From assembly GCA_031548435.1 (NCBI GenBank), contig JAVBRA010000007.1, positions 67,955-131,954 on the forward strand: a DNA stretch of 64,000 nt, written 5' to 3'. Of this stretch, positions 1-64,000 are shown piece by piece. Each line of letters opens with the position of its first letter. Position 1 is the first letter of the stretch. The translations under genes and the position numbers were made by a program. Under the pieces are notes generated by a model that saw nothing but the letters and a program-made list of their open reading frames with translations, was not told the origin of the DNA and ran no database searches. The DNA is from Rikenellaceae bacterium. Its GTDB lineage: Bacteria > Bacteroidota > Bacteroidia > Bacteroidales > Rikenellaceae.

Positions 1-21
1 AAAATCCATCGTTTTTGATTA

Positions 22-723
22 TTATAATACCCCATTCGCCTTGAAACTGTAACATTCGCCGTCGGTGATGATCACATGATCCGACAGCCGGATGTCGAAA
101 AACTGAGCGGCCTCTTTCAACCGGGCCGTGAGCGCCACATCCTCGGTGCTCGGCAGCGAGTTGCCCGAGGGGTGGTTGTGTACCAGTATCAGCGACGAGG
201 CCAGCCGGTCGAGCGCCCCGCGGATGATGATCTTGTTGTCAACCGTCACGCCCGCCGTGCCCCCCTGCCCCACCCGCACGCTCTCGACAATGCGGTTCGA
301 GTTGTTGAGATACACGACCCAGAACTCCTCGTGGTCGAGCATCCCCAACTGAGGCACGAACATATCGGTGATGTCTTTGCTGCTGGCAATGCGGTCGGCG
401 ATGACCATCTGCTGCATCTGCCGGCGGCGGCCCAACTCCAGCGAGGCGGCCAGCACACAGGCCCGCGCCAGCCCCAACCCGTTGAACCGCCGCAAGTACG
501 ATATGTCGCGTCGGGCCAAGGCGATCAGGCTGTTGCGGTTGTCAGCCAACAGCAATGCCGCCGCACCCAAGGCCGACGTCCCGCCCTTGCCGTCGAGCAC
601 AATGATGCTCAGCAACTCCTGGTCGGTAAGCGCCTCGGCCCCGCGCGACATCAACTTGTGCCGCACGATGTCGTCGGCCGAAAGCTCTTCCGGCGAACCG
701 GGCGATTTGATCCCTGACTTCAA
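22..723 (-). CDS. radC: RadC-family JAB/MPN domain protein
   Basis: 233-aa ORF. C-terminal 'SSLILVHNHPSGNSLPSTEDV' carries the H-x-H-P-S-G JAMM-like motif. N-terminal 'LTDQELLSIIV' is a helix-hairpin-helix-like segment typical of RadC/UPF0758. Confidence 0.85.
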   Translation of the reverse strand: MKSGIKSPGSPEELSADDIVRHKLMSRGAEALTDQELLSIIVLDGKGGTSALGAAALLLADNRNSLIALARRDISYLRRFNGLGLARACVLAASLELGRRRQMQQMVIADRIASSKDITDMFVPQLGMLDHEEFWVVYLNNSNRIVESVRVGQGGTAGVTVDNKIIIRGALDRLASSLILVHNHPSGNSLPSTEDVALTARLKEAAQFFDIRLSDHVIITDGECYSFKANGVL

Positions 724-930
724 CTGAAATACTCCTTAAAATTTTCCGCTAATTTAATGATTTTTAGCTCACCGGGTAATTCCGACAGAAATTGCCCTGT
801 TTTTCCGGGAGAAATAGTCTGAAACGTCCGCAATATACTTTTAGATGTTACAGATAACGATGGATCGGCACTATATCTCAACTCTTTTGGAGATAACGAT
901 TTAATACGTATCTTTGTCCCATTGGTTTTT

Positions 931-1005
931 CGGGGTGTAGCGCAGTCCGGTTAGCGCACCTGCTTTGGGAGCAGGGGGTCGTGGGTTCGAATCCCGCTAC
1001 CCCGA
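931..1005 (+). tRNA. tRNA-Pro (anticodon TGG)
   Basis: 75-nt cloverleaf read by eye. Acceptor CGGGGTG pairs with TACCCCG (one G-U). Anticodon stem CCTGC/GCAGG has loop TTTGGGA. T-loop is GGTTCGAATCC and the discriminator is A. Confidence 0.9.
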
Positions 1006-1006
1006 C
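961..1006 (+). repeat. attL: 46-bp direct repeat (3' half of tRNA-Pro, from the anticodon loop to the end)
   Basis: Identical 46-mer 'tgctttgggagcagggggtcgtgggttcgaatcccgctaccccgac' recurs at 16908-16953. Flanking bases differ on both sides. Confidence 0.9.
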
Positions 1007-1017
1007 GAATGAAAATC

Positions 1018-1056
1018 AAGAAGTTGCGATATTAGTCGCAACTTCTTTTATTTTTT
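1018..1056 (+). terminator. Rho-independent terminator after tRNA-Pro (supplied by the island)
   Basis: Stem aagaagttgcga / tcgcaacttctt with loop tattag, followed by a T-rich run. Confidence 0.7.
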
Positions 1057-1057
1057 G

Positions 1058-1077
1058 TTTGCACACGATTTGCACAC
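1058..1077 (+). promoter_or_regulatory. Two direct TTTGCACAC copies 11 bp apart (candidate integrase arm-type sites, left end)
   Basis: tttgcacac at 1058-1066 and 1069-1077. The same 9-mer pair occurs at 16761-16782 near the other island end. Confidence 0.45.
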
Positions 1078-1290
1078 AACTCGGGCGATCGTCTGCTTTT
1101 TTATCTTTACGTATGCCCGCCATATTGTCCAAACAGATTGAGACGCAGGGGGGCAAAATAAGGATCTTTTTTTCTGACTAAACAGCGCTCCTTACCAATA
1201 TACATGAATCATTGATTGCAGATCGATTCTCGCGTGCTACAATACGACTGACACCGCATTGGCTTTTTCATCACTTTGAATCCCATTATC

Positions 1291-1674
1291 TCAATTTTTC
1301 TTCCATGTAAACAGCATATCGAGAAGTCGGATTTTCCCGGTGTGTATTTTTCCGCGAATATGCTTCTCCAATGAGGATTCCGTGATCGACAATTCCATCA
1401 ACCCAGCCTCTTTGTCGAACGATACGACACCGAAGTCCACATCCTTATCCTCGATACGAACGACAATCTTCTCTCCCGGATGCAACTCAAAACCACTGGT
1501 CACCCCAACAGTCCCCGCATACGACACCGAATCCATGCGGATAAGGTCTATTTCGACAACCCGGTCTGTTTTTATCGAATGCATCATAAAATAGATGCCG
1601 GCAAGCAATACCACCAGCATAATCGATATGCCGTATTTTACGACAAATGTTGTTTTATGTACCCTCAGTCCCAT
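1291..1674 (-). CDS. Small membrane-anchored protein, possibly a short HlyD-like accessory of the ABC exporter
   Basis: 127 aa with an N-terminal hydrophobic helix 'ISIMLVVLLAGIYFMM'. Its start shares base 1674 with the stop of the upstream ABC gene (coupled). Beta-rich segment 'GTVGVTSGFELHPGEKIVVRIED'. Confidence 0.4.
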   Translation of the reverse strand: MGLRVHKTTFVVKYGISIMLVVLLAGIYFMMHSIKTDRVVEIDLIRMDSVSYAGTVGVTSGFELHPGEKIVVRIEDKDVDFGVVSFDKEAGLMELSITESSLEKHIRGKIHTGKIRLLDMLFTWKKN

Positions 1675-3869
1675 CAGTCGGCCAGTTCCAGTTGGTTCTT
1701 AATCAGATTCAAATACACGCCGTTTTTCTGAATAAGCTCGGAGTGGATACCTGTTTCCTGTATCATTCCGTCTTTAAGCACGACGATCTGATCGGCGCTT
1801 TTCACCGTACTCAGTCGATGGGCGATCACCACAACGGTTTTTCCGACGAAGAAATCGTCGAGGTTCTCGACAATGATGCGTTCGTTTTCGGCATCGAGCG
1901 AGCTGGTCGCCTCATCGAAAAACAGATAATCGGGGTTTTTATACACCGCGCGGGCGATCATGATACGTTGGCGCTCTCCGCCGCTGATACCCGTGCCGGC
2001 CGATCCGATCTTTGTGTCGAGCCTCAGAGGCTTCTCGTCGATGAACTTGCTCAAGTTTGCAATCCGGATAGCGTCGGCCAACCGCTTTTCGTCGGCTTCT
2101 TTATCGCCCAAAATAATATTACGCCGAATGGTGTCGGCAAAGATATAGTTGTCTTGCATCACGACGCCACATACGCCACGCCATTGGTCGGCCGAATATT
2201 CGTCGAACAAGGTGTCGCCTATGAAGATTTTTCCTTGAGTCAAGGGGTAGAATTTCAACAACAGTTTTACAAGAGTGGTTTTGCCACTGCCGCTCTCACC
2301 CACGATAGCCGTTGTTTTGCCGCGTGGAATGACCAGATCGATGTCTTTTAAAACCAATTTGGAATAAGGCCCTTCGTAACGAAAACTAAGGCCGTCCAGA
2401 ACAATCTTATCGCAATGCCTTGGAATGGGTTTGTAAGACTCCCGGTTGTCCTCATCTTCCTGAATATACACCTCGCCTGAACGTTCCATGCTGATTTTCG
2501 AATCCTGAACACTCTGCACAAACCCGATCAGTTGCGACAGGGGCGAACTCATCTGCCCGATGATGTACGATATGCTCATCATCATTCCCAGGGTGATGCT
2601 TCCTTTCACTACGGCAATGGCGATCAGGAGCGTGACGATGATATCCCTCGATCGGTTGATGAGGGTATAGCCGGCAGATTGCACCTGTCCCAGTTTCATC
2701 GACCTGATGCGGATCTCGTAAAGCCGCTGCTGGATATCTTCCCATTCGTTGCGTTTGTATTCCTGAAAATTGTTGAGCTTGATCTCCGACATTCCGCTGA
2801 TCATTTCCAATTTGGCCGTTTGATTCTCAGACCCTATGCGGAACAGTTTATAATCGATCACCTTTCTTTTCTTCAGAAACGCGACCAGCCACACAATGCT
2901 GACGCCCGAGAAGATGAGGTAAAGGAGAAGAATCCGCAAGTCGTACAAGGCGATGATTACAAAATAAACAATGAACGACACGAACGAGAAAAGAGTGGCA
3001 AGCGTCTCCGAAGTGGCGAACGACTCCAGCCGGTAGTGGTCGGAGATGCGGTTGTTGAAATCGCCGGCCGATTTGGTCTCGAAGAACTTGATCGGCAGCC
3101 GCATCACCTTGTAGAGGAAGTCGGAAACCAGGCTAATATTGATGCCCGTCCCCATATAAAGCACCACCCAATTGCGGATGATGCCTATGACGTAGCTACC
3201 GACGAAAAGGGCCAACTGGGCCAGCATGATCGTTACGATCATGTTCAGATTCCGGTCGCCGATCCCCCGGTCGATAAGCGCCTGGGTGAGAAAGGGTGTG
3301 ATCAGCGACACCACAAGTCCCGCCACCATCGCCAGCGACAACTGGAACAATTCGTTTTTATAGGGTCTCAGATAGTTCAGCAGGAACTTCTTGATGTTAT
3401 GCTCGTCCTTGGGCGGTTCCAATTCGAAGAACTGCTCTGTAGGCTCGCAAGCAATCGCAACGCCTTTCTCGCCGCTCAGCCATCCGGCGGCAAAATCATC
3501 TTCGCCGAACCGGTTCTTTCCATAGGCCGGGTCGGCGATATAATAGCGGGATTTACCCCGCGAATTGGTTTGTATCTTATAAAGAACGACGAAGTGATTC
3601 TGATCCCAGTGGATGATGGCCGGCAGCGGGCATTTGTTTTTGAGTTCGTCGAGCGACATTTTGAATGTCCTGGCATTCACACCAATAACCCCAAGACCCT
3701 CAGTAATGCCCGCCACCGACACCCCCTCGCGGCTCAGATATGAAAGATTGCGCAGGTAGATCAACGGATAGGATTTGCCATGGTAATGCGCCACCATGCG
3801 CACGCACGCCGGGCCGCAATCCATCGAATCGAACTGCCGGAATACCTTTAGTCTCCTTTTCTTATCCAT
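1674..3869 (-). CDS. Peptidase C39 domain-containing ABC transporter (double-glycine leader processing and export)
   Basis: 731 aa. The N-terminal papain-like motifs are 'FDSMDCGPACVRM' (Cys) and 'WDQNHFVVL' (His). Six-TM core. Walker A 'GESGSGKTTL', signature 'ISGGERQRIMIARA', Walker B 'LFFDEATSSLD'. Confidence 0.9.
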   Translation of the reverse strand: MDKKRRLKVFRQFDSMDCGPACVRMVAHYHGKSYPLIYLRNLSYLSREGVSVAGITEGLGVIGVNARTFKMSLDELKNKCPLPAIIHWDQNHFVVLYKIQTNSRGKSRYYIADPAYGKNRFGEDDFAAGWLSGEKGVAIACEPTEQFFELEPPKDEHNIKKFLLNYLRPYKNELFQLSLAMVAGLVVSLITPFLTQALIDRGIGDRNLNMIVTIMLAQLALFVGSYVIGIIRNWVVLYMGTGINISLVSDFLYKVMRLPIKFFETKSAGDFNNRISDHYRLESFATSETLATLFSFVSFIVYFVIIALYDLRILLLYLIFSGVSIVWLVAFLKKRKVIDYKLFRIGSENQTAKLEMISGMSEIKLNNFQEYKRNEWEDIQQRLYEIRIRSMKLGQVQSAGYTLINRSRDIIVTLLIAIAVVKGSITLGMMMSISYIIGQMSSPLSQLIGFVQSVQDSKISMERSGEVYIQEDEDNRESYKPIPRHCDKIVLDGLSFRYEGPYSKLVLKDIDLVIPRGKTTAIVGESGSGKTTLVKLLLKFYPLTQGKIFIGDTLFDEYSADQWRGVCGVVMQDNYIFADTIRRNIILGDKEADEKRLADAIRIANLSKFIDEKPLRLDTKIGSAGTGISGGERQRIMIARAVYKNPDYLFFDEATSSLDAENERIIVENLDDFFVGKTVVVIAHRLSTVKSADQIVVLKDGMIQETGIHSELIQKNGVYLNLIKNQLELAD

Positions 3870-5176
3870 TTATTTTTTTCTGCATCGGCTTTGTTGGTCA
3901 TAATGGAAACCCGATCGACCATCGCCTCGTATTTATCTTCTTCTGTCATTCCCAGAGGACATACATTTTCCTCGAAAGCTTCCAACTGGTGTTGGGTGCA
4001 TCCTCCTTTGCACAATGGAAGAATTTTGCATTTCAAACAACTGTCGTTTATGAATTTGCATTCCATTCGATCGTCATACCGTTCATTAAACGAAATTGTT
4101 CCGTCGGTATTTAAAACACCCTCCCGTATTTCCTTTACGAAATCACGGGCAGTACATTTGAATACGTTTCCATCATAATTAATTATGTGGCCGTTGGGCG
4201 TATCTGCATAACAAACAGAATCGGAGAATTCGTTGATCAGCGACATATTCTTTATTCCGCATTCCGCAACACGCTCCCCCATTTTCCCGACCAATTTCTT
4301 CATTCCTTCCGAGTCTTCTGCCTGCCATATTTTTTTGAACATGAAAGATAAATTATCCTTCCATTTCTCGTCGACATCCGAGAATTCATCGATCAAATCC
4401 TCGAACCCCTCTGCCGTATCTTCCGAATAATTGCATCGCACTAATATAGTCATTCCTTTCGACAGTGCGTATTTTATGTTTTCAATGGAGATGTCATAGG
4501 CAGATTTATCGTTCCCGGGCAACCGTTTTATCTTATTATGCTTCTCCCTGTTTCCGTCGAAAGGGACCTGAAAAAAGACCTTCTTTCCCAAAGTTGCCAG
4601 CCGGTCGATCTTTTTCTTGTCCAACAATGTAGCGTTGGTGGTGAACATGATCGGCAAATTACACCCGGTTTGATCGCATACTTTAACCGCATATTCAATA
4701 ATAGGCAGGATAGAAGTATCAAATCTCATGAGCGGTTCTCCTCCGAAGAAAGACAACTGTAAGGTCTTATACTCGCTTCCTTTTTGCTCGATCAGCAATT
4801 CAATCGACTTTCGGACTTCCTCCGTCATGATGCTGTCACTAACATGGGACTCGTAACAATACCAGCATTTGAGATTGCAATCCATTGTCGGGTTGATAAC
4901 CAGATTATAAAAATTTTTGGAATTATTTGCCATCTGGATGGAATCCATAACCCCCTGTTGTTCTTCTCCTATTGAACCCACTACAAATTTCTTCCCAACG
5001 AGATAGGCATAAAATTCCGGATGAATGTTCTGAAGGTCGTCCAGATGATCGATATGTTCGTCGACCAATTGCCTGAGTTCTGGAACAATGGCCATGATTT
5101 CCGCCGTTCTGCAGTTGAAAATAACGTGCCGCCCGTCGAGGTTGTCTATCGCAAAGTTATAATGACTCCATTTCAT
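3848..5176 (-). CDS. Radical SAM / SPASM-type peptide-modifying enzyme
   Basis: 442 aa. 'MDCNLKCWYCYE' is the CX3CX2C cluster motif. A 'FFGGEPL' segment follows. C-terminal Cys-rich block 'CKFINDSCLKCKILPLCKGGCTQH' plus upstream 'CYAD...CTARD' is consistent with auxiliary clusters. There is a ~95-aa N-terminal extension. Confidence 0.85.
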   Translation of the reverse strand: MKWSHYNFAIDNLDGRHVIFNCRTAEIMAIVPELRQLVDEHIDHLDDLQNIHPEFYAYLVGKKFVVGSIGEEQQGVMDSIQMANNSKNFYNLVINPTMDCNLKCWYCYESHVSDSIMTEEVRKSIELLIEQKGSEYKTLQLSFFGGEPLMRFDTSILPIIEYAVKVCDQTGCNLPIMFTTNATLLDKKKIDRLATLGKKVFFQVPFDGNREKHNKIKRLPGNDKSAYDISIENIKYALSKGMTILVRCNYSEDTAEGFEDLIDEFSDVDEKWKDNLSFMFKKIWQAEDSEGMKKLVGKMGERVAECGIKNMSLINEFSDSVCYADTPNGHIINYDGNVFKCTARDFVKEIREGVLNTDGTISFNERYDDRMECKFINDSCLKCKILPLCKGGCTQHQLEAFEENVCPLGMTEEDKYEAMVDRVSIMTNKADAEKNKWIRKGD

Positions 5177-5271
5177 AAAATTGTGGGATTAGTTGTTTCC
5201 GAGAATGAGGCACTCTGTTTTAATAGAGATCCGACAGAGTGCCTCATGATTTGCGTCACATTGTTAATTTA

Positions 5272-5568
5272 CTACTCAGGTTCGGATGTTCCAGTGGGCG
5301 TAGGAGTCGGCGTGGGAGCGGCAGTAGTTTCGCCACAATGGGTTGTGCACTGACTTTTTTTGCACTTCGTGCCTCCATTGAGATTAACGGGACAGTTGGT
5401 ATTACAAGTGACAAGGCAAATACCGTAATTGGCGTTTTCCGCCTCTGCCGCAGCCATTAGAGGTTCGAACGATGAGACCTCTCCAAAACCACCTTTTAAG
5501 AGATGTTCTTCGTTTTTTGTCAAAGGAGTCAGGGCCACCTCCAGATCCATTAATTTCTTTTGTTCCAT
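5272..5568 (-). CDS. Precursor peptide A (double-glycine leader; 6-Cys core; Thr/Pro-rich tail)
   Basis: 98 aa. The leader 'MEQKKLMDLEVALTPLTKNEEHLLKGG' fits the LxxxExLxxGG type. Core Cys spacing is C-x3-C-x3-C-x9-C-x4-C-x3-C. The tail is 'ETTAAPTPTPTPTGTSEPE'. A paralogous leader is at 6544-6810. Confidence 0.8.
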   Translation of the reverse strand: MEQKKLMDLEVALTPLTKNEEHLLKGGFGEVSSFEPLMAAAEAENANYGICLVTCNTNCPVNLNGGTKCKKSQCTTHCGETTAAPTPTPTPTGTSEPE

Positions 5569-5667
5569 AGCATTAGAATTAGCTTTTCTCTACTCATTTC
5601 AGGGCTTTTCGAGATACTCCCATAATTTCTGCAACCGGTTTGTTTCTTCATTCGGATCGGAACTTTA

Positions 5668-6544
5668 GAGGTTGTTTTAAAATTTAGTTAGGTAATCGCT
5701 TGATCATCAATTTAATCATCGCGAGGTATATCATGTTTTCTTCGTATTTTGTTTCGAACTCATATTCCCGGCTCAATCTTCGGTACGACTCCCACCAGGC
5801 AAATGTCCGTTCCACCACCCACCGCTTGGGCAAGGGTTTGAATTTATTGGATTTATCCTTGCGAAGCGTAATCTTCAGCGTGCACTTTAACTCCTTCTTT
5901 ACAACGTCCTTTAACTCACCGCTATAGCCACCGTCTGCATAAATCTTTTTCATCCGCCCGAACTCCGGTTTCAACTGTCCCATCACATCTATCGCCGCCT
6001 TGCTGTCGTGCCGATTGGCCGGATGAACTTTCACCGCCAACATCAACCCTTGGGCATCAGTGATGATATGCCGTTTGCGGCCTTTCACACGTTTACCACC
6101 GTCGATACCGCGCTCCTTACCGCGATATGTGCCATGAACACTTTGAGAGTCAATAATTCCCACACTCGGCGAAGTCTCCTTTCCTGCGCGGCGGCGAAGC
6201 AAGCCTCGCAAATAATCGTGTACCTTTTTGAAAGTCCCGGCAAGGCTCCATTTGCGGAAGTAGTAGTAAACAGATTGCCATGCCGGAAAATCTCCGGGCA
6301 ACTGATGCCACTGACAGCCGGTCTTTAACAGGTAGAAGATCGCATCAAATATCTCTTTCAATGAACGTCGGCGCTTGCGTTTGTCGCCAATTATGCCTAA
6401 TATTGTCGCGTATTGGTTATCGGTCAGATTGCTCGGATATTGTTTTTTCATTCTTTATGTGGTTGAGAACTATAAAGATACGAAAAATATCCGACAATCT
6501 ACTGATAATCAATTATTTATATCTGTAAATTTCAAAACAACCTC
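5668..6544 (-). mobile_element. IS5-family insertion sequence (~0.88 kb)
   Basis: 19-bp terminal inverted repeats match 18/19: 5668-5686 gaggttgttttaaaattta versus the reverse complement of 6526-6544. Flanking TA dinucleotides (5666-5667 and 6545-6546) are the likely target duplication. There is a single DDE transposase ORF. Confidence 0.8.
5684..6451 (-). CDS. IS5/IS4-superfamily DDE transposase
   Basis: 255 aa. N-terminal 'LTDNQYATILGII...IFDAIFYLLKTGCQWHQLP' is a DUF4096-like HTH typical of IS5-family transposases. C-terminal 'YADGGYSG' and 'VVERTFAWWESYRRL' follow. The stop codon lies inside the left inverted repeat. Confidence 0.85.
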   Translation of the reverse strand: MKKQYPSNLTDNQYATILGIIGDKRKRRRSLKEIFDAIFYLLKTGCQWHQLPGDFPAWQSVYYYFRKWSLAGTFKKVHDYLRGLLRRRAGKETSPSVGIIDSQSVHGTYRGKERGIDGGKRVKGRKRHIITDAQGLMLAVKVHPANRHDSKAAIDVMGQLKPEFGRMKKIYADGGYSGELKDVVKKELKCTLKITLRKDKSNKFKPLPKRWVVERTFAWWESYRRLSREYEFETKYEENMIYLAMIKLMIKRLPN

Positions 6545-6810
6545 TAAGATTTCTCTGTCGACGAGTTGCTACTCCCAGATCCGTTGGATTTACATCTTCT
6601 TTTTTTCTTTTTCGTATCTTCCGTTCCGGCTCCATTGCGACAAGTGCGGAAGCAAATCAGCGCATTGGTGTTGGTCTTAGTCTCTCTTTTTGCCGTTGCA
6701 GCGGGTTGAAATGAAGCGACTTCACCAAACCCTCCCTTCAACAGACGTTCTTCGTTTTTTGCCATAGGCATCAGGTTCACCTCCAGATCCATTAATTTTT
6801 TTGGTTTCAT
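6544..6810 (-). CDS. Precursor peptide B (double-glycine leader; 3-Cys basic core; Ser-rich tail)
   Basis: 88 aa. The leader 'MKPKKLMDLEVNLMPMAKNEERLLKGGFGEVASFQP' is near-identical to precursor A through about residue 36. The core is 'ALICFRTCRNGAGTEDTKKKKRRC' and the tail is 'KSNGSGSSNSSTEKS'. Confidence 0.75.
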   Translation of the reverse strand: MKPKKLMDLEVNLMPMAKNEERLLKGGFGEVASFQPAATAKRETKTNTNALICFRTCRNGAGTEDTKKKKRRCKSNGSGSSNSSTEKS

Positions 6811-6853
6811 AATCTAAAGTTTAATTGTTTAGTTACTTGTACAACTCCGATAT

Positions 6854-9250
6854 TTATTCGAGCGGCGCTCCAAAGGATTTCCGTTCAGCGTCGACTTTCT
6901 TGGCTTTCTTATCCCCTCCGCTTTTAAAACTGTAACTTAGGGAAAAATTCAGCGAGGTAACCGGGGACACGGTTCGTGTCTGATAGTTGTAGTAATCGTT
7001 GTGAATGCCCGAGGTATCCGAATTCTTGAAAAGAATGCTACTGATCCCAACACCTGCCAGCAGTCTGTTCTTGAATAGAAATTTATAGCCGCTGATATCG
7101 ATACCGTAGCTGGGCGTTCTTTTGTAATATCCTTCTTCCTGCCCGGTAGCCCCTCTGAACGACAGGCTGCCGCCCCAATTCCCCTTGAACGAGAACGAGT
7201 TGTTGATAGACAGTCGTGCCACATTGCCGGTATAATCGACATCCGGATTCGAGGTCTTCATAATCGCGAACGCTGCCTGCGGATTCATGCTCCACCATTT
7301 GCATATCTTCACGGGATAGCCGGTGCCGAACATATGGGCAACCTGTCTGCCTGCATTTACCGGCATGACGTAAGTGACGAGCGGATCGGAGGCATCGGTG
7401 AAGGTTTTAGGAAAGACCACATCGTCTATCCGATAATAGTTATAATAGACCTGCCATTTGTTCCGAAGCACGTAGCTCACCTGCAACAGATGCCGGCTGT
7501 CCGGTTTCAGCAGCGGATTTCCGACAGAATACGAGTGGTCGGACAAGGGAATGACGACCGGGTTAAAGAGATTATAGGTCGGAAACGACAGGGCCCGTTT
7601 GTAGGTGACATTCACCAATGTACCCTTCTGGCGATTGAAAAAACAGGCGATCCCCACATCGGGATAGATCCCGAAGTAATTCCGGTTTACGACCGTATCT
7701 TCCTTGAAGGAAGTGAACCGGGTGGTGTTCCATGTGGCATTCAGCCCCGCATTGAACGAGAAACGCCCGATTTCCGAAATGTATTCGGCATAGCAGTTAA
7801 AGTCTTGTCCGTTGTTGGTGAAATCGTCGCTCTGGCCGGAATCGGCCACCCAATTCCCGGATGTGTAGTTCTGATAAACCAGCTTGCCGGTGGTGTTGCC
7901 CGATGCGAAATAGCCGCCGAAGTCCAGTTCGGAATTCCCAACCATCACTTCGAAATGTACCTCGGCATTAAACAGGTCGTCCGGGTTCATATCGCGCATA
8001 TCCCGGGTTTGCGACAGGTCGGAATCGCCGGAGACCAATGAGGTATAGTCGTAGGTGTAACACCCGTTGTTTCGTACCGGTGTATTGGTGTAATCCACCT
8101 GAATGTTCATATTGGAGCCTTCCTCGTCCAGATCCAACAGGTAGTTCAGCACGCCGTAATACTCGTCGGTGCGGTTGTTCACCTGCGATTTATACGACGT
8201 CCACTCGAGCGGCGACCCCGAATAGTCGGATGTTTCGGAGAGGGAGCGCCCGGACAAATCGCTGCGGGTGCCGTAGTAACTGAAATTCCCGCCCAGGGAT
8301 TGTTTCTCATCTATATCGTAGACAAGGCTCAGGATATTCGAGAACGTATTGGTGCCGGTGGTGTTGGCCACATCGGTGTTCATCCTGACCTGGGAGCCGG
8401 GATAATCCCCGTCGGTGACGCGCTCGGTGAAATTGTCGGAATAGGAATAGCCCGCCTGATCGTAGACGCTCCATTTCTTGTACCTGTAATTGATCGTTCC
8501 GGTGATGCTTTCGCTCTTAAAACCGTTTTCGTCGACCGAGAGGTTGTTGTTCACATTGCCGTAATACCCGTTCTCCAGATTCTTCTTCAGTCTGATTTTT
8601 ATGACCCCACCGACCACCTGGGCGCCGTATGCGCTGCCGGCGACAGGAGTGACCTCGATGCTTTCGATGTCCTCGGCCCGGATACCGCCCAGTTCGTCGT
8701 TCCGTTTCAGCTTGCGCCCGTTGAGGTACACCCGGTCGACGTTGAGGCCATTGACCTTCAGCCCCTCGTGCATGGTAACTCCCGGAAGGAAACCCAATAC
8801 CCCATAAGCCGACTTGCCTTTGGCAATGGGATTGCCCTGCATACTGACAGTATACTTGTTCGACATCCGCCGGATGAATTCGCCCTTTACGACCACCTCG
8901 TCGATTTTAACGGCTTTGGGGCTCAGACGGATGGTATCCAGGGTGATGTTATGATCCAGCCGGAGCGTCTGCGAGTATTCCTCGTAAGCCATGTGCGTAA
9001 CCCGGAAAACATAGTCGCCGGTTTCGATGCCGCTGATAACAAAACCGCCATCCTGACCGGAGAACACCCCGCCTACCGTCGGCCCGCCCGAGGCGCGTTC
9101 GACGGTCGCGGAACACAGGCCAAGCACCTCTCCGGTTGCAGACGTCACAACCCCCGACAGGGAATGTTTCTGGGTATTCTGCCCCCATGCTGAAGTTGAA
9201 ATACAGAAACACACACACCAGACAAAAATCTTTCGTATAATTTTCCCCAT
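6854..9250 (-). CDS. TonB-dependent-receptor-type outer membrane beta-barrel with an N-terminal carboxypeptidase-regulatory-like domain
   Basis: 798 aa. Signal peptide 'VWCVCFCISTSAWGQ'. 'LSGVVTSATGEVLGLCSATV...GGFVISGIETGDYVFRVTHMAY' is CarbopepD_reg-like. The plug-like segment is 'DRVYLNGRKL...IESIEVTPVAGSAYGAQVVGGVIKIRLKK'. A long Tyr/Asn/Gly-rich barrel follows. Confidence 0.75.
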   Translation of the reverse strand: MGKIIRKIFVWCVCFCISTSAWGQNTQKHSLSGVVTSATGEVLGLCSATVERASGGPTVGGVFSGQDGGFVISGIETGDYVFRVTHMAYEEYSQTLRLDHNITLDTIRLSPKAVKIDEVVVKGEFIRRMSNKYTVSMQGNPIAKGKSAYGVLGFLPGVTMHEGLKVNGLNVDRVYLNGRKLKRNDELGGIRAEDIESIEVTPVAGSAYGAQVVGGVIKIRLKKNLENGYYGNVNNNLSVDENGFKSESITGTINYRYKKWSVYDQAGYSYSDNFTERVTDGDYPGSQVRMNTDVANTTGTNTFSNILSLVYDIDEKQSLGGNFSYYGTRSDLSGRSLSETSDYSGSPLEWTSYKSQVNNRTDEYYGVLNYLLDLDEEGSNMNIQVDYTNTPVRNNGCYTYDYTSLVSGDSDLSQTRDMRDMNPDDLFNAEVHFEVMVGNSELDFGGYFASGNTTGKLVYQNYTSGNWVADSGQSDDFTNNGQDFNCYAEYISEIGRFSFNAGLNATWNTTRFTSFKEDTVVNRNYFGIYPDVGIACFFNRQKGTLVNVTYKRALSFPTYNLFNPVVIPLSDHSYSVGNPLLKPDSRHLLQVSYVLRNKWQVYYNYYRIDDVVFPKTFTDASDPLVTYVMPVNAGRQVAHMFGTGYPVKICKWWSMNPQAAFAIMKTSNPDVDYTGNVARLSINNSFSFKGNWGGSLSFRGATGQEEGYYKRTPSYGIDISGYKFLFKNRLLAGVGISSILFKNSDTSGIHNDYYNYQTRTVSPVTSLNFSLSYSFKSGGDKKAKKVDAERKSFGAPLE

Positions 9251-9255
9251 ACCCG

Positions 9256-10203
9256 TTATTTGGCGTTTATTTTATCGGCCACAGCGTCATTGATTCTGCA
9301 AAAATTGTCGTATCCGGCCGTAAGTATATCCGAATAATAGCCCCGGAGATTTTCGACTTCCTCTTGCCGTTCCTTCATCATCTCCGCGGCCCGGACATAA
9401 TTGATGTAATTGATTCCTTTCATTGCCCGAATGACTTTCCTCCTCAACACTTCCGGCAATACGGTTTCGGCAATGAACATTTTGTTGTAGAAAATCTCCA
9501 GGCTATCCATCACGTAAGGAAATTTATTCCGGAATAGATGACCTATCACCACATCGGTCAAGAGGCGGCATCGCCCTCCTTCCATCCATGCCTTCAGGCT
9601 GATGTATGCTTCTTCACATCCATACAGCCTCAGACCCTCGAATCCTCGCAAATAATTCCAATACTCCTTGGTGGCGGCATAGCATGCCCCCAGTACACAG
9701 GGAACATCGACGAGGTTCGTATCCGAATAGATGTTATAGGTCACCCAAGCCACATTGACTACTGCCCGTTCTTTCGGCTCCAGAGCCTTAAAGTAGGCCG
9801 CATAAGGAGGTTCGCATCCGGTTTCCGCTTTTTTATCAAAACTCCACGATTTGCAGCGGCAACAATAGATCGCTCTTGGATCTTCTTTTATCGCGCTCAC
9901 GATTTTAAGCCACCAGTCGTCATGATAAAACCGCATATGCCCGTCTATAACCAGAAAATAAGGAGTCTGACAAGCATTGATTCCGGCCTGTTTGGCCGGG
10001 CCGCTTCCCAGGCGATCCGAATGTTCGACATAAAGCGTCCCGTATCGTTCAGCCACCGACTTATAATCAAATCCGTCATCCGAGGCATCGTTTACAAGAA
10101 CAATATCCACAGCGTCTCCGGCCGTTCTCTTAATCTCTCTTATGGTGATTTCAACTTCGTTCCCTTCGTTGAGAAAAGGGATGACTACTGTCAGTTCATT
10201 CAT
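9256..10203 (-). CDS. Glycosyltransferase, polypeptide-GalNAc-transferase-like (GT27/GT2 fold), paralog 1
   Basis: Start moved to 'MNELTVVIPFLNEG', matching its paralog; its ATG overlaps the upstream stop as ATGA. Motifs are 'IVLVNDASDDG', 'FLVIDGHMRF' (DxH) and 'LYGCEEAYISLKAWMEGGRCRLLTDVVIGHLFRNKFPY', which resembles the Gal/GalNAc-T motif WGGEN.E.SFR.W.CGG...GH.FR...PY. Confidence 0.7.
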   Translation of the reverse strand: MNELTVVIPFLNEGNEVEITIREIKRTAGDAVDIVLVNDASDDGFDYKSVAERYGTLYVEHSDRLGSGPAKQAGINACQTPYFLVIDGHMRFYHDDWWLKIVSAIKEDPRAIYCCRCKSWSFDKKAETGCEPPYAAYFKALEPKERAVVNVAWVTYNIYSDTNLVDVPCVLGACYAATKEYWNYLRGFEGLRLYGCEEAYISLKAWMEGGRCRLLTDVVIGHLFRNKFPYVMDSLEIFYNKMFIAETVLPEVLRRKVIRAMKGINYINYVRAAEMMKERQEEVENLRGYYSDILTAGYDNFCRINDAVADKINAK

Positions 10204-11156
10204 ACCAACTGAGACTTCTTTGTTAATTCGGCTATAAACCATTCGTTTATTTTCGAAAACCGATCGTAACCGCCCTTAAACACAGAAGCGTAATATTCTC
10301 TGAACTCATCGACCTTACCCTTAACAGGCTCCATAAGTTCCCTTGCCTGAGCATAATTCACATAATCGACCGCCTTTATGGCCTTTATCACTGGTCGGGC
10401 AATGGACTCGGGTAAAATGGTTTCAGCAATAAACAACTTGTTGTAGAATAACTCCAAATAGTTAACTGCATATGGAAACTTCTTTCGGAAAAGATGCCCT
10501 ATAGTCACGTTATTGACGAGGCGGCATCGCCCGCCTTCCATCCATGCCTTCAGGCTGATATAGGCCTCATCGCAACCATACAGCATCAAGCCATCGACGC
10601 CTCTTAAATAGTTCCAATACTCTTTCGAGGCAGCGTAACTCGCACCCAACACGCACGGAATATCAACAATTTCTGCTCGTGAATGGATATCGCGATTGAT
10701 CCACGTGACATCCAGTATACCTCTCTTCTCGGAATCGAGCAACTTGAGACAGGCGCCATAACCCATGGTTCCTTTTTCTTTCTTCTCTTCAAAATCCCAC
10801 ATCCGGCAGCGAGTACAGTAGATCGCTCTCGGATCGTCTTTGATCGCTTTCACTATCTCGATCCACCAATTATCGTTGTAAAATCGCATATGCCCATCGA
10901 TGATGAGAAGGTAGGGCGTTCGACATAAACGAACACCTATCTCTCTTGAAGATGCGCAACCTTGCCGCATTTGGTTCTCAACATAGCGCGCATTATATTT
11001 CACTGCAACACCACTGTAGTCGAATCCGTCCGTTGAAGCATCGTTGATCATGATCACATCCACCGCCCCACCGGCCGTTCGCCGAATCTCCTTCAGCGTT
11101 GTTTCAACCTCGCCTCCTTCGTTGAGAAAAGAGATGATGACGGTGAGTTCATTCAT
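10200..11156 (-). CDS. Glycosyltransferase, polypeptide-GalNAc-transferase-like, paralog 2
   Basis: 318 aa. 'MNELTVIISFLNEGGEVE', 'VIMINDASTDG', 'LLIIDGHMRF', 'LYGCDEAYISLKAWMEGGRCRLVNNVTIGHLFRKKFPY'. It aligns by eye along its full length with 9256-10203. Confidence 0.7.
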   Translation of the reverse strand: MNELTVIISFLNEGGEVETTLKEIRRTAGGAVDVIMINDASTDGFDYSGVAVKYNARYVENQMRQGCASSREIGVRLCRTPYLLIIDGHMRFYNDNWWIEIVKAIKDDPRAIYCTRCRMWDFEEKKEKGTMGYGACLKLLDSEKRGILDVTWINRDIHSRAEIVDIPCVLGASYAASKEYWNYLRGVDGLMLYGCDEAYISLKAWMEGGRCRLVNNVTIGHLFRKKFPYAVNYLELFYNKLFIAETILPESIARPVIKAIKAVDYVNYAQARELMEPVKGKVDEFREYYASVFKGGYDRFSKINEWFIAELTKKSQLV

Positions 11157-11994
11157 AGCCGAAGTTCAATAATTTGCGTTCGATCAATCCGTCAAATAGA
11201 GAATACGCTTCATTGTAATAGGTTTCTTCACCGGCCTCCCCGTTCAAGTAGGCCTCCCGGAGCCGCAGAAAATTCTTCAACCGGAACCCTCCCGCCCCCA
11301 ATTTGATTATGGACAGGTAATAATCGATTAATTCGTTTTTCACATGTCGTGTTCCTTCCTGCAATTCATCATACCTGGTAGCGGACAGTTGTGCGGGAGA
11401 ACGGCGGTACTTCAACAACACCTCTTGGATGTTTGCGAAACACCCGACTTTGATAATATCACACCACATTTTATAATCATCGGCGAATGAATACCCGTCC
11501 CGGTAGCGGATATCATGGGCATCCAAGATGGATTTTCGTATTATCGTCGACGGATGCGCCATTTGACAGGAGTGAACCATGTTCGATATAATATCTTCAT
11601 GATTCGCACTTGTTTTTATTACTCCCGTTTCGCTTCCAAATAATTCGATCCAACTGCCGCAAACAGCGACATTCGGATTGGACTCCATAAAATCAACCTG
11701 TTTTTGAATGCGCCCGGGAAGCATAACGTCATCGTGATCCATCCTCACAATATACTTTCCCTGGGACAGGTCGATTCCTTTGTTAAGGGTCTCTAGACGG
11801 TTATGATCAAATTGAAATAATTTGATCCGATGGTCATCATAAGATTGTATGATTTCAATCGTGCTGTCGGATGAACCGTCATCCACGATTATCAGCTCAA
11901 AACCCTTGAATGCCTGCAATAATATACTGTCGACAACTTCAATAATGAATGCTTCCGAATTATAGGTAGCCATCAAAACAGAAACATCGCACAT
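11149..11994 (-). CDS. Family 2 glycosyltransferase
   Basis: 281 aa. 'VSVLMATYNSEAFIIEVVDSIL.Q', 'ELIIVDDGSSDST' and 'VRMDHDDV' are the classic GT2 N-terminal Rossmann and DxD pattern. Confidence 0.85.
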   Translation of the reverse strand: MCDVSVLMATYNSEAFIIEVVDSILLQAFKGFELIIVDDGSSDSTIEIIQSYDDHRIKLFQFDHNRLETLNKGIDLSQGKYIVRMDHDDVMLPGRIQKQVDFMESNPNVAVCGSWIELFGSETGVIKTSANHEDIISNMVHSCQMAHPSTIIRKSILDAHDIRYRDGYSFADDYKMWCDIIKVGCFANIQEVLLKYRRSPAQLSATRYDELQEGTRHVKNELIDYYLSIIKLGAGGFRLKNFLRLREAYLNGEAGEETYYNEAYSLFDGLIERKLLNFGYE

Positions 11995-12140
11995 AATGTA
12001 ACCATAAAATTTTATGTAAACATAAAAAAAAAAATCAATTCATGCAACAACAAATGATTAGATATGTTACCGGGAGCCTGAAAAGGGCCGGTTTTTCATC
12101 GTTCCTCTGTTGTAATAAAAACTATACAAGCAACATCCCC

Positions 12141-12170
12141 TTTTAAAACAGCCACCTCAAAGGGTGGCTG
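12141..12170 (-). terminator. Rho-independent terminator separating the island maintenance module from the glycosyltransferase/RiPP operon
   Basis: On the minus strand, stem cagccacc / ggtggctg with loop ctttga is followed by TTTT. It lies just downstream of the 12195 stop. Confidence 0.6.
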
Positions 12171-12194
12171 TTTAGCATTCATCGCATGGAAGAA

Positions 12195-12554
12195 TTACGC
12201 CGGGTCGTCGGAAAGGTATTCTGCCATCTGACTCGGGGTAAGACCGTGGAGGGAGTCTGGGGCATCGGCAGGCAAATGAGATAGCACCTCTGTCATTTGT
12301 GCATGGGTGAGCCGCTCTTTAAAGATGCTGTTTTCTTTGCGCTCCAAATAATCAGCCCATTCTTCATCGGTAAAATAGGGACGTTTCTCTTCGCGCGTCA
12401 GCGGCGGGCCTATGAATGAGATAACGTCAGTAACACGAGGCGGTTCGTCCGACCCGATGATGCTCTCGGACAGGATAATCACAACGCGCTCCTGTGCGCC
12501 CGGTTTGTTCATCATCGACATCATGCGATCGATCTTATCCTTCTTCGTTTCCAT
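12195..12554 (-). CDS. Hypothetical protein (island 1)
   Basis: 119-aa ORF, acidic, with no motif I recognise. It overlaps the upstream ORF by 20 nt, consistent with an operon. Confidence 0.5.
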   Translation of the reverse strand: METKKDKIDRMMSMMNKPGAQERVVIILSESIIGSDEPPRVTDVISFIGPPLTREEKRPYFTDEEWADYLERKENSIFKERLTHAQMTEVLSHLPADAPDSLHGLTPSQMAEYLSDDPA

Positions 12555-12882
12555 TCAGTTGATAAATTTGTTTGATTTTTTCTTCGAGTGCGTCGACCAC
12601 TTTGTCCGGCGCGTTATGCAGAAACCTCTCAAGTGCGGCAAATTCCGCTTCGATCTGCTCCTGTATCGATATGGGCGACATTTTAGGTGTCGTATAGGCC
12701 ATCAGCCGCTCGACGATCGCCCAGCGGTCTTTCGGGTCGAGGGCTTTCAAATCCGCCTCCAGTTGCGTCCGGTTGCCGTCGATGAGTTGCCGTATCCAAT
12801 CTCGCATAGACGCTGTCACCTTGTTCGGTTTTCCTTTCGGGCGCCCTTTCGGATTGCCTGTCTGCCCTTTACGCTGCGCCAT
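12535..12882 (-). CDS. Hypothetical protein with a basic N-terminus 'GNPKGRPKGKPNK' (DUF5681-like, tentative)
   Basis: 115-aa ORF. The G-N-P-x-G-R-P-K-G N-terminal motif is common in small proteins of Bacteroidales mobile elements and phages (from memory). Confidence 0.5.
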   Translation of the reverse strand: MAQRKGQTGNPKGRPKGKPNKVTASMRDWIRQLIDGNRTQLEADLKALDPKDRWAIVERLMAYTTPKMSPISIQEQIEAEFAALERFLHNAPDKVVDALEEKIKQIYQLNGNEEG

Positions 12883-12898
12883 AATATGTAACTCAATG

Positions 12899-13819
12899 TT
12901 ATTTTAGTGTCGTTAGTCCGTAGTTTTTGCAGATTCCGAAGAATGTGCCGATGCCGGTGCGGGAACAGGTTCGAAGGCATCGGTCATACTGCCGGTCGCA
13001 TTCTTTGGGTCTGTATTTCGACGATTGCGCCGAGATGGCATGATACCATCCCCGGCCACTTTCTCCAAATTCTGCGGCTAACGCACGGCCAATTGCATAC
13101 CATTCATCGTAAAAGTCCGTGATGTCGGTACCTGTCTGCTCGATCATATCTACCAGTTTGCGCACCCGGAGAGCCGTTCTATCTGACTCCGACGGCGACG
13201 GGGGTACGTAGCGCATAATAGATTCGGGGGTCAACATCCTGGTAAATACCTCCGCATTGGGATTGTAATAGGGTTGAGGATCGTAACTCGCACCGCGCAA
13301 CCGTGCTATGTCACGGCAGCCAGCATCGACAACCACTCCCCGACCCTGCAATTCGAAAGCGAGAGCAGCAAAGTGTTCGGTATGCCGGTCTGGGTATGCG
13401 ACGCGAAACAACAAAAACATCCCGTTCCCGCCCGCAGACAGACCGGCATACAACAGCCCCGGCAAGTCGACGACCGACGATTTAACGGTCTCCCAATCGC
13501 CGATATCAAGGTTTTGGTCGCCATCAATGTCGATGCAGATGATCCCGGTGTACCGAATAAGGCCGTTGTTGCACCGTTTCGAGAACACTCCGCTCGGGGT
13601 GATCGCCGGAAGCCGCATCTTGAGTACCCGGCGCTCGACTTTATCAGGACACGCCCGGATGGCCTCAACCTGTTTTCGATAGGTTGAGGCGAAGAGGAAG
13701 TCCGCAAGATCAACCTCCCTGCAAGGGCGCGAGTCGGTGTAATTCCGGAATACCGAAACCGAAACTTTTGAGGGCTCCCTCTCTTCTACCTCAGTCATCC
13801 TATTCATATTCCTAATCAT
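12899..13819 (-). CDS. Primase-like replication protein (BT4734/VirE_N-like N-domain plus PriCT-2-like C-domain)
   Basis: 'LPAITPSGVFSKRCNNGLIRYTGIICIDIDGD' resembles the VirE_N/BT4734 family. The C-terminal 'YDEWYAIGRALAAEFGESGRGWYHAISAQSSKYRPKECDRQYDRC' resembles PriCT-2. The start was chosen at an internal Met (13819; 13807 and 13798 are alternatives) to avoid an 82-nt overlap. Confidence 0.55.
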   Translation of the reverse strand: MIRNMNRMTEVEEREPSKVSVSVFRNYTDSRPCREVDLADFLFASTYRKQVEAIRACPDKVERRVLKMRLPAITPSGVFSKRCNNGLIRYTGIICIDIDGDQNLDIGDWETVKSSVVDLPGLLYAGLSAGGNGMFLLFRVAYPDRHTEHFAALAFELQGRGVVVDAGCRDIARLRGASYDPQPYYNPNAEVFTRMLTPESIMRYVPPSPSESDRTALRVRKLVDMIEQTGTDITDFYDEWYAIGRALAAEFGESGRGWYHAISAQSSKYRPKECDRQYDRCLRTCSRTGIGTFFGICKNYGLTTLK

Positions 13820-14141
13820 TATCCTTATCGGGGGTTTTAGGGGTTTTGGAAACCCCGTTGGAGGTTTTTCGTGGTCTGCCTCCAAGTTTACCATAATCAG
13901 CCCCCTTCATGCCGTTTTTACGATTTTTTACGCATGTGGCCTCATAACGCTCATTCATCTCAACCACAAAAGGTTCGATGAACTTCCACGCTACCAGTAC
14001 TGAGCCATGAAGATTTTGCGGGTAAATGCCCTCGAATTGGTATTCCATTAAAACGGTAAGCAACTGGCCTCTCTCCTCAACAGATAATGCTTTGATAGCC
14101 CCCGTATGCTGGCGGTGTATCATCAACGTGTCCTTTCTCAT
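13812..14141 (-). CDS. Hypothetical protein, paralogous to 14138-14377
   Basis: 109 aa. 'LLTVLMEYQFEGIYPQNL' parallels 'LVTALSDYHFHGKQPRDL' in the neighbouring ORF. Basic tail 'GGRPRKTSNG'. Confidence 0.5.
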   Translation of the reverse strand: MRKDTLMIHRQHTGAIKALSVEERGQLLTVLMEYQFEGIYPQNLHGSVLVAWKFIEPFVVEMNERYEATCVKNRKNGMKGADYGKLGGRPRKTSNGVSKTPKTPDKDND

Positions 14142-14377
14142 AACTTGAAGTCTTTGGAGGTGACTATTTTTAGGACACTGAATATGCCCTCCAGCCGGGC
14201 TGGAAGGTCTCGGGGTTGTTTCCCGTGAAAGTGATAATCAGACAGGGCCGTTACAAGCAGCCCGGACTCTTTATCCTCAAGATCCAAGAAGAGATCCTTG
14301 AATTGTTCCGGGATGACGAAGTATTCTTCTTGTTTATTCATAAACACCTCCTTTTTGATCGGAATCAAACAGTTCAT
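14138..14377 (-). CDS. Hypothetical protein, paralogous to 13812-14141
   Basis: 79-aa ORF (alternative start Met13 at 14341). Its stop overlaps the downstream start. Confidence 0.45.
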   Translation of the reverse strand: MNCLIPIKKEVFMNKQEEYFVIPEQFKDLFLDLEDKESGLLVTALSDYHFHGKQPRDLPARLEGIFSVLKIVTSKDFKL

Positions 14378-14386
14378 GTCGGCCTA

Positions 14387-14746
14387 TCATTTACGACGCG
14401 CAGAAGCGGCAATAGTGAGGGCGGCATCGAACTGCCTGGCGCTTTGCCTGACCTTGGATTCGACCCATACAGTCAACTCGACACGAGAAAAGGAGAGTTT
14501 TTTGCCGATCCGTCGGCATGGGATCTTGCCGCCTGCTGTTGCATTGTAAAGACTGCCCCGAGTGAGATAGCATCCTTGTGACGCAAGAAAAGAAAGCGCG
14601 TCATCAACATTAAGAATGTCAGAGGGAGGCTGGGTGTTGCTAACGGGAGGGATCTGCGCCAGTCGCTCGCAGATCAGATCATTAAAGAACTGGCGGGCTT
14701 CAGCGATTGTCATTGCCGCCAAAGGCAGTGATTCATTTGTGGTCAT
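14387..14746 (-). CDS. Excisionase-family helix-turn-helix DNA-binding protein
   Basis: 119 aa. 'LNVDDALSFLASQGCYLTRGSLYNATAGGKIPCRRIGKKLSFSRVELTVWV' fits the HTH_17/excisionase pattern (HTH, then 'IP..R.G.....F...EL..W'). Confidence 0.65.
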   Translation of the reverse strand: MTTNESLPLAAMTIAEARQFFNDLICERLAQIPPVSNTQPPSDILNVDDALSFLASQGCYLTRGSLYNATAGGKIPCRRIGKKLSFSRVELTVWVESKVRQSARQFDAALTIAASARRK

Positions 14747-14918
14747 TCCATCTTAGGATTTGGCAGGCATCATTACCTGCGTTAATAAAATGGGCCGCAT
14801 AACATTACCCACTACGGCCCGTAGTTTTTCCCCTTCGGATGTGGGTGCCCGGCAACTTTACCGGGATTGCTAATGCAAAGATGAAAAATAATTTTAAAAC
14901 CTCAAACGCATTTGCAGA

Positions 14919-14940
14919 AATGAGAACCAAATGAGAACCA
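14919..14940. repeat. Tandem 11-bp repeat aatgagaacca x2
   Basis: Exact tandem duplication in the 205-bp intergenic gap between the excisionase-like gene and ORF 14952-15503. Confidence 0.6.
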
Positions 14941-14951
14941 TGACACCCATC

Positions 14952-15503
14952 CTACTTCAACCGCGATAATATATTTTGCATCTGAAGCACCTCATCTTCG
15001 GTTATTGCCCGCTTGCCGGGAATATCCTTTGCGCCATCATATGCAGACAAATACGTATCAATAAGCCTGTCCGTTCCAATATTGGAAATTCTTTCACGAA
15101 AGCACCCATACATTGACCGCTTGCTTTTTGTCCACGTTATCACCTGCGACTCTCGTAACGCCAACAATAAAATGGAGAACTCCCGGCCTCCTATATCGCT
15201 AAACTTCGATATAACCGGATCAACTAATTCAGGACTCACAAATAGATCCTCCAGCGACAACCCACTATTTCTCTTTTGGACGAGCCCCCGGATTCTATCA
15301 AATGCAGATTGCTTCCACATCAATTCGCGCTTCACAGTGGCTGTTATATGTACATTATTCGGAAGGCTCCCTCCAAAATACTCTTCTGCGATACGTTTTG
15401 ATTCTTCCATTGCCGTCGGGCTATCGTCATAGCCTACCCGATACTCAAAATCATCTTTTGAGATACGCAAATGATCCAATGATAGCCCCTTGTCGTCTTT
15501 CAT
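14952..15503 (-). CDS. Hypothetical protein co-transcribed with the integrase
   Basis: 183-aa ORF. Its ATG overlaps the integrase stop (15500-15503). No recognisable motif. Confidence 0.5.
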   Translation of the reverse strand: MKDDKGLSLDHLRISKDDFEYRVGYDDSPTAMEESKRIAEEYFGGSLPNNVHITATVKRELMWKQSAFDRIRGLVQKRNSGLSLEDLFVSPELVDPVISKFSDIGGREFSILLLALRESQVITWTKSKRSMYGCFRERISNIGTDRLIDTYLSAYDGAKDIPGKRAITEDEVLQMQNILSRLK

Positions 15504-16729
15504 AATCCGAATTTAGTCAGCAATTCCGCATTTTTCACCCGCTCCTCTTTTTCGAATGAAGCGAGGTAGTTCTCCGTGGTTCGGAGATCCTGATGGCCGA
15601 GACTTTCGGATATATAGGCGATATTCGCGCCGGAGCGCTTAAGCACAGTAGCATATGAGTGCCGGGCGGCGTATGTCGAGATAGTACCGATTCCCAGTTG
15701 TTTGCCAATCTCAGCCATGCGCTTATTGATGGCACGGGTCAGTTGCTTGGTTTTTTGCTTGAGCTTCAACGCATCCTCCCTACCATCTAAAACCGGGAAT
15801 ATGTAATTGCTGGGGCAAGATGGATTGCTCCATGTGTCGATGATACGTTTTACCGAATCCGTGATCACAACGCGCACCTCTTTACGGGTTCGGGTGGTGC
15901 GCTCGGTTTTCTGCCGGACAAAGTATATTTCGCCGTTTTCAATATCGCTGTATTTGAGTTTCACAAAATCAGCCATGTTCATACCATTGCATAGATATAG
16001 AAACAGCCACCAATCGCGGTATTTGGCCGTCGCCTTGCTGCCGTCGTCATACCGGGCAATCAGTCCGATTTGTTCAATCGTTAAAGCCATTTTACGGCCT
16101 TCACCAGTTTGGGGAACATACTTGTCCCGTCCGAACGGATATTGCGCCTCTTTGATTACCCCACCGCGTTTGGCTGCATTGAATATCGCGCGGAGTGTTC
16201 TCATGTGTATCGAGATTGTCGTGACCGCTTTGCCCTCAGCCTGCAAAAACTTCTCATAACGCTTCAGCCAGTCAACGCTCACTTTATCGAACCCGATCTT
16301 ATCCCCGGCAAAACGTTCTATACCGCTCAGCACATTCAAATACACATCCATGTTGCCGATCATGTTGTCGGACTTTAATTCAGCTATCTTGGCTCTGAAT
16401 GCAGTATTTACCGTGTCGCTGACCGCTCTTCTGAGTCGTCCGTTGAGGTTGTCGAAAGTAAAGATCCCTTCAGAGGCAAGAGCCTCAACGGCACCGCGCA
16501 CAATGTCAAAGCTATTGCGAATGCTTTCGCGTGTTGCAATAACAGCCCGCACTTTCGAGGCAGGCATCTTTTCCCATTCAGGCTTGGTCATTCGCTTGCC
16601 CGTGCTATAATACTTCCGATCCCGTCGATAGGTGACGCGTACTTTAACCGGGTATTCTCCAACCTCCGTTGATCGCCGGGTATCAAGCATAACCGACACT
16701 GTGATTCCGTCTTTTGAATAATCGTACAT
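15500..16729 (-). CDS. int: Tyrosine site-specific integrase (Bacteroides-type)
   Basis: 409 aa. The C-terminal catalytic region is 'TYAARHSYATVLKRSGANIAYISESLGHQDLRTTENYL' (R..H-x-x-R...H...Y). An N-terminal arm-binding-like beta segment and a SAM-like core are present. It is adjacent to attR. Confidence 0.9.
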   Translation of the reverse strand: MYDYSKDGITVSVMLDTRRSTEVGEYPVKVRVTYRRDRKYYSTGKRMTKPEWEKMPASKVRAVIATRESIRNSFDIVRGAVEALASEGIFTFDNLNGRLRRAVSDTVNTAFRAKIAELKSDNMIGNMDVYLNVLSGIERFAGDKIGFDKVSVDWLKRYEKFLQAEGKAVTTISIHMRTLRAIFNAAKRGGVIKEAQYPFGRDKYVPQTGEGRKMALTIEQIGLIARYDDGSKATAKYRDWWLFLYLCNGMNMADFVKLKYSDIENGEIYFVRQKTERTTRTRKEVRVVITDSVKRIIDTWSNPSCPSNYIFPVLDGREDALKLKQKTKQLTRAINKRMAEIGKQLGIGTISTYAARHSYATVLKRSGANIAYISESLGHQDLRTTENYLASFEKEERVKNAELLTKFGL

Positions 16730-16760
16730 CTATCTGCATGTGTTTTGTGTGGATCAAAAA

Positions 16761-16782
16761 TTTGCACACACTATTTGCACAC
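16761..16782 (+). promoter_or_regulatory. Two direct TTTGCACAC copies 13 bp apart (candidate arm-type sites or int promoter region, right end)
   Basis: tttgcacac at 16761-16769 and 16774-16782, between the int start (16729) and attR (16908). Confidence 0.45.
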
Positions 16783-16907
16783 AAATATAACGATTATTAT
16801 TAAATAACTTCAAATTAAATGAGAATTATTCTCTATATTTACTCTGTAAAACAACCATTTACGGATTAATATGAATTATTTAAAAACCACATGAAGTTAA
16901 ATTATTA

Positions 16908-16953
16908 TGCTTTGGGAGCAGGGGGTCGTGGGTTCGAATCCCGCTACCCCGAC
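16908..16953 (+). repeat. attR: displaced 3' half of tRNA-Pro (46-bp direct repeat)
   Basis: Identical to 961-1006. There is no 5' half (no acceptor 5' strand or D-arm upstream), so it is not a functional tRNA. Confidence 0.9.
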
Positions 16954-16963
16954 AATCCTTAAA

Positions 16964-16996
16964 AAGACACTTGCATCTTTTGCAGGTGTCTTTTTT
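16964..16996 (+). terminator. Probable original tRNA-Pro terminator, displaced by the island
   Basis: Stem aagacacttgca / tgcaggtgtctt (one G-U) followed by TTTTTT, 11 nt after the partial tRNA copy. Confidence 0.6.
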
Positions 16997-17310
16997 GGTT
17001 TTTTTACGGTCAGTTTTATTTGAAAAAGGTATTTAGAAACGTTTCATTCAAGATTCGACATTTCACTTTTTCTGCAGATTTTCCGAAAATTTCATGGAAA
17101 TCGACCCGGTTTAGATGCCATCAAAAAAGGGTTCCCTGTCGTTCGAGTCCTTTTTCATCTTTGCCGGAAAGCCCTTGACCCCGACCCATTTCTTGAGGTT
17201 TTCAACAACTGAACACACTCATTATCAGCAGACACAGATCAGCGCGAAGATATCTCCGAAACAACAAAAGCCTGCCGGGAAGCAGACTTCTTATTGAGAT
17301 TTTTGACGGA

Positions 17311-17904
17311 TCACCCCGCAAACGCCTCCAGCCGGGCGCACAGGGCATGCACCGGCAATCCCATCACATTGTAGAACGACCCCTCGATAGCGCTGACGGC
17401 CATATAGCCGATCCACTCCTGGATACCATACGCCCCGGCTTTATCGAACGGCTTGTAATGGCCGATGTAATACGCGATCTGCTCGTCGGTCAGAGTAGAA
17501 AAGGTCACCGCCGTCTCCACATCGAAACTCTCTTTGCGGGACGCGCTGCGCAGGGTGCATCCCGTCACCACCGAATGGCTGCGCCCGGAGAGCATCCGCA
17601 ACATCCGGGCGGCATGGGCGGCGTCCGACGGTTTGCCCAGGATCGCATCGTCCACAATCACCACCGTGTCGGCCGTGATCAGAATATCCTTTTCGCCGAG
17701 CGGCTGCGGATAGGCCCCGCTCTTTTTATCGGACAGATAACGGGCCGCCTCGCGCGCAGACATCCCCTCCGGCACCGACTCGTCGACTGCAAACGGCACC
17801 CCCTGTTCAAACCCGATGCCGCACCCGGCCAGTAACTCCCGGCGGCGGGGAGAATTGCTGCCCAGGATCACCTGCCAGCCCGACAATTTATCGTTCAGTA
17901 ACAT
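17311..17904 (-). CDS. maf: Maf-like nucleoside triphosphate pyrophosphatase
   Basis: 197 aa. 'ILGSNSPRRRELL', 'ADTVV', 'GKP' and 'KAGAYGIQ' are conserved Maf motifs. Confidence 0.9.
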   Translation of the reverse strand: MLLNDKLSGWQVILGSNSPRRRELLAGCGIGFEQGVPFAVDESVPEGMSAREAARYLSDKKSGAYPQPLGEKDILITADTVVIVDDAILGKPSDAAHAARMLRMLSGRSHSVVTGCTLRSASRKESFDVETAVTFSTLTDEQIAYYIGHYKPFDKAGAYGIQEWIGYMAVSAIEGSFYNVMGLPVHALCARLEAFAG

Positions 17905-18121
17905 AAGAAAACCGGTTCCATTCGATGATCGCCCCTTTCAAAACGCCGCAAAGCGGAAGAGCCGCAGGCTCTCTGCAAACGAAGCGATCATCATAAACGC
18001 CCACAAGGTTGTTTCAGGAATCACCTTGTGAATGCGCACAATAATAAATGCATCTGCGATGCGGAATAAAAAAGGAGGTGCTTCCCGTAGCGAGACCACC
18101 TCCCTGTCAATCATTTAGACG

Positions 18122-18694
18122 TTATTGTCCGCAACCGCAACCACAGGAGGATTTATCCTCTTCACAGCCGCACGAGTCGTCGCAGTTACAGCCGTCGTCG
18201 CCACAACCGCAGCCGCCCATCATGGCCTGAAGCTTCATCAGGTCTTCTTCGGTCACGTCGCGCACACCGATCACTTCGCCCTCGAAATGGAGGCTTTTGC
18301 CGGCCATCGGGTGGTTGAAATCGAGCATCACCACGTCGTCCCTGACCTCTTTCACCACGGCGATGTGGCGGTTACCTTCGTTGTCGCTCATGGTCAATGC
18401 GTTGCCGATATTCAGCAACCCCTCTTCGATCACGCCATCAATCATGAACGCCGTCTTCGGGAACTCGATCAGCGCCGTTTCGTCTTTCGGGCCGTAAGCC
18501 TCTTCGGCCTCAAGCGAGAATTTGAACGTGTCGCCCACACCCTTGCCCGCCAGGTTCTGTTCGAATTTCGGCAGCAGGAAGCCCGAACCGAAAATGAACT
18601 CCAACGGCTTTTCGGCCGTCACGTTCTCTACCACCTCACCGCCAACGGTCAAACGATATGTGATGGAAACAAATTTGTTCTCTGCAATTTTCAT
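18122..18694 (-). CDS. slyD: FKBP-type peptidyl-prolyl isomerase SlyD-like with a Cys/Asp-rich C-terminal tail
   Basis: 190 aa. 'VSITYRLTV.GEVVE', the insert-in-flap region and 'LDFNHPMAGKSLHFEGEVIGVR' are present. The tail is 'GGCGCGDDGCNCDDSCGCEEDKSSCGCGCGQ'. Confidence 0.85.
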   Translation of the reverse strand: MKIAENKFVSITYRLTVGGEVVENVTAEKPLEFIFGSGFLLPKFEQNLAGKGVGDTFKFSLEAEEAYGPKDETALIEFPKTAFMIDGVIEEGLLNIGNALTMSDNEGNRHIAVVKEVRDDVVMLDFNHPMAGKSLHFEGEVIGVRDVTEEDLMKLQAMMGGCGCGDDGCNCDDSCGCEEDKSSCGCGCGQ

Positions 18695-18883
18695 CTTATC
18701 TTCAATTGATTAGTTACTAACAAACGTTTTTAAACCCAATTTATTTCGCCCGTAATACCCACCGGTTGTGCGGAGAGTGCGTCGTTCCGGAATATCGTTT
18801 TGTTTTTCAACCGCAGCGTACCAAAAGACGCGAACATCGGTAAAAGAACAGACGTCCCGCAAATGGCATGCCATACGCACAGC

Positions 18884-21745
18884 CTACAAGTATGCCTCCA
18901 GCGCCGTACAGGTACAAACCAGGTTGCGGTCGCCATAGCCTCCGTCGATCTTGGTCACATGGGGCCAGAACTTGTTCTCGGCCACCCAAGCCAGCGGATA
19001 GGCCGCCTTGTGGCGCGGATAGGGATGCGACCACTCGTCCGAAGTGGTTTCGAAATCGGTGTGCGGCGCCATTTTGACGACGTTGTCTTCGGCATCGGCC
19101 GCACCCGCCTTGATCTCCTCGCACTCGGCCTTGATCTGGATCAGCGCTTCCAGGAAACGGTCCATTTCGGCCTTCGGTTCGCTTTCGGTGGGCTCGACCA
19201 TCAGCGTGTCGTGCACCGGGAACGACAGCGTGGGGGCATGGAACCCGTAGTCCATCAACCGGCGGGCGATGTCGCCGCACTCGACGCCGTACTCCTTGCG
19301 GATATGCTGCATGTTGACGATCATTTCGTGGCCCACGCGGCCCGTTTCGCCCGTGTAGAGGATGTCGAAATGCCCTTTGATGGCCGCCGCCATATAGTTG
19401 GCATTGACGATGGCCATTTCCGTGGCGCGTTTCAGGCCGTTGGCCCCCAACATCTTGATATAGGCATAAGTAATGGGCAGAATGGCCGTGCTTCCGTAAG
19501 GCGAAGCCGCCACCGCCGTGATGCCTTCCGCCCCGCCAGTGGCCACCACCGGATGCGAGGGCAGGAACGGAGCCAGATGCCTGGCCACTGAGATCGTCCC
19601 TACACCCGGGCCGCCGCCGCCGTGGGGCATGGCGAAGGTCTTGTGCAGGTTCAGGTGGCACACATCGGCCCCGATGAAACCGGGATTGGTGAGCCCCACC
19701 TGGGCGTTCATGTTCGCGCCGTCCATATACACCTGGCCGCCGTTTTCGTGCACCACGTCCACCATCTGGCGGATGCGGCTCTCGAACACGCCGTGGGTCG
19801 AGGGATAGGTGATCATCACGCACGAGAGGGTCTGTTTATACTGTGCGGCCTTTTCGCGCAGGTCGTCGACGTTGATGTTGCCCTTGTCGTCGCAGGCAAC
19901 CACCACCACCTTCATACCCGCCATGGCGGCCGAGGCGGGGTTGGTACCGTGTGCCGACGCCGGGATCAGGGCCACGTCGCGATGCCCTTGCCCGCGGCTG
20001 ATATGATAGGCACGGATCACCATCAGGCCGGCATACTCGCCGCTGGCGCCCGAGTTGGGCTGCAACGACGTGGCATGGAAACCGGTGATCACCGACAGGT
20101 CTTTTTCCAGTTCATGGATCATTTCAAGGTACCCTTCGGCCTGCGATGCCGGCACGAACGGGTGGATATTCGTGAACCCGGCCAGGCTGACGGGCATCAT
20201 CGAAGCGGCCGAATTGAGCTTCATGGTGCACGACCCGAGCGGGATCATGCTGTTGGCCAGCGAAATGTCCCTGCGTTCAAGTTTCTTGATGTAGCGCATC
20301 AGGTCGGTTTCGTTGTGGTAGCGGTTGAACACCGTTTCCGTCAGGATCGCGTCTTTGCGGACGAACGAAGCCGGGAAAGATGTTTCTTCCCCGATCGCCT
20401 CGATCGTTTTGTAGGTTTTTCCGGCGGCTTCGGCCAGAATCGCAACCACGGCGTTCACTTCATCGAGGGTGGTCACTTCGTCGAAGCTCATCTGCACCGA
20501 GCCGGCGTCGGGATAGAAGAAGTTGATCCCGCGGGCCAGGGCGATGCCTTTGACCTTCTCGGCATCGGCCGCAATGCAGATGGTGTCGAAGAACGTATCG
20601 GACACCGGTTCGTAACCCAACTCCCTGGCGGCTTTCGCAACGGCGGCGGCATGCGAGTGGGCGTTCAGGGCGATGCGCTTCAATCCCTGCGGGCCGTGGT
20701 AAACGGCAAACATCCCGGCCATGGTGGCCATCAACGCCTGGGCGGTGCAGATGTTCGAGGTGGCTTTTTCTCGCTTGATATGCTGTTCGCGGGTCTGCAA
20801 TGACATACGCAACGCCTTGTTGCCCAACCGGTCGACTGAAACGCCGATGATGCGGCCCGGGATCACGCGCTTGAACACGTCTTTGGCGGCCATATACCCT
20901 GCCGACGGCCCGCCGAATCCCATCGGGATGCCCATGCGCTGGGTCGATCCCACGGCAATGTCGGCCCCCCACGAGGCGGGCGACTGAAGCAGCGCCAGGC
21001 TCAGCAGATCGGCGGCGGCGGTAACGAACAGGCCGGCTTCGTGCGCCCTGGCGGCAAAGGCGGTATAATCGCACAATTCGCCGTTGGCAGCCGGATACTG
21101 CACCAGCACCCCGAACTCGCGCCCGGTAAATTCGTAATCTTTAAAACTCCCGCTGGCCAACTCAATACCGAGCGGTTCGGAACGGGTCAGCAGCACGTCC
21201 ATCGTCTGCGGGAAAATATTTTCGTCCACGAACAGCACGTTGCGGCCCTCTTTCACCGCCTCGCGCGAACGCTGGTTGAACATCATGTTCATCGCCTCGG
21301 CGGCGGCGGTAGCCTCGTCCAGCAGCGAGCAGTTGCTGATCTCCAGTCCGGTAAGGCTCACTACCATCGTTTGGTAGTTGAGCAGCGCTTCGAGGCGGCC
21401 CTGCGAAATCTCGGCCTGATAAGGAGTGTAGGAGGTGTACCACGCCGGATTTTCGAGCACGTTGCGCAGCACGGGGGCCAGACAGGCCGTGCCATAATAC
21501 CCCATGCCGATGAACGAGCGGTATTGCTTGTTCTTGTCGGCCAACGAACGGATATGCCCCGCGAATTCATATTCGCTCATCCCCTCGGCCGGAAGCGCCA
21601 GCGGCTCTTTCAGCCGGATGTCGGCGGGCACCACCTGCCCGATCAGTTCGTCGACGCTCGCCACGCCGATGGTTTTCAACATTTGATCCAGGTCGGCGCC
21701 CTCTTTCACCCCGACGTGACGGTCGATAAATTTATCCTGTGCCAT
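18884..21745 (-). CDS. gcvP: Glycine dehydrogenase (decarboxylating), glycine cleavage P protein
   Basis: About 953 aa from 'MAQDKFIDRHVG'. It shows full-length P-protein features, including 'NLHKTFAMPHGGGGPG' (PLP-Lys region). Confidence 0.95.
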   Translation of the reverse strand: MAQDKFIDRHVGVKEGADLDQMLKTIGVASVDELIGQVVPADIRLKEPLALPAEGMSEYEFAGHIRSLADKNKQYRSFIGMGYYGTACLAPVLRNVLENPAWYTSYTPYQAEISQGRLEALLNYQTMVVSLTGLEISNCSLLDEATAAAEAMNMMFNQRSREAVKEGRNVLFVDENIFPQTMDVLLTRSEPLGIELASGSFKDYEFTGREFGVLVQYPAANGELCDYTAFAARAHEAGLFVTAAADLLSLALLQSPASWGADIAVGSTQRMGIPMGFGGPSAGYMAAKDVFKRVIPGRIIGVSVDRLGNKALRMSLQTREQHIKREKATSNICTAQALMATMAGMFAVYHGPQGLKRIALNAHSHAAAVAKAARELGYEPVSDTFFDTICIAADAEKVKGIALARGINFFYPDAGSVQMSFDEVTTLDEVNAVVAILAEAAGKTYKTIEAIGEETSFPASFVRKDAILTETVFNRYHNETDLMRYIKKLERRDISLANSMIPLGSCTMKLNSAASMMPVSLAGFTNIHPFVPASQAEGYLEMIHELEKDLSVITGFHATSLQPNSGASGEYAGLMVIRAYHISRGQGHRDVALIPASAHGTNPASAAMAGMKVVVVACDDKGNINVDDLREKAAQYKQTLSCVMITYPSTHGVFESRIRQMVDVVHENGGQVYMDGANMNAQVGLTNPGFIGADVCHLNLHKTFAMPHGGGGPGVGTISVARHLAPFLPSHPVVATGGAEGITAVAASPYGSTAILPITYAYIKMLGANGLKRATEMAIVNANYMAAAIKGHFDILYTGETGRVGHEMIVNMQHIRKEYGVECGDIARRLMDYGFHAPTLSFPVHDTLMVEPTESEPKAEMDRFLEALIQIKAECEEIKAGAADAEDNVVKMAPHTDFETTSDEWSHPYPRHKAAYPLAWVAENKFWPHVTKIDGGYGDRNLVCTCTALEAYL

Positions 21746-22047
21746 GCTTATAATGATGATTTTAGATTTTTTCAACACGAAGCACAAAGGTAAGAATTAT
21801 TTGCGGGGATACAATCCGCCCGCCGGCACATTTTAAAGAAGCGCGGCCTCCGCGGGGAGGGAAAACACCGTTTCCCGATGCAATAAAGCCATTGCCGGCG
21901 GATCGGCATTAAACACCGCAACCGCCGGACAATCCCGAAATTTCTCGCCGATAGCAAAAACATAACGGCCGCATCGCGCGTTTCTAATTTGAGAAAGCGT
22001 TTTTTTTGACTACTTTTGCAAATCTTGTGTTTTGTGGGAAAGGCTTT

Positions 22048-23301
22048 ATGACGGAAAAGAGATTGCACGAAGGCGGGCCGGTAAGGATCGTGGCGATAGG
22101 GGCAGGCAACCGCACCTCGAAATATATGGAATATTCGGTTCTCAACCCCGACAAACTGAAGTTGGTGGGGGTTGTGGAGCCCAACCGCATACGCCGCGAG
22201 GCCATCGCCCGGAAGTACGGGGTGCCGGCCGGGCATTGCTTTGAAGAGTACCCCGATTTTTTCCTCCATCCGGTCGAGGCCGACGCGGTCATGATCTGCA
22301 CCCCCGACGACAAACACTACGAGCCGTGCATGATGGCCATCGAAGCCGGATACCACGTGCTGCTGGAAAAACCGATTGCCCAGACATTGCCCGAATGCCA
22401 CGCCATTGCCCGCAAAGCGAAAGAGAAAGGGGTGATCGTGGGGGTGTGCCATGTGCTGAGATACCATCCTTACTTTGTCAGGATCAAGGAGATCATCGAC
22501 TCGGGCGAACTGGGCGAGATCATCACCATCAACCACTCCGAGGGCGTGGGCATCGACCGCACCACCCACGGGTTCGTGCGCGGGATATGGAGCCGGGAAG
22601 AGCGCACCAACCCCATGCTCATTTCCAAATGCTGCCACGACATCGACTTTCTGCTGTGGCTCACCAAAACCAAATGCCGTAAGGTCAGTTCGTTCGGGTC
22701 GCTGCGCTGGTTCCGCCAGGCCAACGCCCCGGCCGGCAGTTCCACGCGTTGCATCACATGCGGCATCGAGAAAGATTGCCCGTTTTCGGCCGTCGACCTC
22801 TACTACAACCGGCGCGACTGGATCTCGAATTTCGACGTGCCCCCCGGGAAAACCCTCGACCAGGTGATCATGCAGGAACTCGAAACGGGCGACTACGGCC
22901 GGTGCGTCTACCATTGCGACAACGACACGGTCGACAACCAAACCGTATCAATGGTGATGGAGGACGACACCACCCTCTCGTTCTCGATGAACGTCTTCTC
23001 GGTCGAGGACAACCGCGAAACGCACATCATGCTGACCCACGGCGAAATCCACGGCAACGAGCGGAAACTGAAGATCCACCGTTTCCGCGACCGCAGCGAA
23101 CACGTCATCGACTTTTCGGCCGTGTGCATGGAACCGTTCCACGGCGGGGCCGACCTTGCGCTGCTTGAAGATTTCCTCGACACCGTCCGCAGCGGGGACA
23201 CCACCGGCTTCCGCACCTCGATCGACGAATCGCTCGAAAGCCACCGCATCTGCCACGAGGCCGAACGCAGCCGCCTGTCGGGCGAAACGGTGACGCTATA
23301 A
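22048..23301 (+). CDS. Gfo/Idh/MocA family oxidoreductase
   Basis: 'VRIVAIGAGNRTSKY' is an N-terminal Rossmann motif. 'EKPIA' is the consensus. The start was set at 'MTEKRLHEGG'. Confidence 0.8.
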   Translation: MTEKRLHEGGPVRIVAIGAGNRTSKYMEYSVLNPDKLKLVGVVEPNRIRREAIARKYGVPAGHCFEEYPDFFLHPVEADAVMICTPDDKHYEPCMMAIEAGYHVLLEKPIAQTLPECHAIARKAKEKGVIVGVCHVLRYHPYFVRIKEIIDSGELGEIITINHSEGVGIDRTTHGFVRGIWSREERTNPMLISKCCHDIDFLLWLTKTKCRKVSSFGSLRWFRQANAPAGSSTRCITCGIEKDCPFSAVDLYYNRRDWISNFDVPPGKTLDQVIMQELETGDYGRCVYHCDNDTVDNQTVSMVMEDDTTLSFSMNVFSVEDNRETHIMLTHGEIHGNERKLKIHRFRDRSEHVIDFSAVCMEPFHGGADLALLEDFLDTVRSGDTTGFRTSIDESLESHRICHEAERSRLSGETVTL

Positions 23302-23320
23302 TCGCACTGCCTTGAAACAC

Positions 23321-23356
23321 AAAACCGGGAGTCTGGATAGGCTCCCGGTTTTGTTT
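23321..23356. terminator. Bidirectional Rho-independent terminator
   Basis: Stem aaaaccgggag / ctcccggtttt with loop tctggatag, between convergent genes. Confidence 0.7.
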
Positions 23357-23368
23357 ATCCCCGCCCGA

Positions 23369-24130
23369 TCAATGTTGCGGCAGGAATTTCACCGCATCGG
23401 CATCAGAGAAAAGTGCGTATTGCTTCGCACCCGGAATTGAACCAACCGTAACTTTTTTGTCCGAATAAACAACCAACCAGTAGAGATCCGCATCCTCCTC
23501 GGGCGACAGGGACACAAGACCCAACATGACAAAAGTGGTCGCATCCTTCTCTTCAAAAGCATTCACATATAGGAGCAGAGGCCCATCCGGGCGCAGGTAC
23601 TCATACCTTTCACGGATAAAATCGTCAATGCCGGTCGCTTTATCCTCATGCAGACACATCTGCACCGTATTCAACCCTCCATCTTCGTCCAAAAAGTACC
23701 TTATGAGCGAAATAGCATCCGACACATTGCTGTAAGTGATGAGCGACCCATAGTCGTGCTCGGGCTCCCCGTGCCTGTCGATGATTTTTTCTCGGGAAGC
23801 TCCCCATTCGGTGATCGGTTCTTCATACAGGTTATACACCGGTTCAACCGTCACCTGGCAGGCGACCCCATTGGCATGGATCGTGGCAGTCCCGACCTTG
23901 CGGGCGGCCACCAGCCCAGCGTTCGAGACCGAGGCCACGAACCGATCGGACGAACTCCAGGCAATCGATTTCCGCCCCTCTTCGGAAGAGATCAGCTGAC
24001 GCGTCTGGCCTGCCTTGAGTGTAATATTCGAATAATTAAGCGACGGCGCCTGCTTCGGATCGGAAGAACAGGCCGCAAGGAACACGCATGCGAAAAAAGA
24101 CGCGGTCAAAATAGTTCTCATTTGCTTCAT
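23369..24130 (-). CDS. Lipoprotein with a bacterial Ig-like (Big_2-like) domain
   Basis: The start is set at 'MKQMRTILTASFFACVFLAACSS' (lipobox). 'ITLKAGQTRQL...WSSSDRFVASVSNAGLVAARKVGTATIHA' resembles Big_2. Confidence 0.55.
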   Translation of the reverse strand: MKQMRTILTASFFACVFLAACSSDPKQAPSLNYSNITLKAGQTRQLISSEEGRKSIAWSSSDRFVASVSNAGLVAARKVGTATIHANGVACQVTVEPVYNLYEEPITEWGASREKIIDRHGEPEHDYGSLITYSNVSDAISLIRYFLDEDGGLNTVQMCLHEDKATGIDDFIRERYEYLRPDGPLLLYVNAFEEKDATTFVMLGLVSLSPEEDADLYWLVVYSDKKVTVGSIPGAKQYALFSDADAVKFLPQH

Positions 24131-24238
24131 AAATACATGGAAGTTTGTTAATATATTCAAAATATACTGCAATGAACGTATTTTCCAAATACAATACTTG
24201 GGCCGTTGCGACCCGGGTATTTTTCAACCGACGGAAAC

Positions 24239-25576
24239 CTACAACGCCAGCGGGATACCCGAATAAAAATCAAGCACCTTGCGTTTGAAGACGAACTCGT
24301 ACTTGGACTGGATCATGTCCGATTCGGCGCGTTCGAGGCGGGTTTTGGCATCGTTGAACTCATACAGGGTCGAGCCGTCCACACTCATCCGGATCTCCTC
24401 GTAGCGGAACGCCTCGCGCGCGGCATTCATGGCTTCGGATGCCGACTCGTATTTCTTCCTGGCCGCCTGGGCGTCGTAATAGGCCTGTTCTATCTCCTTG
24501 CGCAAGGTTTGCTTCACCTGCTCCAGGGCCAGCTCCTGCGACGAGATTTGCAGTTTGGCCGTGCGCACATTGTTCCGCACCGCAAAACGGCTGAAAATGG
24601 GAATACTCATGCTCAGCCCCACCGATTCGCTGCCGTTTTTCCTGAACTGCTCGCTGAACGACGTATTGACAGCCCCGTCCATGAACGAGTAGTAATAACC
24701 GTTGCCGTACCCTGCGCTCATCGAAATCTGCGGGTAATACGACGACCGGGCCAGTCGCAACGAGGTGCGGCTGCGGTCGAGGCGGAGGTTTTCGGCCAGC
24801 ACCGCCGGACGCGTCAGGGAAGCATAACCGTACACATCGTCGGGCGCGGGAACGGGCTTCAGCGCATAGGCGAGCAACTGTTCGGCAGCGGGATCCTCGA
24901 TATCGAACCCCTCGTACTCACGGAGGTTCAGCGCGTGCACCAAGGTCAGCCGCGATAACGTCAGGTTATTCCCGGCCTGGGTAAGGTTCATCTCGTCCTT
25001 GGCCAGCACCGACTTGGCGTCGTATACCACCGACTCGGGACTTTTGCCCTCGCGGAACATGATCTCGCTGCGCTGCAGCTGCCCGCGGCTGATCTCGACC
25101 TGGGCCTGCGCCACCCGCAATATCTCTTTATTGAACAACACCTGGAGGTAAAGCGAGGTGATGTTCAGCGCCACATCGTCCCTGGCGCGGGCCAGGTCTT
25201 GCAGCGACGCTTCGAGGTCGAGCCTGTTCCCCGCGATCTCGTGGTTGATGCGGAATCCCGCGAACACCGGCACCCCGACCGAAGCTCCGATCGAGGTCGA
25301 AGCCTGGGTGTTGTCCTTGTAAACGCCCGTGCGGTCTTGCCCGCGCCCGAACGACAGGTTGCCGCTCATGTTGGCCCCCAGCGATGGCAGGCGGCTGTTC
25401 CGCGCCGTGTTGAGCGCCACCTCCTGCTGATCGGCGGCAATGGCCGACCGTTGCACGGAGATGTTATTCTCGATGGCGTAATCGATGCATCGCCTGAGGC
25501 TCCAGCCCCCCTGTCCGTATGCCGGCATGGAGGCCAGCAACAACAGCGCCGCCACACCCAATTTTATCTTGCTCAT
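24239..25576 (-). CDS. TolC-family outer membrane efflux protein
   Basis: 445 aa. Signal peptide 'LLLLASMPAYGQ'. 'SLRRCIDYAIENNISVQ' is the start of the two-repeat OEP architecture. It is the last gene of the efflux operon. Confidence 0.85.
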   Translation of the reverse strand: MSKIKLGVAALLLLASMPAYGQGGWSLRRCIDYAIENNISVQRSAIAADQQEVALNTARNSRLPSLGANMSGNLSFGRGQDRTGVYKDNTQASTSIGASVGVPVFAGFRINHEIAGNRLDLEASLQDLARARDDVALNITSLYLQVLFNKEILRVAQAQVEISRGQLQRSEIMFREGKSPESVVYDAKSVLAKDEMNLTQAGNNLTLSRLTLVHALNLREYEGFDIEDPAAEQLLAYALKPVPAPDDVYGYASLTRPAVLAENLRLDRSRTSLRLARSSYYPQISMSAGYGNGYYYSFMDGAVNTSFSEQFRKNGSESVGLSMSIPIFSRFAVRNNVRTAKLQISSQELALEQVKQTLRKEIEQAYYDAQAARKKYESASEAMNAAREAFRYEEIRMSVDGSTLYEFNDAKTRLERAESDMIQSKYEFVFKRKVLDFYSGIPLAL

Positions 25577-25689
25577 TGTCAGAGTCTGTTTAAATTTTCA
25601 CCAACACCCTTGTCATCAAGAGCGCTCATTTCGCATTACAAGCCCGGTGAGCGGAACGAACCTCCCGTCAACAAGCGAGGTTGCGGACT

Positions 25690-26796
25690 TTATTTGCCGG
25701 ACTTTTGCGATCCGCGCAGGTTGTCGCCCTCTTCCACTCCGGAGAGCACCTCCACGTTCACGCCGTCCGAGAGCCCCAATGTCACTTCTTTTTTCTCGAA
25801 CACCTGCTCTTCGGCCTCGGGTTTGCTCGTGAGCGCGTAGACGCACGGTTTCTCGTCTTCGAACGCCACCACGCTTTCGGGAATGGTCAGCACCCCCTGC
25901 CGGCTGTCGGTGACAATGCTCGCGTTGGCGCTGTACCCGGCCCGCACGAACACTCCTGCGGGAATTTTCACTGCCGCCTTCATTTCAAACAGCACCACGC
26001 CGTTGCTTTCAACCCCCTTGGGCGAAAGGTATTCCAACACGGCGTCGAGATTGACGCCCTGCAACGCCCCGATGGTCAACGCCATCGGCATTCCCTCTTT
26101 GAGCCGCCCCACTTCCGCCTCGTCGATCTGCCCGCGGAAGATCATATCGCCCAGGTCGGCGATCGAGGCGATGGTCGTGCCGTCGTTGAAGGTGTTGGAC
26201 TGGATCACCGAGTTGCCCACCTTGATCGGGATGTCGAGAATCATGCCGTTGATCGTGCTGCGGATCTGCGTGTTGCTGGCCCCGCTCATGCGGCTCGACG
26301 CCCCTTTCTCCACGATTTCGAGGTTGTCTTTGGCGTTCTGTAACTCCTCTTTCACCCGGGCGAAGTCCGATTTGGCTTTCTCGTATTCCTCCAGCGAAAT
26401 CACGCCCGAGTCGTACAACTGCTGCGTCCGGTTGAAATCGGTCTGCACCTGGCCCATGCTGATGTTTGCCAGCGTCAGGCGCGACTGGGCGGAGTTGAGG
26501 GCCCCCATCTCGGGGATCACCTTCACCCGGGCGATCACGTCACCCTGCCTGACCATCTGCCCGGCCTCGAAGTAGATGTCGGACACGATGCCCGAGATCT
26601 GCGGCTTGATCAGCACCTCGTCGCGGGCCTCGACCTTGCCGGTGGCCACCACCCGTTTTTCGATGGTGTCGACGGCCGGCTGCACGGTGTTGTACACCAC
26701 CTTCACCGGGCGGGTTTTGCTCCACAGGAACACGAATGTGCCGATAAGCAGCAGTACAAAAAAGACGATCATAAAGATCTTAAAAAACTTTTTCAT
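25690..26796 (-). CDS. Efflux periplasmic adaptor (HlyD/MacA-like)
   Basis: The start is set at 'MKKFFKIFMIVFF' (TM anchor). The biotin-lipoyl-like segment is 'ATGKVEARDEVLIKPQISGIVSDIYFEAGQMVRQGDVIARV', followed by a coiled-coil hairpin region. Confidence 0.85.
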   Translation of the reverse strand: MKKFFKIFMIVFFVLLLIGTFVFLWSKTRPVKVVYNTVQPAVDTIEKRVVATGKVEARDEVLIKPQISGIVSDIYFEAGQMVRQGDVIARVKVIPEMGALNSAQSRLTLANISMGQVQTDFNRTQQLYDSGVISLEEYEKAKSDFARVKEELQNAKDNLEIVEKGASSRMSGASNTQIRSTINGMILDIPIKVGNSVIQSNTFNDGTTIASIADLGDMIFRGQIDEAEVGRLKEGMPMALTIGALQGVNLDAVLEYLSPKGVESNGVVLFEMKAAVKIPAGVFVRAGYSANASIVTDSRQGVLTIPESVVAFEDEKPCVYALTSKPEAEEQVFEKKEVTLGLSDGVNVEVLSGVEEGDNLRGSQKSGK

Positions 26797-26850
26797 TGTG
26801 GTATGTTGTTTTAATTTGAATCCCTTGCGGCTGTTAATTATTCGCACAAA

Positions 26851-28098
26851 CTACTCTTCCCGTATCGCATCCACCGGCCTTACGTTCACCGCGTTAACCG
26901 CCGGAATAATCCCCGCGATCACCCCGCCGAGCACGATCACCGACAGGGCCGACATCGCCAACCCGAACGACACCTGCGGCGAGGCCCATTCGCCCCCCGA
27001 GGCGGCAATGATTTTCTCGGCCAGCGCCAGCACGCCCACTCCGAAAGTCAGTCCCGCCACCCCGGCAATGAACGTGAGGATGAAACTCTCGCTCATAATC
27101 TGCCCGATCACATTGCCCGGCGTGGCGCCCAGGGCCCGCCGGATGCCCATCTCCTGGGTGCGTTCGCGCACCACCACCAACATGATGCTGCTCACCCCGA
27201 ACACCCCGGCCAGCAGCGTTCCCAACCCCACGACCCAGATCAGCAGGTTGATGCCCCACATGAAGTTGGTGAAGAAACTGAAGCTCTCCTCCATGTTAAA
27301 CCCTTCGATGGCCTTGTCGTCGTCGGGCGAGATGGAATGCCTCTCGGCCATCAACCGTATCACCTTTTTCTGGAGTTCGGCGGACGAGATGGTGTTGTCG
27401 CCCGAGATGGCCATGAAATCGAATTTGTCGCCCTGCCCCGGGAGCATGCTCTGGAGCGTGTTCACCGGCATCACGATTTTTTGTGAGGGGTCTCCGTTGA
27501 GATTGACGCCGGAGTTGAGCGGCTTGTTCACTCCCACCACCGTGAAATAGAGGTTCCCGATTTTGATGATCGTTCCCGAAGGATCTTCCCCCGAGGGGAA
27601 AAGTTCTTTCCACACCTGATTGCCAAGAACACATACTTTTCGGTTCTGGGCGATATCGATGTCGTTCAGGTAGCGGCCGTGGATGATATCCGTGGTAAAG
27701 ATCAGGTTGTAGGCGGGCAACACCCCTTCGGTCCGGTAGCTGCCGCTACGTTCGCCGGCCGTTACATTGATCCCTCCCCACCGGTCCAGGATCGGAGAAA
27801 CGTATTTCACCCCGTCCATTTCCCTGATCGCTTCGATATCGTCGTTGGAAAAGCTCCACCGCCGCCCTTCCGCGAAACCTTTGTACGGCACCGAGGTCGG
27901 CCCGCAATACAGGAAGCACGAGTTCATGGCCAGCGACCGGGTCTGGCTGCCCACGAAACGCTCGACCGACAGCCCCGCCCCGGCCATCACCACCAGCATG
28001 AAAATGCCCCACGCGATGCCGAATGCAGTAAGAATGCTGCGCATGCGGTTGCGCATGATGGTGTTGAGGATCTCCTCCCAGCGGTCGAGGTCGAACAT
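26851..28098 (-). CDS. ABC transporter permease, MacB/FtsX type
   Basis: 415 aa. An N-terminal TM helix, a large periplasmic domain and a C-terminal FtsX-like segment 'RERTQEMGIRRALGAT'. Confidence 0.85.
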   Translation of the reverse strand: MFDLDRWEEILNTIMRNRMRSILTAFGIAWGIFMLVVMAGAGLSVERFVGSQTRSLAMNSCFLYCGPTSVPYKGFAEGRRWSFSNDDIEAIREMDGVKYVSPILDRWGGINVTAGERSGSYRTEGVLPAYNLIFTTDIIHGRYLNDIDIAQNRKVCVLGNQVWKELFPSGEDPSGTIIKIGNLYFTVVGVNKPLNSGVNLNGDPSQKIVMPVNTLQSMLPGQGDKFDFMAISGDNTISSAELQKKVIRLMAERHSISPDDDKAIEGFNMEESFSFFTNFMWGINLLIWVVGLGTLLAGVFGVSSIMLVVVRERTQEMGIRRALGATPGNVIGQIMSESFILTFIAGVAGLTFGVGVLALAEKIIAASGGEWASPQVSFGLAMSALSVIVLGGVIAGIIPAVNAVNVRPVDAIREE

Positions 28099-28116
28099 GG
28101 CTTTTTGTTTTAAAAG

Positions 28117-28656
28117 TTAATTCGACCCCATGTTCGAGGTTTCCGCAATGCCGTTGAGCACATTTTCGAACTCGCCGACGGGAATCCCTTTCCCGACAAA
28201 CATCAGGTCGGCTATGGCCAGGAATTCGTCGTCATACATATCGACGGTGATCACCCAAACGGTTTCCCGGATGCATCCCTTCTTCTCCCTGGTGTAGATC
28301 CGCAGGCCGACCGGGGCGGAACCGCCCGTTATGATTTCTTTAAGCGACTGCGGAACCTCATAGCTCTCATACCCCTTCAGCGCCTTGTCCACATCGCCGA
28401 TAATGGCCGGGTCGCACTCCCTGACGCTGATGCTCTCGATTTTATTGAGCACCTCCAGGGTTGCACGGTCTTCCTCCGACAACTCGTCCGTTTCGGAAAC
28501 ATTCATCGCTTCTTTCATTTGCGAAAGCGGGACAGTCTCCCAACTTACCACGTTTTTCTGTTTCTGGACTTTGGCTAACGTCTTGAAATAATCCTGCGCC
28601 GAGACGGTCGATACACTCACGCACAATGCCAGTGCGGCAAAAACAACTTTTTTCAT
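28117..28656 (-). CDS. Secreted small protein, tandem paralog 1 (DUF4252-like, tentative)
   Basis: The start is set at 'MKKVVFAALALCVSVSTVSAQDYFKTLAK' (signal peptide). It is similar in length and N-terminus to 28680-29222. Confidence 0.55.
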   Translation of the reverse strand: MKKVVFAALALCVSVSTVSAQDYFKTLAKVQKQKNVVSWETVPLSQMKEAMNVSETDELSEEDRATLEVLNKIESISVRECDPAIIGDVDKALKGYESYEVPQSLKEIITGGSAPVGLRIYTREKKGCIRETVWVITVDMYDDEFLAIADLMFVGKGIPVGEFENVLNGIAETSNMGSN

Positions 28657-28679
28657 ACTCCTTAATTTATTTGAATTGA

Positions 28680-29222
28680 TTACATTCCGGGGGTCATATA
28701 GCCGACATAACCGACCAGGTCGCTTTCCGACACGCCTTTGTCGAACATCATATCCATCATGGTGATGCATTCGGAGTCAGACATGTCTTCCATGTCGGAC
28801 ACATCGAAAACAAGCACGGCTTCCCGGACTTCGCCTCTTTTAACCTTAGCGTAAACCTCGATATACAAGCCCATCTCCCTTGCCTTCTCGATATTCTCCT
28901 TCATCTGTTCCGGGAATTCGATCTCTTTGTACCCTTTCAGCGCCTTGCGGATGGACTCGCGGTCATCGGTTCCGCCCATTTTGACGGCGGCCAGCGTGAT
29001 TTTCTGCGCCAACCCGTACGCTGCCCGCTCCTGCGGCGACATCTGGTCGGGACTTCTCTCCTCGGTGGAAAGCTGCATTTTAATTACTTCCATGGGGATC
29101 TCCTCCCACGAACTTTCGGTTTGGTCGCCCTGAGACTTGGCCAGCGCCTTGAAATAATCCTGCGCCGACGCGGTCGTCGCACCCATGCACGCAATCAGTG
29201 CAAACATCAACATTTTTCTCAT
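28680..29222 (-). CDS. Secreted small protein, tandem paralog 2 (DUF4252-like, tentative)
   Basis: 180 aa. 'MRKMLMFALIACMGATTASAQDYFKALAK' and 'ALKGYKEIEFP' parallel 'ALKGYESYEVP' in paralog 1. Confidence 0.55.
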   Translation of the reverse strand: MRKMLMFALIACMGATTASAQDYFKALAKSQGDQTESSWEEIPMEVIKMQLSTEERSPDQMSPQERAAYGLAQKITLAAVKMGGTDDRESIRKALKGYKEIEFPEQMKENIEKAREMGLYIEVYAKVKRGEVREAVLVFDVSDMEDMSDSECITMMDMMFDKGVSESDLVGYVGYMTPGM

Positions 29223-29223
29223 T

Positions 29224-29754
29224 TTAAAGTCCTGAATTATAAAGTTCTTCTAAAAAATCTCTCGTCTCTACTTTGAATACATCGCGGTCGAAATCGGCGT
29301 CGAACACAACGATGTCTCCCTCCATCTCAGACATTTGCAAGAACAACACCAACTCCTTTATGACCGTTCCGCCCCGACGCGAACGGACGTAAGCCGTAAT
29401 GCTCAACTCGCCGTCCGTCTTTTCGATCTGTCGTGCGACTTCCGGGGGAAGGGCGAAGGGTTGATAGCGTTTCAATCGTTTTTTCCCGAACAGCTCAATC
29501 TCTTCCGGGGAGCACACCCGGCGCGACCAGAACAGCGTCCGCTCGGCCACAAGGAAGGCATTCCGTTTCTTCCAGTCCGAGATATCTCCATACGATTCCC
29601 CCTCAAACAGGGCCTCTTTCAGTTCGGCACCGGAATAGATATCCAGGCAGCCTTTCTGGTGCTGCATCCGGGTCAGCTTCCACAAAAAAGTCTGTCCCGA
29701 CGCGGCCGTGGCGCTCATGCACAATGCCAGTGCAGCTAAAACAATCTTTTTCAT
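29224..29754 (-). CDS. Secreted small protein, divergent tandem paralog 3
   Basis: 176 aa with signal peptide 'MKKIVLAALALCMSATAASGQ'. Same size class and position as the other two; similarity is weaker. Confidence 0.5.
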   Translation of the reverse strand: MKKIVLAALALCMSATAASGQTFLWKLTRMQHQKGCLDIYSGAELKEALFEGESYGDISDWKKRNAFLVAERTLFWSRRVCSPEEIELFGKKRLKRYQPFALPPEVARQIEKTDGELSITAYVRSRRGGTVIKELVLFLQMSEMEGDIVVFDADFDRDVFKVETRDFLEELYNSGL

Positions 29755-29782
29755 ACTCTGTTTATATTTTTTGTGTAGCTCC

Positions 29783-31180
29783 TTATTTACGGCCCTGTTT
29801 TATCAACTTAACCGAGTAGTCCATGGCCTTGTCCGCATCGACCTTGTGGTCGGGTATCGTTCCGTGGTCGAAATCTTTGTCGGTGGCCCCGGCCAGGTAA
29901 AATATCTTGTCCGACGCAACATACATCAGCTTTGTGTTCGGCAATATCTGACATACGAGTTCGCCGAAACACGCCAAAGGCTGTCCCGCTTCTTCTCCCA
30001 CGATCGTACCCATCCGAAAGTGTTTGAATGCCTGCGCAAAGCATCCGGCCCCCGAATAGGAGTAATGGCTTGTAAGCAGGTATACGTTACCGTCATACCT
30101 CAAGGGATTGGGCGATAATGCAATGGGGGATTCCGAATAAGTTTTCATGGTTCCTATCGGTTCCTGATAAAGGTATTCCTCAAATTCACTTTCACTCATA
30201 TAATCGAAGAGGTGAAATTGTTCTCGCATTAGCTTCTTCCCATCAATTCGGCCCTGGCTGAATTTTTCGACGCATTTTCCGAACTGCAGAAACGGCGTAT
30301 GCGAAATATACTGGAAAAGCGTATCGCCTATGGCTGAGTTGCCGCCCCCATTGTTCCGAACATCGATGATCAGGTTTTCGATACCGCCCTCCTTCAAGAG
30401 GCGGAAAGTCGAATCCGCGAACGCTGCAAATGCGTCCAGATCGGCGAATGAACGAAAATCGATGATGCCGATGCCATCGGTTATTTTAAAGGAGTAGTTG
30501 GCATAGGTTTCCTGTGCCGGGGCGGGATTGGCATACAGTTCTTCGAGGGAGATCCCGTCCAGGGAAACCGTATGGGTCTTCCCCTCATAGGCATACCTGA
30601 TATCGAATTTCTCCCAGGGGTAGCAACTCCACAGAACGGAAGTGAAATTACCCGCAATACGGGACAGCCGGTGCGGAAGAAGTTCGCCGGGCGCATACTC
30701 CAGGTTCTTCGCTATCAATTTTTTGGCACTTACTCCATTGACACTCCTGATAACGGCTCCCACGGGGATATCCGCCCCGGGCGAATGCACCGCAACGACC
30801 TCGATCGTGGACTTATCGGGAACTTCGACCGACAGGGGAAACAGTTTTTTCCCGTTTTCGGCAAGGGCTTCAGGCGGGAAATACAGCCATGTATGCCCGT
30901 CGCGCATCTTCGTGATCAGCGGAGCCGCAAGAACGTAAAACTCCGTTGCGGTCATGGGCCGGTCCATCTGCGTTTTGATGTGGGCGATCTCCTTCTCGAA
31001 TTGCTTTTGGGAGACCACGGCGAACATGTCGGGATGGATGTCGTTGATGCCGGCATAGAGCGAGTCGAGGTCGTCGTGCAACTCCTGTACACTGAGAACA
31101 TTCGCCTGGGCACGACAGACGTTACTTTGCCCCAGAAACAAGGCAACCGCAAAAACAATGGACAAAAAAGAAACTTTCAT
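29783..31180 (-). CDS. S41-family (C-terminal processing/tricorn-core-like) serine peptidase
   Basis: 465 aa. Signal peptide. 'LIIDVRNNGGGNS' is the S41 hallmark. 'HYSYSGAGCFAQAFK' is the nucleophile region. Confidence 0.8.
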   Translation of the reverse strand: MKVSFLSIVFAVALFLGQSNVCRAQANVLSVQELHDDLDSLYAGINDIHPDMFAVVSQKQFEKEIAHIKTQMDRPMTATEFYVLAAPLITKMRDGHTWLYFPPEALAENGKKLFPLSVEVPDKSTIEVVAVHSPGADIPVGAVIRSVNGVSAKKLIAKNLEYAPGELLPHRLSRIAGNFTSVLWSCYPWEKFDIRYAYEGKTHTVSLDGISLEELYANPAPAQETYANYSFKITDGIGIIDFRSFADLDAFAAFADSTFRLLKEGGIENLIIDVRNNGGGNSAIGDTLFQYISHTPFLQFGKCVEKFSQGRIDGKKLMREQFHLFDYMSESEFEEYLYQEPIGTMKTYSESPIALSPNPLRYDGNVYLLTSHYSYSGAGCFAQAFKHFRMGTIVGEEAGQPLACFGELVCQILPNTKLMYVASDKIFYLAGATDKDFDHGTIPDHKVDADKAMDYSVKLIKQGRK

Positions 31181-31208
31181 GGATCAATTATGAATTAATG
31201 GATTGATA

Positions 31209-32465
31209 TTATTTATTATACCGCAACGCATCGATGATATTGATCTTCGACGCCCGCCGCGCCGGCACATATCCCGCCACCAAGCCCGCGATCACCAGCA
31301 CCAGCGTGGCGCTGACGGTCACCGGCAGTTCGAGCGTCGGGTTGAGGAAGATCGTCGGAGTTTCCGTTGACGCGGATACCGCAGCTTCCGCTCCCCTGGT
31401 GATGATCAGGTTCACCAGCTCCATCACCCCCACTCCCAGGATCATGCCGATGTAGCCGAAGAAGGCCGTGATCAGCAACGACTCGACGATCACCAGCCGC
31501 ACGATCGATCCCGAGGTGGCCCCGATGGCCTTGCGCACGCCGAACTCCCACGTCCTCTCGCGCACGGTCACCAGCATGATGTTGCTCACGCCCACCACTC
31601 CGGCCGTCAGCGTGCCGATGGCGATGATCCACACAAAGAGCGAGATGGCCCCGAATATCTTCATCATCTCGCGGTACGACTCGAACGAGTCGGCGAGGTA
31701 CAGCGCCCCCTTGTCCGTCGGGTCGAAGCCGTGTTCGGCAGCCAGGTACGCCCGCACCTTTTCAAGGAAAACATCGAACTCAGCCTTGCTTTCGACTCCC
31801 TCGACAATGAAGCTGATGTTGTTCAGATCGCGCGACCAGGCATAAACCGTCTGCGCCGTGGTCAGCGGCACATAGACCGAGTAGTCGCTGCTCCAGTCCG
31901 CCTTGCATACCCCCACCACCGCATAGTCCGAGCGGCCCAGGTTGACGTGCCTGCCCACCGGGTTTTCGTTTTTGAAGAGCACCTTGGCGACGTTTTCGGT
32001 GATGACGATCACTTTGCGCCGTTCCTTCACATCCATGTCGTTGAAAAAACGCCCGTCGAGCATCTTGATGTTCTCGATCCGCGCCGCGCCCGGCATGGCG
32101 GTCCGGTTGTTGGTTGACAGGAATTGCCCTTTGTACGAGATCTGCCCCGACACATACCGCCGCCCGGTGATCTCCGTGATCTGCGGGAACTGGGCCGGCA
32201 GCCTTTCGAGCATCTCAGGGTGGATGTAAATGGCGCGTCCTTTGCCGTATCCGCCGTAAGGCATCTTCGTGCGGCCGGAATAAACCCCCACCACGTTGTC
32301 GGTGGTATTGGGAAAATTCGACATCACGCCGTTTTTGAGCCCGTTGCCCGATCCCAGCAGGATGATGAGCATGAAAATACCCCACGCCACCGAAAACCCG
32401 GTCAGGAATGTCCTCAGCCGGTTGTGGCGGATCGACGCCATGATCTCTTGCAGAATCTCTCTCAT
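31209..32465 (-). CDS. ABC transporter permease, MacB/FtsX type
   Basis: 418 aa. 'LRTFLTGFSVAWGIFMLIILL' is the N-terminal TM helix. The FtsX-like segment is 'RERTWEFGVRKAIGAT'. Confidence 0.85.
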   Translation of the reverse strand: MREILQEIMASIRHNRLRTFLTGFSVAWGIFMLIILLGSGNGLKNGVMSNFPNTTDNVVGVYSGRTKMPYGGYGKGRAIYIHPEMLERLPAQFPQITEITGRRYVSGQISYKGQFLSTNNRTAMPGAARIENIKMLDGRFFNDMDVKERRKVIVITENVAKVLFKNENPVGRHVNLGRSDYAVVGVCKADWSSDYSVYVPLTTAQTVYAWSRDLNNISFIVEGVESKAEFDVFLEKVRAYLAAEHGFDPTDKGALYLADSFESYREMMKIFGAISLFVWIIAIGTLTAGVVGVSNIMLVTVRERTWEFGVRKAIGATSGSIVRLVIVESLLITAFFGYIGMILGVGVMELVNLIITRGAEAAVSASTETPTIFLNPTLELPVTVSATLVLVIAGLVAGYVPARRASKINIIDALRYNK

Positions 32466-33142
32466 CGGTTGTCGGTTACGGAACCAATGATCCCGTCTTT
32501 AATGTGGATGACCTGATTGGTTCGGGCGGCGATGTCGGCCTCGTGGGTGACGATCACCACCGTCATGCCGGCGGCGTTCACCTGTTTGAGCAATTCCATC
32601 ACCTCAAGCGAGGTCTGGCTGTCGAGCGCGCCGGTGGGCTCGTCGGCCAGAATGATGCTCGGCTCGGTGATGAGCGCCCGGGCGATGGCCACACGCTGCT
32701 TCTGTCCGCCCGACAGTTCGTTGGGCATGTGGGCGGCCCACTCGCGCAATCCCATGCGATCGAGGTACTCCAATGCCGCCGCATTGCGCCTGCGCCGCGA
32801 CACTCCCTGGTAATAAAGGGGAAGCGCCACGTTCTCCATGGCGTTCTTGTAGGCAATGAGGTTGAACGACTGGAACACGAAGCCGATCATCCGGTTGCGG
32901 TAATGGGCGCCCTGGCGCTCGCTGAGGTTTTTCATCAGCACGCCGTCGAGGCGGTACTCGCCGCTGTCGTAGCTGTCGAGGATGCCCAGAATGTTCAGCA
33001 GGGTCGATTTCCCGGATCCCGACGCCCCCATGATCGACACCAGGTCGCCCCGGTCGATGCCCAGCGTCACGCCCTTGAGCACGTGCAGCGGGGCGCCGTT
33101 GTGGTACGTCTTATTGATGTTATCGAGTTCGATGATCGGCAT
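32462..33142 (-). CDS. ABC transporter ATP-binding protein (MacB/LolD-type)
   Basis: 226 aa. Walker A 'GASGSGKSTLLN', signature 'LSGGQKQRVAIARAL', Walker B 'ILADEPTGALD'. It overlaps the downstream permease by 4 nt. Confidence 0.9.
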   Translation of the reverse strand: MPIIELDNINKTYHNGAPLHVLKGVTLGIDRGDLVSIMGASGSGKSTLLNILGILDSYDSGEYRLDGVLMKNLSERQGAHYRNRMIGFVFQSFNLIAYKNAMENVALPLYYQGVSRRRRNAAALEYLDRMGLREWAAHMPNELSGGQKQRVAIARALITEPSIILADEPTGALDSQTSLEVMELLKQVNAAGMTVVIVTHEADIAARTNQVIHIKDGIIGSVTDNR

Positions 33143-33302
33143 AGTCGATTTTCCGTTAGGTGTCTTTATGTATTAGTACACTGCAAATGTAGTGATATTT
33201 TTCTATTTCCATCATTCGCAGGGAAATTATTTTTCTTAGACAACGGATCAATAGATAAAATGTAACGTTTGCAACCGGAATTTACACAAATTTATGGACG
33301 GC

Positions 33303-33332
33303 AAAAAAACAGCCGCAGAAAATTTCTGCGGC
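33303..33332 (-). terminator. Rho-independent terminator after the beta-propeller gene
   Basis: On the minus strand, stem gccgcag / ctgcggc is followed by TGTTTTTTT. Confidence 0.65.
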
Positions 33333-33354
33333 CGCCACACATTTACCGGATGTT

Positions 33355-34497
33355 TTACTTCCGTTCGTACTTGATGGTGATGATGTACGGGTTTTCGTTC
33401 TCGCCGTACCGGCTGTACCGTTGGGCGATCAGGTCGTAGAGAGGCCGGGTCGCCGGATCGATTGTGGCGAGATTAACCTGAGAAAAGGCTTCGGGGGGAA
33501 ATGGATTATATCCAAACACGCCGTCCGAACAACAATTGCTGCCAAGATACGGCCATCCCTGAAGTGGATTCTTGTACAACTCATTCTTTCCTTTATCCCA
33601 AAGCAACGAATGACCACTATCGAAGAATGCACCCACAAAAGACCATAAATTACCATTGTCAAGACACCTAAACCGGGAAATATACTCAGCAACGCCTTTC
33701 TGACGGCAATAACTGATATAGTTCTCTTCATCTTCGAACGTTGTTACCTCCGCGAACGTGTTATCGAACCGGGCAAACGCAACCGGCTCGGGATTGTCGG
33801 GCGTCACCCGATACACCACATCATTGTAATACGCGATGCAATAAATGGTGTTATCAAGCGATGTAAGTTGGCGCCCTCCAGAATGTCCCATACTGGTCAC
33901 ACCTGCCTTGGGAGAAAACTGTTTGTACACGGTACCTCCATTTTCGTCCTCCATCAGATAAAAGCGGTTGGCCTGCTTGCTTCCACCCACAGCATTGTCG
34001 TAGAACACCCTTTTACCGCCGGCGACTTCCAGCTCGGTCGCATAATATTCCACATCGATATCGTCCAGATATTTCCCGTCTATGTCAAACCGCTTGATCT
34101 TGCGTGTGCGATTTTCATACACTTCAAGCACACGATTCTTGGCATCAAAGGCGATATCGGTTGGATGAAGCACTTCGTTTCCAGCGCGGCCCCGGGTGAG
34201 TTTCTTCACAAATTTTCCATCGCGGGCAAAAATACAGACATCGCCATTGACTTCGAATGTAAATATCCTTTCCGGAGTGACAATCAACCGGTTGAATTCG
34301 CCTATGAGCGAACTGTCGCTCGTTTCCAGCGGCGTCAACTCAAACGAAAGTTTATAATCGGATTGGTCGAACGGCTCGACATTGGAAAGATCGGACGTCA
34401 GCGGAATGACAGGCAGCCCGTCGTCCGCCTTTTTCGTACCGGGCTTGCACGAATATGCAAAAACCAAGAAAAATAAAAGGACAGCTAAATTCCGCAT
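33355..34497 (-). CDS. 6-bladed beta-propeller lipoprotein (BF3164-like, tentative)
   Basis: 380 aa. Lipobox 'LVFAYSCKPG'. Repeated beta-strand-rich segments. It sits next to an NVEALA-like peptide gene, a pairing I recall as typical in Bacteroidales. Confidence 0.55.
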   Translation of the reverse strand: MRNLAVLLFFLVFAYSCKPGTKKADDGLPVIPLTSDLSNVEPFDQSDYKLSFELTPLETSDSSLIGEFNRLIVTPERIFTFEVNGDVCIFARDGKFVKKLTRGRAGNEVLHPTDIAFDAKNRVLEVYENRTRKIKRFDIDGKYLDDIDVEYYATELEVAGGKRVFYDNAVGGSKQANRFYLMEDENGGTVYKQFSPKAGVTSMGHSGGRQLTSLDNTIYCIAYYNDVVYRVTPDNPEPVAFARFDNTFAEVTTFEDEENYISYCRQKGVAEYISRFRCLDNGNLWSFVGAFFDSGHSLLWDKGKNELYKNPLQGWPYLGSNCCSDGVFGYNPFPPEAFSQVNLATIDPATRPLYDLIAQRYSRYGENENPYIITIKYERK

Positions 34498-34509
34498 AGC
34501 AAAACGGAC

Positions 34510-34797
34510 TTAGATAACATAGCTACCTTTTTTTGAGGGATGCGTCGAACAGGCTCCAGGAGTACACGCTTTTCCTTCACCAGCATGATTCCAGAAACAA
34601 CTGGGAACAACTGTTTTTTGACAGTGATCACACCATGTTTTTTGCGCATTCCAGTTATCCGGTAATCCATTGGACTCATCAGAGGTAAGCGCTTCCACAT
34701 TCTGATCGAAGAGGGTCTGTTCGTTTTTGTCGATGAAGAACAGCGTCAACGAAACACACACGGCAACAGATGCCATCAAATAATAGATCTTTTTCAT
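34510..34797 (-). CDS. NVEALA-like small Cys-rich secreted peptide
   Basis: The start is set at 'MKKIYYLMASVAVCVSLTLFF' (signal or anchor). 'QNVEALTSDE' is a variant of the NVEALA motif. The 5-Cys C-terminal region is 'WCDHCQKTVVPSCFWNHAGEGKACTPGAC'. Confidence 0.6.
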   Translation of the reverse strand: MKKIYYLMASVAVCVSLTLFFIDKNEQTLFDQNVEALTSDESNGLPDNWNAQKTWCDHCQKTVVPSCFWNHAGEGKACTPGACSTHPSKKGSYVI

Positions 34798-35101
34798 AGG
34801 ATAAAGAAATAATGGGGTTACAAGGACAAATATACAACAATTTCGCAAATCAAAAAAAATATCACACAAAACAATAAAAATTTATTCGTAATCATCATAA
34901 ATCATTGACTATAATTTATATACCCATATACCATAATACAAACGAACAACGCATCTACAGACAAAAACACTTCCCACACACTACAATAATACGAAAACAG
35001 ACAATTGTTCCCGCAACCCAACAAACCCGAAAAGCGCGGCATAAACGCCTTGCAGATAGAATAAAAGTTGTATTTTTGTGGCGAAATAGGGAGCCCTCAG
35101 C

Positions 35102-37489
35102 ATGAAAAAAGCCGCCACACGCACCGCCAAACCCACCAAACCCAACCAAACCAAAGAGCAAAAGTTCACGAAATGGTTCTGGCGCATTTTCCTGGCGCCA
35201 TTCGCCGTGCTGTTCCTGCTGCTGTTACTGGCCGGGGTCGGCGTGTTCGGGAGCCTGCCCACGTTCGAGGAGCTGGAAAATCCCAAGAGCAACCTGGCCA
35301 CGCAGATCATCTCGGCCGACGGGGAGGACATCGGCAATTTCTCGATCCAGAACCGCGTGTACGTTTCGTACGAGGAGATATCGCCCTTCGTGGTGGCCGC
35401 GCTGGTTTCGACCGAGGACGCCCGCTACTACCGCCACTCCGGGATCGACTTCAAGGGGCTGGGGCGCGTGGCCGTGAAAACCATCACCCTGATGAACCGC
35501 AACCAGGGCGGGGGCAGCACCATCTCGCAACAGCTGGCAAAAAATCTCTTTCCGCGCGATACCGTCTACCGCCGCAACCCCCTCGTAAAAACAGGCAAGC
35601 TGGCCGTGGCCAAGCTCAAGGAGTGGATCGTGGCCGTGAAGCTCGAACACAACTACACCAAGGAAGAGATCATCGCCATGTACCTCAACACGGTCGAATA
35701 CGGCAACAACGCGTTCGGCATCAAGTCGGCCGCGCAGACTTTTTTCAGCAAAACCCCGGCCGAACTGAACATCCAGGAGGCGGCCACGCTGGTAGGCATG
35801 GTCAACGCCCCCACGCGCTACAGTCCGCGCCGCAACTACGACCGGTCGCTGGCGCGCCGCAACACGGTGATCTCGCGCATGGACAAAAGCGGATACATCA
35901 CCGGCCATGTGCGCGACTCGCTCTGCAAACTGTCCATCGAACTCGACTTCCATCCCATCTCGCACGACGAGGGGATCGGCACCTACTTCCGCGAAATGAT
36001 CCGCCTGGTGATGACCATGCCGCGGCCCAAGCGGTCGCAGTACGCCAACGACTGGGACTACGAATACGAACTCCGGCGCTGGGACGAAAACCCGCTCTAC
36101 GGCTGGATCTACAAAAACAGGAAGAGCGACGGCTCGATGTACAACCTCTACAAAGACGGGCTCAAAATTTATGTCACGATCGACTCGCGGATGCAACGCT
36201 ACGCCGAGCAGGCGCTCTACCTGCACCTCAAAACCACCGTCCAGCCGAAGATGGACGAGCAGGTCAAGCGCAGCGGCACTCCCTACCGCGGCGCCTCCAA
36301 GTCCGACATCGAAGCGTCGATCGACCGCGCGGTGCGGCTTTCCGACCGGTGGCGCGAGATGAAAAAAGCGGGCTATTCAGACGCCGACATCCTGAAGGAG
36401 TTCGCCAAACCGGTGGACATGACCGTTTTCTCGTACCGCGGCCCCGTCGACACGACGATGACTCCGCTCGATTCGGTGAAATACTACAAAACGCTGATGC
36501 GCGCGTCGTTCGTGGCGGTCGACCCGATCAGCAGCCAGGTGAAGGCGTACGTCGGCGGCGTCGACTTCAAATACTTCAAGTACGACATGGCCAAACAGGG
36601 CAAGCGGCAGGTGGGATCGACCATCAAGCCGTTCGTCTACACGTTCGCCATCGACCAACTGGGGCTGACCCCGTGCACCGAGGTGCCGAACCTGCAAACC
36701 ACCATCGAATCTCCCAACGGGAAGATATGGACTCCGCGCGAAGCCTCGAAGGTGGAGTACAACGGCGAGATGCACCCGCTGAGCTGGGGGCTGGCCAACA
36801 GCCGCAACAACTATTCGGCCTGGATCATGAAAGCGGCGCACAACCCCGACGTGGTGGCCGACTTCATCCACAAGCTGGGCATGACCAGCTACATCTACCC
36901 GGCCTACGCGTTGTGCCTGGGCTCGTCCGACGCTTCGCCCTACGAGCTGGCCGGAGCTTATTCGACGTTCGTGAACAAGGGGATCTCGACCGAGCCGATC
37001 TTCGTGACCCGCATCGAAGACCAGCACGGCAACGTCATCTCGTCGTTCATTCCGCAGGGGCACGACGCCATCAGCGAGCAGGTGGCCTACACCATGATCA
37101 CCATGTTGCAGGGGGTGGTCAACGGCGGAACAGCCAGCAGGCTCCGCTACCGCTACGGCTTCACGGGCGAAATGGGTGGCAAAACCGGAACCTCGCAGAA
37201 CAACTCCGACGCCTGGTTTGTGGGTGTGACGCCCAAGCTGGTGGGTGCGGCCTGGATGGGCGGCGACGACATGAGCATCAACTTCGCCTCGGGCGGTGAG
37301 GGGGCGGCAATGGCCCTGCCCATCTACGCCGACTTCCTGAAGATGGTCTATGCCGACAAGGCGCTGGGAGTCACACAGGACGACAAGTTCCTGTTGCCGT
37401 ACGGAGGCTATCAGGCCCCCTGCCGGTCTGAAAACCCGTACCTCGACAGCGGCGAATTCCTGTTCGACGGCGAGGACGACTTTTTCTGA
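35102..37489 (+). CDS. mrcA: Penicillin-binding protein 1A (bifunctional transglycosylase/transpeptidase)
   Basis: 795 aa. GT51 motifs 'EDARYYRHSGID' and 'GGSTISQQLAKN'. Transpeptidase motifs 'GSTIKPF' (SxxK) and 'KTGTS'. Confidence 0.9.
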   Translation: MKKAATRTAKPTKPNQTKEQKFTKWFWRIFLAPFAVLFLLLLLAGVGVFGSLPTFEELENPKSNLATQIISADGEDIGNFSIQNRVYVSYEEISPFVVAALVSTEDARYYRHSGIDFKGLGRVAVKTITLMNRNQGGGSTISQQLAKNLFPRDTVYRRNPLVKTGKLAVAKLKEWIVAVKLEHNYTKEEIIAMYLNTVEYGNNAFGIKSAAQTFFSKTPAELNIQEAATLVGMVNAPTRYSPRRNYDRSLARRNTVISRMDKSGYITGHVRDSLCKLSIELDFHPISHDEGIGTYFREMIRLVMTMPRPKRSQYANDWDYEYELRRWDENPLYGWIYKNRKSDGSMYNLYKDGLKIYVTIDSRMQRYAEQALYLHLKTTVQPKMDEQVKRSGTPYRGASKSDIEASIDRAVRLSDRWREMKKAGYSDADILKEFAKPVDMTVFSYRGPVDTTMTPLDSVKYYKTLMRASFVAVDPISSQVKAYVGGVDFKYFKYDMAKQGKRQVGSTIKPFVYTFAIDQLGLTPCTEVPNLQTTIESPNGKIWTPREASKVEYNGEMHPLSWGLANSRNNYSAWIMKAAHNPDVVADFIHKLGMTSYIYPAYALCLGSSDASPYELAGAYSTFVNKGISTEPIFVTRIEDQHGNVISSFIPQGHDAISEQVAYTMITMLQGVVNGGTASRLRYRYGFTGEMGGKTGTSQNNSDAWFVGVTPKLVGAAWMGGDDMSINFASGGEGAAMALPIYADFLKMVYADKALGVTQDDKFLLPYGGYQAPCRSENPYLDSGEFLFDGEDDFF

Positions 37490-37686
37490 CATTAACGCCA
37501 AGTAGAGAAACAGGCATCGTCGCGAGATACAAAGTATCTCCCAAAAATTTTCGGAGCCACCGGCTCTCTTGTTATTAAAACAGGACTCATAAACGTTCAC
37601 AAGTTAAAGAAGCAATCTTGTTAAGAAAGCATTTCCGATGCCTTTTTTCAAAAAGCTTCGAAGTAAAATCATAGCAAAACAGAAAA

Positions 37687-38682
37687 ATGAAAGTAGCGGT
37701 ATTCGGCGCCACCGGATTGGTAGGTGGCGTGATGTTGAAAGTTTTGGAGGAAAGGAATTTCCCCGTAACGGAGTTGATTCCCATTGCCAGCGAACGTTCG
37801 GCGGGCAAGCAGGTCGAGTTCAAGGGAAGGAAATATACGGTGGTGGTGCCGCAGCAGGGGCTGGAAATGAAACCCGAGCTGGTGATTCTGTCGGCCGGGG
37901 GGGGCACTTCGCTCGAATGGGCGCCCAAGTTCGCCGAAGCGGGCTGTTATGTGGTCGACAACAGCTCGGCCTGGCGGATGGATCCGACCAAGAAGCTGGT
38001 AATTCCCGAAATCAACGCTTCGGCGCTGACCAGGGACGACCGCATCATCGCCAACCCCAACTGCTCGACGATCCAGATGCTGGTGGCCCTGGCGCCGCTG
38101 CACAAGGCGTACAAAATCCGCCGCATCGTGGTTTCGACCTACCAGGCCATCACCGGCACGGGCGTGAAGGCTGTGGCGCAAATGGAAAACGAGCGCGCAG
38201 GCGTGGAGGGCGACATGGCCTATCCGTATGTGATCGACAAAAACTGCATCCCGCAGTGCGACTCGTTTACCGACAACGGCTATACGAAAGAGGAGATGAA
38301 GCTGGTGAACGAAACCCACAAGATCCTGGGCGACGATTCGATCCTGGTCTCGCCGACGGCCATCCGCGTGCCGGTGGTGGGAGGACACTCCGAGTCGATC
38401 AACGTTGAATTCGAAAAGAGTTTCGATCTGGCCGAGCTGCGGAACATCCTGGCATCAGCCGAGGGCATTGTGGTGATGGATAACCCCGACAAACTGGAAT
38501 ACCCCATGGCGCGCTACCTGCAACACCGCGACGAGGTGTTCGTGGGCCGCATCCGCCAGGACATCTCCAATCCCAAGGCCGTCAACATGTGGGTGGTGGC
38601 CGACAACCTGCGCAAAGGAGCGGCGACCAACGCGGTGCAAATCGCACAGTGCCTGCTGGACAAAGGGTTTATCAAGGCATAG
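37687..38682 (+). CDS. asd: Aspartate-semialdehyde dehydrogenase
   Basis: 331 aa. 'VAVFGATGLVGG' and the active-site segment 'IANPNCSTIQM'. Confidence 0.9.
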   Translation: MKVAVFGATGLVGGVMLKVLEERNFPVTELIPIASERSAGKQVEFKGRKYTVVVPQQGLEMKPELVILSAGGGTSLEWAPKFAEAGCYVVDNSSAWRMDPTKKLVIPEINASALTRDDRIIANPNCSTIQMLVALAPLHKAYKIRRIVVSTYQAITGTGVKAVAQMENERAGVEGDMAYPYVIDKNCIPQCDSFTDNGYTKEEMKLVNETHKILGDDSILVSPTAIRVPVVGGHSESINVEFEKSFDLAELRNILASAEGIVVMDNPDKLEYPMARYLQHRDEVFVGRIRQDISNPKAVNMWVVADNLRKGAATNAVQIAQCLLDKGFIKA

Positions 38683-38844
38683 AAGTCGAAAAGGAGGGGG
38701 TGGGAGGTTTCCGCCCTTCTTTTTTTGTCCCCATGCCTTTCAGGGAACACATTGTTCGTATAAGCCATCACGCACCCGCGAATGGGCCGATGCGGAAAAA
38801 CGCGGCTTTTTCAACCCGGGGCTTTCTCCGCTCCGAAGCCTGTG

Positions 38845-38890
38845 AACGATTTGCGGCGGCGGGACTTCAGTCCCGCCGCCGCAAATCGTT
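38845..38890. terminator. Bidirectional terminator (20-bp perfect inverted repeat)
   Basis: aacgatttgcggcggcggga / tcccgccgccgcaaatcgtt around cttcag, between convergent asd and the DAHP synthase gene. Confidence 0.7.
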
Positions 38891-38905
38891 CCCCTCCACA
38901 GGGCG

Positions 38906-39982
38906 CTACCCCTTTTTGTTCATCACCTCGTTCTGCAGGTTGATGCTCTCGATGTGAATGGCATCGAGCACCTTAGACAAAAACTCCCTGCTCAGCCCCA
39001 GGCTGTCGGATTTGGAGAGGAAACGGTCGACCACACTGCTCCAGCGCGTGCTCTGGAGGATGGTCACATCGTTGTCGCGCTTGATCTCGCCGATTTTCTC
39101 GGCCACCCTCATCCGCTTGGACAGCAGCATGAACACCTCGTTGTCCAGTTGGTCGATCTGGCCGCGCATCTGCATCAGCGCCTGCTGGAACTCGGTTTTG
39201 CCGGTGGCCTCGGACGCCCGCCATTTGATCATCGACAACATCTCGGCCAGCCGTTCGGGAGTAATCTGCTGTGCGGCATCGCTCCAGGCATGGTCCGGGT
39301 CGACGTGGCTTTCGACGATCAGCCCGTCATAGTCGAGGTCGGCGGCCACCTGCGACACCTCGGCCAACCCGATGCGGTTGCCGCAGATGTGCGATGGGTC
39401 GCAGATGACAGGCACCTCGGGCAGGCGGCGCTTCATTTCGATGGCCATGTGCCACATAGGGTTGTTGCGGTATTCGCTGCCTCCGAAGTGCGAGAAGCCG
39501 CGGTGGATCAGCCCCACCTGTTCGATGTCCGCCTTCTGGATGCGTTGCATGGCCCCGGCCCACAGATCGAGATCGGGGTTCATCGGGTTTTTCAGCAGCA
39601 CGGCCACATCGGCGCCGCGCAACGCATCGGCGATATCCTGCACGCTGAACGGATTGCCCGTGGTGCGCGCCCCGATCCACAAAATATCAACGCCGAACTC
39701 CAGCGCGCTCTCGACATGTTTGGCCGTAGCCACCTCCACGGCCACAGGCATCCCGGTCTCTTTTTTAATGGCGTTGAGCCACGCCAACCCCTTGAGCCCC
39801 ACGCCCTCGAACATCCCGGGACGGGTGCGCGGCTTCCATATCCCGGCGCGCAGCACATCCACCCGGCCGGTGGCGGCGATGCGGCGGCACGTTTCCATGG
39901 TTTGCTCTTCGGTCTCGGCGCTGCACGGGCCGGCCATGATGAGCGGTTTTTTCGATTTGAGGTTGAATGCTTTGGTTTCCAT
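38906..39982 (-). CDS. Bifunctional 3-deoxy-7-phosphoheptulonate synthase / chorismate mutase
   Basis: 358 aa. The N-terminal DAHP/KDO8P synthase-type barrel has 'IMAGPCSAE' and 'CDPSH'. The C-terminal chorismate mutase type II helix is 'QIDQLDNEVFMLLSKRMRVAEKIGEIK'. Confidence 0.85.
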   Translation of the reverse strand: METKAFNLKSKKPLIMAGPCSAETEEQTMETCRRIAATGRVDVLRAGIWKPRTRPGMFEGVGLKGLAWLNAIKKETGMPVAVEVATAKHVESALEFGVDILWIGARTTGNPFSVQDIADALRGADVAVLLKNPMNPDLDLWAGAMQRIQKADIEQVGLIHRGFSHFGGSEYRNNPMWHMAIEMKRRLPEVPVICDPSHICGNRIGLAEVSQVAADLDYDGLIVESHVDPDHAWSDAAQQITPERLAEMLSMIKWRASEATGKTEFQQALMQMRGQIDQLDNEVFMLLSKRMRVAEKIGEIKRDNDVTILQSTRWSSVVDRFLSKSDSLGLSREFLSKVLDAIHIESINLQNEVMNKKG

Positions 39983-40183
39983 AATATTATCTCTTCATTT
40001 TATTATTTTTTATCTGTCATCCTGAGCGGGGATCTCCCGATCAAGGAAACAACCTTCGTTTTGAAGGAGATCCTCCGTTCAGGATGACACCCCCACAAGG
40101 TGTTTTGCCGGGAGTCCACCGTTCCGGACTAAAAACATCGCCGGACGCAGCAACGCTGCTGCCAATAAACGGATTTGCGGCTC

Positions 40184-41023
40184 CTACTTGATGATCTTCC
40201 GTATCGAGTTGGCTTTCTCCATCGCCGCCGCAAGCCCTTTGGCATCGTCTTTTTCGAGCATGTGGCGGAATATCTGCAACTGGTGGATGTGCTCGCGCAA
40301 CACGTCCAGCACATTGTACTTGTTCTGCATCAGGATCGGCACCCAGGTACTGGGCGAACTCTTGGCCAGACGCACCGTGCTGTCGAAACCGCCGCCCGCC
40401 AGGTCGAAGATGTTCTCCGCCTCGCGTTCTTTTTCCAGCACCGTCAGCGCCAGGGCGAACGAGGTGATGTGCGAGATGTGGCTGACATAAGCCACGTGGG
40501 TGTCGTGTTCTTCGGCCTCCATATACTTGATGTTCAGTCCGATGTTGCGATAGATGCCCTCCACCAGCGACAACGCCTGCGGGGCGCTTTTGCCGCGTTC
40601 GCAGATCACCACCGTCTTGCCTTCCATTTTTCCTTTCACCGCCGCTTCGGGCCCGCTGTATTCCGTCCCCCACATGGGGTGCGTGGCCACGAAATTGCCG
40701 CGCCCGGGGTGCCGCGAGATCACTTCGCACAACTCCCCCTTGGTCGATCCCATATCGATCACCACCTGTTTGTCCACCTTGTTCAATATCTTCACCGCCA
40801 GCATGGGGATGGCGCTCACCGGCACGGCCAGCACAATCAGGTCGGCCGCCGCCACCGCCTCGTCCAACTCGGCGATCCGGTCGACGATGCCAAGTTCCAG
40901 CGCCTTGTCGGCATTGGCTTTGTTGCTTTCCACGCCGATCACCTCGTCCACGATTCCCTTCTCTTTGAGGTCGAGGGCGAACGACCCCCCGATCAACCCC
41001 ACACCTATGATCGCCGCTTTCAT
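40184..41023 (-). CDS. tyrA: Prephenate dehydrogenase
   Basis: 279 aa. 'AAIIGVGLIGGSFALDL' is the Rossmann motif. 'HPMWG' is conserved. Confidence 0.85.
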   Translation of the reverse strand: MKAAIIGVGLIGGSFALDLKEKGIVDEVIGVESNKANADKALELGIVDRIAELDEAVAAADLIVLAVPVSAIPMLAVKILNKVDKQVVIDMGSTKGELCEVISRHPGRGNFVATHPMWGTEYSGPEAAVKGKMEGKTVVICERGKSAPQALSLVEGIYRNIGLNIKYMEAEEHDTHVAYVSHISHITSFALALTVLEKEREAENIFDLAGGGFDSTVRLAKSSPSTWVPILMQNKYNVLDVLREHIHQLQIFRHMLEKDDAKGLAAAMEKANSIRKIIK

Positions 41024-42183
41024 TCCTTGATCTTGTTTAATGCGTTGGTCAATGTCCGTTCGTCGGCACAGAGGCTCACACGCATGTAGTCGTTGCCTTC
41101 GCTGCCGAAGATGCCGCCGGGAGTGATGAACACGCCCTTCTCGTACAGCAGTTTATCGCTGTACCGGTAGCAATCCCCCACCCCTTCGGGCAGCCGCCCC
41201 CAGATGAACAACCCCGCCTGATCCGGCTCGCAGACACAGCCGATCGCCTCCATGATCTTGTATCCCAGCTCTTCCCGGCCGCGATACACCTTATCGACCG
41301 AGGCGTACCACTCGTCGCCGAGCGACAGGGCATAGGCCGCAGCCGCCTGCAACGGATAGAACATCCCCGAGTCCATGTTGCTTTTGAAGCGCAGCACCTC
41401 CTGCACGCGCTGACTGTCGGCCAGCAGAAAGCCAATGCGCCAACCGGCCATGTTATGGCTCTTGCTCAGCGAATTGAGCTCTATCGCCACCTCTTTCGCC
41501 CCTTCGACCTGCAACAGGCTCAGGGGTTTGTCGTTGCGGATGAAACTATACGGATTGTCGTGCACGATCAGGATGTTGTGCCTGCGTCCGAAGGCCACGA
41601 TCCGCTCGAACAATTCCACCGTCGGCTTGGCCCCGGTAGGCATCTGGGGGTAGTTGACCATCATCATCTTCACCCCTTGCAGCCCCTGCTTTTCGATTGC
41701 TTCGAAGTCGGGCATCCACCCGCCCGCAGCCGTCAGCCGGTATTGCTCGCACACGCCGCCCGAAAGCGCCACGGCCGAAGTGTAGGTCGGATATCCGGGA
41801 TTGGGCACCAGCACTTTATCTCCCTTGTTCAGGTAAGCCATGCAGATATGCATCAGCCCCTCTTTCGATCCCACCAGCGGCAGGATCTCCGACGCCGGAT
41901 CAAGCGCCACGCCATAGCGGCGGGCATACCACGCCGCAGCGGCATTGCGCAGCACCGGCGCTCCGACGTACGACTGGTAGCCGTGGTTTCCCGGCTTGGC
42001 GGCCTCGCGCGCAAGGGTTTCGATCACGCCCGCTGCCGGCGGCAGGTCGGGGCTCCCCACTCCCAGACTGATAATCTCACGCCCCTGGGCCCTCAGCCCG
42101 TCGATCTCGCGCAGTTTCTTCGAGAAGAAATATTCTCCGACCCCCTCGAGGCGTTCCGACGGATGGATGTCAATCAAACTCAT
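41020..42183 (-). CDS. Class I/II pyridoxal-phosphate aminotransferase (aromatic/prephenate aminotransferase context)
   Basis: 387 aa. 'NPGYPTY' and 'NSLSKSHNMAGWRIGF' (PLP-Lys). 4-nt overlaps with both neighbours. Confidence 0.85.
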   Translation of the reverse strand: MSLIDIHPSERLEGVGEYFFSKKLREIDGLRAQGREIISLGVGSPDLPPAAGVIETLAREAAKPGNHGYQSYVGAPVLRNAAAAWYARRYGVALDPASEILPLVGSKEGLMHICMAYLNKGDKVLVPNPGYPTYTSAVALSGGVCEQYRLTAAGGWMPDFEAIEKQGLQGVKMMMVNYPQMPTGAKPTVELFERIVAFGRRHNILIVHDNPYSFIRNDKPLSLLQVEGAKEVAIELNSLSKSHNMAGWRIGFLLADSQRVQEVLRFKSNMDSGMFYPLQAAAAYALSLGDEWYASVDKVYRGREELGYKIMEAIGCVCEPDQAGLFIWGRLPEGVGDCYRYSDKLLYEKGVFITPGGIFGSEGNDYMRVSLCADERTLTNALNKIKE

Positions 42184-43043
42184 ATCTCGGTTCCTTTTTT
42201 ATAAACTCCGTAAACATGCAACTCTTCGCTGGCGTTGCTCATCTTTTCAACCACCTGATTGAAAACGCGGATGTCCGGGAACTCCATATCCACATGGAAC
42301 AGGTAGTGCCACGGCTCGCTGGGGATGGGGTAAGACTGCAACTTGGTCATATTCACCGGCGCATCTTCCATCTGTTTGAGCACCGAGAACAACGACCCGT
42401 GCTCGTTGCCGATCTTGAAATAAAGCGACGCCTTGTCGGGGCCCTCAACAACTATGCCGGCGTCGGCGGCCTTGATAATCAAGAACCGGGTATAGTTGTT
42501 CTTGATGGTGTTGATATTCGGAACAATGACTTTCAGCCCGTACAGTTCGGCAGCGCGTTGGCTCGCTATGGCGGCGGCGTTGCGCAATCCTTTTTCGGCA
42601 ATCATCTTGGCGCTGAGGGCCGTATCTTCATACTCGACCAACTTCCAATCTTTTGTATCGAGGTAATCGGCACACTGCAACAGGGCCATCGGGTGCGAAT
42701 AGACCTCCTCCACATCGTCCTCAGAGACATCGGGCAACGCCATCAGGTTCTGCCGGATGCGCAGGTAGATCTCGCCCACCACCTGCAACGAGCTGTTTTG
42801 CAGCAAACTGTAATTAGGCAGGATGCTCCCGGCAATTGAATTCTCGATGGCCATCACCCCCACATCGGCGTCTTTGGCCGCAACCGCCGCCGCCAGCTTG
42901 CGGAACGTGCTGCAACACAACAGTTCGATCTCCCGGCCGATGAACCCTTCGGCCGCAATCTGGTGGAAACTCCCTTCGTACCCCTGGATAGCCACCCTCA
43001 ACCTTTTCCCCTCTTTGGGATACCCCACAATTCCTTCGTTCAT
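42180..43043 (-). CDS. pheA: Prephenate dehydratase
   Basis: 287 aa. 'RVAIQGYEGSFHQ', 'NYTRFLII' and a C-terminal ACT-like domain. Confidence 0.85.
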   Translation of the reverse strand: MNEGIVGYPKEGKRLRVAIQGYEGSFHQIAAEGFIGREIELLCCSTFRKLAAAVAAKDADVGVMAIENSIAGSILPNYSLLQNSSLQVVGEIYLRIRQNLMALPDVSEDDVEEVYSHPMALLQCADYLDTKDWKLVEYEDTALSAKMIAEKGLRNAAAIASQRAAELYGLKVIVPNINTIKNNYTRFLIIKAADAGIVVEGPDKASLYFKIGNEHGSLFSVLKQMEDAPVNMTKLQSYPIPSEPWHYLFHVDMEFPDIRVFNQVVEKMSNASEELHVYGVYKKGTEI

Positions 43044-43056
43044 TCTCGTTTAAATT

Positions 43057-43087
43057 AAAAGATCCCGGCCTTTTCCGGGCCGGGATC
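43057..43087 (-). terminator. Attenuator terminator immediately upstream of pheA
   Basis: On the minus strand, GATCCCGGCC-CGGAAAA-GGCCGGGATC is followed by TTTT. It ends 14 nt before the pheA ATG. Confidence 0.65.
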
Positions 43088-43111
43088 CTATGATTCGATG
43101 ATTTGCTATCA

Positions 43112-43195
43112 TTATTCACAAAGAAGTCCCAGCCCACCTTTTTTAAAAAAGTAGACGAAGTAAAAATAAAAACCGAAATAACGGGCCATTTTCAT
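43112..43195 (-). CDS. Phe/Tyr-rich leader peptide of the aromatic amino acid operon
   Basis: A 27-codon ORF, not in the supplied track: MKMARYFGFYFYFVYFFKKGGLGLLCE*. Ten of twelve consecutive codons (6-17) are Phe or Tyr. It is followed by the terminator hairpin. Confidence 0.6.
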   Translation of the reverse strand: MKMARYFGFYFYFVYFFKKGGLGLLCE

Positions 43196-43546
43196 CTCAA
43201 TGGGATCTCTTTGGGGACAAAGATAAAGTAAAAACAGGCATATTGTTCCGCATCGGGCATATTTTTTTGAGAATCAGCGGATTTTTTGCCCTGCTTGCAT
43301 CCAACAAACAACTGTATTTCAGATGTTTACATCATGCAACAGGCGGCATTCACGGGTTCGGCCGCATCCAAACCGCCGCAGGATCAAAAAACAAACAAGT
43401 CCAACGCACTGAAAATGTTTTGATTGAAGCAACCCATCCGCATTCGGCATCTAACTTTGAATCGTTTTTATTTGCAAAAAACACAGCAAAGCTTTATCTT
43501 TGCACCTCTTTCGGACGGCGACCGCCGCTCTGAAAGGCCAAAGCGA

Positions 43547-43629
43547 GGGAGAATACCAGAGTGGCCAAATGGGGCAGACTGTAAATCTGCTGACGTACGT
43601 CTTCGGTGGTTCGAATCCATCTTCTCCCA
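43547..43629 (+). tRNA. tRNA-Tyr (anticodon GTA)
   Basis: Acceptor GGGAGAA/TTCTCCC. Anticodon loop CTGTAAA. Long variable arm. T-loop GGTTCGAATCC. Confidence 0.9.
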
Positions 43630-43644
43630 CGAAAAAACGATTTT

Positions 43645-43717
43645 GCGGAAATAGCTCAGTTGGTAGAGCACAACCTTGCCAAGGTTGGGGTCGCGAGTTC
43701 GAGTCTCGTTTTCCGCT
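43645..43717 (+). tRNA. tRNA-Gly (anticodon GCC)
   Basis: Acceptor GCGGAAA/TTTCCGC. D-arm TAGCTCAGTTGGTAGAGC. Anticodon stem CAACC/GGTTG with loop TTGCCAA. T-loop AGTTCGAGTCT. Confidence 0.9.
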
Positions 43718-43722
43718 CTGTT

Positions 43723-43762
43723 AATCAGCGATTTATCTAAATGATAGATCGCTGATTTTTTT
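43723..43762 (+). terminator. Rho-independent terminator after the tRNA pair
   Basis: Stem aatcagcgat / atcgctgatt followed by TTTTT. Confidence 0.7.
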
Positions 43763-43834
43763 GTTTATGACGGTTGGAGGGCGATCTCAAAGCGTTTTCG
43801 AGGGAGGTATTTACTCTTTTGACCTCTTTATTTG

Positions 43835-44635
43835 TCATTTCCCATCAGGCAATCGGTTCGCTTTCAGCATTCCGTCGGCTCCGGCGCCGAATAGCGCGAA
43901 GTCGTACCGCACCGGGTCGGCGGGGTCGAGTCGCCGTAGCGCGGCGGTGATCTCCTCGACCGTGCGCCAGTCGTTCTGACGGCGCGCCAGCAACCCCAGA
44001 TGCCTGCCAACCGAAGCCGAATGGACATCCAGCGGCAGATACAGCGCACTGGCCGGGATCGCAGGCCACAAACCGAAATCAACCCCGCGGCCGTCGCGGC
44101 GCACCATCCAGCGCAGGAACATGTTCAGCCGCTTGCACGCCGCCCCTTTATCGATGGACGACACATGTTTGCGGAGACGGGCGGGGTGCGGCTGGGTAAA
44201 AAACAACCCGTGGAAAGAAGAGAGCACGCTCCGCAGATCGCCCGTCCGCAGGTATTCCGATTCAAAAAATCCGCCCAACCCACCGTGGTGAACATAAATA
44301 TTCCGCAGCGACCGGACAAAAAAGAGGGCGTCTTCGCCATTGAACGTGCGGTGGACGAACGGCAGCAGGACGCGCAGATCACTCTCCGAGGCGTTTAAAA
44401 CAAAATCATGCGGGGCGTCCCCCATCAGTTCTATCAGGCGCCGGCCGTTTCCCACGATCGACTTGCGCTGTCCCCAGGCAATGGTCGCCGCCAGAAAACC
44501 GGCGATCTCGACGTCTTCTTTTTTCGCATACCGATGGGGAATGGAAACCGGATCGGCCTCCACGAACGCCGGCATGTTATAGCGGTCGTGGAGCCCGTCG
44601 AGCAGCTCTTTGAGCGCAGCGGAGGGAGCAACCAT
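43835..44635 (-). CDS. TIGR02757/DUF2400-family protein (tentative)
   Basis: 266 aa. 'DPVSIPHRY...EDVEIAGFLAATIAWGQRKSI' and 'LYLPLDVH' resemble the DUF2400 family as I remember it. Confidence 0.55.
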   Translation of the reverse strand: MVAPSAALKELLDGLHDRYNMPAFVEADPVSIPHRYAKKEDVEIAGFLAATIAWGQRKSIVGNGRRLIELMGDAPHDFVLNASESDLRVLLPFVHRTFNGEDALFFVRSLRNIYVHHGGLGGFFESEYLRTGDLRSVLSSFHGLFFTQPHPARLRKHVSSIDKGAACKRLNMFLRWMVRRDGRGVDFGLWPAIPASALYLPLDVHSASVGRHLGLLARRQNDWRTVEEITAALRRLDPADPVRYDFALFGAGADGMLKANRLPDGK

Positions 44636-45306
44636 CAGGGTACGATCAGTCCGTCGACCATTTCGATCTTGCGGTCGGACATCCCGGCCAGCGACTCATC
44701 GTGGGTGACAATGACAAACGTGTGGCCGAACTTGTCGCGCAGTTCAAAGAACAGGTTGTGCAACTCCTGCCGGTTTTTTGTGTCGAGGTTGCCCGACGGC
44801 TCGTCGGCCAGGATCACCGGAGGATTGTTGATCAGCGCCCGGGCCACAGCCACGCGCTGCTGCTCGCCTCCCGACAGTTCGGCCGGTTTGTGCGTCAGCC
44901 GGTGCCCCATGCCCAGCAGTTCCAGCAACTCTTTGGCCCTCGCTTCGACCTCGGTTCGGGAGCGGCGGGCGATGTAGCCAGGAATGCACACGTTCTCGAA
45001 CGCGTTGAACTCGGGCAGCAAGTGGTGGAACTGGAACACGAACCCGATGCGGCTGCCCCGAAACTGCGAGATATTTTTCCGCCCCAGGCGATGCACCTGG
45101 ATGCCGTCGATGACGATTTCGCCGCTGTCGGGATCGCTCAACGTGCCCAGGATCTGCAACAGGGTGGTTTTGCCCGCCCCGCTCGGCCCCACGATCGACA
45201 CCACTTCGCCCCGGCCCACGCTCAGGTCGATGCCCTTGAGCACCTGCAGGTCGCCGTACGATTTCTTAATTCCTTTGGTCGTTATCATTTTCCGAATAGA
45301 TTTCAA
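44635..45306 (-). CDS. ABC transporter ATP-binding protein (LolD-like)
   Basis: 223 aa. '[12 protein letters not shown]', '[15 protein letters not shown]', '[11 protein letters not shown]'. Confidence 0.85.
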
Positions 45307-46120
45307 ACAATTTCACCACCTGCACCGCCTCGGACACATCGTGCACCCGCAGGATCGACACTCCCTGCCGCAACAGTTCCCAGTTGAGGGCCGCCGTTCC
45401 AATGAGCGCACGATCGGGATCGACGCCCAGCGGCTTCCAGATCATCGACTTGCGCGAGAGGCCGCCCAACACCGGACACCCGAGTCCGACCAACCGGTGC
45501 AGCTCCTTGAGCAGTATGTAGTTCTGCCGTACGTCTTTCGAGAACCCGAACCCCGGATCAACAATCAACTCCCGGATCCCCGCCCGGCGGCACTGGGCGA
45601 TTTTCTCGGCGAACCAGGCAAGCACCTCACCCGCCACGTCGCCGTAAAGCAGGTTCGGCGCGTCGTTCATGGTGGCCGGAGCGCCCCGCATATGCATGGC
45701 CACGTAAGGCAGGCCGAGCTCCGCCACCACCGGAATCATCTCGGGGTCGAGCCCGCCGCCCGAAATATCGTTGACCATCACCGGGCCAAACCGCTCCACC
45801 ACCGCACGAACCACCTGCGAGCGGAACGTGTCGACCGAAACCACCGCCTGTGGGGCCAGCCGCACAGCCGCTTCCACTCCCCTCAACACCCGTTCGGTCT
45901 CTTCGCCCGCCGGAACATCGGCCGCACCTGGCCGCGAGGAATACCCCCCCACGTCAAGGATCGCCGCTCCGCCGCGGGCCGCCTTTACAACCATCGCCTC
46001 AAGCCCGCCGGGGCCCGACGCCCGGCTGCCGGCATAGAACGAGTCGGGCGTCACGTTGACGATCGCCATCACCGCCGGATGCGACAGATCGAGCCTTTTC
46101 TCTCCGATTTCGATTGTCAT
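45266..46120 (-). CDS. folP: Dihydropteroate synthase
   Basis: 284 aa. '[15 protein letters not shown]', '[12 protein letters not shown]' and 'VNDISGG'. Confidence 0.9.
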
Positions 46121-46361
46121 GGTTCGCGTTTAATTCTACAAATATATACTTTTGTCCGGGATGTCGGTGCATCCGGCGTTCGTTTGCGTGCTGATACAAA
46201 CGATCTCCCGAACGGCCGAAGGCTCCCGGACGACGACGCGGGCCGGAATCCTGCAGGCCACGGCTTGCATGGAGTGCGCCCCGTAAATTCAGCGGCTTCA
46301 CAGACGCCTTTGTTGCCACGGATCGCTTGGTTGCGATCGCGGCTGAAACAAGGTTTTTGTT

Positions 46362-46658
46362 ATGCAGAATGGGACAGAGCTGCCGACCGCGCCTCTTTTC
46401 CATGCAACGAGCAGCCGCTTTTTCTTCCCGGCTTCGGGCCGGCGCGACCACACCACCGGCGGCATGGCTCTTGTTTCCAGCTACGGGTACGACTGGTCTG
46501 CCTCGCCGCATAGCGTGACGTTCGGGTACACTCTGTACTCCCATAGCACCAATGTCGCCCCGGGCTTCAACTACCTGCGTGCATATGGGCTGCCGGTGCG
46601 TTGTCTCCAAGCGTTTACGATCGTCGTCCGTTTTTTTAATTTGATCCCATGGAACTGA
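46362..46658 (+). pseudogene. C-terminal remnant of a FISUMP (Fibrobacter succinogenes major paralogous) domain protein
   Basis: The 98-aa ORF has 'FFFPASGRRDHTTGG...SYGYDWSASP...RAYGLPVRCLQ', matching the C-terminal pattern LPAAGYR...G.YWSS...G.SVRC. It lacks the signal peptide and N-terminal half, and an in-frame stop lies 15 nt upstream of the ATG. Confidence 0.45.
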
Positions 46659-47437
46659 TTCGTTTCGAAAAATTGACCCTGTGCGACGAAGTCGTCCACT
46701 TCCAGACCACGCGCCCGGGAGGAGGCTCCGGCGGTAGTTGCAGCGGCCTCAACCTGGGGTTCAACACGCCCGACGATCCGTTGACGGTGCTGGAGAACCG
46801 CAAAAAACTGGCTCAGTTGCTCGACGTGCCGTTGGGTCGGTTTGTTTTCTGCAACCAAACCCATGGCACCCGCGTTGGCGCGGTGACCGCCGCCGATGCG
46901 GGGCGGGGCGCTTTCGACCCGACCGACGCCATCGAAAGCACCGACGCCCTGATCACCGACTGCCCCGGCGTGATGCTGGCGGTTCAAACCGCCGACTGCA
47001 TTCCCGTTTTGTGTTACGACCCGATACGCCAGGCGGTTGCAGCCATCCATGCCGGATGGAAAGGCACGCTCGGAAACATCGCCGCCAAAACCATCGCCGC
47101 CATGACAGAACGGTTCGGCACCCGCCCCGCAGACGTCATTGCCGGGATAGGGGTCGGCGCCGGAGTGTGCTGCTACGAGGTCGGAGATGAGGTTGTGGAG
47201 AAATTAATTCCTTTATTTAGCAATTATTTCGATTATATAGGAAAAAATAACAAGGGAAATAACTACCTTGACCTGAAAGGCATCAACCGCCGCCTGCTCA
47301 TCGAAGCCGGGGTTTTGCCTGAAAACATATCGGCCCGGCCCGAATGTTCGATCTGCGAGAACGAACGTTTCTTCTCGGCCCGCTCGCATCCCGAAGGCAC
47401 CGGACGGATGGCGTGCGGAATTCTGATAAGAAAATAG
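46649..47437 (+). CDS. pgeF: Peptidoglycan editing factor PgeF / YfiH laccase-domain protein
   Basis: 262 aa. 'QTHGTRV', 'TADCIPV', 'HAGWKGT' and 'ECSICENERFFSARS'. Confidence 0.85.
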   Translation: MELIRFEKLTLCDEVVHFQTTRPGGGSGGSCSGLNLGFNTPDDPLTVLENRKKLAQLLDVPLGRFVFCNQTHGTRVGAVTAADAGRGAFDPTDAIESTDALITDCPGVMLAVQTADCIPVLCYDPIRQAVAAIHAGWKGTLGNIAAKTIAAMTERFGTRPADVIAGIGVGAGVCCYEVGDEVVEKLIPLFSNYFDYIGKNNKGNNYLDLKGINRRLLIEAGVLPENISARPECSICENERFFSARSHPEGTGRMACGILIRK

Positions 47438-47474
47438 TATCTTTGTATGAAATAAACCAAAACATCTGTCGACT

Positions 47475-47939
47475 ATGAAAAAGATCATCCTGCTTTGCGC
47501 GTTGGTCGGGGCGGCGCAGCTTGTCTCGTGCGGAACCCGCTCAGGCAAGAAAAGCGCACCGGAAACCAAGGATCAAACCCAGCAACCGCCTGTCGGAAGC
47601 GACAAGGACGAACACGGATGCATCGGCTCGGCCGGCTACCGGTGGTCGGAGGTGCAGCAGAAATGCATCCGCTATTTCGAGGAAGGGGTCAGGTTCGTCC
47701 CGGCCACCGGCGGCGAAACCACGTTGGCGGCCTACGCCGTATTCAGCGCCGACTCGCTGAAGGCGGAACTGTCGATTCCGGGGCAGGAAAAAAACGACAT
47801 CCTCGACCGTCAGGCGTGCGACACCTACGGCTGCGTATGGAAAACCGCGGCGGCAGACACCAAAGTGCTGTTCAAAGACCCCGCAACAGGATGGAACATT
47901 GCCCAGGGTAAAGACGTGATTTACAAAGAAGCAAAATAA
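47475..47939 (+). CDS. Hypothetical lipoprotein
   Basis: 154 aa with lipobox 'GAAQLVSCG'. No further motif recognised. Confidence 0.6.
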   Translation: MKKIILLCALVGAAQLVSCGTRSGKKSAPETKDQTQQPPVGSDKDEHGCIGSAGYRWSEVQQKCIRYFEEGVRFVPATGGETTLAAYAVFSADSLKAELSIPGQEKNDILDRQACDTYGCVWKTAAADTKVLFKDPATGWNIAQGKDVIYKEAK

Positions 47940-48445
47940 TGGCCGGGCTCAAATACACCACCATCGACACCCCGTTGGGCACGCTTTACGCCGCCGCCAC
48001 GGACGAGGGGGTGTGCATGCTCGAATTCGACCAGAAGCGCCAGAAAAAAACGCTCGGAGAACTCGAAAAAGCCTGTGATGCCAAAGCCGAAAAAGGCAAC
48101 TCGCCCCATTTCGGCCTGTTGAAGGAAGAACTGGCGCAATACTTCGGCGGAAAGCTGTCGGAATTCACGGTGCCGGTGGCCCTGTACGGCAGCGACTTCC
48201 AGAAAACAGTGTGGAACACCCTGATGCTCATTCCCTACGGACAAACATGGTCGTACGCCCAACAGGCCGGGAAGATGGGGCGTCCGTCAGCCGTGCGTGC
48301 CGTGGCCAACGCCAACGGGGCCAACAAGGTATCGATCATCATTCCCTGCCATCGGGTCATCGCCTCAAGCGGCAATCTGGCCGGATACGGCGGCGGCGTG
48401 TGGCGGAAGGAGAAACTGATCGAACTGGAAAAAACGCAACAGTAG
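47939..48445 (+). CDS. ogt: Methylated-DNA--protein-cysteine methyltransferase
   Basis: 168 aa. The active site is 'IIIPCHRVI' and 'YGGGVWRKEKLIELE' follows. Confidence 0.9.
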   Translation: MAGLKYTTIDTPLGTLYAAATDEGVCMLEFDQKRQKKTLGELEKACDAKAEKGNSPHFGLLKEELAQYFGGKLSEFTVPVALYGSDFQKTVWNTLMLIPYGQTWSYAQQAGKMGRPSAVRAVANANGANKVSIIIPCHRVIASSGNLAGYGGGVWRKEKLIELEKTQQ

Positions 48446-48464
48446 TTTCGGAACAACGGCAAAA

Positions 48465-48490
48465 GCCGCCCATTGACAGGGCGGCTTTTT
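48465..48490 (+). terminator. Rho-independent terminator after ogt
   Basis: Stem gccgccc / gggcggc with loop attgaca, followed by TTTTT. Confidence 0.7.
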
Positions 48491-48686
48491 CATGCCCCCC
48501 TTCGACGTTACGTCCTTAGTTATCGGAGCGACACGGCGAAAGGGAACAAATCATGCCCGGTAACGCGCTGCCCCGGAACGGAGGACGGGGATCTATCGTC
48601 GGGCGATACACGCCTCCCCAACATTTCAAGGCGGAGTTTCGGAAAAAAGAGTATATTTGTACTCCATCCCAAAACGAAGCATTCCA

Positions 48687-50768
48687 ATGAAGCCTCTTTC
48701 ACTGTTCCTGTGCGCACTGCTCATTCCCGCGGCCATCTGCGCCGCTCCCCGGCAAACCGTCACCACCGGCACCCTGCTGGACGAGATGACCGACCTGCAA
48801 CGGCTGGCTTCGATGCCGTCCGCCCCTTACAAAAACATCCAGTTCTCGTCGTACGACCGCCAGAGCCGATCGGTTTCGGAGCCGGGTTGGTTCGCCAACT
48901 CGGACGGGTTCGGAGGAGAAACGATCCCCGCTTTCGAACAGGTGATCGCAGCTCCCGACGGGCAGGGCATCGGAACGTACCTGATCTGCGACGTGAAAGG
49001 GCCGGGCGCGGTGTTGCGCCTGTGGACGGCCACCATCGACGGCGACATCCGGATGTTCCTCGACGGCAGCAGAACGCCTGTGTTCGAGGGCAGGGCCATT
49101 GATTTCTTCTGGAATTTCGCGGCGGCAATGGACGGCAGCCTCGATCCCGAACAGCTCAAAGGAACGATCCGGCAATTCGACGCCACTTATTTCCCCATCC
49201 CCTTCGCCAAACAATGCCGCATCGAATGGACGGGCGACATCCGAAAAGCGCACTTCTATCACGTCGGAGTACGCCTTTATACCGCGAACGTGAGCGTCGA
49301 GACGTTCAAGCCTTCCGACATTAAGAAATACCGCACCGACCTCGACCGGGCCATCGACCGCCTTAAAGACCGGCAGACGGCATCCGGCCCGGCAACCGGA
49401 GGCCAGGCCATAAACACAACCGTCACCCCGCACAACCGCACCGTTGTCACGACGCTTGCGGGCAGCCGGGCCGTCACCTCGCTGCAATTGCGGGTCGACG
49501 CCCCGGACACCGACCGCGCCCTGCGCCAATCCATCCTGAGGATTTATTTCGACGGGGCATCCGTTCCGCAGGTCGAGTCGCCGGTGGGAGATTTCTTCGG
49601 GGCGGCCCCGGGCGTCAACCCCTACCAATCGCTGCCGATGTCCGTGTGGCCCGACGGGACGATGGAATCGCGATGGGTGATGCCGTTCAGGGACTCGGCC
49701 CGGATCGAGATCCTGAACTTCTCGGACGAAACGGTCAAAATCACCGGAGCCGTCAAAACAGAGCCCCACCCGTGGGACGGCGCCCGTTCGATGCATTTCC
49801 GCGCACGCTGGAGGGCCGATTACGACTTGCAGGGGTCGAACACCGAGATTTCGGACATCCCCTATCTGCTGGCCATGGGACAGGGACGCGTGGTAGGAGC
49901 CGCCTGCTACCTGCTCAACCCCACGCACGTTCCCTCGTCGTGGGGCAACTGGTGGGGCGAGGGCGACGAAAAGATCTTCGTCGATGACACGAAATCACCT
50001 GCCTTCTATGGCACCGGATCGGAAGATTATTTCAACTACTCCTGGTCGGCGGAAGAGATCTTCGAATACCCCTACTGCGGACAGCCGCGCAACGACGGCC
50101 CGGCCAACCGCGGCTTCGTCGCCAACTTCCGCTGGCACATCACCGACGACCTGCCGTTCTACGACCAGCTGGCATTCTACATGGAACTGTGGACACACGG
50201 CGACGTCCCCGGATTCGCCTACGCCCGCATGGTGTACGCCTATGGCCGCCCCGGAATGCTCGACGACCACAAAACCATCATCCCCGACGACGTCCGCCCG
50301 CTTTCGCTTCCCGCCTGGGATCCGGTGGGCTACCGTCCCCATTCGGCCCCGTGCCGCTTTGTCCCGGCCGAAGATGCGGTGTCCAAACGCAACAATCCGC
50401 CGCTGAGGTACGAATACGGCAACCTGTGGGCGGGCGGAAGATTGCTCGTATGGTCGCCCGTTGCCTCCGGCGACTCGCTGACGTTCAACATCAGCAGCGC
50501 CGCGGCCAAAAAGGCGGATATGTACCTGACCGTAGCGCACACCCCCTCGGGCGGACGCTTCAGGCTCTACATCAACGGCGCGGAAGTGAAGATCGTAAAC
50601 CGCCCGGAAGAACCCTCCACGGTGAGCCTGCGCGACGACCACCGCACCCTGTCGCGCACCCTGCAAACCGAACCGGTCGAGTTCCGCCAGGGCAACAATG
50701 AGTTAACTCTTAAAAGCGCCGACGCCTCCGGAACCGAGATCGGCATCGATTTCTTCTGGGTGAAATAA
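48687..50768 (+). CDS. DUF2961 / GH172-family protein
   Basis: The start is set at 'MKPLSLFLCALLIPAAICA' (signal peptide). 'WWGEGDEKIFVDD' and 'YGTGSEDYFNYSW' match DUF2961 signatures as I recall them. Confidence 0.7.
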   Translation: MKPLSLFLCALLIPAAICAAPRQTVTTGTLLDEMTDLQRLASMPSAPYKNIQFSSYDRQSRSVSEPGWFANSDGFGGETIPAFEQVIAAPDGQGIGTYLICDVKGPGAVLRLWTATIDGDIRMFLDGSRTPVFEGRAIDFFWNFAAAMDGSLDPEQLKGTIRQFDATYFPIPFAKQCRIEWTGDIRKAHFYHVGVRLYTANVSVETFKPSDIKKYRTDLDRAIDRLKDRQTASGPATGGQAINTTVTPHNRTVVTTLAGSRAVTSLQLRVDAPDTDRALRQSILRIYFDGASVPQVESPVGDFFGAAPGVNPYQSLPMSVWPDGTMESRWVMPFRDSARIEILNFSDETVKITGAVKTEPHPWDGARSMHFRARWRADYDLQGSNTEISDIPYLLAMGQGRVVGAACYLLNPTHVPSSWGNWWGEGDEKIFVDDTKSPAFYGTGSEDYFNYSWSAEEIFEYPYCGQPRNDGPANRGFVANFRWHITDDLPFYDQLAFYMELWTHGDVPGFAYARMVYAYGRPGMLDDHKTIIPDDVRPLSLPAWDPVGYRPHSAPCRFVPAEDAVSKRNNPPLRYEYGNLWAGGRLLVWSPVASGDSLTFNISSAAAKKADMYLTVAHTPSGGRFRLYINGAEVKIVNRPEEPSTVSLRDDHRTLSRTLQTEPVEFRQGNNELTLKSADASGTEIGIDFFWVK

Positions 50769-50980
50769 ATACGCTTCGCCGGTTTAAAGGGCGGATTCAT
50801 TTCGCCTGCCGGCGTGGCCATCCTTTTTGTCATTGCCCAAAAGCAGCCCAAAAGGCTACGGGCCCGACAAAATTCTCGCTGAAGGTTCCCTATCGGGTGC
50901 AATGACGAGGGATTTGTTATACTCCGCTTCTTCCTTGATAAAAAAACGCAACCAAAAACATCAAGCGAAGGGAATAAACC

Positions 50981-51129
50981 CAGTGTGCAACATTTCACCT
51001 CAAAATGCCGTAAAATCGCCTTTTTAAAAGGGATTAAAACAAAAAAACAGGAACCTACAAAAATTGTAAGTTCCTGCACTTCAGAGCTGATGGCGGGAAT
51101 TGAACCCGCGACCCCTTCCTTACCAAGGA
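50981..51129. repeat. Distal ~149-bp direct repeat of island 2 (partial tRNA-Thr 3' half plus downstream region)
   Basis: Near-identical to 56382-56530 (a few substitutions or 1-nt indels by eye). It includes 45 nt of the tRNA-Thr 3' half (51085-51129) and a copy of the tRNA terminator hairpin. Confidence 0.85.
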
Positions 51130-51292
51130 TATGTGACACAGAAAGATGCGGTTCATTTCCATCTGAAAATCAATCCATTGTAAGGTTCCAAAAAGGCTGA
51201 TTGAAGTGATGTACAACACAGTGTGCAACTACTCGAAATCTTGATGCTCCTGCTGGTTAATATTTTATTTTGATCCTATTATAATGGAAAGG

Positions 51293-51769
51293 TTATATTT
51301 GGTGTAATTTCATTCTGGAGCAGTCCACAATCAATTTGTGCTTCTGCAAGAACTCGCAGCCTAACACTCCTACTGCAATTTTTCTTTTGTTTATCTGAAA
51401 GTAGTCGCACAGACAGGGATCAATGTAAAACACTTCGGAATAATTCTCCCCCTCGACTTCAAAATCAAGTTTGACCATCTTACATATCCGCCTCACTCCA
51501 TCCCTGCATACAATCCGCTTAGAGCCGACCTCTGCATAAGCAGGTTTTTTGCAATAATAATTTCTTATTTGCTCTTCTGCCGGAGGCTCCCAGTGAATAA
51601 ACTCCATGAAGCATTTATCAAGCATATTGTACCTTGTTCCGGTATCTACCAGAAAAGAAAATCCTGCGCCCTCGACCATAACAAAAAGAGTCGGCGTTCC
51701 TAACCTACTTTGATCCAATTTATAACCGTTTTTGTTTGGTGTCATAAAGCAATACTGTTGGAATCCCAC
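51293..51769 (-). CDS. Retropepsin-like (clan AA) aspartic protease
   Basis: 158 aa. 'FSFLVDTGTRYNML' carries the D-T-G active-site motif. The C-terminal 'IAVGVLGCEFLQKHKLIVDCSRMKL' resembles the 'GILG.DFL....v.iDy....l' end of bacterial retropepsin-like domains. Confidence 0.6.
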   Translation of the reverse strand: MGFQQYCFMTPNKNGYKLDQSRLGTPTLFVMVEGAGFSFLVDTGTRYNMLDKCFMEFIHWEPPAEEQIRNYYCKKPAYAEVGSKRIVCRDGVRRICKMVKLDFEVEGENYSEVFYIDPCLCDYFQINKRKIAVGVLGCEFLQKHKLIVDCSRMKLHQI

Positions 51770-51816
51770 ATAAATCCATTAAGCGAAAGTTACTACCTGA
51801 TATAATTCCCTGCGAT

Positions 51817-52239
51817 TTAATCGTCTTCCTCCATTTGTTGCTTTATAAAGCTATCCATCGCCTTATCCCACCGATGCTTTTCCCACTCGAAGTAACTTTC
51901 CATCTCCACAATCATCTTGTCTTGGGGGTAACCACGAGGGAATTTCCATTTTTTATTGACTCTTCCCATAGGGGGAAGATTTGCCCTAAAATGAATCTCC
52001 GTATCACCTGCCACATTGTCAATCACACAAAAAGCAGCAGGTGATGCCAAAGTGATGCTACTCGAAGATAGCTTTGTGACCCTTAAATTCCCATCTTGCG
52101 TCAAGTGATTTATGAGCAATTCGTATTTCACCTGCATTCCTCCCTGACTGGTAACATCTCTGCGCACACCTTCCTTACTCTCTTTGGTTATCTTATAGAT
52201 AATGAAGAGTGCAGTGCCAATTATAATAACCCACAACAT
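51817..52239 (-). CDS. Small single-pass membrane protein, hypothetical
   Basis: 140 aa. N-terminal helix 'MLWVIIIGTALFIIYKI'. It starts 5 nt after the stop of the upstream TerB-like gene. Confidence 0.5.
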   Translation of the reverse strand: MLWVIIIGTALFIIYKITKESKEGVRRDVTSQGGMQVKYELLINHLTQDGNLRVTKLSSSSITLASPAAFCVIDNVAGDTEIHFRANLPPMGRVNKKWKFPRGYPQDKMIVEMESYFEWEKHRWDKAMDSFIKQQMEEDD

Positions 52240-52243
52240 AATT

Positions 52244-52693
52244 TTACCTCCCTATATTTCCTCCATTAGCAATATAACTCAAAACGACTTGCATCGCTTT
52301 TTCTTCATCATCTTTCATCATTTCCAGAGAAAGAGACGCAACAAGTTCATAGATAAACTCGGAGTTAAACCCGAGTTTCATCGCTATAAATTCACAAAAA
52401 TTGATTTCTCTTTCAGAACATTCGCCATCAGCTATCATTAACATAACCATTTGGGTTATATATTTTACTCTATCCTCTTCGGTATTAGGATAAGCGTCTC
52501 TAACCGATGAGGTATCATTAAGTACTTTAGGGAGGTCGTTAATATCAATACCTTCTTTTGACAAGATGAAGCATACGTAAAGTTTCTCATCTTCTGTAAA
52601 TTTACCATCCGCATAAGCCAAAACAATGAGGTCTCTCAGTTTACACAGTTTCTGTTCTTGCTGCTCATTTCTAAACAAATCAAATAGTCCCAT
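52244..52693 (-). CDS. TerB-like (tellurite-resistance TerB/DjlA N-domain-like) protein
   Basis: From 'MGLFDLF'. There are two 'ADG' repeat helices, 'LIVLAYADGKFTEDEKLYV' and 'MVMLMIADGECSEREINFC', characteristic of TerB-like domains. Confidence 0.6.
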   Translation of the reverse strand: MGLFDLFRNEQQEQKLCKLRDLIVLAYADGKFTEDEKLYVCFILSKEGIDINDLPKVLNDTSSVRDAYPNTEEDRVKYITQMVMLMIADGECSEREINFCEFIAMKLGFNSEFIYELVASLSLEMMKDDEEKAMQVVLSYIANGGNIGR

Positions 52694-53370
52694 TTTAATT
52701 AAAAATTTACCCCGCCCGTCCCAAGGCAGGAATAAATACAAAAAAGAAAAGCGTGGGACTGATAGACCTATTCCAACCAGTAGGCCCTAGGAAGCCTCGA
52801 CAATGAAATAAGCAACAGCCCACGCCCATATTCAGAAAATATGATGCGTGAGAAGAAGTGCCTATTCTCTTGTCGAATGAATTTCCTAGGTTCACTGGCG
52901 AGAATAAAGCTAAACACTTTCCGTGTTCAAATATGTGCGTACCATCCGGTACACTCACAAAGATAATGAATATTTGACACAGCCAAATGCTTCTTCTTCT
53001 TTGAGGCTGTTGCTATTATGGTCGATGCTGGTCTGTTCGCTAAAAGATAGAAACCCTCAGATACCTTGAGGGCAGATGATTCAGCCTAATATCCTATCAT
53101 AATGGGTGGGGATTCGAGATACTGTGATTTATACTGGAGATAGACTGGGTAATATCGAATTAAGGGTTTCTTGTGGATTTTTTTCACCTATTCAGATAAT
53201 TTTCGTGCAACCTATCCAGCGAGGAGGGGGAATATCCCCGCACTTCAAATGATGGGGCGGGTTCTTTTGGTGTATATTGCGCTTGTGGTGTGGGATAAAA
53301 AGTCCATAATATCATAATTATATGTATGAACTCTCCGGGAATTTTTATCTCCTTGCTTTTCCTCGCATAA

Positions 53371-54963
53371 TTATTGTCCCTCGGTCATTTTTTTGGTTTG
53401 AGCTAGTATGTTTTGGTTTAAATTATCAGTGTGCCACTCTTCGAGGGCTAACTTTGGCTCAACACCCACATAAAAAGTCAACTCAACCGCCATGACTTTT
53501 TGTACATACTTCGCATCTTCGGATAGGGTGACTATAGAGTCATGTATGGTGTAGATTGGCATTTGCCCCTTTTTTTCCTCCCAAATTCTTTTGCAGCACC
53601 GATGCAACATTATTTGGCTCTCAATAGCCTGCAAAAGCACCGCAAGCCGGTTGTGTTGATTTTCCTGCTTCAACCCCCGGTGCTTTTTCTTTATTATCCG
53701 GAACAACTCGGCCACCTCCGGGTATAACTCCTGTTCAAATATGCGCTTCATCTGATTAATTTCAGGGTTGTCATGCTGCCCGCCGTTGCTTGAAAACAGC
53801 ATATAAAACATCAGTGTCTTTGCATCTTGCCTAACCAATACCCTCTTGGGGTTGATTTTCTTGTTGGCAACCTCAGCTATATCTTCATACATTCCCCCGT
53901 CCGATGCTTTTTGTATATACTCCTTAAAATCGTCCGCATTGACCCTCTCAAAAAAGGCTTGAATTTCACCCAAAACCACCTCTGGGAAATAATTCCGAAT
54001 ATTTTCGGGGAGATCACTAAATTTCAGAGGCAAATCAGATGCATCATTCCAAAACAAAGGGTTCAATATCAGGCAGGAGAGGTAAGGCTGGCAGTTTTTT
54101 ACATCCACACTCGTCAGATTTTGCCCTTTGTATGTAACAAAGTTCCGGAAATCCTTTTGCAGGTTGGTTAGCACCGAGTGAAGCCGGTGGATATTTTCAT
54201 CTATATGAGCCTGATACTGCTTCTGCTCGATCCTCCCAATATTCAACAGTGCTGCATAATATTGGGTTACTGGGTATTTCCGTTTACCTGTATCTTTGTT
54301 TATATTCCATGACTCCCTCGAAGCATCCCGCATTTTTATCTCTTTCAGCAGGTAGGCATAACTTTCTGCTGTTGCGTCGATAATCAATCCTCCATCATCG
54401 TACCAGTGGAATAAATAGGGGTAATCTTCTTTGTCCGGCGATTTTTCATACTTTTTGATTTCATCGGCCAAAGTTGAATCTACTTTCCGCAGTTCAAACG
54501 GGACATTCGCATACTCATCTGCCCATTTATAGCCGGTCGATTTTTCTCCTATTATATACCTGCCATCGGTTAAAACAACCCCTGTATGAAGCAAGTAGTA
54601 CTTATATCGAGTAAAATCCTTGTCACTATCCCGCAGAATTTTCATGGTAATCGGAACAAACCCTTGCTCATCAATCAAATCACTGCTTCTTGCAGGAATG
54701 GAGGCAATCAGGCTCAAAAATTCATAAATCCTTTCTTCGTTGAATTTTTTATCCCGGGGAAAACCATTTTCATAAGGTGGGTACTGTTCGAGGTGTTTCC
54801 TTAGATCAAAATTGGCTGGCAGCAGAAAATACTCTTTATTACCCTTGCCAGCATAGGTGAAGAAAACAAAATCTCTCCCACCAACAGGATTCCCTTTCTT
54901 AACCTCTTTACCCGAATCTTTCCTCAACGGAAACATCCAGAACCAAGCAAATCTATTAGCCAT
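53371..54963 (-). CDS. Hypothetical protein with family-A DNA polymerase / T7-like RNA polymerase palm-fingers motifs
   Basis: 530 aa. Candidate motif A is 'LTSVDVKNCQPYLSCLIL'. Candidate motif B is 'RQDAKTLMFYMLFSS' (R-x3-K-x7-F). Candidate motif C is 'IYTIHDSIVT' (H-D-S as in T7 RNAP 'HDSFGT'). The ~290-aa N-terminal region is unrecognised. Confidence 0.4.
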   Translation of the reverse strand: MANRFAWFWMFPLRKDSGKEVKKGNPVGGRDFVFFTYAGKGNKEYFLLPANFDLRKHLEQYPPYENGFPRDKKFNEERIYEFLSLIASIPARSSDLIDEQGFVPITMKILRDSDKDFTRYKYYLLHTGVVLTDGRYIIGEKSTGYKWADEYANVPFELRKVDSTLADEIKKYEKSPDKEDYPYLFHWYDDGGLIIDATAESYAYLLKEIKMRDASRESWNINKDTGKRKYPVTQYYAALLNIGRIEQKQYQAHIDENIHRLHSVLTNLQKDFRNFVTYKGQNLTSVDVKNCQPYLSCLILNPLFWNDASDLPLKFSDLPENIRNYFPEVVLGEIQAFFERVNADDFKEYIQKASDGGMYEDIAEVANKKINPKRVLVRQDAKTLMFYMLFSSNGGQHDNPEINQMKRIFEQELYPEVAELFRIIKKKHRGLKQENQHNRLAVLLQAIESQIMLHRCCKRIWEEKKGQMPIYTIHDSIVTLSEDAKYVQKVMAVELTFYVGVEPKLALEEWHTDNLNQNILAQTKKMTEGQ

Positions 54964-55114
54964 ACTACTTACCTATATAACAATTAATCGTAATTGTCAA
55001 ATTCCTATCCATTATGATAGGATATTCTGTAAATACAAATATAACCATATTCGTTTCTCCGTCCTATTTGTAAAAAAAATGCCACCCCTTCCGAAGTGGC
55101 ATTTGCTCTCACCA

Positions 55115-56329
55115 TCAAAATAAATTCCTCATGGCCTCAACCATCCGGCTATTCTCGAAGCTGTCCAGATAAATCTGCGTGACCTTTTCTGACGAATGAC
55201 CCAATGATTCAGATATTAGGGCAACATCCACCCCCGACCTTTTCAAAACCGTCGCATAGGTATGCCTCGCCACATAGGTGGTAATGGGTATTGCCAACCC
55301 AAGCAAACCACTGATTTCTCTCAGATGCAGGTTTACCTTTCGGAGTGTTTTATGAATCCGGTTACATATCTGCTGCTCCGTCCGATGGGTTTCTTTATCC
55401 AGAATCGGGAAGATATAATCATCTTTCGAGTGCTCAGGATTGCTGTATTTAGCCACAATCTGCCATGCCGGTTCCACAAGGATACAATGGATCACCTTTT
55501 TTGTTTTGCATCGGGTGTACTGTACCCTGCCTGCCTCCACATCGCAATACCTCAGCATGGCAATATCCCGGAAGTTAATCCCTGCCGTGTAGTATGAAAA
55601 CAGGAAAATATCTTTTGCCAGAGCCATATACGGGCTATTGTGGTGAGGCAGATTTAAGTCAATCAACTTTTTAACCGTCTCTTTGCCCAACGCTCTCTTT
55701 CGGGTGGCTGCCCAAAGGCTGCCCACCTTATAACCCTCAAATGGATTGGTTTTGATTGTGGGCATACCATCCTTAATAGCCTTGTTATACGTGGCTTTTA
55801 GCACACTCATTTTGGTGGCTATGCTGTTCGAAGCATTTCCCTCCCCTTTCAAAAACTGCTCGAAGTCTTGCAAAAATGGAGCATCAATAGCCATGATCCG
55901 GCTTTCCCCTCTACCATATTTCAACAGGGACGACAGGGTGTAGGAGTATTTTATGGCTGTGTTGACCTTGCCAGCCTGTTTAAGCAGGGAAATCTGCTCT
56001 TCGAAACTCTCCTTGATGGTTGGAATAACCTGTTTTGATTTTGCCCCTGCCAGCGCACCTAAACTCACTGCCATATCCAAAGCTTCAAGCCGCACCATTT
56101 GCTTGTTTAAAGCCTCTATTTTCGAGTTTATCCGCAGTTGGTGGACTTCTCTGTCCGGGCATTCTTCGGTCAGTTTCTGGACCTTATCATCCCAATGCTG
56201 TGGGTTGACAGCCACTCCGGTGCTGACCATTTTAACTTTCCGGCCTTCAGTGAGCCGGATGAATAAAGGGGCTGTGTTGTTCTTGTAAATCCGATCTGTC
56301 CTGCAAATTACTTTAATGTTGATTTTCAT
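55115..56329 (-). CDS. int: Tyrosine site-specific integrase (Bacteroides-type), homologous to 15500-16729
   Basis: The start is set at 'MKINIKVICR'. The catalytic region is 'TYVARHTYATVLKRSGVDVALISESLGHSSEKVTQIYL'. Same domain order as the island 1 integrase. Confidence 0.9.
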   Translation of the reverse strand: MKINIKVICRTDRIYKNNTAPLFIRLTEGRKVKMVSTGVAVNPQHWDDKVQKLTEECPDREVHQLRINSKIEALNKQMVRLEALDMAVSLGALAGAKSKQVIPTIKESFEEQISLLKQAGKVNTAIKYSYTLSSLLKYGRGESRIMAIDAPFLQDFEQFLKGEGNASNSIATKMSVLKATYNKAIKDGMPTIKTNPFEGYKVGSLWAATRKRALGKETVKKLIDLNLPHHNSPYMALAKDIFLFSYYTAGINFRDIAMLRYCDVEAGRVQYTRCKTKKVIHCILVEPAWQIVAKYSNPEHSKDDYIFPILDKETHRTEQQICNRIHKTLRKVNLHLREISGLLGLAIPITTYVARHTYATVLKRSGVDVALISESLGHSSEKVTQIYLDSFENSRMVEAMRNLF

Positions 56330-56369
56330 TGTTTTAAGCTCTTTTTGCGAGAACCTCAAAACCTCTGAC

Positions 56370-56393
56370 CAGTGTGCAACACAGTGTGCAACA
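56370..56393 (+). promoter_or_regulatory. Tandem CAGTGTGCAACA x2 (candidate integrase arm-type sites)
   Basis: cagtgtgcaaca at 56370-56381 and 56382-56393, just upstream of int. Further copies of cagtgtgcaac are at 50981-50991 and 51219-51229. Confidence 0.45.
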
Positions 56394-56530
56394 TTTCACC
56401 TCAAAATGCCGTAAAATCGCCTTTTTAAAAAGGATTAAACCAAAAAAAACAGGAACCTACAAAATTGTAAGTTCCTGCACTTCAGAGCTGATGGCGGGAA
56501 TTGAACCCGCGACCCCTTCCTTACCAAGGA
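56382..56530. repeat. Proximal ~149-bp direct repeat of island 2 (overlaps the 3' half of the intact tRNA-Thr)
   Basis: See 50981-51129. Identity ends inside the anticodon stem of tRNA-Thr. Confidence 0.85.
56442..56477 (-). terminator. Rho-independent terminator after tRNA-Thr
   Basis: On the minus strand, stem caggaac / gttcctg is followed by TTTTTTTT. Confidence 0.65.
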
Positions 56531-56557
56531 AGTACTCTACCCCTGAGCTACATCAGC
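56486..56557 (-). tRNA. tRNA-Thr (anticodon GGT)
   Basis: Minus-strand cloverleaf. Acceptor GCTGATG/CATCAGC. D-arm TAGCTCAGGGGTAGAGTA. Anticodon stem CTTCC/GGAAG with loop TTGGTAA. T-loop GGTTCAATTCC. Confidence 0.9.
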
Positions 56558-56636
56558 TGAATACGGGTGCAAAAATAGACAAATGTTTTTAAATTGCAAA
56601 CGATTCTCTCAACAAAGGTTTTTTAACGCAGCTTTG

Positions 56637-57191
56637 TCAGAACGCGTATCCGATCCCGATGGCCCCCGACGGGCGGAAGTCGCCCGAGGTGCCGATGATC
56701 GGAGTGTAACCGATGCGCCAGGTAAATCCACGGTCGACGGGCTTGAGGCGGAACATCACGCTGACCGTCCCGATAAAATGGCCCGCATTCTCGCCCCGAC
56801 CACCATCTTCGTAGCTGTACAGGGTCACCTTTTGCGTCAGGTAGGTGACCCCCACGCCGAACTCGATCGAGGCCGAGGAAGTCGGCCTGCCCAACACGTA
56901 ATTAATGCCTGCCGGAATCGTGACATACGAACGATCTTGGGAGTAACCGCCATACTCATCGTCGATAAACACCTCGTTTGCGCCGAAACCCACCCCCACA
57001 CGGTATCCCAGCCCCAGCCCGGCGCCATTCCGGAAGCGGCTGTCGTAAAAAGCCCCCATGATCACGCCGGCCCCGCCAAACTCCATATAGAACTGCCGGC
57101 CGGATGCATGCCCGGAGTGTTGGGCGCGCGCCGGAACTGCAACCGACGACAAAAGCACCGCCAGGCAAAAGAAAATCCTTATCACTCTCAT
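56637..57191 (-). CDS. Small outer membrane beta-barrel protein, tandem paralog 1
   Basis: The start is set at 'MRVIRIFFCLAVLLSSVAVPARAQ' (signal peptide). Gly/aromatic-rich alternating strands. C-terminal 'IGIGYAF' is the OMP signature. Confidence 0.65.
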   Translation of the reverse strand: MRVIRIFFCLAVLLSSVAVPARAQHSGHASGRQFYMEFGGAGVIMGAFYDSRFRNGAGLGLGYRVGVGFGANEVFIDDEYGGYSQDRSYVTIPAGINYVLGRPTSSASIEFGVGVTYLTQKVTLYSYEDGGRGENAGHFIGTVSVMFRLKPVDRGFTWRIGYTPIIGTSGDFRPSGAIGIGYAF

Positions 57192-57240
57192 TCGTTTTTT
57201 TATGGAAATACGGGATTCATCCTCTCCCGTGACACAAAAA

Positions 57241-57783
57241 TCAGAACGCATACCCTGCCGATGCTCCCATCCGGATGGCCGTATTGCCCGCAAAGTTGAA
57301 CAACGGAGTAAGCCCGATGCGGCAGGCGAATCCTCCCTTGACAGGCGAGAAACGGTACATGAACGAGAGCGATCCGGCGCAATACCGTCCATCGACGAAC
57401 TCGTCGGCATAATGCACATCCACCTTCTCGGTAAAGCAGGTAATGGCTGCGCCCATCTCGAACGTGTGGGAGCTGCCGGGCTTGCCGAATACCCAGTTCA
57501 CTCCGGCAGGGATGGTAACGTAACCCCGGTCACTGAGACGATCGGAAGCGCCGCTGACAAGCAGACCGCCTTTGGCGCACCCGATCCCGACACGGTAACC
57601 GGGCCCGAGTCGTTGTCCCCGTTCGAAACGGCTGTCGAAATTGACGGAGAACAAAATTCCGGCTCCTCCCAGTTCGACATCAAATTGCCGGCCGGATACA
57701 TCCCCGAAGCGTTGGGCGCGCGCCGGAACTGCAACCGACGACAAAAGCACCGCCAGGCAAAAGAAAATCCTCAAAGCATTCAT
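57241..57783 (-). CDS. Small outer membrane beta-barrel protein, tandem paralog 2
   Basis: 180 aa. 'MNALRIFFCLAVLLSSVAVPARAQ' and C-terminal 'SAGYAF'. Confidence 0.65.
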   Translation of the reverse strand: MNALRIFFCLAVLLSSVAVPARAQRFGDVSGRQFDVELGGAGILFSVNFDSRFERGQRLGPGYRVGIGCAKGGLLVSGASDRLSDRGYVTIPAGVNWVFGKPGSSHTFEMGAAITCFTEKVDVHYADEFVDGRYCAGSLSFMYRFSPVKGGFACRIGLTPLFNFAGNTAIRMGASAGYAF

Positions 57784-57810
57784 CCGGTTTTATTCAGGAA
57801 TGGAGACCGA

Positions 57811-58368
57811 TCAGAAAGCATACCCCATCCCCACCGCCATCAAGGGGACGATGTCGCCCGAAGTGCCAACCGACGGGGTAAAGCCGATGCGCCAGGTAAA
57901 CCCTCCGTTGACGGGCGAAAGGCGGTACATGAACGAGAACGTTCCCGCAAAATGCCCTGCCGCACTGGAATCGTACCAATTATATACGTACACCTTTTTC
58001 GGAAAGCAAACCAGCGAGGCGCCCACCTCAAACGTGTGGGAACTGCCCGGCTTGCCGAACACATAGTTGATCCCGACGGGGATCGTCAGGTACGAACGGA
58101 ACTCGGAGTAGTCTTCACCATAATACCCTTCGCCATAATCGTCACCAACAACCACATCGCCATAAGCGAACCCGACTCCCAGACGGTAGCCGAATCCAAG
58201 CCGTTGGCCCGCCTCAAAACGGCCGTCGAAGTTGGCCGAGAACAGAACTCCGGGCCCTCCCATCTCTACGTAGAACTGGTGGCCGGAAACGCCCGAACCC
58301 GTCTGCTGGGCGCGCAAAGAGAGCGACCCCAAAAGCAGAAACGCCGCAATAACACCAATTTTTTTCAT
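57811..58368 (-). CDS. Small outer membrane beta-barrel protein, tandem paralog 3
   Basis: The start is set at 'MKKIGVIAAFLLLGSLSLRAQ'. 'GHQFYVEMGGPGVLFSANFDGRF' parallels its neighbours. C-terminal 'GMGYAF'. Confidence 0.65.
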   Translation of the reverse strand: MKKIGVIAAFLLLGSLSLRAQQTGSGVSGHQFYVEMGGPGVLFSANFDGRFEAGQRLGFGYRLGVGFAYGDVVVGDDYGEGYYGEDYSEFRSYLTIPVGINYVFGKPGSSHTFEVGASLVCFPKKVYVYNWYDSSAAGHFAGTFSFMYRLSPVNGGFTWRIGFTPSVGTSGDIVPLMAVGMGYAF

Positions 58369-58507
58369 CGTCAATTCAATCAGTTTGGGTGGAAAATATA
58401 AAACGAATATACGAAAAAATTTTGTTTGTTGCATTTTAATGCATGAATTTATTCCGGATATCGTATTTCGAATACATACCGTTATCTTTGCGGTTTAAAA
58501 ACCGACC

Positions 58508-59713
58508 TTGAGACAGAATAACAACACCGCTGCGACCACAGGCGGCATCTCGATATTGCTGTGGCTGAGCCTGGCGCATTTTTTCAACGACGCGTTCCAG
58601 TCGCTGGTGTCGGCGGCCTACCCGGTGCTGAAAGAGAGCCTGTCGTTTTCGTTCGGCCAGATCGGCATCATCGCTTTCACGTACCAGATCTGCGCATCGG
58701 TGTTCCAGCCCGCCTTCGGGGTGCTGTTCGACAAGCATCCGCGCTCGTGGTACCTGATGGCCGGTACGCTTTCCACCATGACCGGGCTGTCGCTGTTGGC
58801 TTTTGCGGGATCGCTGGCGCCGGTGATGGTTGCCGTGGCGTTCATCGGGCTCGGTTCGTCGATCATCCACCCCGAAGCCTCGCGCCTGACCCACTACGCC
58901 TCGAACGGGCGGCACGGGCTGGCGCAGTCTGTTTTCCAGGTGGGCGGCAACCTCGGCGGATCAGTCGGGCCGTTGCTGGCTGCGGCCGTCATCGCCCCTT
59001 ACGGACAGCGTTATATTCTGGTTTTTGCCGGCATTGCCGTCGTTTCGTTCATCACCAAGGAACCCATTGCCCGATGGTGCCGCGAGCGGGCCGGAACCAT
59101 GCGGTCGCACCGGGGGCCCGGGCCGGTGGTGCACCGCGTGCGCCTGCCTAAGAAAAAGGTTTACTTCTCGCTGGGAATACTGCTGGTGCTGATCTTTTCG
59201 AAATACGTCTACACGGCCAGCCTGTCGAGCTTCTACACGTTTTACCTGATCGAGAAGTTCGGCGTCACCACGCAGCAGTCGCAACTGTTCCTGTTCGCCT
59301 ACCTGTTCGCGGCGGCGGCCGGCACGCTGCTGGGCGGCCCCATCGGCGACCGCGTCGGACGCAAATACGTGATCTGGGCATCGATCCTGGGCACGGCGCC
59401 GTTTGCGCTGCTGATGCCCTACGCCAATCTGGCATGGACGTGCGTATTGAGCATCCTCATCGGCCTGATCCTCTCTTCGGCTTTCTCGGCCATCCTGGTC
59501 TACGCGCAAGAGCTGCTGCCCACGAAGGTGGGACTGATCTCGGGACTGTTTTTCGGGCTGGCGTTCGGCATCGCGGGCATCGCGGCGGCCGTACTGGGCG
59601 GCATCGCCGACGTGCATGGCATCGCATACGTTTACAGATTCTGCGCCTACATGCCGCTATTGGGACTGGTGGCCGTATTCCTGCCCAACGTAAAACCGCA
59701 CCGGAAGAGGTAG
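58508..59713 (+). CDS. MFS transporter (Fsr/fosmidomycin-resistance-like, tentative)
   Basis: 401 aa with about 12 predicted hydrophobic helices. 'GVLFDKHPRSW' and 'GGPIGDRVGRKYV' are the MFS loop 2-3 and 8-9 motifs. Confidence 0.75.
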   Translation: MRQNNNTAATTGGISILLWLSLAHFFNDAFQSLVSAAYPVLKESLSFSFGQIGIIAFTYQICASVFQPAFGVLFDKHPRSWYLMAGTLSTMTGLSLLAFAGSLAPVMVAVAFIGLGSSIIHPEASRLTHYASNGRHGLAQSVFQVGGNLGGSVGPLLAAAVIAPYGQRYILVFAGIAVVSFITKEPIARWCRERAGTMRSHRGPGPVVHRVRLPKKKVYFSLGILLVLIFSKYVYTASLSSFYTFYLIEKFGVTTQQSQLFLFAYLFAAAAGTLLGGPIGDRVGRKYVIWASILGTAPFALLMPYANLAWTCVLSILIGLILSSAFSAILVYAQELLPTKVGLISGLFFGLAFGIAGIAAAVLGGIADVHGIAYVYRFCAYMPLLGLVAVFLPNVKPHRKR

Positions 59714-59955
59714 CCTTCCATACGCCACCCGGAGATTCCGGCATGGGCCGGGAAACCGTCCTTCTCCATATGATGTTGTTTCATCCGCTTTCGGGAACGG
59801 CCCGCATGCTAAAAAGGCCAGGCCCCAAAAAAGCCAGGTCCACCCGCAATAACACACCCGCAATTTGACCGCCCGGTTTCAGGATGTGCCCTCCCCCGGC
59901 ACCGACAAAAAATCGCCCCGCCAGAATGACCGCCTCAATAACATCGTCAATAATA

Positions 59956-59982
59956 AAGAGGGAGCCCGCGGGCTCCCTCTTT
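59956..59982. terminator. Bidirectional terminator between the MFS gene and fabD
   Basis: Palindrome aagagggagccc gc gggctccctctt between convergent genes. Confidence 0.55.
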
Positions 59983-59999
59983 CATTCGTTCCGGCCGGA

Positions 60000-60887
60000 T
60001 CATAATGTCTGCATCGACTCGCAGGCCATTTCGCGGTTCACTTTCTTCACCAGGCCGCACAACACGTTGCCCGGCCCCAGTTCCACGAACTCGGCGGCCC
60101 CGTCGGCAATCATGTTCTGCACCGTCTGCGTCCAGCGCACGGGCGAAGTAAGTTGGGCAATAAGGTTGGCCTTGATCGCCTCGGGATCGACGTACGGCTT
60201 CGCGTCCACGTTCTGGTACACCGGGCACACCGGCTGCGAGAAAGCGGTTTCGCGGATCGCTTTTTCAAGCTCCACCCGCGCCGGTTCCATCAGCGGCGAG
60301 TGGAACGCCCCGTTGACATTCAGCTTCAGGGCGCGCTTGGCGCCGGCTTCCAGCAGCTTGGCGCAGGCGGCCTCGACAGCCTCCACCGAACCCGAGATCA
60401 CCAGCTGGCCCGGACAGTTGTAGTTGGCGGCCACCACCACGCCGTCGACCGAGGCGCAGATATCTTCCACCGCCTTGTCGTCGAGGCCCAGCACGGCGGC
60501 CATGGTCGAAGGTTGCAGGTTGCACGCCTTCTGCATGGCGTCGGCACGTTTGGCCACCAGGCGCAGCCCCTCTTCGAACCCGAGCGCCCCGGCCGCGACC
60601 AACGCGCTGAACTCGCCCAGCGAGTGCCCCGCCGTGAAGTCGGGCCTGAAGTTGTCGCCCAGCGCCTTGGCCAAGATCACCGAATGGAGGAAAATGGCCG
60701 GTTGGGTGACGCTCGTTTGTTTGAGCTCTTCGTCCGTACCGGCGAACATGATGTCGGTGATGCTGAACCCGAGGATCTCGTTTGCACGGTCGAACATCTG
60801 CCGGGCAGCCGGAACCGTATCGTACAACTCCTTGCCCATGCCTACGAACTGCGCGCCCTGGCCCGGAAAAACGTATGCTTTCTTCAT
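60000..60887 (-). CDS. fabD: ACP S-malonyltransferase
   Basis: 295 aa. 'FPGQGAQFVGMG' and the active site 'GHSLGEFSA'. Confidence 0.9.
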   Translation of the reverse strand: MKKAYVFPGQGAQFVGMGKELYDTVPAARQMFDRANEILGFSITDIMFAGTDEELKQTSVTQPAIFLHSVILAKALGDNFRPDFTAGHSLGEFSALVAAGALGFEEGLRLVAKRADAMQKACNLQPSTMAAVLGLDDKAVEDICASVDGVVVAANYNCPGQLVISGSVEAVEAACAKLLEAGAKRALKLNVNGAFHSPLMEPARVELEKAIRETAFSQPVCPVYQNVDAKPYVDPEAIKANLIAQLTSPVRWTQTVQNMIADGAAEFVELGPGNVLCGLVKKVNREMACESMQTL

Positions 60888-61102
60888 AATTGTTCCTGTT
60901 TTAGGATTAAAAGATGTGCAAATTTATAAAATATTACGGGATTTTATGTTTTGCGGGTGCGTTGAACACCCCTCGTTGTCGTGATTACGGGGGGGGCGGC
61001 TCGCCTCTCGGCTGTCGGCCGCATAAACGTTTCCGATGACAGAATGCCCGTCGGGTGCGTCATTCCGGAACAAATTTCCGGCAATCACAACCCGGCCGCA
61101 TG

Positions 61103-61846
61103 CTATTGATTGAAGAAACCCTGTTTTTTCAGCAGCTCGAAATAACGCTCCGAGAAGGCGAGGTTGTCCTGTTTCATATAGCGCCGCAGGGTAAAAATCT
61201 GCGCCAGATTCGGCAGTTGGTTTTCGTGCAGCAGGCGGGCCGTTTCGTCGGAATTTTCCCTTTCGCGCCACAGCGCGTCAATTTGTTCCGGGGTATAATC
61301 TTTGTACTGTTCATAATGTACGACGGCCTCCAGCGGCAGACGTCCGGTGAGCGGAGGCAGCTCTTCGGGGTACCCGGCCACAAGCGCCGCAACGGGGATC
61401 ACCCCCTTGGGCAGGCCCAGGACGTCGACGATCTTATCCGCCGTATAGACCGCCGTGCCCAGGAAACAGATTCCCAGCCCGTGGCTCTCGGCCTCAAGAG
61501 CGGCGTTTTGGGCGGCCAGCAACGCGTCGGTCATGGCATTGAGGAACCACAGGAAATTGTCATAGCCCGGCTCGGCCCCGCGCAGTTCGCACCACTGCCC
61601 GAACCGGTTGATATCGGCGCAAAAAGTGAGCATCAGCGGGGCCTGAAGCGCCATCGGCTGGTTGAAATGACAGGGAGCCAACCGCTCCCGGCCCTCGGCC
61701 GATGTGGTGACAACAATGCTGTAAAGTTGCATATTGCCGGTGGTCGAGGCGCGTGCGGCCGCTTCGAGTATCTTTCCGATAACGGCCTCGGACACAGGCG
61801 TGTCTTTGTATTTGCGCACCGACCGGTGGTTGAAAATGACGTCCAT
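61103..61846 (-). CDS. Nitroreductase-family NADPH-dependent oxidoreductase (NfsA-like)
   Basis: The start is set at 'MDVIFNHRSVRKYKD' (the R-S-x-R-x-Y motif). Confidence 0.75.
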   Translation of the reverse strand: MDVIFNHRSVRKYKDTPVSEAVIGKILEAAARASTTGNMQLYSIVVTTSAEGRERLAPCHFNQPMALQAPLMLTFCADINRFGQWCELRGAEPGYDNFLWFLNAMTDALLAAQNAALEAESHGLGICFLGTAVYTADKIVDVLGLPKGVIPVAALVAGYPEELPPLTGRLPLEAVVHYEQYKDYTPEQIDALWRERENSDETARLLHENQLPNLAQIFTLRRYMKQDNLAFSERYFELLKKQGFFNQ

Positions 61847-62053
61847 GGGTTGCGGGGTTTGAAAGCGCAAAATTAACAAATCGTTCATCTGCATCCTAAG
61901 AGTGAGCCCTGAATTTCGGTTCTCTTTTTTTGCTTTTGCGTGTCGCCGCCCCCGTCAAAATGTGGAATAACGCTTAAATAACTTCGGAAAACCCCCGGTC
62001 AGACCTTAAATTTATGTAACTTTGCAGCAAACGAACCAATAGAATTTCACTCC

Positions 62054-64000
62054 ATGAAAAAAGCGTTGAAAATTACCGGCATCGTCATCGGTTCGCTGCT
62101 ATTGCTGCTGATCGTCGTGCCATTTGCATTCAAAGGCAAGATCAAACAGATCGCCATCGACGAAGGAAACAAAATGCTGGTGGACGCCCGCTTCGACTTC
62201 GGCAAGCTGAACATCAGCCTGTTCCGCCATTTTCCGTCGGCAACCGTCACCCTCCGCGATTTTTACATCGTGGGGACGAACAAGTTCGAGGGCGACACGC
62301 TGGTCTACGCCGGCAGGCTTTCCGCCACCATGAACATCAAATCGCTTTTTGGCGACAGCGGGTACGACATCTCGCGGATCGCACTGGAAGACACCTACCT
62401 CAAGGCCATTGTGCTCGAAGACAGCACCGCCAATTGGGACATTATGAAACCCTCGGTGCCCGACACCACTACGCAGGCCGAAGAGCCGTCGGCATTCAAA
62501 ATCAACCTGAAAAAACTGACGCTCAAAAACATCAACGCCATTTACGACGACCGAGCCGGCAAGATGTATGCGCAAATGGGCAATTTCAACGCCACCGCCT
62601 CGGGCAACCTCGCCTCCGACCAAACAACCCTGAAACTGGAGGCCGAGACGGACAACGTCACGTTTAAAATGGGGGCCGTCCCCTACCTGAATAAGGCGAA
62701 GATCTACCTGAAGGCAGCCGTTGACGCCGACCTGAAAAACAATAAATTCACGCTTGAAGAGAACGTGATCCGCCTCAACGCCATCGAGGCCGGCATCGAC
62801 GGATGGCTGGCCCTGCTCGAAAACGACGCGATGGACATGGATCTGAAACTGAACACCCCCAAGGTGTCGTTCAAGGAGATTTTGTCGCTGATCCCGGCCA
62901 TTTACGCCAAAGATTTCGAGAGCATCCAGACCACGGGCAACGTCACCCTCGACGCCTGGGCCAAAGGGACGATGGCGGGCGACACGCTCCCCGCATTCAA
63001 CGTAGACGTGAAGATTTCGGACGCCACGTTCCGCTATCCCGACCTGCCCAAGGGCGTGGACGCCATCAACATCAGCATCAACGCCAAGAATCCGGGCGGG
63101 GCGGCCGACAAAACCACCGTCGACATCGATCCGATGACCTTCTCGATGGCGGGCAATCCGTTCGCGCTCAACGCACACATCGCCACGCCGGTCAGCGACC
63201 TGGCCTTCAACGCCAAGGCCAAGGGCACCATCAACCTGGGGATGGTCAAAGAGATCTATCCGCTCGACAGCATGGAGCTCAACGGCGTGGTGAATGCCGA
63301 CATGGCCGTGGCCGGACGGATGTCATACATCGACAACGAACAATACGACAAAATATCGGCCTCGGGCACCATCGCCCTGTCGGACATGATCTACAAATCG
63401 GCCGGTCTGCCCGATGTGAACATCAAAAAATCGACGTTCACCTTCTCGCCGCAATACCTCAACCTGAGCGAAACGGCGCTGGTGATCGGGCGCAACGACA
63501 TCACCCTCGACAGCCGCCTGGAGAACTACCTGGCCTACGCGCTGAAAGACCAGACGCTCAAAGGGACGCTCAACGTGAAATCGAATTACCTCAACATCGG
63601 CGACTTCATGAGCGGCGCCGCCGAAACGACCGCAGAAGAGAGCACGCCCCTGAGCGTGATCGAGGTGCCGAAAAACATCGACTTCGACATGAACGCCTCG
63701 CTGGCCAAAGTGATCTACGACAACCTGACGCTCGACAACGTGGCCGGCCGCATCACCGTCAAGGACGGCCGGTTGGATATGAGGAACCTGTCGATGAACA
63801 CACTCGGGGGCAAAGTGGTGGCCACGGCCTATTACAGCACGGCGCAGAACGCCCAGCAGCCCGACTTCGGCGGGGCGTTCAACCTGGGCGGCGTGTCGTT
63901 CCAGGAAGCGTTCAAGACGTTTGTAATGATCCAGAAAATGGCCCCGATTTTCGAAGGGCTGCAAGGCAACTTCTCGGGCACGCTCGACATCGCCACCCGG
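62054..64000 (+). CDS. AsmA-family outer membrane biogenesis protein (3'-truncated by the window end)
   Basis: This ORF is open from ATG 62054 to the window end (649 codons, no stop), so it is absent from the supplied track. It begins 'MKKALKITGIVIGSLLLLLIVVPFAFKGKIKQ' (N-terminal anchor). A long repetitive beta-rich region typical of AsmA-like proteins follows. Confidence 0.65.
   Translation, partial: MKKALKITGIVIGSLLLLLIVVPFAFKGKIKQIAIDEGNKMLVDARFDFGKLNISLFRHFPSATVTLRDFYIVGTNKFEGDTLVYAGRLSATMNIKSLFGDSGYDISRIALEDTYLKAIVLEDSTANWDIMKPSVPDTTTQAEEPSAFKINLKKLTLKNINAIYDDRAGKMYAQMGNFNATASGNLASDQTTLKLEAETDNVTFKMGAVPYLNKAKIYLKAAVDADLKNNKFTLEENVIRLNAIEAGIDGWLALLENDAMDMDLKLNTPKVSFKEILSLIPAIYAKDFESIQTTGNVTLDAWAKGTMAGDTLPAFNVDVKISDATFRYPDLPKGVDAINISINAKNPGGAADKTTVDIDPMTFSMAGNPFALNAHIATPVSDLAFNAKAKGTINLGMVKEIYPLDSMELNGVVNADMAVAGRMSYIDNEQYDKISASGTIALSDMIYKSAGLPDVNIKKSTFTFSPQYLNLSETALVIGRNDITLDSRLENYLAYALKDQTLKGTLNVKSNYLNIGDFMSGAAETTAEESTPLSVIEVPKNIDFDMNASLAKVIYDNLTLDNVAGRITVKDGRLDMRNLSMNTLGGKVVATAYYSTAQNAQQPDFGGAFNLGGVSFQEAFKTFVMIQKMAPIFEGLQGNFSGTLDIATR

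Follow-up and report, generated by a model that had tools for sequence, protein, structure and literature searches.

The window, by which we mean the whole 64,000-nt stretch of DNA analyzed here (Rikenellaceae bacterium, GCA_031548435.1, JAVBRA010000007.1:67955-131954), carries on its minus strand a four-gene operon for phenylalanine and tyrosine synthesis, preceded by a short Phe/Tyr-rich open reading frame and a GC-rich hairpin. Coordinates of all features are collected in Table 1. The initial annotation, made from the sequence alone, had placed a pheA-tyrA-DAHP synthase operon downstream of the leader, and Pfam matches confirm the assignment. The order dehydratase, aminotransferase, prephenate dehydrogenase (then DAHP synthase) recurs in 41 of the 42 relatives with enough downstream DNA. 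The best matches to the window's prephenate dehydratase are 64-65% identical, and the named ones come from Rikenellaceae or Alistipes; the window DNA itself was found in an invertebrate-gut metagenome.

Table 1. Features of the pheA leader region and the operon downstream, with positions counted from the first nucleotide of the window. Leader features are listed in order of transcription, followed by the operon and its genes.
Feature	Position	Strand	Basis or remark
Predicted Bacteroidota sigma-A -7 box, TATCTTTG	43218..43225	-	consensus TAnnTTTG
Leader ORF, 27 codons + TAA	43112..43195	-	peptide MKMARYFGFYFYFVYFFKKGGLGLLCE
Regulatory codon run, codons 6-17	43145..43180	-	6 Phe (UUU/UUC) + 4 Tyr (UAU/UAC)
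Segment 1, GUCUACUUUUU, codons 14-17	43146..43156	-	5' arm of 1:2 hairpin
Segment 2	43116..43142	-	1:2 hairpin 3' arm + antiterminator core + extension
Segment 2 part, AAAAGGUGGGC	43142-43132	-	3' arm of 1:2 hairpin
Segment 2 part, GGGCUGGGA	43135-43127	-	antiterminator core
Segment 2 part, UCUU and GUGA	43124-43116	-	antiterminator extension
Small internal hairpin, AUGAU/AUCAU	43098..43112	-	caps antiterminator stem; present in the full-length, antiterminator and nascent-RNA folds
Segment 3, terminator 5' arm, AGGAUCCCGGCC	43089-43078	-	folding + alignment columns 102-111
Segment 3, extended	43093-43077	-	antiterminator 3' strand
Segment 4, terminator 3' arm, GGCCGGGAUCUU	43070-43059	-	element spans 43057..43070
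Regulated operon	38906..43043	-	four genes, Pfam
Prephenate dehydratase (pheA)	43043-42180	-	PF00800
Class I/II aminotransferase	42183-41020	-	PF00155
Prephenate dehydrogenase	41023-40184	-	PF02153 + PF20463
DAHP synthase fused to chorismate mutase	39982-38906	-	PF00793 + PF01817

Read on the minus strand, the leader ORF extends from an ATG at 43195 to a TAA at 43114-43112, with a further in-frame ATG at 43189 as an alternative start. Phe or Tyr occupies ten of twelve consecutive codons, and a six-frame scan of the whole 64-kb window found this to be the sole such stretch. The runner-up for Phe/Tyr density (8 of 12 codons at about 12033 on the minus strand, FFFYVYIKFYGY) was rejected as a leader peptide: it lies in a T-rich stretch (about 12000-12040, minus strand) just 5' of a 281-aa ORF (11994-11149), and we regard it as a promoter region in which the codons occur by chance.

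A gap of 24 nt separates the leader stop codon from GATCCCGGCC (43087), within the 5' arm of a GC-rich hairpin. Folding gives this terminator hairpin 12 bp, AGGATCCCGGCC/GGCCGGGATCTT, pairing 43089-43078 with 43070-43059 across a 7-nt loop (-22.6 kcal/mol, z = -4.6). The U tract that accompanies it, UCUUUU (43062-43057) and then AAUUU, is short and interrupted in the window (UCUUUUAAUUU), compared to 6-10 U in relatives; the last U of its UUUU run is at 43057, and the pheA ATG follows 14 nt on, at 43043. Within the leader, GGGCUGGGA (43135-43127) is complementary to UCCCGGCCC (43085-43077) over 9 bp, one of them G-U. The antiterminator obtained by folding is longer than this core (-25.8 kcal/mol, z = -3.9), and the AUGAU/AUCAU hairpin within it starts at the final base of the leader stop codon. 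The 1:2 hairpin has 11 bp in the window (-10.2 kcal/mol, z = -4.2). Most of this anatomy had already been described in the initial annotation, and re-reading of the minus strand and folding uphold it: the 27-codon ORF with its Phe/Tyr run at codons 6-17, the stop-to-hairpin spacing, the hairpin with TTTT ending just short of pheA, and the nine-position complementarity of codons 21-23 to the terminator 5' arm. The stem, put at 10 bp there, is lengthened by folding.

We asked how widely this arrangement occurs. A scan of a genome collection with the window's prephenate dehydratase gave only three loci, so an alignment-based scan of metagenomes was needed; the loci gathered comprise 3 from genomes, 80 from metagenomes, and 4 around Alistipes proteins. 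Leaders were sought in the 450 nt 5' of every prephenate dehydratase gene. At 76 loci there is an ORF of 19-32 codons that starts with ATG and has an FYFYF-type run. Eight loci are without one: in three the contig ends within the run and truncates the ORF, one has a GTG-started ORF, three have less than 75 nt of upstream DNA, and only L004 is without any leader. If the shared layout is defined as an ORF of 19-32 codons with at least two Phe and at least two Tyr, an antiterminator segment that begins 5-9 nt past the final Phe/Tyr codon, and a terminator based on TCCCGG/CCGGGA, it is found in 80 of the 81 Bacteroidota loci for which 130 nt or more of upstream sequence is available (76 with complete ORFs and 4 with cut or GTG-started ones). 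Among the carriers are gut Rikenellaceae (e.g., MNQLSPFFGYYFYFYFTKSGLGSRCL), a gut Alistipes that is widespread (MNMNFFFFKRFYYYRANGRDTIC), Alistipes sp. OttesenSCG-928-L06 (MKFSVNYFGFYFYFYFSKNRPGPCMC), Kriegella (Flavobacteriaceae), and many Bacteroidota from soil (…YRWFYFYYFFSQKPGLLLLK).

Each of the 71 distinct leader peptides has two or more Phe and two or more Tyr, with means of 4.9 and 4.2, respectively. Both synonymous codons are in use for each amino acid (TTT 259, TTC 91, TAT 180, and TAC 116 across the family), so it is codon identity, not nucleotide sequence, that is conserved in the run. The initial annotation had suggested that one leader senses both amino acids for an operon that makes both; the composition of the 71 peptides, along with the presence of enzymes for both branches in 41 of 42 loci, agrees with such dual sensing, and codons for Phe and Tyr together fit an operon serving both branches of the pathway. 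A leave-one-out profile (nhmmer), from which the window was excluded, has a single significant match in the window, at 43154-43057 on the minus strand (E = 1.3e-8). Judged by its sequence, the window element is thus a member of a Bacteroidota family of pheA Phe/Tyr leaders, located directly 5' of the prephenate dehydratase gene.

One member of this family has been reported before, the Flavobacterium psychrophilum pheA leader element THC0290_N_0195 (Guerin et al., 2021, ISME Commun; PMC9723704, SI D9 and Table S7). The published entry gives a 27-aa leader (MNTNNTFYSNNSFYFYWNIGRDCYMVI), a mapped transcription start, and a 170-nt 5' region; it describes read-through under specific conditions, with maximal pheA operon expression in minimal medium, and a leader that is a separate transcribed segment whose level is unlike that of the coding sequence (PMC9723704). 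Its authors found no Rfam hit for the element and describe it as conserved in Flavobacteriaceae (PMC9723704). It matches our family profile with 19.7 bits (E = 4e-5), shares the position 5' of pheA and an aminotransferase gene as well as a 27-aa leader with an FYFY run, and has the same pairing between the codons past the run (GGGAUUGU) and the terminator 5' arm (ACAAUCCC). By these sequence comparisons, it and the window element are members of the same family. They differ in that F. psychrophilum belongs to the Flavobacteriales and the window to the Bacteroidales (Rikenellaceae), and in that aromatic codons are fewer in the F. psychrophilum leader and include one Trp. As published, the element is an entry in a table, without the antiterminator, the covariation, or the phylum-wide spread; what we add is the spread, the covariation of both helices, the strict Phe-plus-Tyr composition, and the predicted near-leaderless arrangement in many soil lineages.

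The helices of the element were examined across the family. A hairpin with a T run is present in 72 of the 76 loci, and the terminator nearly always reads (A/G)(A/T)TCCCGG…CCGGGA(T/C). For a terminator, so conserved a sequence is unusual, and we attribute it to a third pairing partner in the leader: the best complement of the 5' arm lies 5-9 nt past the final Phe/Tyr codon and outscores dinucleotide shuffles (z < -2) in 64 of 72 loci. Arm and leader segment change together, as in TCCCGACC/GGTCGGGA, TCCTGACC/GGTCAGGA, GTTCCGCCC/GGGCGGAC, GCCCCCGG/CCGGGGGC, TCCCGCT/AGCGGGA, and GTCCCAT/ATGGGAC. Segment 2 pairs with its own terminator arm at -14.2 kcal/mol, vs. -11.8 +/- 0.24 kcal/mol with the arms of other loci, and none of 5000 permutations gave as good a fit.

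An alignment of 61 distinct sequences (MAFFT; alignment A2) supports both alternative helices. RNAalifold recovers the terminator from it, with compensatory changes at 8 of 9 pairs, and the terminator helix is paired in 96.9% of cells over the 61 sequences. The antiterminator extends to 20 bp, made up of the CCGGGAUU core and the conserved extension CUUU/AAAG and UGUUGA/UCAACA; it is paired in 82.2% of cells, vs. 29-45% when the partner is slid. Fourteen of its pairs have changed on both sides, and its covariation score was matched by none of 500 shuffles. The leader ORF and hairpin, whose conservation in relatives had been left for checking, therefore recur with covariation in about 80 Bacteroidota loci. 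The C-terminal half of the peptide is also partly conserved (KPGMLLLK, SGLGxxC), because of the constraints that RNA pairing places on these codons. At three loci (L034, L039, and L066), a U in the terminator 5' arm (AATCCTGGC) faces a G of the 3' arm as a G-U wobble, and the antiterminator segment has an A (GCCAGGATT) opposite that same U; the pairing at this position is thus stronger in the antiterminator than in the terminator.

The 1:2 hairpin, significant for the window sequence, is only weakly supported family-wide, with 61% of cells paired (in a fixed register) and a mean z of -1.3, and we did not retain it as a conserved anti-antiterminator.

We conclude that the element is very probably a ribosome-mediated attenuator of the Phe/Tyr operon, responsive to charged tRNA-Phe and tRNA-Tyr. 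Transcription would begin from a Bacteroidota-type promoter near 43212, and a ribosome would translate the 27-codon leader while RNA polymerase moves on. With Phe and Tyr plentiful, the ribosome would cross segment 2 to the stop codon and cover the 5' strand of the antiterminator, part of which would be taken up, behind that ribosome, by the 1:2 hairpin; segment 3 would then pair with segment 4, the terminator would form, and transcription would stop at about 43057, 14 nt before pheA. With either amino acid scarce, the ribosome would stall within the ten Phe/Tyr codons and leave segment 2 free to capture segment 3 once it is made, in an interrupted helix of about 17 bp (-25.8 kcal/mol). The terminator would thereby be blocked and the operon transcribed. 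This is the classical layout of the pheA, trp, and his leaders that the initial annotation had recognized, and both comparative genomics and folding speak for it.

To model the decision, we folded the nascent RNA up to the terminator loop, with the 3' arm not yet made, under masks representing the ribosome. A ribosome stalled mid-run allows the antiterminator to form in 69 of 69 loci, and one covering segment 2 allows it in none of the 69. In the window, the share of the terminator 5' arm that pairs with segment 2 is 0.98 for a stalled ribosome and 0 for one that has reached the stop codon. The alternative structures called for in the initial annotation are thus predicted to exchange as it had proposed, and its view that stalling would free segment 2 for the antiterminator is favored by these folds as well as by the covariation. 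Its further proposal, that a ribosome reaching the stop codon masks segment 2, stands as to outcome, with a masking that is partly indirect. A ribosome at the stop codon itself shields no more than the last 3 nt of GGGCUGGGA together with the 5' strand of the extension, and the GGGC left over is captured in the 11-bp hairpin that involves the final Phe/Tyr codons, GUCUACUUUUU/AAAAGGUGGGC. By virtue of this capture, the window has the classical four segments.

When the full-length leader is folded at equilibrium, the terminator is preferred under most ribosome masks. It follows that the switch must operate kinetically, as known attenuators do, and since attenuation is decided co-transcriptionally we do not count the equilibrium folds against the model. 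A pairing of 5' UTR sequence AAAGAGAUCCCA with UGGGACUUCUUU, seen in the full-length MFE fold, hinges on the assumed transcription start and was discarded because it is lost in the nascent-RNA folds. Untranslated nascent RNA likewise folds into the antiterminator, and from this we infer that termination would require a ribosome closely behind the polymerase. We know of no demonstration of such close ribosome-polymerase coupling in Bacteroidota; attenuation presupposes it, so a conserved, covarying leader is indirect evidence that it occurs in this phylum.

The promoter assignment relies on the -7 box given in Table 1. It would put the transcription start near 43212, with a 5' UTR of about 16 nt. 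Of 73 related loci, 65 have a TAnnTTTG motif no more than 70 nt 5' of the leader ATG; a sigma-70 promoter scan gave no match, as expected for Bacteroidota. The distance from the -7 box to the ATG is 24-47 nt in Rikenellaceae and 22-28 nt in the window, depending on which ATG is used. At the soil loci (L014-L083), the box mostly ends 4-10 nt before the leader ATG, a spacing that would place the leader ORF on a leaderless or nearly leaderless transcript.

Transcript data were sought in metatranscriptomes. The only one containing the window locus (X2) has patchy contigs, one ending at 43026 and none over 43037-43524; X2 also has 800-nt gaps inside the operon, so the gap at the leader says nothing about the transcription start. 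Leader words were absent from all RNA runs searched. Better coverage is available for a relative, L062 (-7 box at 2239-2246, leader ATG at 2294), which occurs in four chicken-gut metatranscriptomes. Its contigs start at 2239, 2246, or 2272 in three of the four, and the intergenic DNA just upstream is uncovered in these same three runs. Runs X4 and X7 each have one contig that continues unbroken through the leader and terminator into pheA; in run X6, a contig covering 2272-2437 overlaps by 4 nt the next contig, which reaches pheA. The contigs are strandless and may contain DNA, so we regard this evidence of co-transcription as supportive, not decisive. Along with the conserved -7 box and the start mapped 5' of the F. 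psychrophilum leader, it speaks indirectly against pheA transcripts that begin downstream of 43112, an outcome raised in the initial annotation. In the terminator loop of L062 (2428-2429), metatranscriptome contigs also show inserted A/T and a T>A change, and a 171-nt contig of one run stops exactly where the terminator stem does (2437). This contig could be an attenuated transcript or a mere assembly break at the polymorphism.

The default state and the promoter spacing together raise the tentative possibility, which we rate somewhat below even, that these leaders form an uncurated, Bacteroidota-wide RNA family with dual Phe and Tyr input, absent from Rfam, whose logic is unlike that of E. 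coli in combining a default antiterminator with a leaderless or near-leaderless sensing ORF. Termination would then need a leader-completing ribosome in step with the polymerase, not a strong anti-antiterminator, and in many lineages the sensing ORF would be translated from a leaderless or nearly leaderless transcript.

Among other explanations, the one that best withstands the data grants that the leader senses Phe and Tyr and has it act mainly through pheA translation initiation, mRNA stability, or Rho, not through intrinsic termination. In Bacteroidota, translation initiates without a Shine-Dalgarno sequence and needs unstructured RNA. A hairpin whose end lies only 14-16 nt from the pheA ATG might accordingly block ribosome loading unless the alternative fold forms, and the U tract of the window is weak. 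The relatives argue otherwise, as their hairpins are followed by 6-10 U and lie anywhere from 4 to 109 nt from the pheA ATG, a range over which start-codon occlusion cannot be the conserved function. Separate transcription of the F. psychrophilum leader, at a level unlike that of the coding sequence (PMC9723704), also tells against it, and we consider this mode of action unlikely.

The same pairing segments could instead be recognized by a protein or a small-molecule ligand, in the manner of a riboswitch or a TRAP/PyrR-like attenuator, with the small ORF incidental. The nucleotides of segments 2-4 are indeed unusually conserved across the phylum; the three-way pairing alone accounts for this. 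An incidental ORF would hardly retain its start, frame, and stop in essentially every locus, or the identity of its Phe and Tyr codons despite synonymous variation, and no Rfam riboswitch matches the region. We give this reading very little weight. Nor do we put any more trust in the notion that the ORF encodes a functional small hydrophobic peptide and that the hairpin is its ordinary terminator. Peptide length is conserved and the C-terminal residues partly so; these residues are set by the RNA that pairs with the terminator arm, and third positions are conserved with them. The ORF moreover always lies directly 5' of pheA, with no promoter between, and its composition fits the products of the operon. 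Finally, conservation refutes the idea of a chance ORF beside an unrelated hairpin, for which nothing but the small size of the features speaks: about 80 loci share the layout, with covariation, the window holds no second Phe/Tyr run of this kind, and the leave-one-out profile finds the element at E = 1.3e-8.

Attenuation by a translated leader has several well-known counterparts. The nearest in logic is the E. coli pheL-pheA leader (Rfam Phe_leader, RF01859), which likewise has an ORF rich in codons for the end product, alternative hairpins, and pheA as the first gene. The window matches RF01859 at 19.2 bits (E = 5.7) against a gathering threshold of 55, i.e., with no detectable homology, and its element is analogous to Phe_leader, not a member of it. 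Of the two amino acids, E. coli pheL has codons just for Phe, and it governs pheA alone, tyrA being under separate control; the window leader, in contrast, alternates Phe and Tyr codons, and its operon makes both amino acids and encodes DAHP synthase. Multivalent leaders are known in E. coli from thr (Thr and Ile) and ilvGMEDA (Leu, Val, and Ile). In these, too, one leader holds codons for several amino acids that depend on the operon, although the amino acids and the phylum are different and the sequences unrelated.

Within the Bacteroidetes/Chlorobi, attenuators were reportedly mentioned by Vitreschak and co-workers in 2004. Rfam has no family for the element; the overlaps are all sub-threshold (Phe_leader, BSR0602, and ylbH). 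The Bacteroid-trp leader (RF01692) is a Bacteroidota leader of the leader-peptide type for an aromatic amino-acid operon (Weinberg et al., 2010; PMC2864571). It differs in lying upstream of trpE and having Trp codons, and it has no match in the window region. A literature search turned up no description of the element besides that from F. psychrophilum. With a textbook mechanism and a homolog already published, if only in a supplement, a specialist would be only mildly surprised by the attenuator itself.

For the uncultured Rikenellaceae gut bacterium of the window, the consequence is that one sensor for two amino acids most likely sets the whole Phe/Tyr pathway, including DAHP synthase. By extension, the same control is likely in Alistipes, flavobacteria, and many soil Bacteroidota. 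The alignment of 61 sequences could seed an Rfam family, with which such small ORFs would less often be missed or mis-annotated.

Some further observations concern the surroundings of the leader. Genes for tRNA-Tyr(GTA) (43547-43630, plus strand) and tRNA-Gly(GCC) (43645-43718, plus strand) lie divergently about 350 nt upstream of it, and both tRNAs are highly abundant in the RNA runs. The adjacency is not kept, this position being occupied in relatives by a GerE regulator or an S4-domain gene, and the presence of a tRNA-Tyr gene beside a leader proposed to sense tRNA-Tyr charging is probably a coincidence. Farther upstream, some contigs join 46439/46445 to 46591/46593 and skip about 150 nt at the 3' end of a 509-aa ORF (44984-46513, plus strand). 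We rejected RNA processing as the origin of these joints, which we take to be paralog cross-matches, as they occur in a DNA run too; the joined pieces are matches of about 25 nt inside contigs from elsewhere, and no local repeat was found to account for them. The 509-aa protein has no Pfam or NCBIfam match, and its conserved end, …LPVRCLQA*, may resemble the C-terminal motif of a Fibrobacter-succinogenes-type paralogous domain. Finally, two of the related loci have tandem Phe/Tyr-rich small ORFs (e.g., MIQQTTFGYFYGFYFFWYQK and MLHRFSLSYFYFFFYFFYVVKAGTLL), at -353 and -197 from pheA in L024 and at -301 and -152 in L073, which may be duplicated leaders.

What the first reader, a model, noticed from the sequence alone, without database searches (positions are those of the whole stretch)
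53371..54963. 530-aa island protein with family-A/T7-like polymerase motifs A, B and C and an unrecognised N-terminal half
Seen in the C-terminal ~240 residues, in the canonical order:
- Motif A candidate: 'LTSVDVKNCQPYLSCLIL' (Asp followed by Q-aromatic-L; compare Pol I 'DYSQIELR' and T7 RNAP 'DGSCSGIQHFS').
- Motif B candidate: 'RQDAKTLMFYMLFSS' (R-x3-K-x3-F-x3-F; compare Pol I 'RRSAKAINFGLIYG' and T7 RNAP 'RSVTKRSVMTLAYGS').
- Motif C candidate: 'MPIYTIHDSIVT' (compare T7 RNAP 'HDSFGT' and Pol I 'VHDE').

There is no recognisable 3'-5' or 5'-3' exonuclease region. The first ~290 aa are unfamiliar to me.

Inference: this is a highly diverged single-subunit right-hand polymerase, DNA or RNA. 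It may serve the element's own replication or a template-dependent defence function. The evidence is motif matching by eye only.
Basis: partly seen in the sequence, partly recalled or inferred. Interest (0 to 1): 0.7.

Follow-up and report, generated by a model that had tools for sequence, protein, structure and literature searches.

The report
Mini Pol I-like polymerase of integrative element
The 530-aa protein is a stripped-down relative of DNA polymerase I, fused to a DNA-binding winged-helix domain, and is the conserved partner of the integrase in small tRNA-inserted mobile elements across Bacteroidota; it most likely starts the element's own DNA replication, a kind of enzyme predicted in 2008 but tested biochemically in only one distant relative.

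Summary
An AlphaFold model (pLDDT 89) matches only family-A DNA polymerases among the top 50 PDB hits. No Pfam, NCBIfam, PADLOC or PDB sequence match exists.

- **Domains:** residues 1-41 are disordered. Residues ~42-197 form a winged-helix domain, weakly closest to plasmid RepA_N initiators. Residues ~198-530 are a minimal thumb-palm-fingers core with no exonuclease.
- **Element:** the gene lies in a 5.4-kb low-GC element between 153-nt direct repeats at tRNA-Thr. An integrase sits directly upstream, as in 69 of 84 related loci, nearly all from Bacteroidota.
- **Family:** it fits the features of the "TV-Pol" family (Iyer et al. 2008). One member, SCCmec CcPol-MP, is a proven dNTP primase.
- **Likely function:** a site-specific replication initiator and primase-polymerase of the element. 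This is inferred, not shown.
- **New feature:** a conserved ~20-nt DNA motif lies just 5' of the gene, with inverted copies downstream. It is a candidate cognate site.

Verdict: real, a new member of a known kind, moderately interesting.

The parts
53371..54963 (-). Gene for the 530-aa polymerase-like protein (stop codon 53371-53373)
   Evidence: ORF list. An identical protein is called on an independent assembly contig. 116 homologues found by word search, and 7694 50%-identity cluster representatives at E<=1e-3 by profile search.
54841..54963 (-). Residues 1-41: poorly conserved, predicted disordered N-terminal tail
   Evidence: pLDDT 29-35 over residues 1-41. This part of alignment A1 is gappy and variable.
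54373..54840 (-). Residues ~42-197: added N-terminal domain with a winged-helix core (a1-b-a2-a3-b-b); candidate sequence-specific DNA-binding module
   Evidence: Stand-alone model has pLDDT 86.5. Foldseek gives only weak matches, best to staphylococcal plasmid RepA_N initiator N-domains 4pql/4pt7/5kbj (E 0.025-0.16, prob up to 0.92), then Fur/PerR, ArsR, MarR, ScpB and RecQ winged helices. Conserved 'GFVPI...DY..YLDYLi.TGVI..D..Y..G.KS.GYkW'.
53374..54372 (-). Residues ~198-530: minimal family-A polymerase core (two-helix thumb, Arg hairpin, palm, fingers), no exonuclease
   Evidence: Foldseek PDB and BFVD results. Secondary-structure order from the model. hhalign against T7 DNA polymerase.
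54145..54186 (-). Residues 260-273, 'RLHSVLTNLQKDFR': hairpin with invariant R260 and R273; by-eye counterpart of Pol I motif 2 (TGRLSS..PNLQNIP.R) and T7 RNAP R425
   Evidence: R260 and R273 are invariant in A1. Short strands lie at ~253-262 in the model. The correspondence to Pol I motif 2 is my own by-eye alignment (inference).
54064..54117 (-). Motif A region, residues 283-300 (catalytic D287; N290, Q292, P293, Y294, L295 conserved)
   Evidence: D287 and N290 are invariant, and Q292-L295 are >=90% conserved. D287 lies at the end of strand 281-288.
53788..53832 (-). Motif B / O-helix, residues 378-392 (R378, K382, F386, F390)
   Evidence: K382 is invariant and F390 >=90% conserved. Helix 378-390. 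Aligned to T7 DNAP R518/K522/Y526/Y530.
53527..53562 (-). Motif C, residues 468-479 (P469, T472-I473-H474-D475 invariant)
   Evidence: Beta-hairpin 471-473/476-480. Aligned to T7 RNAP IHDSFGT.
55115..56359 (-). Tyrosine integrase (Arm-DNA-bind_5 + SAM_5 + Phage_integrase), immediately upstream, same strand
   Evidence: Pfam. An integrase of the same cluster is present in 69 of 84 related loci, on the polymerase strand in most.
55072..55100 (-). GC hairpin plus T-run after the integrase stop: likely terminator separating the int and pol transcripts
   Evidence: Read directly from the sequence; not otherwise tested.
56378..56530 (.). attR: 153-nt direct repeat covering the 3' part of tRNA-Thr and ~100 nt beyond it
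   Evidence: the repeat finder family D1, 92% identity, spacing 5401 nt; sequences read.
50977..51129 (.). attL: second copy of the 153-nt repeat (tRNA 3' fragment)
   Evidence: Rfam sees a tRNA/tmRNA 3'-end fragment at 51093-51110.
56485..56557 (-). tRNA-Thr(GGT), the integration target
   Evidence: ARAGORN, Rfam. A tRNA gene lies 1.5-2.1 kb 5' of the polymerase gene in most of 47 related loci scanned.
55009..55023 (-). Copy 1 of the conserved motif (consensus ~AAATTTCCYANCATAATGGAKA), polymerase-sense, 46-60 nt 5' of the ATG; here part of the palindrome TCCTATC-ATAATG-GATAGGA
53091..53105 (+). Copy 2 of the motif, inverted, 266 nt 3' of the polymerase stop, inside a 630-nt stretch with no credible ORF
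51273..51287 (+). Copy 3 of the motif (2 mismatches), inverted, ~145 nt from the attL junction
51293..52678 (-). Variable cargo on the polymerase strand: TerB-like protein (52244-52678), 140-aa protein with an N-terminal hydrophobic segment (51817-52239), 158-aa retropepsin-like protein (51293-51769)
   Evidence: Pfam TerB E 5e-8. Gene calls on the identical contig. The 158-aa protein's cluster recurs in 9 loci, and its representative matches Asp_protease_2 at E 1.5e-4, below the Pfam cut-off. Weak PADLOC PDC-M08B hit, E 0.002.

Best explanation
The protein is a minimal family-A (Pol I-like) nucleic-acid polymerase of the TV-Pol kind. It has thumb, palm and fingers with an intact two-aspartate active site and no proofreading or 5' nuclease. 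At its N-terminus it carries a winged-helix DNA-binding domain.

It is the conserved replication gene of a 5.4-kb integrative element inserted at tRNA-Thr.

Proposed mechanism, all inferred:
1. The tyrosine integrase excises the element as a circle.
2. The winged-helix domain positions the enzyme at specific sites on the element. The best candidates are the conserved ~20-nt motif just 5' of its own gene and its inverted copies.
3. The polymerase domain starts DNA synthesis there, acting as a primase-polymerase that probably uses dNTPs.
4. Either it copies the small circle by strand displacement, or it hands the 3' end to the host replisome.

Shown here: the fold, the conserved catalytic residues, the winged-helix N-domain, the element boundaries, the strict integrase-polymerase linkage across Bacteroidota, and the motif and its arrangement.

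Inferred: catalytic activity, priming, substrate choice, the motif as cognate site, and replication of the excised form.
For: **Fold.** The AlphaFold model has pLDDT 89 and pTM 0.86. All top 50 PDB matches are family-A DNA polymerases (apPol, Aquifex/Bst/Taq Pol I, T7 DNAP, Pol theta), prob 1.00. The best BFVD matches are ~400-aa phage 'DNA pol I'-like proteins (E 1.6e-19, TM 0.74 on the target). The virophage Zamilon replication protein, which I take to be a TV-Pol-helicase fusion, matches at E 4.6e-5.

**Active site.** R260, R273, D287, N290, K382, Q445, E448, H474 and D475 are invariant over 50 sequences down to 26% identity. Motif B and the following 'LLQ' helix align with T7 DNAP.

**N-domain.** It has winged-helix topology, and its best (weak) matches are plasmid RepA_N initiator DNA-binding domains.

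**Context.**
- Integrase in 69/84 loci, mostly just upstream on the same strand, often with an HTH_17 excisionase between.
- A tRNA gene ~2 kb upstream in most of 47 loci.
- Cargo downstream varies.
- In many Bacteroidales relatives, a 90-aa protein, an AAA_24 ATPase and DUF3871 follow the polymerase gene.
- The polymerase is the only replication-type gene in the window's element.

**Motif.**
- 3 copies in the window, all inside the element, against 0.11 expected.
- Found in 30 of 84 loci (83 fetched plus the window), essentially all Bacteroidales: one sense copy at the 5' end of the gene and an inverted copy after the module.
- The two copies within an element agree more than copies between elements (permutation p about 0.01).

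**Precedent.** TV-Pols were predicted to be primase-polymerases of integrase-, resolvase- or transposase-bearing elements (PMC2579912). SCCmec CcPol-MP is experimentally a dNTP-using primase (PMC7581432, PMC10061031).
Against: - No biochemical data exist for this family.
- No helicase and no SSB-like partner is encoded in the window's element. CcPol alone cannot prime without its partner MP (PMC7581432).
- No evidence was found for circular or amplified copies. The short contigs carrying the element have no terminal overlaps, and the identical 5312-nt contig simply breaks inside the att repeats.
- The winged-helix assignment rests on weak matches (no Foldseek E <= 0.001).
- Nothing links the motif physically to the protein. 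Other roles are open, such as an RNA-level or recombination signal. A host-type -7 box lies just 5' of the sense copy (by eye), which puts the motif near the start of the host-made transcript.
- Sequence-profile links to Pol I are marginal (hhalign E 0.0023, prob 12%). Pfam DNA_pol_A does not hit.
Confidence: 0.6

Rival explanations
1. It is a single-subunit RNA polymerase, T7- or mitochondrial-like in function. It recognises the conserved ~20-nt motif as its own promoter. It then transcribes element genes, or makes RNA transcripts that prime replication, as T7 RNAP does at the T7 primary origin.
For: - Motif C is 'IHDS', the T7 RNAP form rather than the Pol I 'HDE' form.
- The motif is asymmetric, ~20 nt long, ends in ATAAT-GGA(G/T)A, and sits directly 5' of the gene. 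In size and layout this resembles phage promoters (the resemblance is by eye and from my own knowledge).
- UniRef auto-names several homologues 'DNA-directed RNA polymerase'.
- One of 50 members touches Pfam RNA_pol at E 0.074.
- Similar ambiguity is reported for the diverged phage divPolA2 (PMC11348598).
Against: - No RNA polymerase is among the top 50 PDB matches.
- The only informative profile alignment is to T7 DNAP motif B (E 0.0023), against T7 RNAP at E 0.096.
- At or near the steric-gate position (D287+5 to +7) the family has conserved bulky Q292 and Y294, where T7 RNAP has Gly (by-eye alignment, inference).
- The protein is 530 aa and lacks the large T7 RNAP N-terminal domain.
- The downstream motif copies are inverted, so as promoters they would drive antisense transcription into the polymerase module.
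- A host-type -7 box lies 13-22 nt 5' of the sense copy.
Confidence: 0.13
2. It is a primer-dependent gap-filling or second-strand DNA polymerase rather than an initiator. For example, it completes the complementary strand after the element enters a cell as single-stranded DNA, or repairs the junctions after integration or excision.
For: - The fold and catalytic residues are the same as above.
- CcPol without its partner only extends primers (PMC7581432).
- Rice (PMC10061031) raises second-strand synthesis as a possible role for such enzymes.
- No partner SSB or helicase is encoded in this element.
Against: - Host Pol I could do this job, so strict retention of the gene in 5-kb elements is hard to explain.
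- A fused winged-helix domain and a conserved cognate-looking DNA motif argue for site-specific action.
- No relaxase or transfer gene that would generate ssDNA is present in the element.
Confidence: 0.12
3. It is the effector or sensor of an anti-phage defence system carried by the island, making a template-dependent product analogous to reverse-transcriptase-based systems.
For: - The element carries small cargo genes of unknown role. One has a weak hit to a PADLOC defence-candidate model (PDC-M08B, E 0.002).
- Rice (PMC10061031) lists defence as a formal possibility for PolA-type MGE enzymes.
Against: - No PADLOC model hits the polymerase.
- The polymerase co-occurs with the integrase and excisionase, not with any fixed partner. 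The neighbouring cargo changes from element to element. That pattern is typical of a backbone gene, not a defence cassette.
Confidence: 0.04
4. It is a catalytically dead polymerase fold retained only as an origin-binding initiator (Rep-like) protein that recruits host enzymes.
For: - The N-domain's best matches are plasmid initiator DNA-binding domains.
- Rice describes vestigial polymerase remnants in some PolA-SSB pairs (PMC10061031).
Against: Every residue expected for catalysis and substrate binding (D287, D475, H474, K382, R260, Q445) is invariant across at least 50 diverse sequences. An inactive scaffold would not show this.
Confidence: 0.05

Closest known systems
TV-Pol family (Iyer, Abhiman & Aravind 2008, Biol Direct 3:39; PMC2579912)
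   Same: - Minimal family-A-like core without nuclease domains: helical thumb, hairpin with an invariant Arg, palm with two Asp, fingers with RxxxK.
- Size 400-600 aa.
- Encoded on mobile elements.
- One subset has an extra N-terminal domain and sits next to lambda-type integrases.
- Bacteroidetes members were listed.
- Predicted primase-polymerase.
   Different: - I could not obtain the 2008 sequences, so direct inclusion is unverified.
- Their N-terminal 'TV-PolN' was predicted to be all-helical, whereas this N-domain is an alpha/beta winged helix.
- There is no D5-type helicase here, either fused or adjacent.
- The conserved DNA motif and the tRNA-int-(xis)-pol layout across Bacteroidota were not described there.
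SCCmec CcPol-MP and the PolA-SSB primases of Bacillota (Bebel et al. 2020, PMC7581432; Rice 2023, PMC10061031)
   Same: - An A-family polymerase domain on an integrative element, next to the recombinase module.
- No proofreading.
- The only experimentally tested relative of this kind, and it primes DNA synthesis de novo with dNTPs.
   Different: - CcPol needs a separate OB-fold partner (MP), is followed by a helicase (Cch2), and is linked to large serine recombinases.
- In the window there is no partner gene, no helicase, a tyrosine integrase, and a fused winged-helix domain instead.
- In Bacteroidales relatives a 90-aa ORF follows the polymerase. Whether it is MP-like was not tested.
Diverged phage PolA variants, e.g. 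divPolA2 of barbaviruses (PMC11348598), and ~400-aa 'mini Pol I' proteins of uncultured marine phages (BFVD A0A516L5C2, A0A8D9FR19)
   Same: - Small PolA palm/fingers proteins lacking the exonuclease, with an unassigned N-terminal globular domain.
- They are among the best structural matches, including a Rheinheimera phage Barba31A 'DNA polymerase'.
- They show the same DNA- versus RNA-polymerase ambiguity.
   Different: - Those are phage genes in variable contexts.
- This family is almost absent from viral contigs (10 loci in IMG/VR) and is tied to integrases in cellular genomes.
Plasmid-specific origin-binding primases (ColE2 Rep; RSF1010 RepB' with ssiA/ssiB) - functional analogy from my own knowledge
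   Same: One element-encoded protein recognises specific sites on its own small replicon and makes the primer. In RSF1010, as I recall, the sites lie on opposite strands, like the inverted motif copies here.
   Different: Those enzymes have an unrelated catalytic fold (archaeo-eukaryotic-primase-like). No experimental link between protein and motif exists here.
Bacterial DNA polymerase I (Klenow/Klentaq/Bst) and T7 DNA polymerase
   Same: Overall fold; motif B; by-eye counterparts of motifs 2, A, 6 and C.
   Different: - No 5' nuclease and no 3'-5' exonuclease domain.
- Motif C is HDS, not HDE.
- Motif A is D-x-K-N-x-Q-P-Y-L instead of D-Y-S-Q-I-E-L-R.
- Longer fingers between motifs A and B (95 residues against ~50, by my count).
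- Not detected by Pfam PF00476.

Membership tests
Family-A (Pol I-like) polymerase superfamily | Right-hand thumb/palm/fingers fold superposable on Pol I-type enzymes | tested here: met
   Foldseek against PDB: 100 hits at E<=1e-3, and all top 50 are family-A DNA polymerases, prob 1.00, TM 0.28-0.37 over 400-480 columns. The model is confident (pLDDT 89).
Family-A (Pol I-like) polymerase superfamily | Two catalytic aspartates: motif A at the end of a palm strand, motif C in a beta-hairpin (H-D) | tested here: met
   D287, H474 and D475 are invariant in 50 sequences. They lie at strand 281-288 and hairpin 471-480. Motif C aligns to T7 RNAP IHDS.
Family-A (Pol I-like) polymerase superfamily | O-helix motif B, R-x3-K-x3-F/Y-x3-Y/F | tested here: met
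   hhalign pairs R378/K382/F386/F390 with T7 DNAP R518/K522/Y526/Y530. K382 is invariant and F390 >=90% conserved.
Family-A (Pol I-like) polymerase superfamily | Significant match to the curated sequence model (Pfam DNA_pol_A, PF00476) | tested here: not met
   No hit at E<=1 for the protein or for any of the 50 aligned homologues. No PDB sequence or profile hit. Membership is therefore at the level of fold and motifs, not of the curated family.
TV-Pol (PMC2579912) | Minimal core only: no fused or neighbouring nuclease domain | tested here: met
   No exonuclease Pfam hit. The N-domain is a winged helix. No nuclease gene in the element.
TV-Pol (PMC2579912) | Thumb built on two antiparallel helices, followed by a beta-hairpin carrying an absolutely conserved Arg | tested here: met
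   Helices 198-212 and 231-246 are followed by short strands at ~253-262 with invariant R260. The helix pairing was read from the secondary-structure string, not from a superposition.
TV-Pol (PMC2579912) | Fingers inserted after the first palm strand, with an RxxxK motif | tested here: met
   Residues 291-464 are helical and lie between the motif A strand and the motif C hairpin. R378-x3-K382 is present, with K invariant and R the majority residue.
TV-Pol (PMC2579912) | Encoded on a mobile element next to an integrase, resolvase or transposase, or next to or fused with a D5-type helicase | tested here: met
   5.4-kb element with att repeats at tRNA-Thr. Integrase adjacent here and in 69/84 loci. 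No helicase in the element.
TV-Pol (PMC2579912) | Recovered together with bona fide members (Sputnik V13, CcPol, Ma-LMM01 protein) in sequence-profile searches | not testable with these tools
   The paper's alignment file is not held and Sputnik is not in the collections. The first 50 kb of Ma-LMM01 gave no profile hit, and my candidate MAP_030 is unrelated. The only indirect link is a structural match to the Zamilon virophage replication protein, E 4.6e-5.
TV-Pol (PMC2579912) | N-terminal 'TV-PolN' domain of the integrase-linked subset (predicted all-helical) | tested here: inconclusive
   An N-terminal domain exists, but the model is alpha/beta winged helix. No TV-PolN sequence was available for comparison.
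PolA-SSB primases (CcPol-MP; PMC7581432, PMC10061031) | Small OB-fold ssDNA-binding partner encoded immediately downstream, followed by a helicase and serine recombinase(s) | tested here: not met
   630 nt without a credible ORF follow the gene. No remnant of the relatives' downstream genes is present. The recombinase is a tyrosine integrase. The fold of the 90-aa ORF in relatives was not tested (weak Pfam DUF3223 only).
T7-like single-subunit RNA polymerases | Match to Pfam RNA_pol (PF00940) or closest structural neighbours being RNA polymerases | tested here: not met
   1 of 50 members hits at E 0.074, below threshold. No RNAP is among the top 50 PDB matches. hhalign against T7 RNAP gives E 0.096 over motif C only.
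T7-like single-subunit RNA polymerases | Small residue at the steric-gate position of motif A that admits a 2'-OH (T7 G542) | tested here: inconclusive
   By-eye register puts conserved Q292 or Y294 there, both bulky. No structural superposition of the active site was possible with these tools.
RepA_N-type plasmid initiators (N-domain only) | Winged-helix N-terminal domain that binds origin iterons | tested here: inconclusive
   These are the best Foldseek hits but weak: 4pql, 4pt7 and 5kbj at E 0.025-0.16, TM 0.33-0.43. No Pfam hit was found.

The most novel reading that the evidence does not exclude
The winged-helix-PolA fusion is a one-protein replication system. It recognises the conserved ~20-nt motif present in inverted copies on the element, starts synthesis there without a separate primase, SSB or helicase, and copies the 5-kb circle by strand displacement. 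This would make these tRNA-inserted elements the smallest self-replicating integrative elements of gut and marine Bacteroidota. It would also be the first sequence-specific, self-priming family-A DNA polymerase. If instead it makes RNA from the motif, it would be a cellular-MGE single-subunit RNA polymerase with its own promoter.
Probability: 0.2. Interest if true: 0.75.

Novelty: new member of a known kind. Interest (0 to 1): 0.45.

Why it matters
- **An open enzymology question.** How a primer-dependent Pol I-type enzyme becomes able to start chains is unresolved, and only one such enzyme (CcPol-MP) has been tested. This family offers a second, differently built case: a fused winged helix instead of an SSB partner, plus an obvious candidate DNA site to use as substrate.
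- **Abundance without annotation.** The profile search returned 7694 cluster representatives at E<=1e-3 and 2347 at E<=1e-30, and 241 loci in species-representative genomes. The family is spread across gut Bacteroidales, marine Flavobacteriaceae and soil Chitinophagaceae. It has no Pfam or NCBIfam model, and its automatic names conflict. A proper family definition would fix the annotation of thousands of genes.
- **A class of mobile elements.** The family flags small tRNA-inserted elements that carry variable, possibly defence-related, cargo in human-gut bacteria.

Tried and rejected
1. **Sequence-only searches.** Pfam, NCBIfam, PADLOC, and PDB phmmer and profile searches found nothing. PHROGs gave only a weak hit to an unknown-function family (phrog_4756, E 1.3e-4).
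2. **Direct TV-Pol link.**
   - The supplementary alignment is not held and Sputnik is not in the collections.
   - I fetched the first 50 kb of Microcystis phage Ma-LMM01 and guessed that MAP_030, next to its transposases, was its TV-Pol. The family HMM and hhalign found nothing there. I did not fetch the remaining 112 kb.
   - A second homologue search with a Polaribacter member, hoping for named 2008-era genomes, showed only the top 120 hits and none from those genomes.
3. **Circular or plasmid form.** Ten whole short contigs have no terminal overlap. The identical 5312-nt contig ends inside the att repeats, as expected for an assembly break. No conclusion either way.
4. **Motif copies as inversion sites.** I looked for loci with the module flipped relative to the integrase. 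L008 has a divergent integrase, but it carries a different int/pol allele rather than an inversion of the L019 arrangement. Not supported, not excluded.
5. **A clade-specific motif in Flavobacteriia/Chitinophagia.** k-mer counting returned only conserved int/xis coding sequence.
6. **Remnants of the relatives' downstream genes** (90-aa, AAA_24, DUF3871) in the window's 630-nt gap: none found.
7. **Forced full-length hhalign to T7 enzymes**: unreliable outside motif B, so not used as evidence.
8. **Rfam scan of the element:** only the tRNA.


Full report
**1. The observation.**

The ORF at 53371..54963 (minus strand, ATG, 530 aa) is as described. The three strings are at residues 283-300, 378-392 and 468-479. 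The gene lies in a low-GC stretch, about 40% against 57-62% in the flanks. A 153-nt direct repeat bounds that stretch at 50977-51129 and 56378-56530 (92% identity, spacing 5401 nt). The right-hand copy overlaps the 3' part of tRNA-Thr(GGT) at 56485-56557. A tyrosine integrase (Arm-DNA-bind_5, SAM_5, Phage_integrase) lies directly upstream on the same strand at 55115-56359. This is a 5.4-kb integrative element.

**2. Sequence searches alone do not name the protein.**

Pfam, NCBIfam and PADLOC give nothing. PHROGs gives a weak hit to an unknown-function family. PDB gives nothing with either the sequence or a 50-sequence profile.

Homologues are nonetheless plentiful:
- 116 by word search, none with a Pfam domain.
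- 7694 50%-identity cluster representatives at E<=1e-3 and 2347 at E<=1e-30 by profile search.
- 241 loci in species-representative genomes, nearly all Bacteroidota: Alistipes, Odoribacter, Bacteroides, Prevotella, Dysgonomonas, Flavobacteriaceae, Chitinophagaceae and Cytophagales-type genera.

UniRef auto-names some of them 'DNA-directed RNA polymerase' and one 'DNA-directed DNA polymerase family A palm domain-containing protein'.

**3. Conservation.**

Alignment A1 has 50 sequences at 26-60% identity to the window protein. Its invariant residues include R260, R273, D287, N290, K382, Q445, E448, P469, T472, I473, H474 and D475. Q292, P293, Y294, L295 and F390 are at least 90% conserved.

The alignment adds two further conserved elements. 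One is 'hRLHSvlTNlQKdfRN' (260-273). By eye this resembles Pol I motif 2, TGRLSS..PNLQNIP.R, and the T7 RNAP GRVY hairpin. The other is 'LLQxIES' (443-449).

**4. Structure.**

The AlphaFold2 model built on A1 is confident (pLDDT 89, pTM 0.86), apart from residues 1-41, which have pLDDT below 50.

Foldseek against PDB returns 100 hits at E<=1e-3. All of the top 50 are family-A DNA polymerases: apicoplast Pol, Aquifex, Bst and Taq Pol I, mycobacterial Pol1, T7 DNAP and Pol theta (prob 1.00, E 2e-5 to 2e-4). No RNA polymerase appears among them. TM-scores are modest (0.28-0.37). I would expect that for a protein that shares the core but differs in its N-terminal half and in finger length.

Foldseek against predicted viral structures gives:
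- Best matches to ~400-aa proteins of uncultured marine phages, one of them named 'putative DNA polymerase I' (E 1.6e-19 and 1.2e-15; TM 0.74 and 0.66 on the target).
- Further down, a barbavirus 'DNA polymerase', the virophage Zamilon replication protein (E 4.6e-5), and giant-virus replication proteins.

hhalign of A1 against T7 DNAP aligns motif B residue for residue, together with the LLQ helix (E 0.0023). Against T7 RNAP only motif C aligns (E 0.096).

The secondary-structure order is:
- two helices (198-212, 231-246);
- a short hairpin carrying R260;
- a strand ending in D287;
- a long helical insert (291-464) containing R378-x3-K382;
- a hairpin with H474-D475.

This is the four-part minimal core that Iyer et al. 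give for TV-Pols (PMC2579912, read).

**5. The 'unfamiliar' N-terminal half.**

Only residues ~42-197 are extra. Modelled alone (pLDDT 86.5), the segment has an a1-b-a2-a3-b-b winged-helix core. Foldseek finds no strong match. The best hits are the N-terminal DNA-binding domains of staphylococcal plasmid RepA_N initiators (4pql, 4pt7, 5kbj; E 0.025-0.16, prob up to 0.92). Fur/PerR, ArsR/SmtB, MarR, ScpB and RecQ winged helices follow. I read this as a DNA-binding winged helix. The similarity to initiators is a lead, not a finding.

**6. Genomic context across relatives.**

I clustered ORFs from 83 fetched loci plus the window.
- The integrase cluster is present in 69 of 84 loci, usually immediately upstream on the same strand.
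- About 36 loci have an HTH_17 excisionase-like gene between integrase and polymerase.
- A Bacteroidales subset has a 90-aa protein (20 loci), an AAA_24 ATPase (17) and DUF3871 (19) downstream.
- What follows is variable cargo, for example a YoeB/YefM toxin-antitoxin pair in L002.
- A tRNA gene lies 1.5-2.1 kb 5' of the polymerase gene in most of the 47 loci scanned.
- The family is rare in predicted viral contigs: 10 loci in IMG/VR, all with the same architecture. It also occurs in some very large uncultured phage genomes and on one Hymenobacter plasmid.

In the window's element the polymerase is the only replication-type gene. Downstream come 630 nt without a credible ORF, then a TerB-like protein, a 140-aa protein and a 158-aa retropepsin-like protein.

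The polymerase is therefore a backbone gene of a widespread class of small tRNA-inserted elements, not cargo.

**7. A conserved DNA motif.**

A 30-nt inverted repeat flanks the gene, at 53088-53117 and 54997-55026. Its core, consensus about AAATTTCC(T/C)A(T/A/C)CATAATGGA(T/G)A, recurs in 30 of the 84 loci, essentially all Bacteroidales.
- One copy lies in the polymerase sense direction at the 5' end of the gene. It is 11-77 nt before the first in-frame start where the ORF call starts downstream of it. In many homologues the ATG inside the motif is the annotated start.
- One copy is inverted downstream. In several loci it lies about 45-50 nt after the stop of DUF3871, the last gene of the module.
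- The window has three copies (55009-55023, 53091-53105, 51273-51287), all inside the element, against 0.11 expected by chance.
- The two copies within an element match each other better than copies from different elements (mean 4.1 against 5.1 differences over 24 nt; permutation p about 0.01, n=12).
- By eye, a Bacteroides-type -7 box (TAnnTTTG) lies 13-22 nt 5' of the sense copy in several loci. This puts the motif near the start of the host-made transcript.

I cannot tell what reads this motif. Candidates are the protein's own winged helix (operator and/or origin), priming sites on opposite strands, a promoter for the enzyme itself, RNA-level pairing between the 5' and 3' ends of the transcript, or recombination sites.

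**8. Most likely function.**

Taken together:
- An intact family-A active site is under strong constraint.
- There is no nuclease domain.
- A DNA-binding domain is fused to the polymerase.
- The gene is strictly linked to the integrase and excisionase of small elements.
- A conserved element-specific DNA motif is present.
- The TV-Pol class was predicted to be primase-polymerases.
- CcPol-MP was shown to be a dNTP-using primase (PMC2579912, PMC7581432, PMC10061031).

I conclude that the protein is the replication initiator and primase-polymerase of the excised element. A preference for dNTPs is suggested by the closer resemblance to DNA polymerases and by bulky conserved residues (Q292/Y294) where the steric gate should be. 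That register is by eye.

Against this model:
- There is no helicase or SSB partner here.
- There is no evidence of circular or amplified forms.
- The protein-motif link is untested.

I put about 0.6 on this model. I put 0.13 on an RNA-polymerase or transcript-primer role, 0.12 on a primer-dependent gap-filler, and about 0.05 each on defence and on a dead scaffold.

**9. Comparison and novelty.**

The protein works like, and meets the listed features of, a TV-Pol. Formal co-membership with the 2008 set could not be tested.

It is not a member of the curated Pfam DNA_pol_A family (tested, not met). It is not a PolA-SSB pair (no partner, no helicase, a different recombinase).

New relative to the literature I could search:
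- the winged-helix nature of the N-domain;
- the phylum-wide tRNA-int-(xis)-pol layout;
- the minimal 5.4-kb form with no other replication gene;
- the conserved motif with inverted copies.

I therefore rate it a new member of a known kind, with moderate interest.

Noticed in passing
window 55009-55023 (-), 53091-53105 (+), 51273-51287 (+); also L001, L004-L006, L009, L015, L019, L020, L023, L025, L028 and others: A conserved ~20-nt motif (about AAATTTCCYANCATAATGGAKA). One copy lies at the 5' end of the polymerase gene and inverted copies lie downstream, in several loci just after the last gene of the pol-90aa-AAA_24-DUF3871 module. The window has 3 copies against 0.11 expected. The copies within an element co-vary (p about 0.01). 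What reads the motif is unknown.
   Followed up: partly
window 53225-53288: A 65-nt stretch of the non-coding region 3' of the polymerase gene is 80% identical to a non-coding stretch ~2 kb downstream of the polymerase gene in Dysgonomonas hofstadii (L025 10619-10682, and L090). It contains a GC-rich hairpin (cccgc...gcggg). It could be a terminator, a small RNA or part of an origin.
   Followed up: no
window 51293-51769 (-); cluster 6 in L001, L004, L008, L009, L015, L019, L020, L023: The 158-aa protein at the far end of the element belongs to a cluster that recurs at the distal end of related elements in 9 loci. The cluster representative resembles retropepsin-type aspartyl proteases (Asp_protease_2, E 1.5e-4, below the Pfam cut-off). 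The window protein has a weak PADLOC hit to defence candidate PDC-M08B (E 0.002).
   Followed up: partly
L001 10067-12324, L008, L009, L011-L013, L015, L017, L019, L020, L028 (not in the window): In Bacteroidales relatives the polymerase gene is followed by a conserved 90-aa protein, an AAA_24 ATPase and DUF3871. The 90-aa protein sits where the OB-fold partner MP sits in SCCmec CcPol-MP.
   Followed up: no
phage records LR756511.1 (395212-396222), LR756501/503/504; plasmid NZ_CP060788.1 (2920-4359): Distant relatives of the protein (23-25% identity; E 6e-15 for the best phage hit, E 1e-34 on the plasmid) are encoded in 0.6-0.7-Mb uncultured phage genomes and on a 35-kb Hymenobacter qilianensis plasmid.
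   Followed up: no
window 56637-58434 (-): Three tandem paralogous ORFs (260, 180 and 207 aa) with signal-peptide-like N-termini and similar C-terminal halves lie just outside attR. In the B. thetaiotaomicron locus L001, genes with OMP_b-brl domains likewise lie past the polymerase-distal end of the related element. This may point to a similar insertion neighbourhood.
   Followed up: no
homologues P0046, P0066, P0111, P0290, P0295, P0304: Public automatic names for this family conflict: 'DNA-directed RNA polymerase', 'DNA-directed DNA polymerase family A palm domain-containing protein' and 'hypothetical protein'. None of the libraries searched (Pfam, NCBIfam, PADLOC) has a model that covers it.
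   Followed up: partly
L002 1590-1618, 3427-3455, 4304-4344: The closest relative's element (62% protein identity) carries a mismatched version of the motif (TTTCACATCATAATGG). It also has its own repeat, GTAAAAGTAAGTGTGCA, just 5' and 3' of the polymerase gene, and a related palindrome further downstream, next to its YoeB/YefM toxin-antitoxin pair.
   Followed up: no
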